From IMG/VR virus record IMGVR_UViG_3300036769_000253: 64,000 bases of DNA; one strand, written 5' to 3'. Positions 1 to 64,000 of this stretch are shown here, piece by piece. How positions within the stretch are numbered: position 1 is the stretch's first letter; every line of letters starts with the position of its first letter. This DNA comes from a virus (Duplodnaviria; Heunggongvirae; Uroviricota; Caudoviricetes). Made by a program: the position numbers and the translations under genes. The notes beneath the pieces are model-generated. The model was not told where the DNA came from. It did not search any database and saw only the letters and a program-made list of their open reading frames with translations.

Positions 1-221
1 GAGTTATTATTCTTGATGAAAATAATGAGCCAGAAACTATTTATGGTTCACTTATCGCGCATACTTATATGGAAGCCATGCAGGTTCTTGTAACGACCTA
101 TACCGATGACATGCTTGAGGCAAAACTATTTCCAAACTCTCCGGCTTCTACCGTTGAATACTCTATTGAAGAATATAACCGTAAAATAAAAGAAGTTGAG
201 GAGGACAGAAAACGACGATGA
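1..221 (+). CDS. 3-prime end of upstream gene (partial, hypothetical)
   Basis: Open frame enters the window and ends with TGA at 219-221, overlapping the next ATG (ATGA). Confidence 0.4.
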   Translation, partial: VIILDENNEPETIYGSLIAHTYMEAMQVLVTTYTDDMLEAKLFPNSPASTVEYSIEEYNRKIKEVEEDRKRR

Positions 222-685
222 AAATAAACTATTGTAAAAATTGCGGGCTCCTGGTTAATGCGACTAAAGGTCCAACCTGTAAGAGGACTGGGGTTTTGAT
301 CCAAGATCCTCAAAGCTACTATTGCCCCAATTTCCGCATAACAGACCTTAATACTTGTGACATTTGTGGCAACTATATCTTAGATGGATCAGAAATCATT
401 GACGAGCAACATATTATTTGCCCTGATTGCTTTTCCAGATTAAATACTTGTATTACTTGTATAACTTTTGAAAGTAATTGCGATTTTCAATCAAATCCAA
501 TTAATATTCCTCCAATGGTAACTAAAGAAGTCCGCAAAGGTCCAATGATATCAATGTGTTCAGTTCAAAATCCAGAGCGAGTTGAAAAAACTTGTAAAGT
601 AAATTGCCATTGCTACCATGATGAAGTAGGATGCTTGCGGCAAGCGCAACATTTTGTTTGCGATAACTATAAAACTAATTATTGA
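218..685 (+). CDS. Cys-rich hypothetical protein (multiple CxxC pairs, probable Zn binding)
   Basis: ORF track, 155 aa. RBS GAGGAGG about 10 nt upstream. Confidence 0.55.
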   Translation: MKINYCKNCGLLVNATKGPTCKRTGVLIQDPQSYYCPNFRITDLNTCDICGNYILDGSEIIDEQHIICPDCFSRLNTCITCITFESNCDFQSNPINIPPMVTKEVRKGPMISMCSVQNPERVEKTCKVNCHCYHDEVGCLRQAQHFVCDNYKTNY

Positions 686-701
686 AAGTGAGGATAAAAT
701 T

Positions 702-1211
702 ATGATTTTTATTTTTGGTTTTGCGATTGTTGGATTAATTCTTTGTTTAAAAGATGATGAATATTTCTTTGGTGTATTATTTACTTTTATTATGGGCTTA
801 TTTGGGATGATGATTGCTTGTATTGCAACAGCCTTTGTCCCAGCATCTTCTATCGTAATATCTGAAGAATATGATATTCCAATATACGCTATACAAGATA
901 ATGTAACAACATCTTATGTCCATAAAACTTATGTTTGTAAAACGTATTCTGCGCAGAATGATCTTAATTACTTCTACCTTTACGAAGATGAAGATGGAAA
1001 AGGAATTACATTTGATAACGTTCCTGCGAAAAAAAGTTATCTTAACTTCACCGAAGGTGAAGATGAACAGCCTTTTGTTCATGTAAGAAAATATGAAGTT
1101 ACTGGTATTTTTAAATATCTTGTACTCGATAAATTTTATGATGTTGAATATTACTTCTATATTCCAGAAGGATCTGTAACCAGTGATTATAATATTGATT
1201 TAACGAATTAA
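702..1211 (+). CDS. small membrane protein
   Basis: Internal ATG at codon 17 of ORF 654..1211 preceded by GAGGATAAAATT. Hydrophobic N-terminus. Confidence 0.5.
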   Translation: MIFIFGFAIVGLILCLKDDEYFFGVLFTFIMGLFGMMIACIATAFVPASSIVISEEYDIPIYAIQDNVTTSYVHKTYVCKTYSAQNDLNYFYLYEDEDGKGITFDNVPAKKSYLNFTEGEDEQPFVHVRKYEVTGIFKYLVLDKFYDVEYYFYIPEGSVTSDYNIDLTN

Positions 1212-1224
1212 AAGGAGAATAAAT

Positions 1225-1509
1225 ATGGCACAGTATAAAATTTATGCGGGACTCGCAGGTGGATTTGGTGGCGCAAAATACATAGAAACCGAACATTTTG
1301 ATACATATGATCAAGCAGTTGAGTATGCTTATGATCTCGCAGTTGAAGAGTATAATTCTTATGTTGGTCTTTATGGTCTTCTTTTCTGGGCAGACTGCTA
1401 TCATCAGGCTGTTGAAGAAGGCTTGGAAAAAGCCGATGAATATGCAACAGAATTTTATGAAGAAGAAATGTCAACATGGCTTGACTATTATGTGGAGGAA
1501 ATAGTGTAA
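1225..1509 (+). CDS. hypothetical acidic protein
   Basis: ORF track. RBS AAGGAGAA upstream. Confidence 0.5.
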   Translation: MAQYKIYAGLAGGFGGAKYIETEHFDTYDQAVEYAYDLAVEEYNSYVGLYGLLFWADCYHQAVEEGLEKADEYATEFYEEEMSTWLDYYVEEIV

Positions 1510-1694
1510 TGAATGAAGTAAACATAATTAAAGGTTGTCCTTTCTGCGGAGAAACTAAAGATATTTTAATTGTTTCTCCTTTTGGAGATAAAGTCGGAAA
1601 TACATATGTTCAATGCCCAAATAGGCTTTACAAAGCTATCGTAAGGGGTAAAACTAAAGAAGAAGCCATTAATAAATGGAATCGTCGAATTTAA
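1509..1694 (+). CDS. Lar-like restriction-alleviation family zinc-ribbon protein (putative)
   Basis: 61 aa with CPFCG...CP pattern. Start overlaps the upstream stop (TAATG). Confidence 0.4.
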   Translation: MNEVNIIKGCPFCGETKDILIVSPFGDKVGNTYVQCPNRLYKAIVRGKTKEEAINKWNRRI

Positions 1695-1749
1695 TATTTA
1701 TTTATAATATACCAAAAAAATCTGAAAAAATCAATGAAGAGAGGATAAG

Positions 1750-2415
1750 ATGATGAAACGTTTATGGAAAATAATTGCGGTTTTCCTTATTGCAATAACC
1801 TGCTTAACTGGATGCACAGACCAGACTGTAACGCATATTGAATCAGACAGTGATACAAAACTTTCATTCGCAGCGACTTTTTATGATAACTATGGAACTC
1901 AGTGGCTTGAAGTTTCCGGAACTTCATTTGATATTAAACCTAATAAAGTAAAAGAATATGCGTATGACACTTCTGGAAACTGGACCTATTCATACACAAC
2001 GTCTTCTGTTATGTCAGTTTCGATTGATGGAAATGATATAGAATCTTGTGGAAGTACCATTATTTTTGCAGATAAATCTCTTACAAAATATGATTGCGAA
2101 CTTCCAGAAGATGAAGTAACTTTATCTACTGGCGATTCGGTTGAAATTTCCACTCCTAACAGTTTACTGGTTTCGGATTATTGGACTCTTGATTGGTGGT
2201 GGAAAACCGCAGATTATGCAAATAAAAAAACTGGAAGTAAAATTGTAATAATTCAGTCTCAAAATGGAAACCCAATCTGTATGTATATGGGTAAAAATGT
2301 AACTTGGAAACTATCTACAAATCTTCCTAAGACGACAGAAGTAAATATTGATGGGAAAATGGTTTATATTCATAGAGCTAATTTTGCAATTATTGATACA
2401 TCAATTTTTGAATAA
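1750..2415 (+). CDS. lipoprotein (signal peptide with LTGC lipobox)
   Basis: ORF track. N-terminal hydrophobic segment followed by Cys. RBS GAGAGGATAAG. Confidence 0.55.
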   Translation: MMKRLWKIIAVFLIAITCLTGCTDQTVTHIESDSDTKLSFAATFYDNYGTQWLEVSGTSFDIKPNKVKEYAYDTSGNWTYSYTTSSVMSVSIDGNDIESCGSTIIFADKSLTKYDCELPEDEVTLSTGDSVEISTPNSLLVSDYWTLDWWWKTADYANKKTGSKIVIIQSQNGNPICMYMGKNVTWKLSTNLPKTTEVNIDGKMVYIHRANFAIIDTSIFE

Positions 2416-2420
2416 ATATA

Positions 2421-2456
2421 AAAGGACTTTTACTATCAGTAAAAGTCCTTTTTTGA
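2421..2456 (+). terminator. rho-independent terminator
   Basis: 14-bp hairpin AAAGGACTTTTACT/AGTAAAAGTCCTTT followed by a T-tract. Confidence 0.65.
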
Positions 2457-2481
2457 TTTTATATTAAAAATATATTATAAT
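2453..2481 (+). promoter_or_regulatory. consensus phage promoter (TTGATT, 17 bp, TATAAT)
   Basis: Member of the family of more than 35 copies. Confidence 0.55.
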
Positions 2482-2513
2482 ATTTATATAAATAAAAGAA
2501 AGGTGATAAAATA

Positions 2514-2813
2514 ATGATTATACAGATTGAACCTTATGATGCATTACCTTGTGAATTAAAAACTTTTAAAATCAATGGAGTCCAAGCTGATAAAAATGAT
2601 TTTGGATTCTCTGATTCTGGAAGAGAGTTTGCTTTATCTGATGAAGATGAAGATTTTTTAGCGTATGGATGCCCAAATAATACATTTTATCGCAATGAAA
2701 CTTGCGAAACTTCTGTTTTAGAAAAATATAATATTACAAAAGAAGAATGGGAATGTATTTGCAATAAATTAGTTTGCATTTTAGATGTAGGTCGCTGCGG
2801 TTGGTGCATATAA
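2514..2813 (+). CDS. hypothetical protein
   Basis: ORF track. Consensus promoter-leader upstream. RBS AAAGGTGA. Confidence 0.5.
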   Translation: MIIQIEPYDALPCELKTFKINGVQADKNDFGFSDSGREFALSDEDEDFLAYGCPNNTFYRNETCETSVLEKYNITKEEWECICNKLVCILDVGRCGWCI

Positions 2814-2882
2814 TCAATATTGATTTTTTATAAAAATTTTAGTATAATATTTATAGAAAGTTAAGAAAGGAATGGTAAAAAT

Positions 2883-3617
2883 ATGGCAGTTGCAAAAAGT
2901 TTTCAGAGTATGGAAATTATCACAGAACCTTATAAAGTAAGTGGTCGTATGTATGTTAAAGTTCGTAACCCGAAGACAGGTACAGAGCGCCAGGTTCGTT
3001 GGTACACAGACCAGCAGTATGAAAAAATGTATGGCGTTGAAGCTCCAACAGATCATAGCAATGATCCATATTGGAAATCTCAGAAAGAAATTTTAGGTTT
3101 CTCTGAGGGATATATTACCATTTTTAAGGGAGATACTTATTCTTATAAAGAATGGTTTAAAGAGCATGGCGCAACCTACCGTAAATTCTGGGGATGGAGT
3201 TTTAAATCCACTGATGAACTTCCAGAGATTCCAGAAGGTCTTACCGCAGTTCGTCTTGAATGGGCGAAGGTGGGCAGCGATGAAACAGAGAAACTTTTTA
3301 ATGATGATATTGTGCAGCGAGAAGTTGACGCCGCCCTTTATGAGGAATCTCCTTCTCAGTTCCAGGGCAAGATTGGTGATCGAATTGAACTTAAAGTAAC
3401 TGTTGTTAAAATGTTCGGAATTGAAAGCAGATTTGGTCATAGCAATATTCATATTATGCGGGATGCTGATATGAATGAATATGTTTGGATTACTGCTTCT
3501 CGGGCTTGGGAAGCTGGAAGTGAAAAACATATTAAAGGAACTATTAAAGACCATAGCACCTACAAAAACGTTAAACAGACGATTCTTACTAGATGTTCGG
3601 AGGTGAAAGTAAAATAA
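2883..3617 (+). CDS. hypothetical protein
   Basis: ORF track, 244 aa. Consensus promoter-leader upstream. Confidence 0.5.
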   Translation: MAVAKSFQSMEIITEPYKVSGRMYVKVRNPKTGTERQVRWYTDQQYEKMYGVEAPTDHSNDPYWKSQKEILGFSEGYITIFKGDTYSYKEWFKEHGATYRKFWGWSFKSTDELPEIPEGLTAVRLEWAKVGSDETEKLFNDDIVQREVDAALYEESPSQFQGKIGDRIELKVTVVKMFGIESRFGHSNIHIMRDADMNEYVWITASRAWEAGSEKHIKGTIKDHSTYKNVKQTILTRCSEVKVK

Positions 3618-3793
3618 TGAGTCAGAGAACTATTTCTATATTTTTCTTATGCGCGTGGGTTCTTATTCTTGGACTATGCATCGTCTCATGGATTGCGGGT
3701 AAAGAACCCTCATGGATTATAACTATTATGCCAATCATTTTAGTTATTACATTCTATGCTGAAAAAATTATAATGGAAGGAAAGGAAAAATGA
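3617..3793 (+). CDS. small membrane protein
   Basis: In-frame ATG at codon 9 of ORF 3593..3793 with RBS GGAGGTGA. Two hydrophobic helices. Confidence 0.45.
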   Translation: MSQRTISIFFLCAWVLILGLCIVSWIAGKEPSWIITIMPIILVITFYAEKIIMEGKEK

Positions 3794-3996
3794 GATTATC
3801 TTCAGATAGAAATATTCAAAATGATGTTTTTTTTGCTTATGCTTATCATCAGCAACAGCTTGAAGATATTGTAAATGAGATTATCTCTAAAGCTTACGAT
3901 GGAGAACTTAATTTTAACATTGATCTTTCTGGAAAAGATAATTTGTCAGAAAATGATTTACAGTATATCAGAGAAGAGGTGACTAAAAGATTATGA
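3790..3996 (+). CDS. hypothetical protein
   Basis: ORF track. Start overlaps the upstream stop. Confidence 0.45.
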   Translation: MRLSSDRNIQNDVFFAYAYHQQQLEDIVNEIISKAYDGELNFNIDLSGKDNLSENDLQYIREEVTKRL

Positions 3997-5102
3997 AAAA
4001 TTCTTTAAGTGGTGGAAAAATGAAATTCTTAATGGATCTTTTCCAAAGAGAGGTAGAGCGCGGAAATTATAAAAGAATCCCTTATAAAGAATGGCGGATT
4101 CTGTCAAAAGTAGATTCTTTTGGATCGGTATCCTTTAGTTACAATGAATCTGAAGGCATGATTCATCTTTATCCTTCCGAGAATACGAAGGAAATGTGTA
4201 TTTATGCTATCAATGATAAATCTTTCGGTCAATTTTTCTATGATGTTGAATTGAAAGAGAGGTTGAAAAACGAAAATATGATTTCTAGTAATACGACTAC
4301 TGCATCATCAATTCCAGCAAATATGATTAGTGATTCTTATATTACTACTACGACCCCATTAGGTCAGTATCCTAATTACAATTATCATAATACTTTTACT
4401 GGACAGCTTTATATTGATGAAAACAACATAAATAAAGTTTCTGTTGAAAATATTAAAAAAGAGGAGAAAAAGGAGAATAAAATGAAAAATTTTGATTTCG
4501 GTCCATTCGTAAATAACACTGTTCGAGTTAGCATGTATGGCTTGGCAGTTCGCAACGAGGATAATACCTGGGTTTCTTATGATAAAAATTCTGGAGATAT
4601 TATCGACGTTGATATTCTTAATTTTGATGGTTCTAATTATCTGTATAAGATTCCAGTAGCAATTAAAGAGATTGCGCCTGGTGATGTAATTATTCATCGT
4701 AAGTATCCTGTTATCGTAACTGAAGTTAAGGATGGAAATATTACTGCGGTTGATATTAAAGTCAACGAAAAGAAAATTATTCTTCCTACGAAGAATGTTT
4801 TTGGATTTGATTTTGTAACTAAGGTTGTATCTTTGTTTGATAACATTCAGAAGAGCGGCAATGCCCCGGATGCTGATCATCCATTCGGCAATATGCTTCC
4901 GCTTCTTATGTTGAGTGATGAAAATAAAGATACTGATCCAATGATGCTTATGATGCTTATGAATGGCGGCAATACTGGAGACATTAATCCGCAGCAGATG
5001 ATGATGGTGATGGCGATGTCTGGAAAATCTAAGTCTGATATGCTGCCGATGCTCATGATGATGAATTCAGGCTTTATGAATACGACTAAAAAGGAAGACT
5101 AA
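3993..5102 (+). CDS. hypothetical protein with Met-rich low-complexity C-terminus
   Basis: ORF track, 369 aa. An alternative start at 4020 is possible. Terminator follows. Confidence 0.5.
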   Translation: MKNSLSGGKMKFLMDLFQREVERGNYKRIPYKEWRILSKVDSFGSVSFSYNESEGMIHLYPSENTKEMCIYAINDKSFGQFFYDVELKERLKNENMISSNTTTASSIPANMISDSYITTTTPLGQYPNYNYHNTFTGQLYIDENNINKVSVENIKKEEKKENKMKNFDFGPFVNNTVRVSMYGLAVRNEDNTWVSYDKNSGDIIDVDILNFDGSNYLYKIPVAIKEIAPGDVIIHRKYPVIVTEVKDGNITAVDIKVNEKKIILPTKNVFGFDFVTKVVSLFDNIQKSGNAPDADHPFGNMLPLLMLSDENKDTDPMMLMMLMNGGNTGDINPQQMMMVMAMSGKSKSDMLPMLMMMNSGFMNTTKKED

Positions 5103-5112
5103 CTGAATTACA

Positions 5113-5146
5113 AAAGCCTCTTGTTTAGATAACAAGAGGCTTTTTG
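5113..5146 (+). terminator. rho-independent terminator
   Basis: Hairpin AAGCCTCTTGTT/AACAAGAGGCTT followed by TTTTTG. Confidence 0.65.
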
Positions 5147-5203
5147 ATTTTTAATTATAAAAATGTTATAATATTTTTATAAGATAAAGAAAAGGAGATT
5201 TAT

Positions 5204-5419
5204 ATGAAGGTGATAGAATATGGTAGAAAACGAGTTAGATGTCAGAGTTGCTTATCTCTTTTAGAGTATGAAAAACCTGATGTAAATTGTCGAGAAGGCG
5301 CAAAATCAGAAAAGTGTTATTTTGTTGTATGTCCAGTCTGTCATAAGCAGATTTCTGTTGCAGCTCCTATTCGGATGACTGATACAGCGAAACTTAATGA
5401 GGACGAAGACCGGAATTGA
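5204..5419 (+). CDS. small zinc-ribbon protein
   Basis: 71 aa with CQSC...CPVC. Consensus promoter-leader upstream. Confidence 0.5.
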   Translation: MKVIEYGRKRVRCQSCLSLLEYEKPDVNCREGAKSEKCYFVVCPVCHKQISVAAPIRMTDTAKLNEDEDRN

Positions 5420-5444
5420 TTTTTTATAAAAAATATAATATAAT
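5416..5444 (+). promoter_or_regulatory. consensus phage promoter
   Basis: TTGATT, 17 bp, TATAAT, followed by the AGAAAGTTAAGGAAAAGGAAA leader. Confidence 0.55.
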
Positions 5445-5513
5445 ATATATAGAAAGTTAAGGAAAAGGAAAATAAAAATTATACCAGAAAAGGATTGAAA
5501 AGGAGAATATATT

Positions 5514-7148
5514 ATGGAATTATTCAATATGCTTTCGGCAACTGAAAAAGATGCAATGCAGAGCTGCATTGATTATTATGCACTTGATGAAGATATTGAT
5601 CTGCATACTGAAAGAAAAGCTTCTCTCGACTATATCATGAGAATCTGGGATAGTAACAAGTCTCTTTACTTGCATAAGCTTTTGAAAGGACATATGATTC
5701 TGGAGAAAGAAGTTTACTTTGAAAGAAGTTCTTTTGAGTTGCATAACGAGTTGTTAGAGAAACTTTTCAATAATGTATATAACCTTCCAACAGAAGATTC
5801 TGAATTCGTAAGAGCTTATCGAGAAGCTTTCATTAAGGATAATGGAAGATTTTTCAATAGTGATATTGATTATCAGATGTATATGTTGATTGATCCAGCA
5901 ACTTTAGTAGATAATGTTTGGGATCGTGAAAGTTTTGTTCTTGATCTCCCAAATGGAAAAACAATGAAAATTAATCGCGGTGAGAAAGTTACCAGAGTTC
6001 TTGGTAAAATCGCTAAGGCTTATAATCTTCCAGGATTTGAAAGATTCCGTATTATTCATTCTCAGGTTCTGAATCAGAAGAAACTGAAAGGCAATCTTTG
6101 TCTTTCTATTCATCCTCTTGATTTTATGACCATGAGTGATAATGCTTCTGGATGGTCTTCTTGTATGAGCTGGGAAGATAAAGGTTGCTACAGGATGGGA
6201 ACTGTAGAAATGATGAACTCTCCGATGGTTCTTTGTGCTTATCTTAAAGGTTCTACGGAGATGGACTTGCCGGGCCAGAACACTTGGAATAATAAGAAAT
6301 GGCGTGAGCTGTATATTGTTACTCCAGAAATTATCACGAATGTAAAAAGTTATCCATATTTTAACGAGAATCTTTCCAGAGAAGTTCTTGCGTGGGTAAA
6401 AGAACTTGCGGTTGAGGCTAATATTGGTGATTACACCGAAAATGCCCAGAAGTATAGAGCTTTTGAATGGCAGTATAATAAAGAGCTGAATACGAATTTC
6501 TATGTTGATCCGTATACTTATCAGATGTATAACGATTTTGACCACAATCATTTTTGTTATCTGAGCAAGACTCTTGGATTTGACAGAAATTTAAGATTCT
6601 GTTACTCTGGTCCAACAGAGTGTATGCACTGTGGCGGAATTAATCAGGATTATGAAAGTGAAGGCTATCTGGTTTGCAATGAGTGCGAAGATTTTTATTA
6701 TTGCGCTGAATGCGGTGACCGGCTCGCTTCGGAAGAAGGAACTGAAATTGATGGTGAACTGCTTTGCGGTTATTGCTACTGTAATCGAGTTGTTGAAGAC
6801 GCAATTACCGAAGAAGAACATTTGAAAGATAATTGCGAAAAAATCTATCTTGGAGTAATCGCAGATAACTTTTATTATTATAATCGTCTTATCTACATCT
6901 ATACAGATGTTTTTGAAGATAAAGAAAGATTGAAAGAGTTTATTGTAGATCCAGAAAATCTTAAGCGATCTTCAAATAGAGGTGCTTATGTCGTAGATGT
7001 TAGCAATGTAACCGATGAAGGATTTAAATTATTCGGTTTTGACTCTAAAAAAGATTTTCTTTTTAAAATTGCTGCTGGTAATGAGGAAAATACAGAAATT
7101 AACCCACCTAGATTTTTTAATCAGGAAAGACTTATTTGGGGTTTCTAA
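5514..7148 (+). CDS. large hypothetical protein, paralog family A (SxHPLDF...WSSC core plus C-terminal multi-CxxC zinc ribbons)
   Basis: ORF track, 544 aa. Clear paralogy with 9814..11196. Confidence 0.6.
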   Translation: MELFNMLSATEKDAMQSCIDYYALDEDIDLHTERKASLDYIMRIWDSNKSLYLHKLLKGHMILEKEVYFERSSFELHNELLEKLFNNVYNLPTEDSEFVRAYREAFIKDNGRFFNSDIDYQMYMLIDPATLVDNVWDRESFVLDLPNGKTMKINRGEKVTRVLGKIAKAYNLPGFERFRIIHSQVLNQKKLKGNLCLSIHPLDFMTMSDNASGWSSCMSWEDKGCYRMGTVEMMNSPMVLCAYLKGSTEMDLPGQNTWNNKKWRELYIVTPEIITNVKSYPYFNENLSREVLAWVKELAVEANIGDYTENAQKYRAFEWQYNKELNTNFYVDPYTYQMYNDFDHNHFCYLSKTLGFDRNLRFCYSGPTECMHCGGINQDYESEGYLVCNECEDFYYCAECGDRLASEEGTEIDGELLCGYCYCNRVVEDAITEEEHLKDNCEKIYLGVIADNFYYYNRLIYIYTDVFEDKERLKEFIVDPENLKRSSNRGAYVVDVSNVTDEGFKLFGFDSKKDFLFKIAAGNEENTEINPPRFFNQERLIWGF

Positions 7149-7156
7149 AAAAAGGT

Positions 7157-7188
7157 CTATCAAGGAATCTTTAAGATTCCTTGATAGG
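7157..7188 (+). terminator. stable hairpin (putative terminator or RNA-stability element, weak U-tract)
   Basis: 14-bp hairpin CTATCAAGGAATCT/GATTCCTTGATAGG. Confidence 0.4.
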
Positions 7189-7295
7189 AATAAAAACCAA
7201 CAAATTGATTTTTATAAAAAAATATTATATAATATATACATAAGATAAAGAAAAGAAAACAAAGAAAAATTAAAATGAAAGGTTAGGTAGAGATT

Positions 7296-7757
7296 ATGGA
7301 AAAACTTACTAAGAAAGCTGTTTATGAGGCACTTGTAAAATTCGCAGAGACTGGCGATCTGACGATCAACGCTATGGAGTTAAAGAAATTCGCAGAGAAC
7401 GAGATTAATCTTTTGGATAAGAAACATGAGAAGGCAAAAGAGACTGCGGCTAAGAAGAAAGCAGCTGATGAGCTGATGAAGGTTGTATGCGAGGCTCTTT
7501 CCCAGGAGACCTTTGAGCCGATTGCTACGATTACTGAGAGAATCGGTAATCCGGACATCACTGTTTCTAAAGTAACTTATCGTTTAACTCAGCTTGTTAA
7601 AAACGGACTGGCTGAGAAAGCAGAGATCTCTGTTGAGGACTCTGAGGGTAAGAAACGTCGGATTATGGGCTACAAGGCTGTAGTCGCTGAGGATGGCGAA
7701 GTTGAATCGGAGTATGATGAAGCAGAAGTCTTCGAGGATCCGGTAATCGAAGAGTAA
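7296..7757 (+). CDS. hypothetical protein, GC-richer than surroundings, winged-helix-like C-terminal half
   Basis: ORF track. Paralogous to 60425..60697. Terminator follows. Confidence 0.5.
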   Translation: MEKLTKKAVYEALVKFAETGDLTINAMELKKFAENEINLLDKKHEKAKETAAKKKAADELMKVVCEALSQETFEPIATITERIGNPDITVSKVTYRLTQLVKNGLAEKAEISVEDSEGKKRRIMGYKAVVAEDGEVESEYDEAEVFEDPVIEE

Positions 7758-7766
7758 GAATGAGTA

Positions 7767-7796
7767 AAGCCCCTTCATATTGAAGGGGCTTTTTTA
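7767..7796 (+). terminator. rho-independent terminator
   Basis: Hairpin AAGCCCCTTCA/TGAAGGGGCTT followed by TTTTTT. Confidence 0.7.
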
Positions 7797-7873
7797 TGTG
7801 GAAAAACTGAGCCGGGCGGCGCTGGACGCCTAAATCGTAAACCTAAATCGAAAATCGGTTTTAGAATTTTTGA

Positions 7874-7902
7874 TTGACTTTTGTCCAAAAAAATGGTATT
7901 AT
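7874..7902 (+). promoter_or_regulatory. host-like sigma-A promoter (TTGACT, 17 bp, TGgTATTAT extended -10)
   Basis: Different class from the phage consensus. Confidence 0.5.
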
Positions 7903-7923
7903 AGAAATAAAAGGAGTGATTTT

Positions 7924-8703
7924 ATGAAGTATTGTTTAAGTGCTAGACAATCTAGTGAATATCTTAAAAAAGCGGATGAAATTCGTTTTGAATTTAGAGA
8001 TAGAGCGGCAATTCCAGATTACGCGGAAAAATATCCAAAAGCAACTTTCATTTTAGACTTTTCTAGCTTAGGACTATATGAAGAAGTTGATTGGAAAGAA
8101 CTTGCTGATTATAATATTTTAACTAAACAGCAATTAATTTTATGTATTAGAAATACAATAGAAGCTGAATTAGCAAAAACTAATGATATTAAATTTTATT
8201 TTGGATATCCAGTTACTACATTTTATGAATTAAATGCTATGAAAAACTTAGGAGTATCATATGCGCGAATTGGTGCACCTTTATTCTTCCAAATGGATAA
8301 GGTAAAAAATATTGGCGTTCCAGTTAGAGTAGTTCCAAATGTTGCATATGTAGATGGCCTTCCAAGAGCAGATGGAGTAAGTGGTCAATGGATCCGACCG
8401 GAAAACATAGATGATTATAATGATTATGTAGATGCGATTGACTTTGAAGATTGTGACATTCGTAAAGAACAAGCTTTATTTCGTATTTATGCAGAGCAAA
8501 AAGAATGGCTTGGTGATCTTGGAGTTATTATTACTAACTTTAATCATTCAGGAGTCAATAGATTAATTCCTCCGGATATGACAAAGAGACGATTAACTTG
8601 CGGTCAGCGTTGTCAGACTGGACCTTGTAAACTTTGTTATCGTTTATTAGATCTGGCGAACCCAGAGAAACTGAAGGCTTACTTGGAAGCAACCGAACAA
8701 TAA
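7924..8703 (+). CDS. hypothetical protein
   Basis: ATG at codon 19 of ORF 7870..8703 with RBS AAAGGAGTGA. Host-like TTGACT/TATTAT promoter upstream. Confidence 0.5.
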   Translation: MKYCLSARQSSEYLKKADEIRFEFRDRAAIPDYAEKYPKATFILDFSSLGLYEEVDWKELADYNILTKQQLILCIRNTIEAELAKTNDIKFYFGYPVTTFYELNAMKNLGVSYARIGAPLFFQMDKVKNIGVPVRVVPNVAYVDGLPRADGVSGQWIRPENIDDYNDYVDAIDFEDCDIRKEQALFRIYAEQKEWLGDLGVIITNFNHSGVNRLIPPDMTKRRLTCGQRCQTGPCKLCYRLLDLANPEKLKAYLEATEQ

Positions 8704-8768
8704 TTGATTTTTTATTAAATTTATTATATAATATAAGTAATAAATAATAAGAAAGGAAATTATTGTGT

Positions 8769-9824
8769 ATGCAAATTCTTCTTAATTCTGATTATACTTT
8801 ATTGAAAAACATAGTTAGCATTAACCAGGATTCTTTAAAAAGAACTTTGGAGTCTTATTTAAAAAAGAACTATCAAAGTTTTTACTTTACTAAGAATTAT
8901 CTCATTGGATATGGAGATATTCCGATCGCTTTGGTAGCTCATATGGACACTGTATTTACTCGGCTCCCGCAGTCTATTTATTATGACAAAGAGCAGGGTG
9001 TAATTTGGAGTCCAGAAGGATTAGGTGCAGACGACAGAGCTGGCGTTTTTTCCATTCTTAAAATTCTTGAGAGTGGGCTTAGACCAACTGTCATTTTTAC
9101 AACTGATGAAGAAAGAGGATGTCTTGGAGCAGAAGCTCTAGTCGAAGATTTTCCAGATAGTCCGGTAGATTTAAAATATATTATTGAATTGGATAGACGT
9201 GGAACAAATGATTGCGTTTTTTATGAATGTGATAATAAAGATTTTGTAAAATACGTTGAACAATTTGGTTTTATTGAAAATTTTGGATCTTTATCGGATA
9301 TTAGTGTAATTTGTCCAGCTTGGAAAATTGCAGGCGTGAACTTATCAGTTGGATATGAAGATGAACATACCAAAGAAGAAACTCTTCATACTGCGCCTTT
9401 GCTAAGGACTATCTCTAATGTAAAAATTATGCTTCAGCAAGCCGATATTCCATTTTTTGAATATATTCCTGGTAATGATACTTTCTTTAATTGGAATGCT
9501 TGGCGAAAATTTCAAAAAGGTTATACATCAAAATCATATGATGAATATAATTACTGGTTTGATGATGAAGATGCAATCGTAAAATGTGAAACATGTAATA
9601 AACTATTTGCCGATTATGAAACTATTCCAGTGAAAAGAGCAGATGGAACTATTGTGCATTATTGCACAGATCATTGTTCAGAATTAGACTGGTGTTCAAA
9701 ATGTGGTGAAGCTTTTGAAGTAAAAACAGCGACAAATAAACAGAAAAAGAAAATTTTATGTCCAGCATGTGCATATGGTAATAAAAATAACGAAAAAGGC
9801 AAGGTAGAAAATAATGCAGTATGA
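8769..9824 (+). CDS. M20/M42-like metallopeptidase homolog with C-terminal Cys cluster
   Basis: HMDTV...DDRAG...E-E motifs resemble the Zn peptidase fold. Confidence 0.45.
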   Translation: MQILLNSDYTLLKNIVSINQDSLKRTLESYLKKNYQSFYFTKNYLIGYGDIPIALVAHMDTVFTRLPQSIYYDKEQGVIWSPEGLGADDRAGVFSILKILESGLRPTVIFTTDEERGCLGAEALVEDFPDSPVDLKYIIELDRRGTNDCVFYECDNKDFVKYVEQFGFIENFGSLSDISVICPAWKIAGVNLSVGYEDEHTKEETLHTAPLLRTISNVKIMLQQADIPFFEYIPGNDTFFNWNAWRKFQKGYTSKSYDEYNYWFDDEDAIVKCETCNKLFADYETIPVKRADGTIVHYCTDHCSELDWCSKCGEAFEVKTATNKQKKKILCPACAYGNKNNEKGKVENNAV

Positions 9825-11196
9825 TGAAATCAGAAAAAAATTTGATCGTGTAATTCAGTATTCTCAGGGTGTGCAGGACATAAATACAGAAGAACTTTTT
9901 AGTCAATGGATGGAAGCAAAAAGAGATTTTATCGAAGCCTTTGGCGGACAGCTTATTTATGAGTATCCAGACAAAGTTTCTTTTGAGTTAGATGAAAAAG
10001 AAAAGAAAGCTAGGATTGATCTTTTTGTAGATGAATTGTATAATAAATGGGGTAATGATGGATTGGCTGAGTTTGTAGAGGATCATAGGACTGGTTTTTA
10101 TTCTAATCAGCTTGATGAAAATGTAACATTAGATGATGGTACTGAATTACTGAAAGGCAGAAAATTACTAAAATGTTTTAAATATTTTGTCAATAATGAT
10201 CAGGTTTTGAATGATATTCAATCTGAAGCAAGTAGGATTATCCAGGAGAATAAGATTGAAGGGCATCTTTGTGTTTCTGTACATCCGCTTGATTTTATTT
10301 CTTCTAGCGAAAATACTCATAAATGGAGATCCTGCCATGCACTGGATGGGGAATATCGAGCTGGAAACTTGTCATATATGGTTGACAAAAGTACATTTAT
10401 GTGTTATTTACGGTCAGACAGAGAAGAAGTTCTGCCCAATTTTCCAGAAGATGTAAAATGGAACTCAAAAAAATGGAGAGTTCTTATGTTTATGTCTGAT
10501 GATTGGGAGATGCTTTTTGCGGGACGCCAATATCCTTTCAGCACACCTACTGGATTAGACTTTTTAAGAGAAAAAGTTTTTCCATTACTTCATATGGGCG
10601 AATGGACAAAATGGACTGATAAAAAAATTAGAGATTTTAAGACTGACGAATATTATACTTCTTTAAGTGATAGTTATATTGCTGTTGGAAGAGAGCTTTA
10701 TAAGAAGCGAGATTTAATTATTAATCAGCCTGGTTCTTTAATGTTTAATGATTTATTATCTTCAAGTTGCTATGATCCGGTTTATTGTTTTAAAAAGACT
10801 AAGCTTGATCTTTGGTTTGATGATATTTCAGCAGTTTATACCTATAAAGCAGATCGCAGGACCAAAATTCATGTTGGTGGAACTGTAAAATGTTTACATT
10901 GTGGCAAGCATCCTATTGAGTTAACTGAACGAATGTTTTGCAATGAATGTGAAATTGAGTTTGATGATACAGATATAGATGTGTTTGGAACATGCGATTG
11001 TTGTGGAAGGCGTTTTGTCTATGATGATGGATATGGAGTTGGCGATGAAATAATTTGTCCAGACTGTGAAGCTACAGAAACTTTTATATGTCCTATCTGT
11101 GGAGAAAGACATTATAACTCTGATAAAGTTTATGATGAAGTCTCTGAGGAATATATTTGTAAAAATTGTTATGAAGAAAGAAAAGGAGAATTTTAA
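9814..11196 (+). CDS. large hypothetical protein, paralog family A (second copy)
   Basis: Shares VSVHPLDF...WRSC, NSKKWRVL and C-terminal CxxC clusters with 5514..7148. Confidence 0.6.
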   Translation: MQYDEIRKKFDRVIQYSQGVQDINTEELFSQWMEAKRDFIEAFGGQLIYEYPDKVSFELDEKEKKARIDLFVDELYNKWGNDGLAEFVEDHRTGFYSNQLDENVTLDDGTELLKGRKLLKCFKYFVNNDQVLNDIQSEASRIIQENKIEGHLCVSVHPLDFISSSENTHKWRSCHALDGEYRAGNLSYMVDKSTFMCYLRSDREEVLPNFPEDVKWNSKKWRVLMFMSDDWEMLFAGRQYPFSTPTGLDFLREKVFPLLHMGEWTKWTDKKIRDFKTDEYYTSLSDSYIAVGRELYKKRDLIINQPGSLMFNDLLSSSCYDPVYCFKKTKLDLWFDDISAVYTYKADRRTKIHVGGTVKCLHCGKHPIELTERMFCNECEIEFDDTDIDVFGTCDCCGRRFVYDDGYGVGDEIICPDCEATETFICPICGERHYNSDKVYDEVSEEYICKNCYEERKGEF

Positions 11197-11510
11197 TGGC
11201 TAAGGGAGCAAATGCAAAAGTACAGGTAATTAATAAGATTGCGCAGGCTTTTGGAAGTGATTATATCGGTGAATGTGATAAAAAAGTATATGTGTGGGCA
11301 GATGATGGCGGTGAGCGTGTGCAGATCGCTATTACCTTAACATGTCCTAAAAATCAGATTAATGCGGAAGATGCAACAGGGGCAAGTGCGCCAGTAGGTG
11401 GGGCATTAAATTTTGAGGATATGCCAGTTGCGCGGCCTGTAAGTAAAACTGAAATTACTCAGGAAGAAATGGACCGAGTAGATGAGCTTATGAAAAAATT
11501 AGGACTTTAA
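11196..11510 (+). CDS. hypothetical protein
   Basis: ORF track. Start overlaps the upstream stop (TAATG). Confidence 0.45.
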   Translation: MAKGANAKVQVINKIAQAFGSDYIGECDKKVYVWADDGGERVQIAITLTCPKNQINAEDATGASAPVGGALNFEDMPVARPVSKTEITQEEMDRVDELMKKLGL

Positions 11511-11645
11511 TGGACAGAAGAGATTAAAGGTTCTTTTTAATTTTATAAAATTAGTACCAAAAGAAAAAATTTGATTTTTTTAAAATTTTTTGATATAATA
11601 TATATACAAAATGAATAAAGGCTTTATTTTAAATAAAGTCTTTAT

Positions 11646-11726
11646 ACCCCGTCAGCTTTAAACCGGTTGGGATTCTGGGTTGGCCTCCAAAACCAATAGC
11701 AATGCGTTCGATACGTAGGCGGGGTG
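11646..11726 (+). ncRNA. tRNA-like element with 9-nt anticodon-type loop (degenerate or unusual tRNA)
   Basis: Acceptor ACCCCGT/GCGGGGT. T loop GTTCGATAC. Irregular D region. Confidence 0.35.
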
Positions 11727-11738
11727 TTAAAATCTTAA

Positions 11739-11767
11739 TTGATTTTTTTATAAAAAAATGTTATAAT
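11739..11767 (+). promoter_or_regulatory. consensus phage promoter upstream of the sigma factor gene
   Basis: TTGATT, 17 bp, TATAAT. Confidence 0.55.
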
Positions 11768-11811
11768 TATTAAGTAAATAAGAAAAGAATAGTTTTTGGA
11801 GGTCGGTATTT

Positions 11812-12708
11812 ATGGCAAAAGATCTTGTATTCGATTTTGAGAATGAAGAAGAGGAAACTGTAGTTGAAACTCCAGATGTAATGTGCGAAAATTCTTTAAA
11901 GATGTATTTGCGCGAAATGGGATCTTTTAGTCTGTTGAGTGCAGAAGAAGAATATAAGCTTGCAGTTCGTGCGGCAGAGGGAGATTTAGAAGCAAAGAAA
12001 CGACTTGTAGAAGCTAATCTTAGATTGGTAATTTCGGTTGCCAAAAGATACAATGGATGCGGTATGACAATGTTAGATTTAATCCAGGAGGGAAACATTG
12101 GATTAATGAAAGCCGCAGATAAATTCGATTATGAAAAAGGATTCCGTTTTTCTACTTATGCGACATGGTGGATTAAACAGTCTATTTCTCGTGCGGTTGC
12201 AGACCAGTCAAGAACAATTCGTGTTCCAGTCCATATCGCAGAAATGATTAATCGAATTAGAAAAACTGAGAGAGAATTAACTTCTCAGCTTGGGCATGAA
12301 CCAACAGTCGAAGACCTCGCAAAAGCATTAAATTTAAAAGAGGAAGAAGTTAAAGAAATGCAGTCTTATATGACTGATACTTCTAGTCTTGATGTGCAAG
12401 TTGGAGATGAAGAAGATACTACTGTTGGATCCTTGATTGCAGATAACCATGCCATGAATCCAGAAGATTCTTATATCAACAATTCTTTACATGATATGAT
12501 TATTGAAATTGTTGATACTTTATCTGAAAGAGAAGCTGAGATTATTAAGTTGCGCTTTGGGCTTAATAATGGTAAGCCAATGACTCTTGAAGAAGTTGGT
12601 CAGACTTATGGCTTAACTAGAGAAAGAATTCGTCAGATTGAAGCTAAAGCACTCAGAAAACTGCGTCATCCGGCGCGCTCAAATATGTTGAAAGAGTGTA
12701 TGGCATAA
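11812..12708 (+). CDS. RNA polymerase sigma-70 family factor (regions 2, 3 and 4 recognisable)
   Basis: YATWWIKQSISRA (region 2) and TLEEVGQTYGLTRERIRQIEAKALRKLR (region 4). RBS GGAGG. Consensus promoter upstream. Confidence 0.85.
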   Translation: MAKDLVFDFENEEEETVVETPDVMCENSLKMYLREMGSFSLLSAEEEYKLAVRAAEGDLEAKKRLVEANLRLVISVAKRYNGCGMTMLDLIQEGNIGLMKAADKFDYEKGFRFSTYATWWIKQSISRAVADQSRTIRVPVHIAEMINRIRKTERELTSQLGHEPTVEDLAKALNLKEEEVKEMQSYMTDTSSLDVQVGDEEDTTVGSLIADNHAMNPEDSYINNSLHDMIIEIVDTLSEREAEIIKLRFGLNNGKPMTLEEVGQTYGLTRERIRQIEAKALRKLRHPARSNMLKECMA

Positions 12709-12826
12709 ATTTCTTGTGGTGGGCTGAGCTATTGCGCCGGCCTGCTAGGAGAAAAAGACCTTAATTGATTTTTTATAAAAATTTTGGTATAATATTTATA
12801 GAAAGTTAAGAAAGGAAAAAATAAAA

Positions 12827-13039
12827 ATGGCAAAAGATGAAGAAATGATTGAATTAAGCGAACTTCTTTATTCTGCTTTGAAAATTGCAGGTAAATACGC
12901 GAGAGAATATCTTCCTGCTGAAATGCCAAATGATGTAGAATATATAAGAGCTATGATTGATGGCTCTAAAGATCCAGAAGGAGATAATTTTGTATCAGTT
13001 TGGATTATGAAAGCTATGAGAGAAAAAGAAAAATCTTAA
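12827..13039 (+). CDS. hypothetical protein
   Basis: ORF track. Consensus promoter-leader upstream. Confidence 0.45.
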   Translation: MAKDEEMIELSELLYSALKIAGKYAREYLPAEMPNDVEYIRAMIDGSKDPEGDNFVSVWIMKAMREKEKS

Positions 13040-13360
13040 TTGATTTTAAATAAAAAATATGATATAATATTTATATAAGATAAAGAAAGAAAAAAGAAAG
13101 ACGCTGTCCAGCAAATATACAATTATAATGGATGAAAAATTTTAGTGGAAAATTTTCAGAATGGTAGATTTGATTGAGGCAGATTTGGTATCCATCTTCG
13201 TCACCAAAAGCGTCTTGAAAAAGGTTATTGCTTCAAGCTGTGATTTCAACGGTGTCCTTAACAACGTAGAATATATAGTATAATGAGAAGTCTTTGTTAG
13301 TATGGTAACTCTTTAAAACACCAACTAAACCTATGAATGAGTAATCATCATGGGTATTAA

Positions 13361-13433
13361 CTGCCTGTAGCTTAGATGGAAAAGCATTTGACTTTTAATC
13401 AAAGGAGCATGGGTTCAAGTCCCATCAGGCAGA
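13361..13433 (+). tRNA. tRNA-Lys(TTT)
   Basis: Cloverleaf folded by hand: acceptor CTGCCTG/CAGGCAG, anticodon loop CTTTTAA, T-loop TTCAAGT. Confidence 0.8.
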
Positions 13434-13517
13434 TTTGAGCATTAAATCTTAATGGCTCAAGATTGAATTACAAATTATTGTTATTTTTTCTTCATTGGTT
13501 TAAAATGCTCATATTTT

Positions 13518-13601
13518 GGGAGGGCGGCGAAGTTGGAGAGTCGCGGTAGACTGTAAATCTATTCCCATTTGGGTGAGTGGGTTCGAATCCCACCCCTCCC
13601 A
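13518..13601 (+). tRNA. tRNA-Tyr(GTA), type II
   Basis: Acceptor GGGAGGG/CCCTCCC, anticodon loop CTGTAAA, long variable arm, T-loop TTCGAAT. Confidence 0.8.
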
Positions 13602-13954
13602 CGCCGTGGCGAAGGAAGCACACGTAAAACTCCTTATCTGTGAGACCTAGATAAAAGCTATTGGCAACTCTATGGTGGAGCATTCCCACCCCTTGCCGCA
13701 TTGGTGAGGCGTAAGAGAACGTAAAGAGTCCAATAGAACAAAGGGAAGAGTCGTACCTAGTGTTTGCCCGCTAGAGTGAATACGAAGGATGATTGAAATT
13801 TGGGCAAAAAGAGTAGATCATTCAAACCGACTTGTGACTGGAAGCCGGATATACCGATTTGGTGGAATGGCAGACACGCTTAAAAATTTTTGGACAGCGT
13901 ATAATAATTAATCTGTTTTAATTTTCAATGAATAATGAAAGGAAGGTCTTTATT

Positions 13955-14467
13955 ATGGCAATTAGAACAGATATACTAGAAAGAAAAGAAGAAATTTTAC
14001 ATTGGATTGAGGAAAAACAATCTAAAGCTTTTATTTGTAGACAGTTAAAATGTAAACCAGAAACTTTAAATTCATATCTTAAAAAAATGGGTATTGAATA
14101 TGCTGGTAATCAGGGTTTACAAGGAAAAACCTCGATTGAAAAAGGACAAAATTGTTATAAACCCGCTCTTGAATATATTAAAGAAAAATATGTTAGTTCG
14201 CATAAATTAAAAATTAAATTAATTCGTGATGGATTAAAAGAAAATAAATGTGAATTATGTGGAGTATCTATTTGGAGAGGAGTTCAATTACCATTAGAAT
14301 TGCACCATAAAGATGGAAATCATTATAACAATAATTTAGATAATTTACAAATTTTATGTCCAAATTGTCACTCTATTCAAGAAGGTAATGCAGGAGCAAA
14401 CATAGGAAAGTATGCGGCAGTATCCGAGTTGGCACAGGAGATAGACTTAGAATCTATTGGCGAGTAG
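13955..14467 (+). CDS. HNH homing endonuclease
   Basis: CELCG...HHKDGNHYNN...CPNCH motif. RBS AAAGGAAGG. 3-prime end overlaps tRNA-Leu(TAG). Confidence 0.7.
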   Translation: MAIRTDILERKEEILHWIEEKQSKAFICRQLKCKPETLNSYLKKMGIEYAGNQGLQGKTSIEKGQNCYKPALEYIKEKYVSSHKLKIKLIRDGLKENKCELCGVSIWRGVQLPLELHHKDGNHYNNNLDNLQILCPNCHSIQEGNAGANIGKYAAVSELAQEIDLESIGE

Positions 14468-14495
14468 CTTGCGGGTTCGAATCCCGCTTGCCGCA
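14414..14495 (+). tRNA. tRNA-Leu(TAG), type II
   Basis: Acceptor GCGGCAG/TTGCCGC, anticodon loop CTTAGAA, 13-nt variable arm. Overlaps the 3-prime end of the HNH ORF. Confidence 0.75.
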
Positions 14496-14634
14496 TTATG
14501 CTTCCAAAAAATTTTTAAGTTATGTGGGTTCGAGTCCCACAATCGGTATTCTCGATTAAGAGAAGTGGTTATGGCATCACTTAAAATAATGAGTCGCTCT
14601 GATATACGGCAAGTTCGCAATAGTATATTAATAT

Positions 14635-14707
14635 GGGGCTATAACTCAGTTGGGAGAGTGCTTGTCTTGCACACAAGATGTCGAGGGTTCAAATCCCTCT
14701 AGTTCCA
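14635..14707 (+). tRNA. tRNA-Ala(TGC)
   Basis: G3:U70 pair present. Anticodon loop CTTGCAC. T-loop TTCAAAT. Confidence 0.8.
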
Positions 14708-14961
14708 TTAGGGTTTTGTAGTTTTTAATTAAAATACGAGTATATTCCCAGTGATAAAAAACTACTTTTTGGTTTGCCTTTACCAATAAAAATTAATATA
14801 GAAAGAAAGGCTTGGTTTGTAACTTACCCGAAAGTAAGTATGACTAGGACAAGTTTTTATTTTTAAAATGTCCGAATATAAATAGAAAAAATAAGGTTAG
14901 TGACGCCGCTATACCTGAATGACTTCGCTAATAAATTATAATAAGGAGTAAGTGCGCTTAG

Positions 14962-15047
14962 GCCCGAATGGCGGAATTGGAAGACGCGGTAGATTCAAAA
15001 TCTACTTGAGAGTATACAGGTTGTGGGTTCGACTCCCACTTTGGGCA
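14962..15047 (+). tRNA. tRNA-Leu(CAA), type II
   Basis: Acceptor GCCCGAA/TTTGGGC, anticodon loop TTCAAAA, long variable arm. Confidence 0.75.
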
Positions 15048-15552
15048 CTTTAAGACTGGATTTCTAGAGTCTGATGTGAAACAGCTAGTCTTATACTTTC
15101 TCACGCTGTGGATTAGGGTTTGGTGATTTATTATAGGAATATTATAAATCACTAGACTTTGATTAATCATATGGGAGGGAAAAACGGATGGTCTATCCAA
15201 ATGGTGCGAAAGCTTATCCAGAGTGATGGAACTTGCCCTCAACATCCATGGAATGGAAACTCTGGTATTTTGAAATTCGTTTAACCAGAAATGATTAATC
15301 TTTATTGATTTTTTTAAAATAAAATGTTATAATATATTTATAAGATAAAGAAAGAGATTAAGAAAGACGAATACAGCAATTTTTTATGCTTGGGGAGCCG
15401 TAGATTATAGGTTCGAGTCCTGTTCTTCTTTTCAAAAAGAAGATAGCTTAATTTGGTAAAGCGACGTAAAAATCGTCTTGAAGATCTTAATTGATTTTTA
15501 TTAAAAAATATAGTATAATATTTATATAAGATAAAGAAAGGAATTGATAGAT

Positions 15553-15702
15553 ATGTTTGATGATTTTGATTTAGGTCCTCAGTGTGAAGAATTTTATAGT
15601 GAGGAAGATATTGATTGGGAAGATGCTGATGTTGAAGATGTTTGGGTTGATGGTATCCCCCTTGATGGTAATTATCTCAATCATATAATTGATTCTTTGT
15701 AA
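15553..15702 (+). CDS. small acidic protein (49 aa)
   Basis: ATG 13 nt after the consensus leader AAAGGAATTGATAG. Below the ORF-track cutoff. Confidence 0.35.
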   Translation: MFDDFDLGPQCEEFYSEEDIDWEDADVEDVWVDGIPLDGNYLNHIIDSL

Positions 15703-15709
15703 TTAAAAA

Positions 15710-15781
15710 GGCTCCTTAGTCAAGCGGCAAAGACGTTAGCCTCTCAAGCTAAAGGCAGTGGTTCGATTCCACTAGGAGTCA
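15710..15781 (+). tRNA. tRNA-Glu(CTC)
   Basis: Acceptor GGCTCCT/AGGAGTC, anticodon loop CTCTCAA, T-loop TTCGATT. Confidence 0.7.
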
Positions 15782-16126
15782 TTTACGGGTGTCATAGGCA
15801 GTATGGAAACATGCACCCGATTATATGGACAGCTCAACAAAAGTCCTTATAATGATAGCTGCTTAGATGAATTAAAGTCATTTCATAGTTGGGATGAGTG
15901 GCTTAACTGTTCCGCCTTACGAACAAGGCTTCTCGCAAGAGAAATACAACACTACCAGGGTGCACGAAATTCGGATATAATAGGGCTTATGCCGCCGGGG
16001 ATCCGCAGAAGAGGATGGTGTTCATCGAAAAAACAACACTTCAAGCATGCAAATGAGATTAAGTCCTTTTTGCTTGATAATAGGTAGCGGCCAGCCTTAG
16101 AGTGAGAATTACTTAATCTTTTATAC

Positions 16127-16199
16127 GGCCCTGTAGTCAAGTGGTTAAGACGCCGGCCTTTCACGCCAGAGTCGGTGGGTTCAATTCCCCCCAGGGTCA
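16127..16199 (+). tRNA. tRNA-Glu(TTC), imperfect stems
   Basis: Acceptor GGCCCTG/CAGGGTC. Anticodon loop CTTTCAC. One mismatch each in the anticodon and T stems. Confidence 0.55.
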
Positions 16200-16310
16200 T
16201 TAAAAGACAGTTTCTGCAATCTATGTTTTAATATTATATTTTAAAGATTAAAGAAGAGGCGATGTATGCGAATACATTTTTTAAGAAAAACGCTGTCTTG
16301 TAAAAAATAT

Positions 16311-16383
16311 CGCGGGATAGAGCAGTTGGAAGCTCGCTTGCCTCATAAGCAAGAGGTTGTAGGTTCGAGTCCTACTCCCGCAA
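16311..16383 (+). tRNA. tRNA-Met(CAT), initiator-like (C1 x A72 mismatch)
   Basis: Acceptor CGCGGGA/TCCCGCA with an unpaired 1:72. Anticodon loop CTCATAA. Confidence 0.7.
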
Positions 16384-16470
16384 TTTAGGTTCTTTTATAA
16401 CCTATATGTTTCATTTCATTTCCTTTCTGGTGTTGAAGTCCTAGGCATGACTTAAAACCGCCTTTAATAA

Positions 16471-16542
16471 TGCAGGGTGGAGGAGTGGTTTCCTTGCGTG
16501 GCTCATACCCACGAGACACCGGTTCAAATCCGGTTCCTGCAA
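16471..16542 (+). tRNA. tRNA-Met or tRNA-Ile2(CAT)
   Basis: Acceptor TGCAGGG/TCCTGCA. Anticodon loop CTCATAC. Confidence 0.7.
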
Positions 16543-16769
16543 TTTTGAAGAGTCATCAACTTCAAAGTGGGTTCTACTTAACGACCGGACATCTTATTAT
16601 TTGACGAAAGCGTGGAAATAACGAGGCTGAAGCGAGAGTAGGTGACTTTGGAGGTGCAAAGAGCGAACTTCCCGGTATTTTGAAAAGCAGACTACGAAAA
16701 AGGAAACTTTTTAGGATAGTAACCTGATGATGACAAATAACTATTTTTTCATTTAAAGGAGAGTTGCAT

Positions 16770-16892
16770 ATGACTCGTCAAGAATTTGATGAATATAAAG
16801 ATGCAATTCCTTATGATGCAATGGGTGATTTTTCAGTTTTGCTTGACGAAGATAAAATTGAAAAAGAAGAAGTACAAAAAGAATCTGAATAA
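16770..16892 (+). CDS. small protein (40 aa)
   Basis: Strong RBS AAAGGAGAG 8 nt upstream. Below the ORF-track cutoff. Confidence 0.35.
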   Translation: MTRQEFDEYKDAIPYDAMGDFSVLLDEDKIEKEEVQKESE

Positions 16893-16971
16893 AATAAGAC
16901 ACAATCAGCAATTTTTTTAGCGTAAATAACGTAATAGACTTAAAATCTATCTTTTATTAGTGTCTTGAAAT

Positions 16972-17044
16972 GGGATGGAAGCTAACTCGGTAGAAGCGCC
17001 TGCCTGAAGAGCAGGAGGACATGGTTCGACACCATGCTATCCCA
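16972..17044 (+). tRNA. tRNA-Phe(GAA)
   Basis: Acceptor GGGATGG/CTATCCC. Anticodon loop CTGAAGA. T-loop TTCGACA. Confidence 0.75.
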
Positions 17045-17298
17045 CTGATAATAGTAAAAGATCCCATATAAGGATCTTTATTACTGTCAAAAACTAATAA
17101 GAACTCTAATAGGAGATCCGCAGATGTATTCTCATTTATTTGATTGACTGGTGGTGCTGCGGCTGGAGGGAACTATCCTTTTTCTATATATGCTGAGTAT
17201 ATAGAAACAAAAGACATTACTAATTGGAGTCTTTTACATCTAGGCTAATAAAATCTTTGGGTATTAGCTTGTTTTTCTTTCCATTAGTTTTTTTAATT

Positions 17299-17336
17299 GG
17301 GGAGATGGCAGAGTAGGTTTAATGCGGCTCCCTGCT
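17299..17336 (+). tRNA. split type II tRNA (Ser-like, probable anticodon GCT), 5-prime half
   Basis: Acceptor GGGGAGA plus D arm plus anticodon stem GCTCC and loop start CTGCT. Matches the E. coli tRNA-Ser(GCU) layout. The boundary inside the anticodon loop is approximate. Confidence 0.6.
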
Positions 17337-17804
17337 TTGGATAACTAAGTAGATTTTACCATTTATGATATGGATACTAATACAATAGGTAAAATAACAG
17401 AATTAAAAGTTTTATCTTATGTAATAGAACAGGGTTATTCAGTATCAATCCCATTTGGTGACAAAGATAGATATGATCAAATATGGGATATAAATGGAAA
17501 GCTGATTAGAGTACAAGTTAAAACTTCAAGATGGAAAAATGAACAGCAAAAAGCAATTATTTTTAGTTGTAAATCTTCCTATGTAAGAAGCACTGGCGTA
17601 AAAGCGCATACTTATTCTAAAAATGAAATTGATTTTTTTGCGACTTACTGGAATGGAAAAGTTTATCTAATTCCAGTAGAAGAATGTTCAACTGAAAAGA
17701 CATTATGGTTTGAAAAACCTTCGAACGGTTGTTTAAAATGTTCTTTTGCAGCAGATTATGAAATGGAGGTGACACTTGGTAAAATCTAATAGCATATCTG
17801 AAGC
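17337..17804 (+). other. intervening sequence in anticodon loop of split tRNA (group I-type tRNA intron candidate with nested endonuclease ORF)
   Basis: Flanked by complementary tRNA halves. Boundaries are approximate. Confidence 0.5.
17370..17789 (+). CDS. endonuclease encoded inside a split tRNA gene (PD-(D/E)XK-like motif IWD...VQVK)
   Basis: Lies entirely within the 0.47-kb insertion between the tRNA halves. Analogous to intron-encoded homing nucleases of tRNA introns. Confidence 0.5.
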   Translation: MDTNTIGKITELKVLSYVIEQGYSVSIPFGDKDRYDQIWDINGKLIRVQVKTSRWKNEQQKAIIFSCKSSYVRSTGVKAHTYSKNEIDFFATYWNGKVYLIPVEECSTEKTLWFEKPSNGCLKCSFAADYEMEVTLGKI

Positions 17805-17856
17805 AAGGAGTTGATCCTCGTAAGAGGGTCCGGGGGTTCGAATCCCCCTCTCCCCG
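17805..17856 (+). tRNA. split type II tRNA, 3-prime half
   Basis: Anticodon stem GGAGT, 19-nt variable arm hairpin, T arm GGGGGTTCGAATCCCCC, and acceptor TCTCCCC that is perfectly complementary to the 5-prime half. Confidence 0.6.
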
Positions 17857-17991
17857 TGAAGCGGATAAGATTGCGGCTTGCCAAGCGCTTATCAAAAATC
17901 CTTCTAAGGTTTATTCCTAAAGGCAAGAGGAATAAAATAGTAAGGGGTAAAACGTCGGATGCGATTTCGCTTAATGTCACCCTTACAATTT

Positions 17992-18065
17992 GGTGGAGTT
18001 AGTTCAGTAGGTAGAACAGTAGATTGTGGCTCTAAAGGTCGCGGGTTCGATTCCCGCACTTCACC
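17992..18065 (+). tRNA. tRNA-His(GTG) with genomically encoded G-1 and C73 discriminator
   Basis: Eight-bp acceptor including G-1:C73. Anticodon loop TTGTGGC. Confidence 0.75.
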
Positions 18066-18112
18066 CTTAGTTTCTAACTGAAACTAAAATAACAAAAAGG
18101 AGATTCGATAAC

Positions 18113-18241
18113 ATGAAAAATTTATTTAGTTCAATAAAGAAATTTTTTAATGAACATCAGACAGACATGGCAATTAATTGGATGTATTCCGCAGGAGACA
18201 TTAAAGGTGCATATGAAATGTACACTTCTTTTTACAGATAA
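18113..18241 (+). CDS. small protein (42 aa)
   Basis: RBS AAAAAGGAG upstream. Below the ORF-track cutoff. Confidence 0.35.
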   Translation: MKNLFSSIKKFFNEHQTDMAINWMYSAGDIKGAYEMYTSFYR

Positions 18242-18252
18242 TTAGGTAGGAT

Positions 18253-18325
18253 GCTCCTCTAGCTCAAATGGTAGAGCAATTGACCTGTAATCAATAGGTT
18301 AAGGGTTCGAGTCCCTTGGGGAGCT
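18253..18325 (+). tRNA. tRNA-Thr(TGT)
   Basis: Acceptor GCTCCTC/GGGGAGC. Anticodon loop CCTGTAA. Confidence 0.75.
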
Positions 18326-18571
18326 TTTGGTGATTGTTAATGCCCAATCTTAAAGTAATGTCAGAACGAGGGACATATTACGCCAACATTTGACCGACGA
18401 GGTCACAAACAAATCTTTTATTAAATGCGTAAGAACGATTGTTCTCTTCGGAGTTCGGATCAGCAGACTTGGCGCTTGCGCCAAGTCTGTCGGGTTAAAA
18501 GTCATAAACACGTGTATGTGCGCAGCCCCACTTTTACTAAAAACACTCAAATTTACAGGAGGAGAAACATA

Positions 18572-46337: not shown

Positions 46338-47834
46338 ATGAACATTTTAATGACAATTCTTCCCTTTGTACCTATTGTGCTTATTGCTCTTTTGATTATC
46401 GGAGTCTTGTGCTCTGGCTATGTAAAGTCACCGCCGGATGTCGCATTTATTATTTCTGGTATTCATAAGAAGCCCCGAATTTTGATCGGTAAAGCTGGAA
46501 TTAAAGTTCCTTTCTTTGAACGATTGGATAAGTTGTCTCTTGGTGCAATTCAGATTGACGTTAAAACAAAATCTTCTGTTCCAACAGCTGAGTACATTAA
46601 TGTAAAAGTTGATTCTACAGTTTCAGTACAGGTTGGTCGCTCTGAGGATATGATCGCACTTGCAGCCCAGAATTTCTTGAATGTTGATCGAGATACTATT
46701 GCTTCTAAGATTAATGACCTCTTGGAAGGTAATATTCGTGAGATTGTTGGTCAGATGAAACTGACTGAAATGGTATCTGACCGAAAGGCGTTCAGTGAAA
46801 AGGTTCAGGCGAATGTAGTTCCTGATCTTGCTAAGTTTGGTCTTGAACTTGTTTCTTTCAATGTTCAGAACTTTTCTGATGAAGGCAATGTTATTGATAA
46901 CTTAGGTATTGATAATGTTGAGCAGATTCGTAAGGATGCAGCAATCGCAAAGTCTAATGCACAGAGAGAAATTGCTGTTGCAGAAGCTGCTAATGCTAAG
47001 GCATCTAATGACGCCAAAGTAAAAGCTGCTGAGGAAATTGCGGTTCGTAACAATGAATTTGATATGAAACAGGCTGACTTGAAGAAGGTCGCTGATACCG
47101 CTAAAGCACAGGCAGATGCGGCAAAGGCTATTGAGGAAGAGAGACAGCGTCAGATCAGAGATGTTGCGGCAACTGAAGCTGATATTGCTCGCCAGGAGAA
47201 GCAGATTGAGTTGAAAGAGCGTGAGGTTTCTATCAAGGAACGAGCTCTGGAAGCTGAGGTTAAGAAGACTGCGGAAGCTGACAAGTATGCGGCTCAGCAG
47301 AGAGCTGATGCTCAGTTATATGCAACTCAGAAGAAATCTGAGGCAGAACTGTTTGAGAGAGCTAAGCAGGCAGAGGCTAAGAAGATCGAGGCTGAGCATG
47401 AAGCAGAAGCTAAGAAAGCTCTTGCGGAAGCTACTAAAGCTCAGGGCCTTGCGGATGCGGAAGCTCAGAGAGCAAGAGGTGAAGCAGAAGCTGCGGCTAT
47501 CAAGGCTAAAGCAGAAGCTGAAGCTGAAGGTCTGTTGAAGAAGGCTGAAGCTATGAAGCAGTATGGTGAAGCAGCTCAGATGAATATGCAGTTGGATGCT
47601 TTGAAGGTTTACTTCGAGCAGTTGCCAGCTATTGCAGAAGCAGTTGGAAGAGGATACAACAATGTAGATAAGATCTATATGTATGGTGGCGATACTTCTA
47701 AACTTGCCGGAGATATTATGACAAATGTTTCTCAGATTTCTGAGGGACTGAGCCAGTCTATGGGCATTGATATTAAATCTTTGCTTGCCGGCTTTGTTGG
47801 TGGTAAAGTTGCAACAAATAATGCTAATGATTAA
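46338..47834 (+). CDS. SPFH/band-7 flotillin-like protein
   Basis: N-terminal TM segment, SPFH core, long Ala/Glu/Lys-rich coiled coil. GC-richer than background. Confidence 0.7.
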   Translation: MNILMTILPFVPIVLIALLIIGVLCSGYVKSPPDVAFIISGIHKKPRILIGKAGIKVPFFERLDKLSLGAIQIDVKTKSSVPTAEYINVKVDSTVSVQVGRSEDMIALAAQNFLNVDRDTIASKINDLLEGNIREIVGQMKLTEMVSDRKAFSEKVQANVVPDLAKFGLELVSFNVQNFSDEGNVIDNLGIDNVEQIRKDAAIAKSNAQREIAVAEAANAKASNDAKVKAAEEIAVRNNEFDMKQADLKKVADTAKAQADAAKAIEEERQRQIRDVAATEADIARQEKQIELKEREVSIKERALEAEVKKTAEADKYAAQQRADAQLYATQKKSEAELFERAKQAEAKKIEAEHEAEAKKALAEATKAQGLADAEAQRARGEAEAAAIKAKAEAEAEGLLKKAEAMKQYGEAAQMNMQLDALKVYFEQLPAIAEAVGRGYNNVDKIYMYGGDTSKLAGDIMTNVSQISEGLSQSMGIDIKSLLAGFVGGKVATNNAND

Positions 47835-47856
47835 TTATTAAAAAGGAGAAAAATAA

Positions 47857-48114
47857 GTGCAGGTTTTTGAAGTTAATAAATATGAGATTACTCAGGAAGA
47901 TTTAGCTTTAATTGCGAGAGAAAGAGAAAGAAAAGCTGCTCATGAAAAGCTTGAAGAGGCTACTGAACAGTTTGTAAGTGCATTAAAAGCTTTTAAGAAA
48001 GCTGGAGGTAGCGTTGGAGTAAAACGAGCAGATGGAAAAACTTATATTTCTAAAGGTGGTAATACATCTTACTTTAGTGATTACATTCCTGGACATGTTA
48101 CTTTTTATTTTTAA
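47857..48114 (+). CDS. hypothetical protein (GTG start)
   Basis: ORF track. RBS AAAGGAGAAAAA. Terminator follows. Confidence 0.45.
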   Translation: MQVFEVNKYEITQEDLALIARERERKAAHEKLEEATEQFVSALKAFKKAGGSVGVKRADGKTYISKGGNTSYFSDYIPGHVTFYF

Positions 48115-48117
48115 TAT

Positions 48118-48159
48118 AAAAGCCCTATAAGGTGAAAGCCTTATAGGGCTTTTTATTTT
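48118..48159 (+). terminator. rho-independent terminator
   Basis: Hairpin AAAGCCCTATAAGG/CCTTATAGGGCTTT followed by a T-tract. Confidence 0.7.
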
Positions 48160-48306
48160 CATCCTATTGTATTCCCATGACCAACGCTAGCGACCGTTGC
48201 CGCTTAAAGATCGCGCTACCAAATTTTTTGAGCAAAATACTAACTTTTGCTTTTTTTATATTTTTATGGTATAATATAATTAGATAATTTTAAAGGAGGC
48301 ATCTAT

Positions 48307-48765
48307 ATGAAAGCTAAACTACGATTAGATAGACACCCAGAGTTTGAGTGGGATGAAGAGCATGGAGTGGCAATCTGTATGCTATCAGATGGCGTAAATA
48401 CTTTTGTAGGAACGTCAACCTGTCATCCAGATGATCGAGATATGATGAGCGAAAAAACTGGATGTAATATTGCTTTAATCCGAGCTGAGATTAAATACTT
48501 CAAGCATGTGCGTGAATATGAAATTAAACCAGCATTAAATGCTTTATATGAACTATATTATAATATGAAACATAGCAAACAATTTAATCCAAAATCTTAC
48601 GAAAATAAAATGCTATGGAGACGAATTCGTGCGAAAGAATTTGACTTAGATGTAATTAATCAGATGATAACTACAGAAAAGCAAAACTTGTCGCAGATGA
48701 TTGACGAGAAAGAAAAATTTTATCAAAGAATCCGCGCTAATAGGAATAAGGACAAATCTAATTAA
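48307..48765 (+). CDS. hypothetical protein
   Basis: ORF track. RBS AAAGGAGG. Confidence 0.5.
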   Translation: MKAKLRLDRHPEFEWDEEHGVAICMLSDGVNTFVGTSTCHPDDRDMMSEKTGCNIALIRAEIKYFKHVREYEIKPALNALYELYYNMKHSKQFNPKSYENKMLWRRIRAKEFDLDVINQMITTEKQNLSQMIDEKEKFYQRIRANRNKDKSN

Positions 48766-48823
48766 TTTATTAGCATTTTTTTTAATATATTTATATAGAA
48801 TATAAATGAGAAAGGAAGAAAAA

Positions 48824-49087
48824 ATGCTTTATTATTTTATTCTTGGAGTATTATTTGTAGAAGTAATATTCCCACTACTAGATTGTATGGCAACTGTAAT
48901 CGCAGCGCTATTGGAGGTGTTTAAAGGAAAGTGTTCTGTTAAATTGACAGAATATAATTGTCAAATCCAAAAGTTAAGTAAAGGATTAGAATCGGACGAC
49001 TCTGAAACTAGAGTTATTGGATTTGCAGTAAATAATATAGCCGAAGAAGCGGAGGATGAAGATGGCGATGAACCAGAAGAAGACTAA
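48824..49087 (+). CDS. small membrane protein
   Basis: ATG at codon 7 of ORF 48806 with RBS GAAAGGAAGAAAA. Confidence 0.4.
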   Translation: MLYYFILGVLFVEVIFPLLDCMATVIAALLEVFKGKCSVKLTEYNCQIQKLSKGLESDDSETRVIGFAVNNIAEEAEDEDGDEPEED

Positions 49088-50321
49088 ATTTTATGATACT
49101 TGTAGCCTGTTAATGAAAGTAGATAGATTATTTAATGATGAAAATGAACATATTGTCATCACTGATATCACTTTAAATGAATTGGAAAATATTAAAACTT
49201 CCAATAGAAAAGATATAGATACTAAATTTGCGGCCCGCAGATTACTTCATTTATTAGATCAAAATGACGATAAATATGATGTCTTTGTTTATAAAAAAAG
49301 TTATTCTCTTATTCTTGAATCTTGTTTTGATATAACGCCAGATATTAAAATTTTATCTTGTGTATTATATTATCAAAAAATGCAAGATAAAGATGTTATT
49401 TTTGTAACAAATGACCTTTCTTTAAAAAATATCGCTAAATTATATCTCAATAACGTAGAATCTGAAGTTGAAGGAATTTCAGATGGATATACAGGTTATA
49501 TAGATGTTTATATGGATGAAGAAGAAATGTCTAAATTTTATTCAAATCCTACTAAAAATTTATATAATTTAGAGATTAATCAATATATAAATGTCTATGA
49601 CAGTAATAAAAATTTAGTAGATACACTAGTATGGATTGGCGATGGATATAGAGCTTTAAGTTTTCAAAATTTTGAATCTAAATGGTTTGGTAAAATTAAA
49701 CCAATTAAAGGAGATATTTATCAATCTCTTTTAGCAGATAGTTTTTCACATAATACGATTACTCTTGTTAAAGGTCCCGCAGGATCTGGAAAAACTTATC
49801 TGTCTCTTGGATTCTTAATGTATCAACTAGAACGTGGTAAAATTGATAAAATTATAGTCTTTTGTAATACTGTAGCCACTAAGAATTCAGCTAAACTAGG
49901 TTATTTACCAGGAACTCGAGATGAAAAATTACTTGATTCTCAAATTGGTAATCTACTTATTAGTAAATTAGGTGGCAGAATTGCAGTAGAACAAATGATT
50001 GATGAAGAAAAATTAGTTTTATTACCTCTATCTGATATTCGAGGATATGATACGAGTGGAATGAATGCTGGTATCTATATTTCTGAAGCTCAAAATTTGG
50101 ATATCAGTTTAATGAAACTTGCTTTACAAAGAGTTGGAAGTGACAGCATATGTATTATTGACGGTGATGAAAAAACTCAGGTTGATGATATTAGCTTTGC
50201 CGGAGTTAATAATGGTATGCGAAGAGTTTCTAAAATCTTTAGAGGAAAAGATATATATGGAGAAGTTGAACTTAAACATATTCATAGATCTAAAATTGCT
50301 ACAATCGCAGAACTTATGTAA
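49056..50321 (+). CDS. PhoH-like ATPase with N-terminal PIN domain (YlaK-like)
   Basis: Walker A GPAGSGKT. PIN-like N-terminal third. Terminator follows. Confidence 0.7.
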   Translation: MKMAMNQKKTKFYDTCSLLMKVDRLFNDENEHIVITDITLNELENIKTSNRKDIDTKFAARRLLHLLDQNDDKYDVFVYKKSYSLILESCFDITPDIKILSCVLYYQKMQDKDVIFVTNDLSLKNIAKLYLNNVESEVEGISDGYTGYIDVYMDEEEMSKFYSNPTKNLYNLEINQYINVYDSNKNLVDTLVWIGDGYRALSFQNFESKWFGKIKPIKGDIYQSLLADSFSHNTITLVKGPAGSGKTYLSLGFLMYQLERGKIDKIIVFCNTVATKNSAKLGYLPGTRDEKLLDSQIGNLLISKLGGRIAVEQMIDEEKLVLLPLSDIRGYDTSGMNAGIYISEAQNLDISLMKLALQRVGSDSICIIDGDEKTQVDDISFAGVNNGMRRVSKIFRGKDIYGEVELKHIHRSKIATIAELM

Positions 50322-50325
50322 AAGA

Positions 50326-50352
50326 AAAGACCTCATTAGAGGTCTTTTTTTA
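50326..50352 (+). terminator. rho-independent terminator
   Basis: Hairpin AAGACCTC/GAGGTCTT followed by TTTTTT. Confidence 0.65.
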
Positions 50353-50376
50353 TTATAAAAAAAAGGAGGAAAACAT

Positions 50377-52095
50377 ATGGCTTTAAAAGGCTCAACGACA
50401 GAAGAACAAATTTGGAATTATCTTATTTCAAAAGGTTTAAATGAGTATGGTGCCGCAGGTTTAATGGGAAATCTATATGCAGAATCCGGATTAAAATCAA
50501 ATAATCTTGAAAACTTGTGTGAAACCAGGCTCAAACAAGCCGGAAAAACATATTGCACAGATGTATTATATACAGCAGCGGTTGATGATGGAACAATTAC
50601 AAGAGCAGAATTTTTAAATCCGCTTCCAGGTAAACAATATGGTTATGGATTAGCTCAATGGACCAGTGCAGGAAGAAAAGGTGGTCTTTATGATTTAGTT
50701 AAAAGTAAGAAAGTATCTATTGCAGATTTAGAAACTCAATTAGAGTGGCTTTTAACTGAATTAAAAGCTTCTTACAGCACAGTTTATAACACTTTAAAAA
50801 CTGCAACAAGTGTAAAAGAAGCTTCTGATATTGTATTAAAAAAATTTGAAAGTCCATCAGATACAGGAACTACAATGCAAAATACAAGAGCTAATTATGG
50901 AATGAAATATTATGATGCATATGTAACAAAGAAGGAGGAAAATACAGTGGCTACAACAACTTCAACAAATTATTCTAAATATATTAATTCAACTGGAACT
51001 CATTATATTTCCAATAGTGGACATGATGAAAATAATAAATATAAAGGTGGCTCAGCAGGTGACCAAACTGGAGAAGAATGGTATTTACGTTCATGGTATA
51101 ATAGACCTTGGAATTGTGTTTTAAGATATGAAAAAGATGCTAATGTAGGTCAAAAACTTGCGGAATTAGGATGCGCGGCCGCATTAAATAATAATATTGG
51201 ATATGATCAAAATGAAAGATATACTTATTGGACACAGCTTCAAAAAGTAAATTATGATCCATCTAAAATTACAACTAAATGTGAAGCAGACTGCTCTGCC
51301 GGCGTTATTGCAAATACAAAAGCAGTCGGATATTTATTAGGAATTTCTGCACTTAAAAACATCTCTGCAACTTATACTGGAGATATGAGAAAAGCTTATA
51401 AAGCAGCTGGCTTTACGGTATTAACAGATAGTAAATATTTAACTGGAACTGCTTATTTATTACCAGGTGATATTTTACTTAATGATGAACATCACACTGC
51501 AACAAATGTCACTAAAGGATCTAAAGCTACAACAACAACTACTACCACTACAACCGCAACAACTACAGTTGAAAATAACTCATATGTTGGAAAAGGCATT
51601 GGAACTGCAATTGCGCAGACTGAAATGAATATTCGTGCGCAAGCAAATACTAGTAGCCTTGTAGTAGGAACCATTTCTAAAGGAACTAAAGTTGAAGTTC
51701 TTAGTGTTTCTAATGGATGGTATAAAATTGTTTGGTCTGGAGTATCTTGCGGATATGCATATACTTCTAATACAACAGGAACTTATTATTCTTATACAAC
51801 CAAAACTACAACAACTACTACTACATCAGCTACAACTAAAAAAACTGCTACGAATGGAGCTGATTCTAAAAATAGTAGTTATGCTGGTTCTTATCAAACT
51901 ACAGCTGATTTGAATATTAGAAATGGAGCAGGAACAAATAACTCCATAATGGTAACAATTCCAAAAGGAACTACAGTTCAAAATTATGGTTATTATTCTA
52001 ATTCTAATGGAACTCCTTGGTTATATGTGCAATTTACATATAATAAAGTAGTTTATACTGGATTTGCATCTAAAAAATATTTAAAGAAGGTGTAA
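50377..52095 (+). CDS. peptidoglycan hydrolase (phage tail-lysozyme-like N-terminal domain, Thr-rich linkers, SH3-like C-terminal repeats)
   Basis: GLMGNLYAESGL ... YGYGLAQWT lysozyme-like segment. poly-Thr linkers. RBS AAAAGGAGGAAAA. Confidence 0.65.
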   Translation: MALKGSTTEEQIWNYLISKGLNEYGAAGLMGNLYAESGLKSNNLENLCETRLKQAGKTYCTDVLYTAAVDDGTITRAEFLNPLPGKQYGYGLAQWTSAGRKGGLYDLVKSKKVSIADLETQLEWLLTELKASYSTVYNTLKTATSVKEASDIVLKKFESPSDTGTTMQNTRANYGMKYYDAYVTKKEENTVATTTSTNYSKYINSTGTHYISNSGHDENNKYKGGSAGDQTGEEWYLRSWYNRPWNCVLRYEKDANVGQKLAELGCAAALNNNIGYDQNERYTYWTQLQKVNYDPSKITTKCEADCSAGVIANTKAVGYLLGISALKNISATYTGDMRKAYKAAGFTVLTDSKYLTGTAYLLPGDILLNDEHHTATNVTKGSKATTTTTTTTTATTTVENNSYVGKGIGTAIAQTEMNIRAQANTSSLVVGTISKGTKVEVLSVSNGWYKIVWSGVSCGYAYTSNTTGTYYSYTTKTTTTTTTSATTKKTATNGADSKNSSYAGSYQTTADLNIRNGAGTNNSIMVTIPKGTTVQNYGYYSNSNGTPWLYVQFTYNKVVYTGFASKKYLKKV

Positions 52096-52096
52096 T

Positions 52097-52462
52097 ATGT
52101 CCTATTATTATGATAGTGGAAGAACTCATAAGAGTTCTTCCACAAAAAGATCTTCCAATAGACGAAGAAAAAAACAAACAGAATTTTCTAAAATTCTTCT
52201 TATTCAAGAGTCAATTCTTATTTGGATAATTACTCTTAGTTTTATTTTCTTAGCTTTTTTCTGTGTTATAAATAGTTATTTTGGTGAACTTCCTTGGCTT
52301 GCCGCAATGGTATCTTTCCCTTGGGGAGCTTATGGAGTGAGTCAGGCTTTTTATTATAAAAAAGCAACAGCGGAAAATACCAAAGAAGGCATCAAATATG
52401 AAACTACTATGGAACAATTAAAAATGGAACAAGAGGTCGAAGCTGAGGAAGCTGAAGGCTAA
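52097..52462 (+). CDS. holin-like membrane protein (putative)
   Basis: Two TM helices. Lies immediately downstream of the lysin. Terminator follows. Confidence 0.35.
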   Translation: MSYYYDSGRTHKSSSTKRSSNRRRKKQTEFSKILLIQESILIWIITLSFIFLAFFCVINSYFGELPWLAAMVSFPWGAYGVSQAFYYKKATAENTKEGIKYETTMEQLKMEQEVEAEEAEG

Positions 52463-52469
52463 AATATCT

Positions 52470-52512
52470 ACCCTAGTAAAAATCAAATGATTTTTACTAG
52501 GGCTTTTTTTGT
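52470..52512 (+). terminator. rho-independent terminator
   Basis: Hairpin CCCTAGTAAAAATCA/TGATTTTTACTAGGG followed by CTTTTTTT. Confidence 0.7.
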
Positions 52513-52740
52513 TTTATGCCCTTAGAAAAATCGAGTTGATTTTTAAAGAAAAATTATGTATAATATATAATATGAAAGGATGAATAAAAATGTTTAATAA
52601 AAAGAAGAAAAAAGAAGAAAAGGAAGTATCTCTTTATTGGAAACAATATCTAGTTACAGGTCTTGAGGATGGATGGATTAAATATAAAAGAAAGACTTGG
52701 AAAGATTATATACGTTTTAAAAAAGAGTTGGAGGAATTAA

Positions 52741-54273
52741 ATGGCAGATAAAGAAACTAAAATGAATTATGGTGTAGAGGATATTAAAACTCTTGAAGGC
52801 ATTGAAGCTATTCGACTTAGACCAGGAATGTATATCGGTTCAGTTGGTCCAGAAGGAGTTAGACATATTACTCTTGAAATTATCTCAAATGCAGTAGATG
52901 AATATTTGAATGGATTTTGTACTGAATGTAAAGTTCAAGTGGGTGATCTTGATAAAGGAGAATTTATTGTTATTACTGATAATGGTAGAGGAGTTCCTTT
53001 TGGAGAAGCAGAAGATGGATCTGAAACACTTGTAAATATTTACACAAAGCTTCATACAGGAGCAAAATTTGATAGTTCTGGAAAAACTGGATATAATACA
53101 TCTGGAGGAATGAATGGTGTTGGAGCAAAAGCGACTAATGCTCTTTCTGAATTATTTAGTGTAAGTTCAGCAAGAGATGGAAAACTTGCTTTAGCATCTT
53201 TTAAAAAGGGACAACTTGTAAAATTCAAAACTGAGGATTGGCGAAAAGATGATCATGGAACTTCCATTCAGTTTAGACCAGATCCAGAGATTTTTAAAGA
53301 AGGAATTGATATTTCCTATGATTCTTTAAGAAATCAGTTACAAGAATTAGCTTATCTTTCTCCTGGGTTAACTTTTAAATTAACTTATAAAGATAAACCA
53401 GAAGAGATTATTGTATCAAAGAATGGAATCCTTGATTATATTGAAGATTTAAATAAGAATAAACAAACAATAACTTCTACTTTTTATGCGGAAAGTAGTG
53501 AAGATAGAATTGGCGTAAAAATGGCAATGGTTTATAATACAACTTATTCTGATACATATAAGTTGTTTACAAACTCAATTCCGAATACTGGTGGAACACA
53601 TCTTACAGGTTTTAGAACTGCGCTCACACAGACAATTAATGAGTATGCTAGAGAGAAGAAGCTTCTTAAAGAGAAAGATGCTAATATATCTGGCGATGAA
53701 CTAAAAGAAGGATTAGTTTTAGTTCTTTCTTTTATTATGCCAGATCCAGTATTTTCTGGTCAGACAAAGGAAGTCCTTTCCAGTAGTGAAGCAAGAACAA
53801 TGGTTCAAAGATTAACTTCTAAAGAGATTAAAATTTGGCTTGATTCACATCCGAATGATGCAAAAGCAATTATTGAAAAAGCATTATTAGCACGAGCGGC
53901 TAGAGAAAAAGCTAAAAAAGCAAAAGAGACAGTTCGTAAACAGGATGCTAAAAAGAGAACTGTATTACCTGGAACTTTGGCAGATGCAAGTTCTAAAAAA
54001 CGTTCTGAATGTGAAGTCTTTATTGTAGAAGGAAAATCTGCTGCAGGCACTACAAAGGAAGCTCGTGATAGAGGAACTCAAGCAGTATTGCCAGTAAGAG
54101 GTAAAATCCTTAACACACTTAAAGTTGATCTTCATAAGGCTCTTGGAAACCAAGAGATCAATGCAATGATTGATGCTTTTGGATTGGAAATTAAAGATGG
54201 AAAAGTAATTGTTGATGAATCAAAATTACGATATGGAAAAATTATTATTACTGCTGATGCAGATGTAGATGGT
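52741..54273 (+). CDS. gyrB: type II topoisomerase B subunit (GyrB / T4 gp39-like), exon 1 (ATPase plus Toprim)
   Basis: GHKL ATPase motifs (EIISNAVDE, ITDNGRGVP). Exon ends at the conserved DADVDG. The ORF-track extension beyond 54273 is intron read-through. Confidence 0.8.
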
Positions 54274-54555
54274 CAAATGTGGGCCAATGAAAAACTTTTC
54301 GCTTTATCAGGCGGGTATTAAATTTAGTAGAAATTTAATGCTAACGGGGAAAGGTTATATACTCAATCCCGTGGGAAACTTATATTATTTATAAGATAAT
54401 ATTTGAACCTGTATCGACTATCCCCTAGGCCTTCTGGGCGGGGGAGTACCGGTGCTATTGATACGCACTCAGTTTTTAGGAAACGAAGACTGTTAAAAGG
54501 GGAAATGGTTTCCTTTCTTATTAAGAAAGTAAAAGATAGTCAGTCCTAATAGATG
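54274..54555 (+). other. group I-like self-splicing intron (ORF-less) in gyrB
   Basis: Splits the invariant GyrB sequence DADVDG|SHIR. Follows an exon-terminal U and ends in G. About 75% identical to the element at 62373..62647. Confidence 0.65.
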
Positions 54556-54945
54556 TCACATATTCGTATTTTATTCTTAACTTTTATCTGGAAATTTGCG
54601 CCAGAATTAATTGAAAAAGGATATATTTATGCGGCAGTGCCTCCACTTTATAAAATTACTCAGGGTACAAAAATTCAGTATTTAAAAGATGATGCAGCTC
54701 TTGCAGAATTCAGAAAATCAGCTACAAAATCTTTTGAACTAGGCCGAATGAAAGGTCTAGGTGAGATGGATGCCCATGAAATGGCAGAAACTGTAATGAA
54801 TCCAGAAACTAGAACTCTTAAAAAGATTACTATGGGAGATGTAGCTGAAGTAGCAAATACTTTTATTAGCCTTATGGGTGAATCAGTAACCCCACGTAAG
54901 CAGTTCATTACTGAAAATGCATGGAGGGCAAACGTTGATATATAA
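54556..54945 (+). CDS. gyrB: type II topoisomerase B subunit, exon 2 (C-terminal SHIR...PPLYKI...GLGEM region)
   Basis: Resumes the conserved GyrB sequence SHIRILFLTF in frame after a 282-nt intron. Confidence 0.75.
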   Translation, partial: SHIRILFLTFIWKFAPELIEKGYIYAAVPPLYKITQGTKIQYLKDDAALAEFRKSATKSFELGRMKGLGEMDAHEMAETVMNPETRTLKKITMGDVAEVANTFISLMGESVTPRKQFITENAWRANVDI

Positions 54946-55168
54946 AACAAACAAAATAAATGTAAATAAAGGTGATGTTATTGTACTTACCTTTTATTCA
55001 GGAGAAGAAAATGATCTTGACACTATCAAAAAATGCGTAGACATATGGTCTGAGGTTTTTCCAAATAATTATATTATAGTGAATTTTGACACTCTTGTCA
55101 AATCAGTCGACGTAATATCTCCATCAGAATATGAAGCAAATGAATTTTTAAAATCCAAAAGGAGCTAA
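54917..55168 (+). CDS. hypothetical protein (probably starts at TTG 54935 after the GGAGGG RBS)
   Basis: ORF track. The first 29 nt overlap gyrB exon 2. Confidence 0.35.
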   Translation: MHGGQTLIYKTNKINVNKGDVIVLTFYSGEENDLDTIKKCVDIWSEVFPNNYIIVNFDTLVKSVDVISPSEYEANEFLKSKRS

Positions 55169-55169
55169 A

Positions 55170-55637
55170 ATGATTATATATACAGATGGAAGTGCCCACC
55201 CAAATCCCGGACCAGGAGGATTTGGGGTGGTCATACTTGACAATGATGAAAATTTAATTTATAATTATAGTAAACAAACAAAAGAAGAAACAACAAATAA
55301 TAGAGAAGAATTAAAAGCTATTTTATATGCAATGCTAAAACATGGGTCTAAAAATAAACCACCAACAGTATATAGCGATTCAGCTTATTGCGTGAACACT
55401 TTTACTAATTGGATGTTTAGTTGGCAAAAAAATGGTTGGATTAAATCTACAGGTGGAACCCCAGAAAATTTAGACTTAATCCAATCTTATTATGAATGGT
55501 ATGAAAAAGGTTTTAGGATTAATCTTCAAAAAATTAAAGGTCATGCAGGTCATGAATGGAATGAAATGGCTGATAAATTAGCAACAGGGAAAATAAAACC
55601 AAATAATTATTTAGATGAAGTATTAAATAAGTATTAA
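55170..55637 (+). CDS. rnhA: ribonuclease HI
   Basis: YTDGS ... E ... D ... H..D catalytic pattern. 155 aa. Confidence 0.8.
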   Translation: MIIYTDGSAHPNPGPGGFGVVILDNDENLIYNYSKQTKEETTNNREELKAILYAMLKHGSKNKPPTVYSDSAYCVNTFTNWMFSWQKNGWIKSTGGTPENLDLIQSYYEWYEKGFRINLQKIKGHAGHEWNEMADKLATGKIKPNNYLDEVLNKY

Positions 55638-55647
55638 GGAGATATAT

Positions 55648-64000: not shown

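What the first reader, a model, noticed from the sequence alone, without database searches (positions are those of the whole stretch)
17299..17856. tRNA gene split in the anticodon loop by a 0.47-kb insertion encoding a PD-(D/E)XK-like endonuclease
A 5-prime tRNA half (17299..about 17336) and a 3-prime half (about 17805..17856) are separated by a 0.47-kb insertion.

- The 5-prime half has acceptor GGGGAGA, a D arm, and anticodon stem GCTCC with loop start CTGCT. It is laid out like tRNA-Ser(GCU).
- The 3-prime half has stem GGAGT, a 19-nt variable-arm hairpin, a canonical T arm, and acceptor TCTCCCC that pairs 7 of 7 with the 5-prime acceptor.
- The intervening 468 nt are almost completely filled by ORF 17370..17789. 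Its IWD...VQVK segment fits a PD-(D/E)XK nuclease pattern, as in the tRNA-fMet intron endonuclease I-Ssp6803I.

Group I introns in tRNA anticodon loops are known in cyanobacteria and alpha-proteobacteria, but this element is unusual. The ORF leaves under 60 nt of non-coding intron, so a ribozyme core would have to overlap the coding sequence. Alternatively this could be a different splicing mechanism or a disrupted gene.
Basis: seen in the sequence. Interest (0 to 1): 0.78.

Follow-up and report, generated by a model that had tools for sequence, protein, structure and literature searches.

The report
Ribozyme-less homing-endonuclease intron in phage tRNA
A phage tRNA-Ser gene is interrupted exactly after its anticodon by a mobile 468-base insert that carries only a homing-endonuclease gene and no self-splicing ribozyme, and the same kind of insert sits in at least twelve kinds of phage tRNA, which points to an undescribed way of living inside (and probably being spliced out of) bacterial-virus tRNAs.

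Summary
tRNA-Ser(GCU) spans 17299-17856 and is split between nt 36 and 37 by a 468-nt insert (17337-17804). ORF 17370-17789 fills the insert and is a clear I-Ssp6803I-family nuclease (PF11645 E=3.5e-27; PDB 2OST E=1e-8).

It is not a group I intron:
- No covariance-model hit, although the same search finds group I cores in control loci.
- No terminal G, and only 48 non-coding nt.
- No suppression of synonymous sites in the ORF.

It belongs to a family. In 44 of 75 IMG/VR loci with a relative of the nuclease, the gene lies in a tRNA at 36|37. Twelve isoacceptors are involved. The intron's last three bases are always complementary to the anticodon, forming a covarying helix (93% paired versus 33-46% in slid controls; G-U 68, A-C 5).

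Enterococcus phage EFP01 carries one in tRNA-Asn, and 29 sister phages have the intact gene, which fixes the junction. Distant bacterial relatives of the nuclease sit in true group I introns of tRNA-fMet.

Splicing is unproven. My best guess is enzymatic excision and ligation: the window encodes an RNA ligase with healing enzymes, and EFP01 encodes RtcB. The main rival is an unspliced selfish insertion.

The parts
17299..17336 (+). 5' exon of tRNA-Ser(GCU), nt 1-36: acceptor 5' strand, D arm, anticodon stem 5' strand GCTCC, loop CTGCT ending with anticodon GCT
   Evidence: Sequence. ARAGORN with introns. The spliced product is called tRNA-Ser gct.
17337..17804 (+). 468-nt intervening sequence inserted between tRNA nt 36 and 37. 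It begins TTGGATAAC and ends CTGAAGC.
   Evidence: Junction fixed by the 7-nt anticodon loop and by ARAGORN validation. The equivalent junction is proven by intron-less alleles for the EFP01 member. No group I match.
17805..17856 (+). 3' exon of tRNA-Ser(GCU), nt 37-73: AA, anticodon stem 3' strand GGAGT, 19-nt variable arm, T arm, acceptor 3' strand TCTCCCC, discriminator G. No encoded CCA.
   Evidence: Sequence. Rfam partial tRNA-like T-arm matches. ARAGORN.
17370..17789 (+). Homing endonuclease gene, 139 aa, I-Ssp6803I / PDDEXK_5 family. It fills the intron.
   Evidence: PF11645 E=3.5e-27, 95.5 bits against a cutoff of 26.1. PDB 2OST E=1.1e-8. 418 homologues. Invariant E11, D36, D40, Q49, K51.
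17333..17343 (+). 5' strand of helix H1: tRNA nt 33-36 (TGCT) plus intron +1..+7 (TTGGATA). The 5' splice site lies inside it (17336|17337).
   Evidence: MFE fold. Family-wide pair counts and covariation.
17795..17805 (+). 3' strand of helix H1: intron -10..-1 (TATCTGAAGC) plus A37. The last three intron bases, AGC, pair with anticodon GCU. The 3' splice site is 17804|17805.
   Evidence: Pair 34:-1 is formed in 39/39 distinct introns, 35:-2 in 39/39 and 36:-3 in 38/39, across 12 anticodons.
17344..17344 (+). Conserved unpaired A (+8), the 5' side of a 1x2 internal loop
   Evidence: A in 24 of the 27 introns of this architecture.
17793..17794 (+). Conserved unpaired CA (-12,-11), the 3' side of the 1x2 internal loop
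   Evidence: CA in 20 of 27.
17345..17361 (+). 5' strand of helix H2 (CTA, then TAGATTTTACCA), lying in the 5' UTR of the endonuclease gene
   Evidence: MFE fold. In the family, +9:-13 covaries: UA 12, CG 12.
17777..17792 (+). 3' strand of helix H2 (TGGTAAAATCTA, then TAG). It overlaps the last codons and the stop codon of the endonuclease gene.
17765..17769 (+). Shine-Dalgarno-like GGAGG at the 3' end of the ORF. No such motif lies upstream of the start codon.
   Evidence: Present in the last 50 nt in 28/39 introns and in the first 45 nt in 6/39, mutually exclusive, against a background of 0.23 per 50 nt. GAG is enriched at this Glu codon only. A functional role is inferred.
39025..40380 (+). 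Phage RNA ligase. It is a candidate (inferred, not shown) for sealing the tRNA halves.
   Evidence: PF09414. 49% identity over the full length to the Bacillus phage Kirov 'RNA ligase'.
43790..46287 (+). Metallophosphoesterase, AAA_33 kinase-like P-loop protein and a second metallophosphoesterase. These are candidate end-healing enzymes (inferred).
   Evidence: Pfam. Further RNA-repair-type genes lie at 33513-38950.

Best explanation
Shown:
- The element is a mobile insertion that carries an I-Ssp6803I-family homing endonuclease gene. It sits exactly between nt 36 and 37 of a phage tRNA-Ser(GCU) gene.
- It belongs to a large phage-borne family that occupies the same position in at least 12 tRNA isoacceptors.
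- It has no group I ribozyme.
- Its two short non-coding ends pair with each other and with the anticodon, extending the anticodon stem into a long helix that shows strong covariation.

Inferred:
- The endonuclease spreads the element by cutting intron-less tRNA genes (homing).
- The helix is an RNA-level signal that lets the insert be removed from the pre-tRNA by proteins rather than by self-splicing.
- In this model an as yet unidentified endonuclease cuts both strands of the helix at sites 3 bp apart. These sites are 17336|17337 and 17804|17805.
- The tRNA halves, still held together by the acceptor and anticodon stems, are then sealed. The candidate sealing enzymes are a phage RNA ligase with kinase and phosphoesterase healing enzymes in this window, and RtcB in Enterococcus phage EFP01.
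- The excised intron, possibly circularised, folds into a hairpin. That hairpin brings a Shine-Dalgarno-like GGAGG at the ORF's 3' end next to the start codon.
For: Identity and mobility:
- Pfam and PDB matches.
- 29 Schiekvirus phages carry the same locus at about 97% identity without the 463-bp insert, annotated tRNA-Asn. The alignment gives ACTGG-CTGTT|AA-CCAGT with no target duplication.
- A 94%-identical endonuclease and intron sit in a tRNA-Ser(GCU) whose acceptor, variable and T arms differ from the window's, while the anticodon stem is identical.

Not group I:
- Searches are negative, with positive controls.
- The last intron base is the complement of nt 34 (C, A or G).
- The last exon base is U, A, C or G.
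- The ORF fills the intron, with a 5' UTR of 3-40 nt and 2-16 nt after the stop.
- Four-fold synonymous sites are at background entropy along the whole ORF.

RNA helix:
- 93.3% of cells are paired, against 57.6% in shuffles and 33-46% in slid controls.
- 15 of 16 pairs change on both sides. The covariation score is 0.948 against 0.236.
- There are 68 G-U against 5 A-C, as expected for a sense-strand RNA structure.
- The four pairs flanking the splice sites are the best conserved, at 97-100%.
- H2 covaries as well.

Ligation capacity:
- RNA ligase, AAA_33 kinase, three metallophosphoesterases, cREC_REC, RlaP and Thg1-like genes in the window.
- RtcB at E=3.3e-59 in EFP01.

Selection on the gene:
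- All 39 distinct introns keep an intact ORF. Six of them need TAG read-through.
- After splicing at 36|37, all 45 loci retained for the junction analysis (39 distinct) give valid tRNAs.
Against: - No spliced RNA has been seen. All evidence is genomic.
- No candidate endonuclease was found. There is no EndA or RNase III domain among the 59 window ORFs of at least 110 aa that were scanned.
- The helix has no bulge-helix-bulge motif.
- The 3-nt 3' stagger does not fit RNase III, which leaves 2 nt.
- RNA-repair genes are common in large phages for other reasons, such as countering anticodon nucleases. RtcB is presumably also present in EFP01's intron-less sisters, so their presence is permissive rather than specific.
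- Loci were found through the protein. This biases the sample towards intact ORFs and cannot reveal ORF-less derivatives.
- Recurrent homing into intact alleles could keep the exons looking healthy even without splicing.
Confidence: 0.5

Rival explanations
1. Unspliced selfish insertion. The endonuclease gene has simply invaded and inactivated dispensable phage tRNA genes. The conserved helix serves the endonuclease rather than the tRNA. The tRNA halves and the long stem would act as a processing and stability scaffold, cut out of the tRNA-array transcript by RNase P and RNase Z, and would bring the 3'-located GGAGG next to the start codon for translation.
For: - No ribozyme and no splicing enzyme were identified.
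- EFP01 is a viable, cultured phage whose only tRNA-Asn is interrupted, while 29 relatives have it intact, so the gene may be dispensable.
- Relatives of the nuclease also occur free-standing beside tRNA genes: L065-L067 and L071, and Vibrio phage phi-pp2.
- L010/L003 looks like a decayed tRNA-Ser around the gene.
- The GGAGG distribution suggests the helix matters for translation.
Against: - The three intron bases opposite the anticodon have been re-matched to 12 different anticodons. Together with the next pair they are the most conserved pairs of the helix, at 97-100%. That is hard to explain by a generic scaffold role.
- The insertion is always exactly at 36|37, so precise removal restores a canonical 7-nt loop.
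- All 45 retained loci, which were selected for this property, have both halves intact. These include diverged endonucleases (35-60% identity) in exons with compensatory acceptor-stem changes.
Confidence: 0.27
2. Self-splicing by a cryptic ribozyme. This could be a highly reduced or unrecognised group I derivative overlapping the ORF, or a new small ribozyme built from the paired ends and their conserved internal loop (A/CA, or the box C/D-like CUGA/UGAUG motif in the EFP01 type).
For: - The nuclease family's bacterial relatives live in genuine group I introns of tRNA-fMet, so descent from a group I intron is plausible.
- The internal-loop motifs are conserved.
- The whole precursor folds better than shuffles, z = -5.2.
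Against: - No covariance-model hit, although the controls are positive.
- No omega-G and no constant U at the 5' splice site.
- Only about 48 nt are non-coding.
- Synonymous positions are unconstrained through the ORF.
- The three architecture types differ in their loop motifs.
- No small self-cleaving ribozyme family matched inside any intron.
Confidence: 0.1
3. The homing endonuclease itself is the splicing endonuclease. The RNA helix copies the left half of its DNA target. It places the two splice sites on opposite strands 3 bp apart, around the dyad of the anticodon-stem palindrome, and a phage ligase then seals the halves.
For: - Geometry: 36|+1 and -1|37 are opposite 36|37 and 33|34 in duplex coordinates. 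The bacterial group I relatives are inserted at 33|34 and the phage clade at 36|37, which are mirror positions about nt 35.
- From my own recollection, not verified here, I-Ssp6803I leaves 3-nt 3' overhangs.
- The protein is unusually conserved (mean column identity 57%) although its tRNA targets differ.
- Every intron keeps an intact ORF.
Against: - PD-(D/E)XK enzymes with an intact metal site are DNases, and cleavage of A-form double-stranded RNA would be unprecedented.
- The 3-bp stagger follows almost automatically from pairing the intron end to the anticodon next to the universal U33-A37.
- Metal-dependent cleavage gives 5'-P/3'-OH ends, which RtcB (EFP01) cannot join.
- The ascertainment bias towards intact ORFs applies here too.
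Confidence: 0.07
4. Host RNase III cuts the long helix and a ligase joins the halves.
For: The coaxial helix of anticodon stem, H1 and H2 spans about 28 bp in the window. RNase III is nearly universal in bacteria (established knowledge).
Against: RNase III leaves 2-nt 3' overhangs. Cutting at 36|+1 would leave the intron base -1 on the 3' half and give an 8-nt loop. Its 5'-P/3'-OH ends do not suit RtcB.
Confidence: 0.05

Closest known systems
Group I intron of cyanobacterial and other bacterial tRNA-fMet carrying I-Ssp6803I (PF11645)
   Same: Same nuclease family. Same kind of host site, a tRNA anticodon loop. Both are mobile. Bacterial relatives were recovered here in tRNA-fMet.
   Different: - The bacterial introns are 625-660 nt: the ORF plus a core of about 200 nt that Rfam scores at 53-81 bits.
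- They are inserted at 33|34 after U and end in G.
- They have ORF-less versions of 216-218 nt.
- The window's intron is 468 nt with no core, is inserted at 36|37, ends in C, and its 3' end pairs with the anticodon.
Archaeal bulge-helix-bulge introns, including those that carry homing endonuclease genes, and eukaryotic nuclear tRNA introns with an anticodon-intron helix
   Same: No ribozyme. The intron 3' region pairs with the anticodon region and extends the anticodon stem. The ORF sits in the loop of a long stem. An RtcB-type or heal-and-seal ligase is available. The excised intron may be circular.
   Different: - There are no 3-nt bulges, and the central helix is 3 bp rather than 4 bp.
- The position is 36|37, not 37|38.
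- The host is a bacterial virus, where no EndA-type enzyme is known, and none was found in the window.
- The nuclease is PD-(D/E)XK rather than LAGLIDADG.
'Enigmatic' introns of Lak megaphage tRNAs (Devoto et al. 2019, PMC6784885)
   Same: Phage tRNA genes with insertions that Rfam cannot classify. Presence/absence polymorphism defines the junctions.
   Different: [quoted passage not shown] No anticodon-pairing rule and no endonuclease were reported. I could not test whether they share the helix.
Free-standing homing endonuclease genes in phage tRNA clusters (for example T4 SegB)
   Same: An endonuclease gene spreading within phage tRNA arrays. Some members of this very family are free-standing next to tRNA-Asn or tRNA-Met.
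   Different: Here the gene lies inside the tRNA, at a fixed nucleotide, with flanking RNA pairing that covaries with the anticodon.

Membership tests
Group I intron | Conserved catalytic core (P3-P9) recognisable by covariance model RF00028 | tested here: not met
   No hit at E<=10 on 17200-17950, none in 20 related loci at E<=1, and none in L212-L214. Controls scored 62.9 bits and 53-81 bits on six loci, including four that carry a PF11645 ORF.
Group I intron | Terminal guanosine (omega-G) at the intron 3' end | tested here: not met
   The window intron ends ...GAAGC. Across 39 introns the last base is C, A or G and is always the complement of nt 34.
Group I intron | U at the 5' splice site, pairing with G in P1 | tested here: not met
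   The window has U36. Family-wide, the last exon base is also A (Trp CCA, Cys GCA), C (Val UAC, Ala UGC) or G (Pro UGG). That base pairs with the intron's 3' end, not with an internal guide near the 5' end.
Group I intron | Enough RNA for the core: the smallest bacterial tRNA group I intron is 184 nt (PMC13011429) | tested here: not met
   33 + 15 non-coding nt. Conserved-codon columns show background synonymous entropy along the whole ORF.
Group I intron | Guanosine-dependent self-splicing in vitro | not testable with these tools
   Needs transcription and splicing assays.
I-Ssp6803I / PDDEXK_5 homing endonucleases | Match to PF11645 above the curated cutoff | tested here: met
   95.5 bits against a cutoff of 26.1, E=3.5e-27, covering residues 1-131 of 139.
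I-Ssp6803I / PDDEXK_5 homing endonucleases | Sequence similarity to the solved I-Ssp6803I structure and conserved acidic/lysine motif | tested here: met
   2OST E=1.1e-8 over residues 5-103. E11, D36, D40, Q49 and K51 are invariant in 40 sequences. Assigning these residues as catalytic rests on my recollection of the 2OST work.
I-Ssp6803I / PDDEXK_5 homing endonucleases | Mobility: alleles with and without the element, and a precise junction without target duplication | tested here: met
   Met for the EFP01 member. No intron-less allele was found in IMG/VR for the window's own tRNA, but the same intron occurs in a divergent tRNA-Ser gene.
I-Ssp6803I / PDDEXK_5 homing endonucleases | Site-specific cleavage of the intron-less tRNA gene | not testable with these tools
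   Needs the purified protein.
Bulge-helix-bulge (EndA-spliced) introns | Two 3-nt bulges separated by a 4-bp helix, with the splice sites in the bulges | tested here: not met
   The predicted and covarying structure is a continuous helix with the splice sites 3 bp apart. The pairs on both sides of the 5' site are formed in 97% of introns.
Bulge-helix-bulge (EndA-spliced) introns | EndA/Sen-type splicing endonuclease in the host or virus | tested here: inconclusive
   None among the window ORFs scanned. Only 64 kb of the phage was seen and none of the host.
Bulge-helix-bulge (EndA-spliced) introns | RNA ligase able to join the halves | tested here: met
   RNA ligase plus kinase and phosphoesterases in the window. 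RtcB in EFP01. Their use in splicing is inferred.
Free-standing endonuclease gene / pseudogenised tRNA | tRNA halves decayed or unrelated | tested here: not met
   The halves join into a canonical class II tRNA-Ser. The same holds for the 45 retained loci, which were selected for yielding a valid tRNA. Whether the tRNA is functional is not testable here.

The most novel reading that the evidence does not exclude
Bacteriophages harbour a hitherto undescribed class of tRNA intron that has shed the group I ribozyme of its ancestors. It is defined only by an anticodon-intron helix and is removed by protein enzymes. The excised, possibly circular, RNA serves as the messenger for its own homing endonuclease, with the Shine-Dalgarno sequence at the ORF's 3' end brought to the start codon by the hairpin. 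This would be a living bacterial-virus counterpart of the proposed origin of archaeal bulge-helix-bulge introns from group I introns.
Probability: 0.4. Interest if true: 0.92.

Novelty: new variant of a known kind. Interest (0 to 1): 0.8.

Why it matters
In bacteria and their viruses, tRNA introns are taken to be self-splicing, mostly group I and rarely group II. Protein-dependent tRNA splicing is considered an archaeal and eukaryotic trait.

A widespread phage intron family with no ribozyme would challenge that division. It has a fixed insertion point and a helix that tracks the anticodon. It may also explain some of the 'enigmatic' phage tRNA introns.

The family gives a concrete evolutionary series within one endonuclease family: group I with ORF, ORF-less group I, ribozyme-less with ORF, and free-standing.

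It also matters practically. Standard tRNA finders miss these genes, so phage tRNA repertoires are under-counted. ARAGORN and Rfam both missed this tRNA-Ser, and the tRNA-Asn of EFP01 is unannotated.

The question can be tested directly because a cultured phage with the intron (EFP01) and near-identical phages without it (for example EFDG1 and iF6) exist.

Tried and rejected
Group I intron: rejected (see the membership test).

Bulge-helix-bulge motif: no bulges in the fold or in the covariation data.

Small self-cleaving ribozymes: no Rfam match inside any intron. The weak twister-P1-like and HDV-like hits in L020 and L040 lie outside the interrupted tRNAs.

Target-site duplication or a DNA-level origin for the complementarity:
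- The repeat is inverted, not direct.
- It is rich in G-U (68) against A-C (5).
- A sense-strand single-stranded DNA hairpin cannot be formally excluded.

Intron-less allele of the window's own tRNA-Ser: two exact-pattern scans of IMG/VR found nothing.

ORF-less derivatives:
- A 14-mer scan was too unspecific, giving 120 mostly chance hits and one true one.
- ARAGORN on 1.39 Mb of held sequence gave only artefacts and a few unrelated short insertions.

Circular-RNA evidence: short contigs (506-588 nt) that carry the gene turned out to be ordinary DNA fragments with exon flanks and no terminal overlap.

RNA ligase co-occurrence across all intron-bearing contigs: not feasible with the flanks available. 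Only the window and EFP01 were examined.

L062/L063: tRNA-Asn with 607-617-nt introns at 35|36 that end in G. They look like group I introns with the same nuclease family, but Rfam did not confirm this, so they are left unresolved.

Literature: eight full-text searches found no description of endonuclease-bearing, non-group-I tRNA introns in phages. The I-Ssp6803I primary papers were not available.
Full report
**1. The observation**

The window is part of a large phage genome. It carries a tRNA array between 13.3 and 28.6 kb (21 ARAGORN genes; 24 Rfam tRNA matches). It also carries a sigma factor, endolysins, gyrase and a NAD-dependent DNA ligase.

- Acceptor GGGGAGA/TCTCCCC pairs 7 of 7, and the discriminator is G.
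- There is a D arm and a canonical T arm.
- The anticodon stem is GCTCC/GGAGT.
- The loop is CTGCT...AA.
- The variable arm is 19 nt.

Neither ARAGORN in default mode nor Rfam calls a tRNA here. With introns allowed, ARAGORN reports one tRNA with a 468-nt intron. Joining 17336 to 17805 gives a sequence called tRNA-Ser(GCU). The window has no other tRNA-Ser(GCU).

ORF 17370-17789 (139 aa) leaves 33 nt of intron before it and 15 nt after it.

**2. The protein**

The ORF matches Pfam PF11645 (PDDEXK_5) at E=3.5e-27. It matches the solved structure of I-Ssp6803I (2OST) at E=1.1e-8.

It has 418 homologues in the large protein collection, and all 120 listed carry PF11645. In an alignment of 40 of them the mean column identity is 57%, and E11, D36, D40, Q49 and K51 are invariant.

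**3. It is not a group I intron**

Covariance-model search:
- On 17200-17950 at E<=10 it finds no Intron_gpI match.
- It finds none in 20 related loci nor in three further ones.
- The negative result is meaningful because the same tool scores 62.9 bits on an ordinary group I tRNA-Leu intron that happened to be in a fetched phage contig.
- It also scores 53-81 bits on six bacterial tRNA-fMet loci found with the same endonuclease profile. Four of these contain the ORF.

Sequence features:
- The window intron ends in C.
- Across the family the last base is whatever complements tRNA position 34.
- The last exon base is U, A, C or G. Both defining splice-site nucleotides of group I introns are thus absent.

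Room for a core:
- The smallest bacterial tRNA group I intron in a recent survey is 184 nt (PMC13011429). Here 48 nt are non-coding.
- A core hidden in the ORF is unlikely. In conserved amino-acid columns the four-fold and six-fold degenerate codons show about background entropy along the whole gene.

**4. It is one of a family**

A profile scan of IMG/VR returned 75 loci encoding relatives.

I scanned each locus for a 5-bp stem followed by the expected helix. I then required that the spliced product be called a tRNA with the anticodon in the predicted place (with a few manual corrections). Of the 75 loci, 44 have the gene inside a tRNA. Adding the window gives 45 loci and 39 distinct sequences. 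In all of them the insertion is between nt 36 and 37.

The hosts, counted over the 39 distinct sequences, are:

| tRNA (anticodon) | Count |
|---|---|
| Asn (GUU) | 10 |
| Thr (UGU) | 8 |
| Pro (UGG) | 4 |
| Lys (UUU) | 4 |
| Ser (GCU) | 3 |
| Trp (CCA) | 3 |
| Val (UAC) | 2 |
| Arg (UCU) | 1 |
| Ile (GAU) | 1 |
| Ile? (UAU) | 1 |
| Ala (UGC) | 1 |
| Cys (GCA) | 1 |

More tRNA-Ser(GCU) examples came from metagenome and MAG contigs.

Introns are 439-488 nt, or 674-848 nt where the protein carries an extra zinc-ribbon and helix-turn-helix tail. In every case the ORF nearly fills the intron. Six ORFs are interrupted only by TAG codons, as expected for TAG-recoded phages.

Other relatives are free-standing next to tRNA genes.

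**5. Proof of the junction and of mobility**

Enterococcus phage EFP01 is a cultured Schiekvirus. It has a 47%-identical gene inside a split tRNA-Asn(GUU) that its annotation misses.

Twenty-nine related Enterococcus phages match the flanks at about 92-99% identity but lack 463 bp, and annotate an intact tRNA-Asn there. Alignment of EFDG1 with both EFP01 junctions shows that the insert lies exactly between T36 and A37, with no duplication.

For the window type, a 94%-identical endonuclease and intron sit in a tRNA-Ser(GCU) with different acceptor, variable and T arms but an identical anticodon stem. That pattern is expected from homing with short co-conversion tracts.

**6. The conserved RNA structure**

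The minimum-free-energy fold of the precursor keeps the cloverleaf and continues the anticodon stem. The pairs in H1 are U33-A37, G34-C(-1), C35-G(-2), U36-A(-3), then +1..+7 with -4..-10. Beyond H1 comes a 1x2 internal loop (A against CA). Then comes a second helix (H2) between the 5' UTR and the last codons plus 3' UTR. In the window H2 includes 12 perfect pairs.

Over the 39 distinct sequences:
- 93.3% of cells pair, against 57.6% after shuffling and 33-46% when partners are slid by 1-3 columns.
- 15 of 16 pairs show changes on both sides.
- The covariation score is 0.948 against 0.236.
- Pairs 34:-1 and 35:-2 are formed in 39/39, and 36:-3 and +1:-4 in 38/39. These are the best-conserved pairs of the helix.
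- The helix contains 68 G-U but only 5 A-C. This points to a structure in the sense strand, most simply the RNA.

Twenty-seven introns share the A/CA loop and an H2 whose first pair covaries between U-A and C-G. The EFP01 group instead has a box D/box C-like CUGA...UGAUG arrangement. The tRNA-Lys group has yet another motif.

What is constant is the geometry next to the tRNA body. The two junctions lie on opposite strands of a continuous helix, 3 bp apart.

**7. Where the family comes from**

A scan of one genome per prokaryotic species found close relatives (53-66% identity) only on short tRNA-rich contigs of Bacillota and Erysipelotrichia MAGs. All of these are of the compact type.

Distant relatives (25-36%) occur in Omnitrophota, Planctomycetota, Patescibacteria, Bacteroidota and others. 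They sit in tRNA-fMet genes at 33|34, in introns of 625-660 nt that end in G and contain a recognisable group I core downstream of the ORF. ORF-less 216-218-nt versions were also found.

The same endonuclease family therefore occurs in classical group I introns, in ribozyme-less introns and as free-standing genes.

**8. How it may work**

Shown: mobility, the absence of a ribozyme, and a selected RNA helix that tracks the anticodon.

Inferred: the helix marks the insert for removal from the pre-tRNA.

I favour enzymatic cut-and-seal (confidence about 0.5), for three reasons:
- Precise removal at the two junctions restores a canonical loop in every retained member.
- The pairs flanking the junctions are the most constrained.
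- Both phages examined can join RNA ends.

On the last point, the window encodes an RNA ligase (49% identical to that of Bacillus phage Kirov). It also encodes an AAA_33 kinase-like protein, three metallophosphoesterases and a cyclic-phosphate-processing receiver domain. RlaP-like, HD, Thg1-like, NADAR and RNase T genes are present too. EFP01 encodes RtcB (E=3.3e-59).

The cutting enzyme is unknown:
- No EndA or RNase III domain is present in the window.
- The structure lacks the bulges that EndA needs.
- The 3-nt stagger does not fit RNase III.
- The endonuclease itself is a long shot. The RNA helix mimics half of its DNA target, and the junctions fall where a dyad-symmetric enzyme centred on nt 35 would cut. 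The bacterial (33|34) and phage (36|37) insertion sites are mirror images. But cleavage of double-stranded RNA by a PD-(D/E)XK enzyme would be unprecedented.

**9. An unexpected detail**

Most of these ORFs have no Shine-Dalgarno sequence before the start codon. Instead, GGAG/GAGG lies 26-41 nt before the intron's 3' end in 28 of 39 introns. The six introns with such a motif in the 5' UTR lack the 3' one. The background rate is 0.23 per 50 nt.

The Glu codon involved is GAG in 17 of 27 cases, whereas other conserved Glu columns are mostly GAA (70-100%).

If the intron ends are joined, the window sequence folds into a -17.5 kcal/mol hairpin with an AGC triloop. GGAGG then lies 7 nt before the stem, and the start codon follows about 8 nt after it.

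This suggests, without proving, that the helix (or a circular intron) assembles the ribosome-binding site.

**10. The main rival**

The insert may never be spliced (about 0.27). Phage tRNAs are often dispensable. EFP01 grows with its only tRNA-Asn interrupted. Homing into intact alleles could keep the exons looking intact. The helix might serve expression and stability of the endonuclease messenger inside a tRNA scaffold.

Against this stand the anticodon-specific re-matching of three intron bases in 12 different tRNAs and the invariant 36|37 position.

**11. Novelty**

Full-text searches found group I tRNA introns in bacteria and 'enigmatic', unclassified tRNA introns in Lak megaphages. The latter paper stated that phage tRNA introns had not been reported before. 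The searches also found PDDEXK_5 genes counted as stand-alone endonucleases in gut jumbo phages.

I found no description of endonuclease-bearing, ribozyme-less tRNA introns with an anticodon-pairing rule. The library is incomplete, so prior description cannot be excluded.

I rate it a new variant of a known kind (mobile tRNA introns with an I-Ssp6803I-type endonuclease). There is a substantial chance (about 0.4) that it is a new class of intron in mechanistic terms.

Noticed in passing
window 28412-28534: A 123-nt Rfam tRNA match (34.9 bits). It is a tRNA-Tyr(GUA)-like gene with a 41-nt insertion between the D arm and the anticodon loop, flanked by the near-repeat CCGGA/CTGGA. It does not follow the 36|37 helix rule. 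It is another unclassified short tRNA insertion, comparable to the 'enigmatic' Lak phage introns.
   Followed up: partly
window 20464-20552; also L005/L012, L212 1174-1265, L078 1017-1103: tRNA with anticodon UAU (Ile) but a long, class II-like variable arm (87-95 nt in total). It recurs in several of these phage tRNA arrays, so its identity or charging may be unusual.
   Followed up: no
window 29149-46287: A dense block of RNA-repair-type genes: Thg1-like, HD, RlaP-like nucleotidyltransferase, three metallophosphoesterases, RNase T-like exonuclease, cREC_REC, RNA ligase, YqeY, NADAR and an AAA_33 kinase. It is preceded by a DUF2828/DUF7788 protein and a major-vault-protein-like protein of 814 aa.
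   Followed up: partly
window 52741-54942: gyrB is split into two ORFs (52741-54318 and 54553-54942) separated by about 230 nt with no ORF. This may be a small intron, but the Rfam gathering scan found nothing there.
   Followed up: no
window 17765-17769 and the 3' ends of related introns: A Shine-Dalgarno-like GGAGG lies at the 3' end of the endonuclease ORF instead of upstream of its start codon. It is mutually exclusive with a 5' motif across 39 introns, which suggests a split or circular-RNA ribosome-binding site.
   Followed up: partly
L087 6240-6826 (Enterococcus phage EFP01, record 106240-106826): A full-length ROOL RNA (264.8 bits) lies in the tRNA array, about 270 nt downstream of the interrupted tRNA-Asn. 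It is unannotated in the record.
   Followed up: partly
L087 40218-41459 (EFP01_162): An annotated 'hypothetical protein' is an RtcB RNA ligase, E=3.3e-59.
   Followed up: yes
L062 451-1144 and L063 461-1143: tRNA-Asn with 607-617-nt introns placed at 35|36 that end in G and carry the same endonuclease family. They look like group I introns but get no Rfam match. L062 also has a tmRNA (61.5 bits) and a YrlA-like hit nearby.
   Followed up: partly
L026, L032, L035, L053, L055, L057: Endonuclease ORFs in these introns are interrupted only by in-frame TAG codons, which indicates phages that reassign TAG.
   Followed up: partly
L017 121-237, L210 592-711, L046 1473-1598: Oversized tRNA-like genes with short insertions that share an ACAGCAA(C/T) motif. 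The window's tRNA-Tyr insertion has the similar ACTGCAAC. They may form a second family of short phage tRNA insertions.
   Followed up: no
L020 157-207; L040 1397-1453; L213 379-499: Ribozyme-like or small-RNA matches lie beside, not inside, the interrupted tRNAs. These are twister-P1 (41 bits, below cutoff), an HDV-like ribozyme (31 bits, below cutoff) immediately 3' of the tRNA, and drum RNA (49.7 bits, above cutoff).
   Followed up: no
L209 653-1336 (Enterococcus phage vB_OCPT_Bop) and phage 113: In two sister phages an HNH endonuclease gene (hegA) is inserted just downstream of the intact tRNA-Asn. The same tRNA neighbourhood is therefore targeted by a second, unrelated homing endonuclease.
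   Followed up: no
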